Notes under the pieces: generated by a model
The model's database searches: none
Seen by the model: the letters and a program-made list of their open reading frames with translations, nothing else
What the model was told of the DNA's origin: nothing
Assembly (NCBI GenBank): GCA_003345595.1
Contig: PRDI01000126.1
Span: 1 to 17,162 of the forward strand
DNA from: Candidatus Thorarchaeota archaeon
Lineage (GTDB): Archaea; Asgardarchaeota; Thorarchaeia; Thorarchaeales; Thorarchaeaceae
DNA length: 17,162 nt
Direction of reading: 5' to 3'
Translations under genes and position numbers: made by a program
Shown: piece by piece, positions 1 to 17,162 of the stretch
Numbering within the stretch: position 1 is the first letter of the stretch
How the letters are laid out: each line of letters opens with the position of its first letter

Positions 1-78
1 CTGAGGTGCGATTCCAATAACCATTAGAAGAACAAGAAGAACTGAAAACAGCTGAACACGGAGCAGATTCCTATGCAA
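1..78 (-). CDS. 5' end of a secreted or membrane-anchored protein (partial, runs off the left edge)
   Basis: Not in the ORF track. The minus strand has GAGGAGG (89-95) 10 nt before a TTG at 78, giving MHRNLLRVQLFSVLLVLLMVIGIAPQ..., a basic N-region plus hydrophobic core typical of a signal peptide. The frame is open to the window edge. Confidence 0.65.
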   Translation of the reverse strand, partial: MHRNLLRVQLFSVLLVLLMVIGIAPQ

Positions 79-518
79 GCTTTTGGAGCCTCCTCTATCA
101 AGCGAAGCCGAACGAGGAGGGGTCGTCTCCAGCTGCATGGGATGGTGGCAGTCTCTTCACGAGTCATGCCAAACCTTCCGCTGGGGGTGCTCGACTTCCT
201 CTTCCTTCGGTCGCCCAGCGAACCGAAGCACCGACAGCACTGGGTACTAATAACGGTTTGCTCTCTTTTAGAAAGGCTCGCAGACTGGGAAAAAACGTGG
301 GAATCGTCTACTCAGCCATTGGCATACTTGGATTGCCCAGTCCCGGCAAATGAGCTCACAAGCGGGACAAGAAAGGCCTTGTTGGGAATGTGTCGAACTC
401 GTCGCCAGATTCGGGCGACGACTTATATGTTGACCTTCGTTATGACTGAAACAACAGATTCGCGTTTCTCCAAGACGGAAGGAATCCCAGAGGAGAATAG
501 GATGTCAGGTGGTCAAGA

Positions 519-1919
519 ATGAAGAACTATGACGTCGTAGTTGTCGGCGCAGGTCCAGGCGGGTCGATTGCGGCTATGGAAGCTGCTAATCGCGGACTTA
601 AGACAATCTTCTTCGAAAGAGGACGAAGGCCCGGCGAAAAGAACTCCTCTGGGTGTGGACTTGGTCCAAGAATGTGGACCGACTTCCGATTCATGAAGGA
701 ACTCACACCTGAAGTGTGTCCTTCCATGAGGGCTGGCGCCGCATCTAGAAGCTACTTCGTGAACAAGCAGGGGGTGGTAGCGGGCTACGTCATGGCAAGG
801 CCGACGGAGTCAGTTTCCTACGAGCCAGCAAAGAGCTTCATCACCATGAACGTGTACAGGAGTGACTTCGATCCTTGGCTGGCAGCATTTGCCACGAAAG
901 CAGGCGCAGAACTGAAGACCTCAACACTTGTGACCGGCCTTCTAAGAGAGAACGACAGAGTCGTGGGTATTATTGATGAGCATGGCGAGAAGTACCGCGG
1001 CCTGGTCATAGGCGCTGACGGTGTCGTTTCCATGGTAGCCAGACAGAGCGGTCTCCGCATGAGATGGGATCAAGACCATGTCACGCTCGTGCCGCAGTAC
1101 GACTTTGCCGTTGACCCGCAGAGAATTGACGACATAATGGGTGACGAAACGTTGGCTGTCTGGTGGTCGGCATTATTCCCGGCTGCGTACCAAGTATTCT
1201 TTCACGATGGCTTCCATCTCGGACTGGGTAACTGGATGACTTGGTGGGACAAGAACCCGCTTTATTACCTCGATCAAGTAGTCAAGCTGGACTACTTTCA
1301 GAGACTAGTGAGAGTACTAGACGCACGACCTCGAGAATACCATGCTCACTTGCTGCCTTGGCTCGGTAGCCCCGGGAACACCCACACGGACAACGTTATT
1401 CTGGTCGGCGATGCCGGTGGTTTTCCATGTCCCCTCGAAGCTGAGGGAATCTATCCCGCAATGATCACTGGGAGAGCAGCCGCCGAAGTCGCGGCCGACG
1501 CCATCTCATCAAGCGACACGTCCAAGGAGTTTCTGGATCTCTATGACCGGAAGTGGCAGCAGACAAGTATTGGTGAAGAGTTCAAGACCGGTCCAGAGCT
1601 GGCCCGCATCTGGAGAGCACTCCCCTTCAGCCCCAAGGAAACAATGTCTTGGTTCGTACCGATGATTATGGAGATACTTGGAGGAATACTAGACTGGTCC
1701 CAGCCTCATGCTGTCCGAGTCAGACAGGTGATGCGGCATGTGAAGTTGTATTTGCCGCAGGCAGTACCGTTCATCATGAGAAACGTCCTTCCGCTATTGG
1801 AAAAGATCCTGGGAGAGAGGATGGATATGCTCACCAGCCCTGAGAAGCTGATAGCTTCCATGCCAGAGCTTCAAGAGGCAATCGCCTCTGCGTTTGAAGA
1901 GAAGGAGGAGAGAGCTTGA
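519..1919 (+). CDS. FAD-dependent oxidoreductase, FixC/geranylgeranyl-reductase superfamily (FixC-like)
   Basis: N-terminal Rossmann motif VVVVGAGPGG, FixC-like ERGxxPGxKN, ADG motif (IGADG) and GD motif (LVGDAGG...EGIYPAM). Overlaps the downstream ferredoxin by 4 nt. Confidence 0.9.
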   Translation: MKNYDVVVVGAGPGGSIAAMEAANRGLKTIFFERGRRPGEKNSSGCGLGPRMWTDFRFMKELTPEVCPSMRAGAASRSYFVNKQGVVAGYVMARPTESVSYEPAKSFITMNVYRSDFDPWLAAFATKAGAELKTSTLVTGLLRENDRVVGIIDEHGEKYRGLVIGADGVVSMVARQSGLRMRWDQDHVTLVPQYDFAVDPQRIDDIMGDETLAVWWSALFPAAYQVFFHDGFHLGLGNWMTWWDKNPLYYLDQVVKLDYFQRLVRVLDARPREYHAHLLPWLGSPGNTHTDNVILVGDAGGFPCPLEAEGIYPAMITGRAAAEVAADAISSSDTSKEFLDLYDRKWQQTSIGEEFKTGPELARIWRALPFSPKETMSWFVPMIMEILGGILDWSQPHAVRVRQVMRHVKLYLPQAVPFIMRNVLPLLEKILGERMDMLTSPEKLIASMPELQEAIASAFEEKEERA

Positions 1920-2185
1920 GAGCAGACATTGATTCGTTGGTCACGAGAATCGCAGGGTCCAGTGACTTCATCAAGCTCGACTCGACGAAGTGCAACATGT
2001 GCGGACGATGCCTCGTAGTGTGCACTATGGGGCTCTGGAAAAAGAAAGGCAAGAAGGCGTACATTGCCGATGACTACAAGTCAAGGTGTGTGGAGTGTGG
2101 AGCCTGCTATCAGGTGTGTGAAGCAGATGCCATCGATTTTCACTATCCCTCTGGTGGAAAGGGCGTAGTGTATGAACGCGGGTAG
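1916..2185 (+). CDS. FixX-like 4Fe-4S ferredoxin
   Basis: Two CxxCxxCxxxC motifs (CNMCGRCLVVC, CVECGACYQVC) and a FixX-type C-terminus YPSGGKGVVYERG. TTG start overlaps the upstream TGA, with a GGAGG SD. Confidence 0.9.
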   Translation: MRADIDSLVTRIAGSSDFIKLDSTKCNMCGRCLVVCTMGLWKKKGKKAYIADDYKSRCVECGACYQVCEADAIDFHYPSGGKGVVYERG

Positions 2186-2288
2186 CCGGAGGCAGAATGC
2201 GGCTCACCTCGTGGTCCCAAGACTGCAGCAATCATGTCATCCGGTTACCATTGATGGCGACAGTCCGTTTCCACCATCACACGCTCGA

Positions 2289-2314
2289 TCGGGCATCCTC
2301 AAGATGATGCCCGA
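2289..2314. other. Inverted repeat/hairpin downstream of the fixCX-like pair
   Basis: TCGGGCATC (2289-2297) and GATGCCCGA (2306-2314) form a perfect 9-bp stem with an 8-nt loop. Function unknown. Confidence 0.45.
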
Positions 2315-2516
2315 AGGTCCTACAGTCCAAATTCACGAACCTCGCTGACTGATACGCATTCGAAGGCCTCTGATGGAGACTGCTGATAGTACTAGCCCCG
2401 TTGGAGCCTCCTCTTGTACTGGTCAGTAACCACCAGAGAGGCCCTCCGTGTTGATCGAGGTCCCGAGAATCGGTCGCAGCTGTTGCTCCCCCTATTCTCG
2501 TTGACGAGCGGTATCA

Positions 2517-2534
2517 TTGGAGCACGTGCTCCAA
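2517..2534. promoter_or_regulatory. Perfect 18-bp palindrome, candidate transcription-factor operator
   Basis: TTGGAGCAC|GTGCTCCAA, about 92 bp upstream of the DDAH-like start. The palindrome is seen directly; the operator role is inferred. Confidence 0.45.
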
Positions 2535-2626
2535 GAGAACATATTTGGCAGGTCTCCGTCGTTACATCAGTTTCCCGCGAAAGCGTCCGATAGACTGATT
2601 AGGTTCACTCGGGGGCGGCTATCACT

Positions 2627-3382
2627 ATGGTACCCAAGAGAGCAATCGTGCGCCCTCCAAGTCGCAGCTTCTCACGTTGCATCTCCTCTCACCCGTTGCG
2701 GAACACTGCGAGTGCGAAGAAAGCCAAGGGGCAACACTCTGCGTACTGCACCACACTCGGGGAGCTCGGTCTTGAGCTGCTCACAATGAAAGCTGAAGAC
2801 GCATACCCCGACTCATGCTTCGTTGAGGACACCGCTGTCGTACACAACAACAAGGCCATTATCGCAAGAATGGCGGCTAAGAGCAGACAAGGAGAAGAGG
2901 ACACAGTTGAGTCACTTCTTGGTCAGTATATTCCTGTTCGCAGGATAAGTGAGCCTGGAACTCTGGAAGGGGGAGATGTGATCCATCTTCCCGACAGACT
3001 CATCAGCGGCGTTTCACAACGGACGAATGTCGAGGGGGTCTTCCAGATGAGTGACTGGCTTGAGGTCCAAGTCGATGCAGTCAGAGACCCCTACATTGTG
3101 CACCTCAAGAGCCATGTCACCTACTTAAGCGGCAAGACGATAGTCTGCAGGAAGAGCTATGCGGACCACCCTGCACTTGAAGGGTACGAGTTGCTGATTG
3201 TTGATGACAATGAGGCATACGCGGCCAACACGCTTACAATAGGCAATGTCGTAATCATGCCCGCAGGATTCGAGCGGACTGCAGAGACGGTGAGTGAAGC
3301 AGGTTACGAGGTTATATGTCTGGACGTCAGCGAGTTCGAGAAATGTGAGGGGGCGCTGACATGTCTTTCAATCCTCTTCTAG
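2627..3382 (+). CDS. ddaH: N(G),N(G)-dimethylarginine dimethylaminohydrolase (DDAH)-family amidinohydrolase
   Basis: Pentein-family motifs YPDSCFVED, LEGGDV, HLKS and EFEKCEGALTCLS (catalytic Cys/His present). The 251-aa length is typical of DDAH. Confidence 0.85.
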   Translation: MVPKRAIVRPPSRSFSRCISSHPLRNTASAKKAKGQHSAYCTTLGELGLELLTMKAEDAYPDSCFVEDTAVVHNNKAIIARMAAKSRQGEEDTVESLLGQYIPVRRISEPGTLEGGDVIHLPDRLISGVSQRTNVEGVFQMSDWLEVQVDAVRDPYIVHLKSHVTYLSGKTIVCRKSYADHPALEGYELLIVDDNEAYAANTLTIGNVVIMPAGFERTAETVSEAGYEVICLDVSEFEKCEGALTCLSILF

Positions 3383-3630
3383 CAAGCGTACTAGTCCCAA
3401 ACAAGTGTCACCCATGAGGTGCCGCATTCCTTGCACTCTGCTTCCAAGCGCGGGACAGACAACTGTGGCGAGAGCGCCGCGAATGACAGAAACAGATGGA
3501 GTATCATCTCTGACTTGCTAGCCGTATCGCTCCTTTTGAACTCCCACAATACCTAGGCCGGTCATTAGCAGATTACTTCATTCAGAGAGCCATGCTCTGC
3601 TCTAGTCTTGCTTCACGAGTCCTTCGAGCC

Positions 3631-3654
3631 TCACCGACAATATGCTTTCGGTGA
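3631..3654. promoter_or_regulatory. Inverted repeat covering the putative SD of the repeat-peptide gene
   Basis: TCACCGA (3631-3637)-N10-TCGGTGA (3648-3654). The right arm contains the GGTGA SD, 10 nt before the ATG at 3665. Confidence 0.45.
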
Positions 3655-3664
3655 AAAACACACC

Positions 3665-3799
3665 ATGAATACGACACAAGCATTCCCTGCAGACCCGCCA
3701 AACGAACCTTGGCAGTGTCTGTTCCCAGCTGATCCCCCGAATGAGCCATGGCAGTGTCTGTTTCCGGCAGACCCTCCGAATGAGCCCTGGCTCTTCTAG
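3665..3799 (+). CDS. 44-aa tandem-repeat peptide MNTTQA-(FPADPPNEPW-QCL)2-FPADPPNEPW-LF
   Basis: Three identical decapeptides encoded by DNA copies that differ only at third codon positions. GGTGA SD at 3650-3654. An alternative in-frame TTG start at 3608 gives 63 aa. Confidence 0.8.
   Translation: MNTTQAFPADPPNEPWQCLFPADPPNEPWQCLFPADPPNEPWLF
3683..3790 (+). repeat. 39-bp-period coding tandem repeat (about 2.8 copies)
   Basis: Units at 3683-3721, 3722-3760 and 3761-3790. Over the 10 core codons the pairwise differences are 8, 6 and 7 nt, all synonymous. Confidence 0.95.
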
Positions 3800-3821
3800 A
3801 GGAGCAACTAGGCTGTACACA

Positions 3822-3865
3822 GGCAGAGTGTCCTACCGCCTTTTGGGGTGGGAATACACTCTGCC
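3822..3865 (+). other. Strong GC-rich stem-loop 22 nt after the repeat-peptide stop (3' UTR structure, terminator or attenuator candidate)
   Basis: GGCAGAGTGT (3822-3831) pairs perfectly with ACACTCTGCC (3856-3865). Inner pairing CCUACC/GGUGGG (one G-U) and a CC-UUUU-GG apex. Confidence 0.6.
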
Positions 3866-4052
3866 CCCATCTACAGGTTAGGGCGGCACTGATCTTATGA
3901 CTCCCGGCCGTCGACCTTGGATAAGTGGACGAAATCAAAGATGTAGGTCTGTGAAGTTCGGAAATCCCCGGACCCGGCCCAGAAACCCGACGACTGACCT
4001 TCCCAGAAACCAAAGCAGGAACCAGTGACCGGGTCGTACCGGGAGTGAATCT

Positions 4053-4271
4053 TCAGATAATGACGCCCAAGTTGCCAAGGAATATGAGCAGACCGGTGAG
4101 GTCGCTCTGGTTGATCTTCTTCGATTCTACACGGCGGCGTTTCTTATGATTTCTATCCAGCAATTCCTCGCATCCGACACATCTTTGGCGATGCACTAGG
4201 AAGACCATAACGCAAGACATCCTATGCTCTCGCCCCAGGTGCATGAAGGCCACATCATTGTCTATTGCCAG
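4053..4271 (-). pseudogene. Possible degenerate/truncated ArsR-like winged-helix ORF
   Basis: FMHLGREHRM...CEELL...INQSDLTGLLIFLGNLGVI loosely follows the ArsR pattern F..LG...R...C.EL...I.QS...L..L...G.I, but stops before the wing. GGTGA at 4281-4285 precedes an in-frame CTG at 4271; the ORF track starts at GTG 4253. Similarity judged by eye only. Confidence 0.3.
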
Positions 4272-4363
4272 ATTATCGACTCACCAAATGTGACCCATTG
4301 TTAATAGGCATGTATAATCTTTTGTTGGCGCTCAGTAGTACGCATAGTTTTCAATGCTGTTCA

Positions 4364-4389
4364 GAAAGGTACAGAAGTCTGTACTTTTC
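4364..4389. promoter_or_regulatory. 12-2-12 imperfect palindrome, candidate operator
   Basis: GAAAGGTACAGA-AG-TCTGTACTTTTC, 11 of 12 positions complementary, between the divergent ArsR-like ORF and the aminotransferase. Confidence 0.5.
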
Positions 4390-4577
4390 GAGAGACAGAT
4401 GCAGAACGGCAGCCGCAACTGCGAACTCAGGACAGTGATTCCCGGAGAAACGGTCATCGCAGAAAGGAGTAGGACCACGTTCATAAGAGAAGAAGGCTTT
4501 CAGGTCTGGTCTGTCTGAACTCGACACGTTTCTTCATTTGCAGAACGGTGATGTCGGGTTTTCGGGAGCTGACAGCC

Positions 4578-5861
4578 ATGTCATTCGTGGGAAAGGATTC
4601 AAAGAGGAGCATTGTCAGGAACTTTGGCTCTCATGTTTCGTCGGGCAAGGTGGACTTCTATACCGCAATCGACCTTGACTTTGTGATAGGCAAGAGAAGA
4701 GGCTCGTGGATGTATGACGTGTCTGGCAAGACCAAGCTTCTCAACTGCCACTGCAACGGAGGAGTGTTCAACCTTGGACACCGTAATCCAGAATTGATCC
4801 GTGTGTTGACGGATGCACTGAAAGAACTCGACATTGGAAATCACCACCTCATCAGTGAACAAAGAGCCAAGCTTGGCAAGAAGCTTGCCAAGGTGAATCC
4901 GCCAGGTCTGAGTCGAGTCGTATTTGGCGTGAGCGGCGGAGAAGCAGTTGACTTCGCCATCAAGCTTGCGCGAGCTCAGACAAGACGACAGAAGATTATC
5001 TATGCGTCTGGAGGATATCACGGGCATACGGGACTTGCACTTGCGGCGGGAGCGGATCACTTCAAGAAACCGTTCGAGCCTCTGGCTCCTGGTTTTGTCG
5101 AAGTGCCATTTGGTGACACTGAAACGCTTTCGAAGGTGATTGACGAGCAGACTGCCGCAGTGCTATTCGAAACAATCCCTGCGACCCTCGGCATGCCCAT
5201 TCCCCCTGATGGATTCTACAAGGAAGTCAGGGAATCATGTGACAAGAAGGGCGCACTCTTGATACTCGATGAGATACAAACAGGATTGGGGAGGACTGGG
5301 AAACTGTGGGCGTTCCAGCACTACGGGATCACGCCTGACATCTTCACGATTGGCAAGGGACTCTCTGGAGGCCTCTATCCGATGTCAGCGACCTGTTATC
5401 GAGATGAGCTGGACTCATTCATGCGTGAGAACCCGTTCATACACGTGTCAACATTCGGGGGAGCCGAGCTTGGCTGTCCTGTGGCGGAGAGAGTCCTCGA
5501 CATCTCGTCTTCGAGAGCATTTCTGGGCCGTGTGAACACCTTGGCAGCTAGAGTTGAGAATGGACTTGACGTACTCAGTCAGCAGTACTCAGATATCCTA
5601 ACGGAGGTGCGACAGCTCGGCCTGTTCATCGGTCTCAAGATGAATGACCAAGGATACGGGCCGCTCATGAGCATAGCCTGCTACAACAGCGGACTGTTCG
5701 CAGTATATGCTGACAATGACAAATCGGTGCTGCAGTTTCTGCCGCCATTAACCATCAGTGATGCGGAAACATCATTCATGTTCAGGAGCCTCAACAGGGC
5801 GTATTCGTGGGCAAGGAACAACCCCAAGTATCTCGAACTTGCAAGAGCATTGGTAGCATAG
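4578..5861 (+). CDS. Class-III PLP aminotransferase (putrescine/acetylornithine aminotransferase-like)
   Basis: Motifs FNLGHRNP, SGGEAVD, GYHG, DEIQTGLGRTG, PLP-lysine in DIFTIGKGLSGG, HVSTFGG. ATG 4578 is preferred (GGGAG upstream) over the GTG at 4548. Confidence 0.9.
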   Translation: MSFVGKDSKRSIVRNFGSHVSSGKVDFYTAIDLDFVIGKRRGSWMYDVSGKTKLLNCHCNGGVFNLGHRNPELIRVLTDALKELDIGNHHLISEQRAKLGKKLAKVNPPGLSRVVFGVSGGEAVDFAIKLARAQTRRQKIIYASGGYHGHTGLALAAGADHFKKPFEPLAPGFVEVPFGDTETLSKVIDEQTAAVLFETIPATLGMPIPPDGFYKEVRESCDKKGALLILDEIQTGLGRTGKLWAFQHYGITPDIFTIGKGLSGGLYPMSATCYRDELDSFMRENPFIHVSTFGGAELGCPVAERVLDISSSRAFLGRVNTLAARVENGLDVLSQQYSDILTEVRQLGLFIGLKMNDQGYGPLMSIACYNSGLFAVYADNDKSVLQFLPPLTISDAETSFMFRSLNRAYSWARNNPKYLELARALVA

Positions 5862-5873
5862 GAGGTACAATGA

Positions 5874-6845
5874 GTGACGATAACTGTTGACGACAATCTG
5901 CTGAAGACCTTTGAAGAGCAACTCGATCCATCAAGACCTGAAGAGTCACCGATGCCTGCGAAGGTGCTAGGCTACGGCGAAATCAGCACGGTGTTCGAAA
6001 TCCTGCAAGAGGATCAATCGGAAATCGCGTTCAAGAGAATGCCTCTATTCGACACGGTTGCACAGGTCGAGAGCTACGAGAGCCTATATGAGAGATACAA
6101 TGAGCAGCTCGTGAAAATCGGACTACAGCTTCCCGAGTATGGAGCGACGCATATTGTCACGGATAGCGGGAGGATTGTCCTGTACCTTTACCAGGAGAAG
6201 CAAATCGCAGACGCCATCGGCAACAAGGTGATTCACAAGGTTTCAAATGATGAATGCTTCCTACTTGTCCGCCACGTGTTCAGGGAACTGAATAAGGTCT
6301 GGAAGTTCAACAACAAACACAGAAACAAGCTCGAGCTGGCTATCGATGGACAGGTGTCCAACTGGTCAGTGCAGGAAATGAACCCAAACAACCCCAGCAT
6401 AGGCCGGGACACGAGACTGGAGTACCTCGACACAAGCACACCCCTGATGAGGGAGAATGGAAAGGAATTGCTTGATGCGGTCCTCTTCCTCAAACCGACC
6501 CCTCTTGTGATGAGATGGGTACTCAAGAGGTTCTACCTGCAAGACATACTCGACAGATATTACGACCTACGCCGCGTGTGCCTTGATCTGGTTGCGAATT
6601 TCCTGAAGGAACAGCGAAGCGACCTGGTGCCTGGACTCATCGACGTCACCAACGAGTTCTTCAGAAACGAAGCCGTCATAGAGCATCTGGCTCCCCTTAC
6701 TCCTGGGGAGGTCAAGAGCTACTACGACAATGATGCCTCGACATGGAGACTCTACCTCAGACTCAGGAGAATGCACAGATTCATGAGCCGCAAGGTACTG
6801 AGGAGATACTACCCCTATATTCTGCCCGGGAGGATCGTAAGGTAG
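5874..6845 (+). CDS. DUF6206-like protein with protein-kinase-like motifs
   Basis: LGYGEISTV (Gly loop), AFKR (beta-3 Lys), IDGQVSNW (D-x4-N loop) and YLDTS (DFG-like position). GGAGGT SD overlaps the aminotransferase stop. Family name is from recall. Confidence 0.7.
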   Translation: MTITVDDNLLKTFEEQLDPSRPEESPMPAKVLGYGEISTVFEILQEDQSEIAFKRMPLFDTVAQVESYESLYERYNEQLVKIGLQLPEYGATHIVTDSGRIVLYLYQEKQIADAIGNKVIHKVSNDECFLLVRHVFRELNKVWKFNNKHRNKLELAIDGQVSNWSVQEMNPNNPSIGRDTRLEYLDTSTPLMRENGKELLDAVLFLKPTPLVMRWVLKRFYLQDILDRYYDLRRVCLDLVANFLKEQRSDLVPGLIDVTNEFFRNEAVIEHLAPLTPGEVKSYYDNDASTWRLYLRLRRMHRFMSRKVLRRYYPYILPGRIVR

Positions 6846-7092
6846 CACTGTCGAAGCATTCTCGGCGACAGGCTCATTCAGATGCATCAGTAGTGATGCT
6901 CAGTCCGCAAGGCGACCTAGCCTAGTATTGTGACACCTGTCGTTAGCCTTTCTGACTCTTGCGGCCTGAACAGTGCCCTAGGAAACAACAGAGTCACCAT
7001 TGTGACCTTTTTAATAAACAAGAGGCGATGCACCAATGATTAAAATACCCGGAAGTCATAGAGTAGGAAGCCATTCTGGAGATGATATCTAA

Positions 7093-7302
7093 ATGGGAAA
7101 GGCTCTTGCTTGTTTTGGGTTACTCCTGATAATCATTGGAATCCTGCCGATAATCCTAACCTTGTTAGGGTATGCGACATACGCTGCTTACTTCCACCTT
7201 GGGTTCTACACCTTGATGGTAGGCACATATGCGTTCTCGGAACTCATGTTGGGCCTAATAGGGTTCGGCTTCCTTCTGTTGATTATCGGTGCTCTCAAGT
7301 AG
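7093..7302 (+). CDS. Small integral membrane protein (69 aa, two hydrophobic segments)
   Basis: Almost entirely hydrophobic and Gly-rich. GGAGATGA SD-like element at 7078-7085 and AT-rich TATA-like boxes at about 7008-7017 and 7040-7047. Confidence 0.75.
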   Translation: MGKALACFGLLLIIIGILPIILTLLGYATYAAYFHLGFYTLMVGTYAFSELMLGLIGFGFLLLIIGALK

Positions 7303-7351
7303 AGTGTAAGCGGAGGCCGCTGAGGTTTCCTCTAGATCGAGTTCAGAATCT

Positions 7352-7435
7352 TGCAGGTAGAGAGTGCCATTTCTTGCGGAAATAGGATGAATGGGGAGAC
7401 ACCTCCTCCGCAAGAACGGCATAATCCAACCTGCA
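7352..7435. other. Long imperfect inverted repeat / stem-loop upstream of speA
   Basis: TGCAGGT/ACCTGCA, GTGCC/GGCAT and TTCTTGCGGA/TCCGCAAGAA nest coaxially, with an inner GGAG-ACAC-CTCC hairpin. Confidence 0.55.
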
Positions 7436-7560
7436 TCTCTTTGTTCATCTGCATATGCGTTGCGCGTAGCAGCCGCCACGTCGGGTGCCGACCAAGAATG
7501 ATGATAAGGCAGAAGTAACGGTTCGGAGTAGAACTACGAAAACGGAATCTCCAGAATCGC

Positions 7561-9411
7561 ATGGAGAACAATCTTCTGAGAGATGGACAGCGGACTTTGT
7601 GGTCGATAGAGCAAAGCAAGTACATCTATGGGATAGGTCGCAGTGATCTGAGTTTCCTAGACATAAATAGTCAAGGACGGCTCTGCCTGCAGATCGGGAA
7701 TACGCAAGTGTCCCTCTCAAGCATAGTCGAAAGGTTCGTAAAGAGCAGTCAGGCAGACTGTTCCTCGTTTGCTCTCAGGATTCCTCTCTTTGCGGCTGAA
7801 AGGGCCGCTAGTCTGACAAAAGCGTTTCGCGACGCCATGAAAGAGTCGTCATACCGTGGCCGGTACATTCCTCTCTTTCCGATGAAAGTCAACCAGCACT
7901 ACGACGTCGTGAGAGCCGTGCTAGCGTCTGACCCAATGTACGGAGTAGAAGTTGGTTCCAAGACCGAGTTTCTAATGGCCCGAAGCATCCTAGGCCAGGA
8001 CAAATCCAGGCTGATCGTCTGCAATGGTATCAAGGATAGGAAGTACATGAGGATGATTGAGGATGCTCACGACGCGGGCCACAGCGTGGTCGTGTGCGTC
8101 GAGAATGTCGCGGAGGTTCATCTTCTTGTCAAAAGCCTACCTCATGGCGGTATCCCCATCGGCATCCGTGTCATACCTTACGTCGAACCGAGCGGACACT
8201 GGGGCTCTTTAGGCGGCAGATACTCCAAGTTCGGCCTAACAATCCATGACTTGAAGGCAGTGGTTGACGTCCTCAGGAACTATGACCTGAGGAAGGACTT
8301 CTGTTCAATCCACGCACACATTGGGTCACAGGTAACTGACCTTGGCAGCATACGCGAACTCTCAATATTCATGATGAAGGTCTACTCTTGGCTCGAGAGA
8401 GATTGTGGTCTGACTGGCCTCAAAATGGTTGACCTAGGTGGAGGACTACCCGTAGACTACGAAGGGACTCATGGCGATATCACGCTTGACAGGTACGCAA
8501 AGACGGTTGTCGAAACGGTAAGTGCCGCTTGCGGCGATCTAGGCCTGACCATGGTGCCGAGCATATTGACAGAAACAGGGCGTGCAGTCACAGCTCACAG
8601 TTCCATGATTCTTGTCAAGGTCGTTGGGCATAAGAGATCATTACCCCCTACTGACACATTACCGCCCAATGCGAGCGAGCAGATCACAAAATGGACTAAG
8701 ACAGTCCAGAAGACCAAGGACATCGCAGGTATTCGGAGGGTGTGGTCCCGCCTCAACAAGGAAATTGGAAGTGCAGATGTCGACATCGACGCGCTTGAAC
8801 GAAGGGAGCAGGTTCTTGCTCACGTAAGAGATGCCATCAGGAAGAAGATCGTTGAGCTCGGAAAGAGTGCTGCAGACTTGATCCCCCCAGAGTGGTCAGC
8901 ATATCCTGATGTCGTCGCTCTGGGCAACTTCAGCATGTTCAGCAGCTGCATTGACCACATTCTGGTACACCAGCATTTCCCCGTCATACCTATCGCAGGC
9001 CTAGATAAACAGCCAGGAACCTTGGTCCGCTTAGTAGACATGACCTGCGACAGCGACGGTGAGATTTCCACCTTCGTGCGCAGAGAACACCTCGATGGAG
9101 CTCAGCTTACGACAATCGATGGCCGACCCCTGACAGGGCCGAAGAGTGAAACCACGATAGGCATCCCCGTTCCCTCCGTCGAATCTCTGAAGGGGTCTTG
9201 TTTCGTGATAGCCCTGACCGGCGCCTACCAGGAGGCCATGGCAAGCGATCCCGGCCTTCTTGGGAAGTTGCCTGATGCAGTTCTAGCATTCAAAGACAAT
9301 CAGGTGTTCGTAGCCTGCAAGAGTGGAGACCTGAGTCTGACGTCGAAACTACGCCAATACGGGCTCGAGGTCGGCTCTTTCGACCCCTATTTCACGGGCG
9401 AGGAAGACTGA
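7561..9411 (+). CDS. speA: Biosynthetic arginine decarboxylase (fold-type III PLP, SpeA-like)
   Basis: FPMKVNQ (PLP Lys), VEVGSKTE, CNGIKD, GHWGSLGGRYSKFGL, HAHIGSQ, DLGGGLPVDY, TETGRAV, DMTCDSDG, GAYQE. The 616-aa length includes the SpeA-type insertion. Confidence 0.85.
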   Translation: MENNLLRDGQRTLWSIEQSKYIYGIGRSDLSFLDINSQGRLCLQIGNTQVSLSSIVERFVKSSQADCSSFALRIPLFAAERAASLTKAFRDAMKESSYRGRYIPLFPMKVNQHYDVVRAVLASDPMYGVEVGSKTEFLMARSILGQDKSRLIVCNGIKDRKYMRMIEDAHDAGHSVVVCVENVAEVHLLVKSLPHGGIPIGIRVIPYVEPSGHWGSLGGRYSKFGLTIHDLKAVVDVLRNYDLRKDFCSIHAHIGSQVTDLGSIRELSIFMMKVYSWLERDCGLTGLKMVDLGGGLPVDYEGTHGDITLDRYAKTVVETVSAACGDLGLTMVPSILTETGRAVTAHSSMILVKVVGHKRSLPPTDTLPPNASEQITKWTKTVQKTKDIAGIRRVWSRLNKEIGSADVDIDALERREQVLAHVRDAIRKKIVELGKSAADLIPPEWSAYPDVVALGNFSMFSSCIDHILVHQHFPVIPIAGLDKQPGTLVRLVDMTCDSDGEISTFVRREHLDGAQLTTIDGRPLTGPKSETTIGIPVPSVESLKGSCFVIALTGAYQEAMASDPGLLGKLPDAVLAFKDNQVFVACKSGDLSLTSKLRQYGLEVGSFDPYFTGEED

Positions 9412-9416
9412 CATCT

Positions 9417-9430
9417 GTTGATTTTTCAAC
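9417..9430 (+). terminator. Possible terminator after speA
   Basis: GTTGA-TTTT-TCAAC short hairpin containing a T5 run, 5 nt after the stop codon. Confidence 0.3.
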
Positions 9431-9656
9431 TGCGCGTTGTCGTACAAGATGGGCCGTGCACGAGTCGAAAGCTCTTGACAATACAGGCGGTTACCAGAGT
9501 CGCTTTGTTTCTGGCTGCAACCAGAGTGATAGAGGAACTCAGGCAGAAGTGAATCCCGAGTGAGCAGACAGACTCAGATTCATCAGAGTAGGTTGACATG
9601 TCCGCTAATCCTTTATTGGGCGGCTGTACCTGTCCATTCGTGGAGACTCCTTCAAC

Positions 9657-10085
9657 ATGACTGACTATGAGCTTCTGCAAAGATTGGCTTACCTGCAGAA
9701 GACGCTGAAGAAGCTGAAGGAACTCGGAGCCAGTGCTTTCGACGAATTCAATAGCGACTTCAGGGTGAGCGACGCGGCACTCTACAATCTTGAGGTCGCC
9801 ACAGAAACAGTGGTAGACTTGGCCAATCGGGTGATAACAAAGAGGGGTGGATCCCATCCGAGAAACCGAACCGAGACTTTTCGTACCCTCGGTACTCTTG
9901 GAGTAATTGACAAACCGGTAGAAATGGGTCTGCTCAAGCTTGCCTTGCTGAGGAATACGCGTGCGAACTCCTATGTCGATGTGAACCTGCAGGAACTATA
10001 CATTTTGCTTCGGAATGAACTGCCAATAATCAGCAAGGCCGTTAAGATTCTTAGAAAAGAACTTGGGATGGAGGAGAAGCGCTAG
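9657..10085 (+). CDS. HEPN/DUF86 (HepT-like) domain protein with variant catalytic motif
   Basis: DAALYNLEVATETVVDLA, P...ETFRTLGTLGVI and LRNTRANSYVDVN...LY match the DUF86 layout. The RX4H motif reads RNTRAN. Confidence 0.8.
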   Translation: MTDYELLQRLAYLQKTLKKLKELGASAFDEFNSDFRVSDAALYNLEVATETVVDLANRVITKRGGSHPRNRTETFRTLGTLGVIDKPVEMGLLKLALLRNTRANSYVDVNLQELYILLRNELPIISKAVKILRKELGMEEKR

Positions 10086-10154
10086 TTTCTCAAGCTGGAT
10101 TTGAGATCAAGTTCATGTACGCAGCTCACGACGAACGGACGCATCTGGTGCCTA

Positions 10155-10613
10155 CTATTGACCACGAAGCAGTCTGCGGCTTCGATGGACCTCCAGCCAG
10201 AAGAACGATGATGCGGCCAGTGCTATTACAAGTGCGTATACATTGTGGGCACCAAAGTCAAATGGAACAGTCACAGCATAGACAAGCAGCAGACCTGTAA
10301 TGAAGACAGCATAGAACGCCATCCTTGGCAAGGCGCCGTGTTCAAAGAAGAGGTAGTTGTCAAGAAACCCGAGGTCGGCGTCGTCCCTAATGTAATACTC
10401 GCCGCTCGCTGACTTCGACGCCAGTCCGAGATTGACGAGCTTCTCAAGGTGATACAACGCAACGCTGGGACTGCTTAGACTGAGCTTATTCGACAGCTCC
10501 CGGACACCCATAGCCCCTCTGTTACTCAGGAGAGATAGAAGAACTCTCCATGTGGTGGCACCCAACTGGAATGCAATGGGGAGCTCGTCCTTCTTGTGAT
10601 CAACTGGCGGCAC
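10155..10613 (-). CDS. Membrane-anchored winged-helix (ArsR-like) transcription regulator with two C-terminal TM helices
   Basis: MGVRELSNKLSLSSPSVALYHLEKLVNLGLASKSASGEY wHTH followed by two hydrophobic helices. GTG 10613 with GGAGGT SD (10620-10625) is preferred over the ATG at 10658. Confidence 0.85.
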   Translation of the reverse strand: MPPVDHKKDELPIAFQLGATTWRVLLSLLSNRGAMGVRELSNKLSLSSPSVALYHLEKLVNLGLASKSASGEYYIRDDADLGFLDNYLFFEHGALPRMAFYAVFITGLLLVYAVTVPFDFGAHNVYALVIALAASSFFWLEVHRSRRLLRGQ

Positions 10614-10630
10614 ACAGATACCTCCATCGC

Positions 10631-12448
10631 TCACTTTAGCCTGATTGCGTGCCGGCAAATCAACAATCCTACTATGTAGACCAAGGGTGCAATAGCCACA
10701 AGAAACAGACCGAACTGGGGCGTCAACGGCGAGGGGTAACTAATCCAGAAAACGAGTCCAACCGTTGCCGGCAAGAGAATCGAGACAACGTACCCCAGTT
10801 CCGCGGTTCTAGCATGCGGACCAGCTATTCTGGACATCGCCCAGCCAAGTGGACCCCAGAAAACAAAGAAGAGCACAGGGATGTTCAGCCAGATGAAACT
10901 GTCATATATTGGCTGACCAGGGACACCGGTTGCTCTCCGGAGCATGATGGAGAGGGGAATCATGAAATCCAAAGTTGCAGTAGTGGGAACCTGCCAAAGC
11001 AAGGAGCTGACAATATAGGATTGCGAGAACCAAGGGAAAACGACACTCAGACAGAGAAGGACTACCGGCCAAAACCGAGGATCGTGGGTAATGCGTGAAC
11101 GCGTGCGAGGAGTGCTGGGTTGCTGTGCCAGGAGCAAAGAACCGAGCAGCAGTCCGATCACGAACACAATCACGATGAGCTCACCCGGCGAGAGATTGAC
11201 TCCAAAGATTGTGAAGTAGGGCAGTCTCACTCGAAGTATGAAGTTCTCCGTGCCATTCGTTGTGATTTGCGCAGCCAAATACCGTCCGAATCCTATGAGC
11301 CCCGCCGTGTACCTCAGAGAAGCGGTCAATGTTGTGTTGCATGAAGGAACATATAGCGCTTCAGGATATGGCGGGGTGAGATCTACGAAGGAGTAGTATG
11401 CATCATAGCCCGGACCAACTGAAAGTGAGTCGATGATGAAAACCGGATTGATATCCAGAGAAACTCTAATCATATCAAGTCTGCATCGCAATAGTGCCTG
11501 TTCGTTGTTTCCGATCTCGAAGTCGAAACTTGGACCCGATAGTCCGCCTAACTCGCTGTAGAAACCCGAAACACAGGAGTATCTGCCCGGTTGGACATAG
11601 ATCGTCTCATTTGGTTGCGCCGGAAAGATCAGACCACCACAGATTGGATCCGTCAAGCGGGTGATGTTGACCGCGGGGACCGAGAAACGATTTTCCATTC
11701 CATACCAAGGGTGCATATACCTGCTGATGGAATCTCCATTTCGAGACTCGAGATCTATTGCCAGCGGAAGCAGGGGATACTGAGACTGAGCAATCCCGAG
11801 CAGGCGCGATAGTAGAACCGAGGCACATGACGACGTCCGGATATCAATCGTGACCAAGGCAGTAAGGCACCAGGTCCCCGGGGACTGTGCTGCGATATCG
11901 TCAAGTGGCACCGAGAGAGTGAGGCGGAGCGAATCCCCAGTTTCTGCTACCCGCGAGTCTTGGATAATAGTGGGCGTGCCCCAGAATCTGACTGAAAAAC
12001 CGACCCCTATCGGCCCGTACTCGACGTCCAGACCGATTGTATAGTTGAATGAACTGTAATCTGCATATGGGAAGCTTATGAATCGCTCGAAATAGAGGTC
12101 ACAATGTTCAATGGAGTACCTCGTTCCAGTCTCAGTAAAGGATTCCGTGAACTCAGACGCGTCAGCAGTTGTGCTAGACGCAGTGCAAGTCCAGCCAAGA
12201 CCCCGAATTGCCACGGTAGAGTTGACAGGTGTGAAATTCTCCAAACCGATTCCTGGGAATACGGAAATCGTCTGCCCCATAACGCCAGTGCAAGGTCCTT
12301 CAGACAGAAGCTCAATAGACGGCACTTGGTGAGCTGGAAGGACAAATGAAATGGCTCCGCCCAGCATAACAGCCAACATCGAGGCCGCCATGACTGACAC
12401 TAGGGCTTTTCGTCCAAGGCCAGGTGTATCTAAAGCGTCAGACTTCAT
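10631..12448 (-). CDS. Large membrane protein: N-terminal signal/TM, about 370-aa extracytoplasmic region, multi-TM C-terminus
   Basis: 605-aa ORF. Hydrophobic segment at about aa 15-37, S/T/aromatic-rich middle with N-x-S/T sequons, about 5 hydrophobic segments at the C-terminus. Stop lies 17 nt before the wHTH start. Confidence 0.8.
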   Translation of the reverse strand: MKSDALDTPGLGRKALVSVMAASMLAVMLGGAISFVLPAHQVPSIELLSEGPCTGVMGQTISVFPGIGLENFTPVNSTVAIRGLGWTCTASSTTADASEFTESFTETGTRYSIEHCDLYFERFISFPYADYSSFNYTIGLDVEYGPIGVGFSVRFWGTPTIIQDSRVAETGDSLRLTLSVPLDDIAAQSPGTWCLTALVTIDIRTSSCASVLLSRLLGIAQSQYPLLPLAIDLESRNGDSISRYMHPWYGMENRFSVPAVNITRLTDPICGGLIFPAQPNETIYVQPGRYSCVSGFYSELGGLSGPSFDFEIGNNEQALLRCRLDMIRVSLDINPVFIIDSLSVGPGYDAYYSFVDLTPPYPEALYVPSCNTTLTASLRYTAGLIGFGRYLAAQITTNGTENFILRVRLPYFTIFGVNLSPGELIVIVFVIGLLLGSLLLAQQPSTPRTRSRITHDPRFWPVVLLCLSVVFPWFSQSYIVSSLLWQVPTTATLDFMIPLSIMLRRATGVPGQPIYDSFIWLNIPVLFFVFWGPLGWAMSRIAGPHARTAELGYVVSILLPATVGLVFWISYPSPLTPQFGLFLVAIAPLVYIVGLLICRHAIRLK

Positions 12449-13030
12449 TGTTGTGCCCGCGACTGTATTTTCTGAGAATGCACATGAATCTACGTTTTAG
12501 AACGGAATGCAGCAGCCTTCTGAGATACGATCGTTCATCACTAAGGAAGGCGACCCCGGTTCAAGCATGATACAGATAGATCTGAACCAGCAAGAGCGGT
12601 CTATGATGCTCCCGCGGCAAGTGGACCAAGGGTTGCTCCGGCCACAACGCTTGCTGCAGTTATGACAAGACCCTTTCCAGCCTTCTTGAGAAGCTCTTGC
12701 AGACCCATTTGAACACCAACCAGGCGATAAGAAACGCAAGAACTGTGTTGGGCCGATACAGAGGTGCTCCATTTGATGAATCTTTACGCGATTGGCGGCA
12801 CGTCTACCCACATGCTGTCATCTGAGCACAAAGCGGGCGCCTCACAACATGCTTCTACTAGTTGGCCAACCTCTTCAGACTGCCCATGGTCGTGATAAGA
12901 ACCCCTGGCCGCTCTTGGCATTCACTACATTCGTGCTGTAGCAGAGTTCTCAAGTATGGTTAGTGAGGTGCTCGATAGACCGCGGGGAATGGAATGGTCC
13001 ACTGCGTATACTGATTCATTCATGTTCCTG

Positions 13031-13567
13031 CTATATTTCTCTCCATGGCACCTGTCTCATCTTGAAACGACTCAGTTTCTTATCCAATGCTTGAGCGTGG
13101 AACTGAAGGTGTCGGGCAGCTTCATCCACGAAAGAACGAGGGCACTGCATCAGCAGTCTGACGTAGCCCCGCATCTCCGAGTGCGGCAGAAACGGGCTCA
13201 GCGGACAGAGTGACAGGAATACCTCGCCTGTCGCAATCTGAAGAATCGGGTAGGCTCTGCAGCGCAAGGGGCGGACCTCGTATATCGAGCACGCGTTGTC
13301 GTGCAGATATGGACAGTCGCCATTCTCATACCAAGACGTGATCCGGACATCTTCGGAAATGATGTCGAAGTAATCCGGATACCCAGCGTTGACTATGGCG
13401 CGCACTTCTTCCTTGGTAGCTACGGCACCGCCATATCGGCAGCAGTGCGCGCCGCACTCAACACAGATGCTGCGCGTGTCTGGCGGTGTGCCGCCGACGT
13501 GGCTGTGAGCCGACGATCTCCTGAAGCTGTCATGAAGAGTCTTTCTACGGGGCGACAAATCGACCAT
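13031..13567 (-). CDS. YkgJ-family (CxxCxxCC) zinc/iron-chelating cysteine-cluster protein
   Basis: CVECGAHCC, CPYL, CSIYEVRPLRCRAYP. Exact start uncertain. Confidence 0.85.
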   Translation of the reverse strand: MVDLSPRRKTLHDSFRRSSAHSHVGGTPPDTRSICVECGAHCCRYGGAVATKEEVRAIVNAGYPDYFDIISEDVRITSWYENGDCPYLHDNACSIYEVRPLRCRAYPILQIATGEVFLSLCPLSPFLPHSEMRGYVRLLMQCPRSFVDEAARHLQFHAQALDKKLSRFKMRQVPWREI

Positions 13568-13680
13568 ACTGAGTTCTCTTGTCTAATAACAATAATGGCT
13601 CGCTGGGCGACAGGCCAAACGCATATGAGCGTATTCTCCCAATAACCCAACAGTGTTGCGACAATCGAGGTGATTCTGCC

Positions 13681-14814
13681 GTGATAACCTGCAGCGCATG
13701 CGGCAAGGCCAACCAGCCGACACGTAAGTTCTGTATCCGTTGTGGGGCCTCTCTGCTTATGAAAGTCCAAGAACCAAAGCAAAAGGAAACATCTCCTGCT
13801 CCGGAATCGAAGGCTGCGCCTGCTGCAGCTCCTGTGAGGAAGACGAACAGACCGGACTCGACTGTGCCGCCTGAGAAGCTAAGCGTCACCACAGGAGATA
13901 GCTGGGTGCGTCCCAGCTCTGTCGAGCGCGATCGTTTCAGGACTGGCGAACGGCACACCGGGAAGACCGAGCTTGAGAAGGCCCGAGAAGCTTTTGCGAT
14001 TGCTGACAAATCAGATGTCGAAACCCGCATGCTCAGAGCAAGCGAGGTCAGACAGCTCATGGCAGAAGCTTCGACTGCTCCTCAGACGCCAGCGGCTCCT
14101 CCACCAAGGGCTGCACCAATGACAGAGCCGCCTAGGCCAGCTCCACCCAGACCGGCTAGGCCCATCGAATCGGCGCCTCCTGCAAGTGCACAGAAACCTC
14201 CGGGTGTGACAGCAGAAGAACCAGCAGCAACGCCTAGGCCGCCTTCTGCCATGCCCCCGGGGCCAAGACCAACGATAAGCAGGAATGGGCTATCCGAGGA
14301 CGAATCTGAACTCGAAACCATACGAGAGCCTGTTTTCAAACCTGCTCCACCGGCGCCACTTCGTCCACCAGCACCAGCAGCCCCGGCGGCGATACCACCA
14401 CAGCGGCCATCTCCGTCACGGGTGCCGCAAGAAGCAGTCACTTCGCGCTCAAGTTACTCTGGCGACAGCAGAATCAGAGACGTAGAATCCGACATTACAC
14501 ATTTCAACCAGCAGCTTCAGCAGTTCGAGTCCGAACTGGAGACCACTCGCTCGCGTCTGGATGCGGAAGTCGAACGGTTCCGCGCCGCCGCGGAGTCCAA
14601 GAAGACTAAGGCCGATAATCTAGAAGACGATCTTCGCCGTGCGAAGAACGAGTGGAGCGAAACTGACAAGGATTACCGCAAGGCAAAGAGCCGCAGAGAC
14701 AAGGAAGTTGAGGATGCAGGGAAACGCATCGAGGACCAGAAGAAACGCGTCAAGAACGCCGAAGCTGCCAGAGAAAAGCGGATTCGTGAGATCGAGAAGG
14801 AAAAGCAGGTCTGA
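13681..14814 (+). CDS. Zinc-ribbon / proline-rich / coiled-coil protein
   Basis: GAGGTGA SD (13667-13673) before GTG 13681. CSACGKANQPTRKFCIRCG zinc ribbon, long Pro/Ala-rich linker, and a highly charged helical C-terminus of about 115 aa. Confidence 0.85.
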   Translation: MITCSACGKANQPTRKFCIRCGASLLMKVQEPKQKETSPAPESKAAPAAAPVRKTNRPDSTVPPEKLSVTTGDSWVRPSSVERDRFRTGERHTGKTELEKAREAFAIADKSDVETRMLRASEVRQLMAEASTAPQTPAAPPPRAAPMTEPPRPAPPRPARPIESAPPASAQKPPGVTAEEPAATPRPPSAMPPGPRPTISRNGLSEDESELETIREPVFKPAPPAPLRPPAPAAPAAIPPQRPSPSRVPQEAVTSRSSYSGDSRIRDVESDITHFNQQLQQFESELETTRSRLDAEVERFRAAAESKKTKADNLEDDLRRAKNEWSETDKDYRKAKSRRDKEVEDAGKRIEDQKKRVKNAEAAREKRIREIEKEKQV

Positions 14815-14927
14815 TGCGTAGAGCAGTGAAGCGCGGCAAGAATGCTGAGGCAGCCAGATAGAAACGCGTTCAGAGAGTCATTAGAGGGTCTTCTTCCAGA
14901 GATGGACGTCAGTCTTCTGAGTGAAAC

Positions 14928-14963
14928 CCACCGAAGCATAGAGCCTACTTGCCGCTTCGGTGG
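14928..14963. other. Hairpin between convergent genes (possible bidirectional 3' end structure)
   Basis: CCACCGAAGC (14928-14937) and GCTTCGGTGG (14954-14963) form a perfect 10-bp stem with a 16-nt loop. Confidence 0.5.
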
Positions 14964-15059
14964 CAGCCGCTCCGATTATGCACATTGAGACGGGTCGATA
15001 CTTCCTCGCACGTCGGAAGCCCTCGCATATCACGGCCTCTGAAGCAGTACGACCGGTCA

Positions 15060-15929
15060 TCAGATGCTCCAGCGCCCATGAGAGCGTATCGCCTCATCGC
15101 TTGCAGAGGGGGGCGCGTAATGTCCCAATTGAATGGGTATGACAATCGACTTGTCCAGTGCCCAAGGAATGTCGAGCGTCACTTTGACCGACGATCTATT
15201 GCTTACGATCTCTCCCTCGAAGCTAATCGGCATCGACTCATGAGTCTTGAGCTCTACATTCATCCAGAGGTCTCTTCCAATCTCAGGTTCTTCCATGTAT
15301 TCCTTGACGAGCGTCCACGTTCTCTTGCTTTTTTGGCGCTTGGCAATAGCGTGCTCTTCTGTCCGTAGTTCTGCCCGAATTCCACGTATCTTTACATCAC
15401 GAGCAACCCGGAATCTGAGCTTGACTGAGTTTCCTAAGCAGACACAGTCCTCTTCCACTTCAGCATCAAATTCAGGGTATCCATCCTTGTCGATGGACTG
15501 ACTTCGGGACTGAGATGTGGGCGGTTTCATTGGCCGCCTGACCTCGATTGTGGTCTTTCTCTTGGGGTCCCTTGCCCAAGAAACTTCAACCACTCCGGTC
15601 AAGGCATACTCGACCCATCCGCATTTCCCGGAATAGCTGCAGGGAACATCGTCAGGCACTAGGAAACGAAATGGGAATTGGGTTTCTCCCGGTGCCATGA
15701 CACCGTTCCCCTCGAAATCCCGCCTGTCTGTGAAGTACACTCGTTCATCTCTGTACGTGGTCGAACTGTCACCACTGCTGACCACGATCTCCGTGCGTTC
15801 CCCACCAGTGAAGGCAAGGTAGATGGCATTGTATTGAAACTCCTTGTCGCATCTTACCACCAACTGACCTTCGACAGCCTCTCCTGGGATGTACTGGCTC
15901 TTTGCTGTGGCTATATCCACCTCTCTCAA
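15060..15929 (-). CDS. Arrestin-fold protein (arrestin N + C domains; alpha-arrestin/Vps26/SpoOM clan)
   Basis: YIPGEAVEG, FPFRFLVPDDVPCSYSGKCGWVEY...VSW (arrestin-N pattern) and PISFEGEIV...VKVTLDIPWALD...IPIQLG (arrestin-C pattern). Confidence 0.8.
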   Translation of the reverse strand: MREVDIATAKSQYIPGEAVEGQLVVRCDKEFQYNAIYLAFTGGERTEIVVSSGDSSTTYRDERVYFTDRRDFEGNGVMAPGETQFPFRFLVPDDVPCSYSGKCGWVEYALTGVVEVSWARDPKRKTTIEVRRPMKPPTSQSRSQSIDKDGYPEFDAEVEEDCVCLGNSVKLRFRVARDVKIRGIRAELRTEEHAIAKRQKSKRTWTLVKEYMEEPEIGRDLWMNVELKTHESMPISFEGEIVSNRSSVKVTLDIPWALDKSIVIPIQLGHYAPPSASDEAIRSHGRWSI

Positions 15930-16135
15930 TCAATGGCGCTCTCCTGCTGCACAGACAAGTCTCACGTGGGTGCTTTTTACGGTTTGTACCGCCCTAGTCA
16001 ATGCACAGTCTGGCTAACGACATCCGGAGGCGTGACATCTTTCTCGAGTAGAACCAACCCTGTCATGACATCAGGCTAAGATTAATGAGCGCGGCAAGAT
16101 TGAATAACTCTGCCATGGTTTCTGCCAAGATTCCA

Positions 16136-16516
16136 TCACGCCTTCAATCGCAATGCTGACCAAGTGTCATCAATGGACACCAAGCCAACAGCAGTCAATC
16201 CTACTGTTGTGGCGTAGGCGCGTATCGTGTCTCTGTTGATGTCGGTGCTTACTCGAGATGTACCTTTTGGATAGCTGAGCCATAGTAGCCCCTTGGGCCC
16301 AAGATGTTTCTTCATGAGTGGCAGGACCCGTTCCAGATCGCGACGTGTCGTAACGAACACTTGGATCAGATCATACTCACCATCAAGAAACTCCGACACC
16401 TTGACGCCGTTCGGAAGCTTACCGAGAGATTCCAGGTACCCCTCTGGTCCACCCGTGATGAGAACCCTGTAGTTCGGTCTCATCCACAGCTTTTGTGAGA
16501 GTGGCTTCGTAGACAT
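16136..16516 (-). CDS. DUF3052-like hypothetical protein
   Basis: LWLSYPKGTS..TDINRD and VSIDDTWSALR motifs. Starts 15 nt after the SDR stop. Confidence 0.75.
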   Translation of the reverse strand: MSTKPLSQKLWMRPNYRVLITGGPEGYLESLGKLPNGVKVSEFLDGEYDLIQVFVTTRRDLERVLPLMKKHLGPKGLLWLSYPKGTSRVSTDINRDTIRAYATTVGLTAVGLVSIDDTWSALRLKA

Positions 16517-16531
16517 CCTGATTCGTCCAGA

Positions 16532-17161
16532 TTACGGAATATTTCCATGACCTAAAACATTGTGTAAACCCCCTGGAACGTCAGGTCCACTTGATGAACT
16601 GGCACCCACCATGGCTTGTTGAGCGCTGGGATATGCAGGTCGTCCTATCTCAACTTCAAGCTTGGCCAGGATTGTTTCCGTGACAAGCCAAAGCTGTTTC
16701 TGCTTCTTGAGGTCATAACTCTCCTTGGAAGATTCCTTCGGCCGGCTCCGATAGAAGTACTTGCCCGACACTGTCTTCACCTCGGGAGACGAGGCAAGAT
16801 AGATTGAGGTCTGAGCACCTTCGCGGGGACTTATCATGAAAGGTCTGCCAAGCCGAAACAGGAATCTGACAGCACGCGTAGAGTTACCTGCAAAGTTGGT
16901 TGCCACGACTCCGGGATGCAGCGCATTAACAGTGACGCCCGTGCCTGTAAGCCTTCTGGCCAGCTCGTACGTAAACATCAGGTTCATCAGTTTCGCGCTG
17001 TCATACGCCCTCAAGGCTCCATATCGCTTCTCACTCTGAAGGTTGTCCATGTCGACCGTACCCATGGTGTGCGCAGTGGAGCTCACAATGATCACTCTCG
17101 ACGGGGCTGACGCGAGCAGCATGTCCATTAGCTCGTGGGTCAGGAGAAATGGCGCGAGATA
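16532..17161 (-). CDS. Short-chain dehydrogenase/reductase, retinol-dehydrogenase-like (partial, 5' end outside the window)
   Basis: Frame open to the right edge (YLAPFLLTHELM...). RVIIVSS, catalytic YDSAK (YxxxK), NALHPGVVATN, EGAQTSIYLA, SGKYF. Confidence 0.9.
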   Translation of the reverse strand, partial: YLAPFLLTHELMDMLLASAPSRVIIVSSTAHTMGTVDMDNLQSEKRYGALRAYDSAKLMNLMFTYELARRLTGTGVTVNALHPGVVATNFAGNSTRAVRFLFRLGRPFMISPREGAQTSIYLASSPEVKTVSGKYFYRSRPKESSKESYDLKKQKQLWLVTETILAKLEVEIGRPAYPSAQQAMVGASSSSGPDVPGGLHNVLGHGNIP

Positions 17162-17162
17162 A

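Follow-up and report, generated by a model that had tools for sequence, protein, structure and literature searches.

The window, a stretch of 17,162 nucleotides of Candidatus Thorarchaeota DNA, contains a real gene for a short peptide of an undescribed family encoded beside large regulator-like proteins, and on the sequence evidence the peptide is most likely a signal for those proteins or a partner of them. We call the large protein X, and we give a probability of about one half to the reading that the peptide is a lineage-specific partner or ligand of X, which the window copy would supply in trans. Defined peptide-receptor signalling pairs are well known in Firmicutes and eukaryotes. Our literature searches found no such pair described in Asgard archaea and nothing on these peptides themselves, most subscription papers lying outside the search.

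The features of the window that bear on the gene are these:

2627 to 3382, plus strand: dimethylargininase/arginine-deiminase-family gene upstream of the micro-gene (Pfam ADI/DDAH; NCBIfam match below cut-off)
3650 to 3654, plus strand: Shine-Dalgarno sequence GGTGA, 10 nt before the ATG, matching the 3' end of the 16S rRNA of the same genome
3665 to 3799, plus strand: micro-gene of 44 codons, with a 6-residue head, three cores, two QCL linkers, an LF tail and a TAG stop
3683 to 3712, plus strand: core 1, FPADPPNEPW by frame translation
3722 to 3751, plus strand: core 2, the same peptide by frame translation
3761 to 3790, plus strand: core 3, again the same peptide, followed by LF and the stop as in the one-core copy on contig C50
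3822 to 3865, plus strand: strong RNA hairpin, separated from the stop by 22 nt, an inverted repeat that could act as a 3' stabiliser or in a terminator-like way
4548 to 6845, plus strand: genes for a class III aminotransferase and a DUF6206 protein, situated about 750 nt 3' of the micro-gene; neither is the partner X

The micro-gene is absent from the existing annotation and has no match in Pfam, NCBIfam or Rfam; TRF detects a 39-nt array (x2.8) within it. The earlier note had reported three identical cores whose DNA differs only at synonymous positions, and our recomputation agrees: there are eight differences between cores 1 and 2, seven between 1 and 3 and six between 2 and 3, all of them silent third-position changes. 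Nine columns vary among the three cores, and each is a third position; given a synonymous-site fraction of 0.21, nine changes would all be silent with a chance probability of about 8e-7. When the DNA is read in the other two plus-strand frames or in the three minus-strand frames, the copies differ in residues or run into stops.

Comparison with relatives points the same way. The ortholog in genome G001 is 94% identical over the open reading frame, compared with 69 to 74% in the flanking gaps, and differs by seven synonymous changes and one non-synonymous change (residue 2). Further orthologs lie at loci L003/L026 and L157 to L159. Start, Shine-Dalgarno sequence and stop are conserved among the copies, GGTGA itself being kept in the C50, G001 and metagenome copies. 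The RNA of positions 3800 to 3890 folds at -42.4 kcal/mol (z -3.9; equalled by 0 of 200 shuffles), and a stem related to the window hairpin also stands 3' of the C50, G001 and L156 copies. Because the core changes are silent, the Shine-Dalgarno sequence matches the rRNA, a hairpin follows and conservation in G001 is higher over the reading frame than in the flanking gaps, we conclude, from sequence comparison, that the micro-gene is coding and under selection. The selection on the peptide that had been proposed is borne out. An alternative in-frame start at TTG 3608 was rejected, since a stop codon in the same frame immediately precedes the ATG of G001.

The order of parts that had been described (head, core, QCL, core, QCL, core, LF) is correct, but the head is not a real leader and the linkers call for a correction: the two QCL copies are the same DNA, and QCL is not kept elsewhere, the linker at L156 being QAF.

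In a six-frame scan of the source genome, G000, one further instance of the identical core came to light on contig C50, in a one-core open reading frame with the same Shine-Dalgarno sequence, the same LF-stop and a related hairpin. This frame lies directly upstream of a gene of about 670 codons, X, the only X gene detected in G000. Window and C50 copies share the core exactly and differ in head, linkers and four to seven silent sites. Metagenome contigs carry the X locus with two cores (linker QAF) and the window-type locus with two or three (linker QCL), and one metagenome sample holds both loci with two cores each. Since metagenome and genome copies have one, two or three cores, copy number varies at both loci while the core stays fixed; this fits the variable copy number with a conserved core that the earlier note had told its readers to look for, and in the wider family the number reaches four or more. 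A masked genome-wide scan of G000 gave no convincing member beyond the C50 copy, the mask having hidden the known copies on C126 and C45. The search for X gave nothing in G001, an 85% complete genome that has the three-core copy.

The window copy is placed differently from its counterpart on C50. Its neighbours are arginine and polyamine genes, and the window holds no remnant of X. Genome G003 has the same dimethylargininase-like gene without the block of peptide and aminotransferase, and the aminotransferase gave no match at E<1e-60 in G002, G003, G006 or G021, so the polyamine neighbourhood is local; it is limited to this species group and is not conserved. The roughly 750 nt between micro-gene and aminotransferase are poorly conserved. 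We conclude that the window copy is an extra, stand-alone (orphan) copy of a Thorarchaeota peptide gene without an adjoining X. As had been noted from the sequence, there is no signal peptide and no recognisable maturase or protease in the window; the C50 locus has no known maturase or protease either. Action of the peptide in trans looks likely; the window copy lacks X and has the same core as the copy at the C50 X.

Three other observations concern the window. The segment 3665 to 6845 (peptide, aminotransferase, DUF6206) has the appearance of an insertion that separates the dimethylargininase-like gene from the arginine decarboxylase gene, and is missing there in G003 (L151). A HepT-like (HEPN) RNase gene lies at 9657 to 10085, with no nucleotidyltransferase partner evident just upstream among open reading frames of at least 60 aa. 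A 411-aa protein encoded at 13579 to 14814 has a zinc-ribbon-like motif (CxxC-CxxC) in its N-terminal part; its middle is long and rich in Pro and Ala, and its end is charged and resembles a coiled coil.

X led to the family as a whole. Among 86 genomes of the archaeal family (Thorarchaeota), 75 gave an X match; a profile search matched 41 of 43 family genomes versus a single weak match in 157 other genomes of the phylum, and a close X homolog also comes from Candidatus Thorarchaeota. Just upstream of 47 of the 67 X genes examined lie a hairpin and an adjacent Pro-rich micro-ORF with one to four or more cores ending x-P-[W/F], with micro-ORFs read at 27 of 30 first loci and at 20 of 40 more distant ones. 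Small open reading frames ending near EP[W/F] occur on the sense strand of 38 of 70 X-upstream regions and on the antisense strand of none. Among the 47 peptides, E precedes the P in 37, 40 end in W, and in 37 the stop follows P-[W/F] immediately. Family members span 11 to about 60 aa, and most have one core, 11 to 15 residues and no leader.

Selection in this family acts on the core. Counted over 13 multi-core peptides, the codon changes between neighbouring cores are 48 synonymous and 2 non-synonymous, and the linkers vary from locus to locus and from species to species and have no common motif. Cores are fixed within a lineage and strongly divergent between lineages, even at an orthologous dnaJ-linked locus (L170). 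The layout of gene, hairpin and X, with peptide and X co-directional, is family-wide. The 90 nt that follow the peptide stop are more stably folded than shuffled controls (median z -2.4; z below -2 in 29 of 48), and their sequence is not conserved.

Several single loci add to this picture. At L104 (G029, contig C100) the repeat array runs across a stretch of Ns left by the assembly, so assemblies may collapse long arrays or count too few repeats in them. At L111 and L115 (G368 and G372) three-core peptides end in a last core of different sequence that is still P-W-ending, which suggests mixed-core precursors, and in G007 (L083) two core types alternate. About 600 nt upstream of X, L057, L069, L071 and L075 share a sequence resembling a reverse-complemented tRNA end; ARAGORN reports no tRNA there, and the element may contain an intron or be something else. 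Viral matches to the peptide pattern sat within long frames or were not in frame, and chance seems to explain them.

Peptide and X do not always occur together. No peptide lies next to 20 of the 67 X genes, and a minimum of eight changes in peptide presence or absence is required on a tree of the 67 X proteins (a quick IQ-TREE search with some long branches, on which only label changes were counted). In G002 and G003, X lacks the peptide inside a clade that has it. In G006 a peptide and hairpin on contig C3 (L177) precede a truncated X (the first 118 or so profile positions), and the intact X, on contig C42, has no peptide.

Following a looser match to the peptide motif, we found a second type of locus, single copy, in 74 of 86 family genomes and restricted to the family in the sample searched. 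It has two tandem-Lrp-like genes (about 365 and 470 aa) with weak HTH_24/AsnC matches below cut-off. On the divergent side are an open reading frame of about 48 aa that ends P-F at most loci, one or two of 11 to 14 aa ending x-P-[W/F], one of 84 aa and an MFS gene. At least one peptide ending x-P-[W/F] was present at 29 of the 30 loci of this type that were read. The source genome has two separate such frames at its copy:

C45, 1 to 5313 (L129): second locus of G000, with two separate 14-aa P-W-ending open reading frames at 3124 to 3168 and 3310 to 3354

Taking X loci and second loci together, the same peptide ending accompanies two kinds of tandem-Lrp protein in two layouts. An MFS transporter is present only in the second locus type, and no exporter stands at the X loci.

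We modelled X to examine what kind of protein the peptide accompanies. The model (pLDDT 87.8, pTM 0.84) shows a beta domain, a helical part (residues 160 to 330) and tandem Lrp/AsnC-like domains, the C-terminal half being alpha/beta with about ten strands in the Lrp arrangement of RAM-type ferredoxin-like domains. X itself has no sequence match in Pfam, NCBIfam or the PDB. Residues 328 to 664 match the tandem-AsnC-fold protein NirDL (PDB 4czc; Foldseek E 3e-5; Z 10.9; rmsd 5.5 over 266 aligned residues) at 9% identity; single Lrp/AsnC regulators (2dbb, 2ia0, 8q90) give Z of about 5, and identity to known AsnC-fold proteins is 9 to 12%. Structural neighbours in the Atlas are archaeal HTH_24/AsnC proteins. 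X thus has the fold of NirDL and the Lrp/AsnC regulators in its C-terminal half, and differs from them in having about 330 extra N-terminal residues that include the beta domain. Modelled alone (pLDDT 88.7), that domain gave a best Z of 4.5, no Foldseek match at E<=0.001 and Atlas TM of at most 0.36, figures that do not imply a new fold. When profiles were compared, X showed no significant match to the second-locus protein of 473 aa.

Residues 497 to 550 have a wHTH-like secondary structure in the model without a Pfam match. Because none of 31 X members has a Pfam HTH match and the putative recognition helix is among the least conserved parts (0.44, compared with 0.78 for the C-terminal motif), X may not bind DNA. 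The known ligands of the fold are amino acids or siroheme, not peptides. NirDL is a siroheme decarboxylase, an enzyme derived from the AsnC family (PMC4835899), so the fold cannot decide whether X is a regulator or an enzyme.

Taken together, these results lead us to favour the peptide as a lineage-specific partner or ligand of X, because, within a lineage and even at unlinked loci, the core is held constant by selection over its full length while lineages differ, and because peptide and X are separable. A pattern fixed within and variable between lineages is expected of a co-evolving partner and not of something read by the conserved ribosome. A short, stabilised transcript would yield the peptide in excess. 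X would recognise it by the core as a whole; the terminal P-[W/F] would be the anchor common to all lineages, and the residues before it would form a code particular to each. Core number could tune dose or avidity, and the three-core window copy would supply the same core to X in trans. Two steps are weaker: that X is a transcription regulator, and that the peptide serves as a signal, perhaps one released from the cell. Some results sit less easily with the partner reading. The 20 of 67 X genes without an adjacent peptide are one, and a loose EPW-stop pattern was no commoner than its control in five genomes. Others are the enzyme as best structural match of X (9% identity), the lack of a Pfam HTH match, the immediate stop after P-[W/F] in 37 of 47 peptides (which also fits termination pausing), the lack of a signal peptide in the micro-gene product and of an exporter at X loci, and the failure to find X in G001.

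A larger extension of the partner reading is that Thorarchaeota have a peptide communication or feedback system with parts unrelated to bacterial RRNPP, in which lineage-specific Pro-rich peptides ending in P-[W/F], dosed by core number and stand-alone genes, would be exported by the MFS transporter and read by tandem Lrp/AsnC-fold receptors; we put this forward as a tentative possibility only.

It is also conceivable, although unlikely, that the peptide acts in cis as a leader or ribosome-arrest peptide, with a pause on the Pro-rich x-P-W, possibly dependent on aIF5A or polyamines, governing read-through past the hairpin to the gene that follows it (X mostly, the aminotransferase operon in the window). 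The co-directional layout of peptide, hairpin and gene fits this, as do the terminal P-[W/F] as the sole family-wide invariant (with its direct stop in most members), the T-rich tails on about half of the hairpins (20 of 43) and the arginine and polyamine genes beside the window copy. The nearest known cases are bacterial arrest leaders and the uCC of AZIN1, an established PPW pausing peptide involved in eIF5A and polyamine sensing (PMC8705083), which offers a precedent: it too is a short upstream open reading frame ending Pro-Trp, there is a Pro-Pro in the core of the window peptide, and polyamine-related genes are nearby. However, the family motif is mostly E-P-W/F and not P-P-W, and the family lies upstream of X or of the 84-aa frame, X being the next gene in nearly all loci. 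Nor did we find the mutually exclusive RNA structures of an attenuator: pairing of the hairpin 5' arm with the reading frame was no better than in shuffles (median z +0.3), and an alternative as stable as the hairpin was seen in 2 of 43 cases by a simple duplex test. The hairpin starts at a varying 1 to 58 nt from the peptide stop, and in the second locus type a small stem leaves the next Shine-Dalgarno sequence uncovered. Further against the arrest reading, the whole core is selected within a lineage yet changes between lineages, the polyamine neighbourhood is confined to this species group and the aminotransferase is far off across poorly conserved DNA.

We consider it quite unlikely that the peptide is a RiPP-like precursor whose cores are modified by X or the paired tandem-Lrp proteins (in the manner of NirDL/AhbAB) or by an unlinked maturase in trans. 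The layout of precursor, hairpin and large gene recalls RiPP operons. Multi-core architecture under purifying selection is consistent with such a role, X has invariant polar residues (E153, H275, H399, N449, R643 and D654), and its best structural match is an enzyme (PMC4835899). The genome does encode an unlinked, RiPP-maturase-like 473-aa PqqD + radical SAM + SPASM protein (G000, contig C39, 69339 to 70760, minus strand), with no obvious precursor among nearby small open reading frames, and RimK-like genes on other contigs, unlinked to the peptide. Against this reading, most members are single-core, leaderless and 11 to 15 residues long, linkers share no motif, the core lacks S, T, K and C, neither the window nor the C50 locus has a known maturase, protease or ABC exporter, and no YcaO turned up in the 83% complete G000. 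The earlier note had pointed to co-occurring peptidases, radical SAM, YcaO or ATP-grasp genes as companions to look for; the family is tied instead to tandem Lrp/AsnC-like proteins.

An intracellular, stoichiometric partner without signalling (a small subunit, a chaperone or an antitoxin-like inhibitor of X or another protein) would show the same genomic coupling and selection pattern as the favoured partner or ligand, and the missing export signal and the acidic, Pro-rich sequence typical of linear binding motifs would suit it. Yet X is intact without an adjacent peptide at 20 of 67 loci, and the second locus type has a divergent layout that includes regulator-like genes and an MFS transporter; this explanation strikes us as improbable. 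A non-coding repeat, a fragment of a larger repeat protein or a CreT-like mini-ORF that sequesters tRNA can be dismissed: an unrelated 143-codon minus-strand frame does overlap the gene (it was itself rejected on the frame evidence), and mini-ORF plus stem-loop resembles CreT superficially, but the changes are silent in the plus frame only, start, Shine-Dalgarno sequence and stop are conserved, all four Pro codons are used (4/3/3/2) with none rare in the genome, which rejects tRNA sequestration, and Rfam gives no match.

If the peptide does bind X, the Lrp/AsnC fold would gain a peptide-reading role, whereas the cis alternative would add an arrest peptide to those known and the enzyme alternative a novel enzyme acting on peptides, in either case from archaea. 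The dozens of natural, lineage-specific peptide/partner pairs make binding and specificity testable without culturing the organism. Whichever reading holds, a gene set spanning the archaeal family is missing from annotations.

How does the family compare with known peptide systems? The earlier note had likened the gene to multi-core RiPP and pheromone precursors and called it an undescribed archaeal peptide. That the peptide is undescribed is supported, while membership of those classes or close likeness to them is not supported. Tandem identical cores, short linkers, silent divergence and variable copy number are shared with multi-core RiPPs and yeast alpha-factor, but the family has no leader or signal peptide, no cleavage motif, no linked maturase and usually one core. 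In the window copy, five residues after Met precede core 1, and the linkers are motif-free. Cyanobactins of the PatE type have core C/S/T heterocyclisation, AYD-type recognition sites and PatA/G proteases; this core has no C, S or T, and no such recognition sites were seen. Graspetide cores have T/S/K donors and D/E acceptors and come with a linked ATP-grasp ligase; this core has D and E and no T, S or K, and the RimK-like genes of the genome are on other contigs. The 44-mer also has no K or R, and so no dibasic Kex2 sites, and no hydrophobic N-terminus of the dikaritin or alpha-factor kind.

The closest parallel is with the RopB/SIP leaderless peptides (LCPs) of the RRNPPA systems of Firmicutes, which are hydrophobic, 8 to 10 aa long and bind a C-terminal TPR domain, and about half of whose receptors have an adjacent sORF (PMC10518010). 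Both are very short, leaderless, lineage-specific peptide genes with their own ribosome-binding site beside a cytoplasmic regulator-like gene; the adjacent sORF is found here at 70% of X genes (47 of 67) and at 29 of 30 second loci, the window copy not being X-adjacent, and the divergent layout with a transporter recurs in the second locus type. In contrast, the peptides here are acidic, Pro-rich, 11 to about 60 aa long, often multi-core and co-directional with X (the window peptide has 44 aa, GRAVY -0.73 and pI of about 4), and the C-terminal half of X is tandem Lrp/AsnC-like, without homology to the TPR receptors, no Pfam TPR match having been found in 31 X members. We therefore view the Thorarchaeota family as working most like the leaderless peptide/RopB pairs of Firmicutes, without being a member of that group, and its signalling role as putative.
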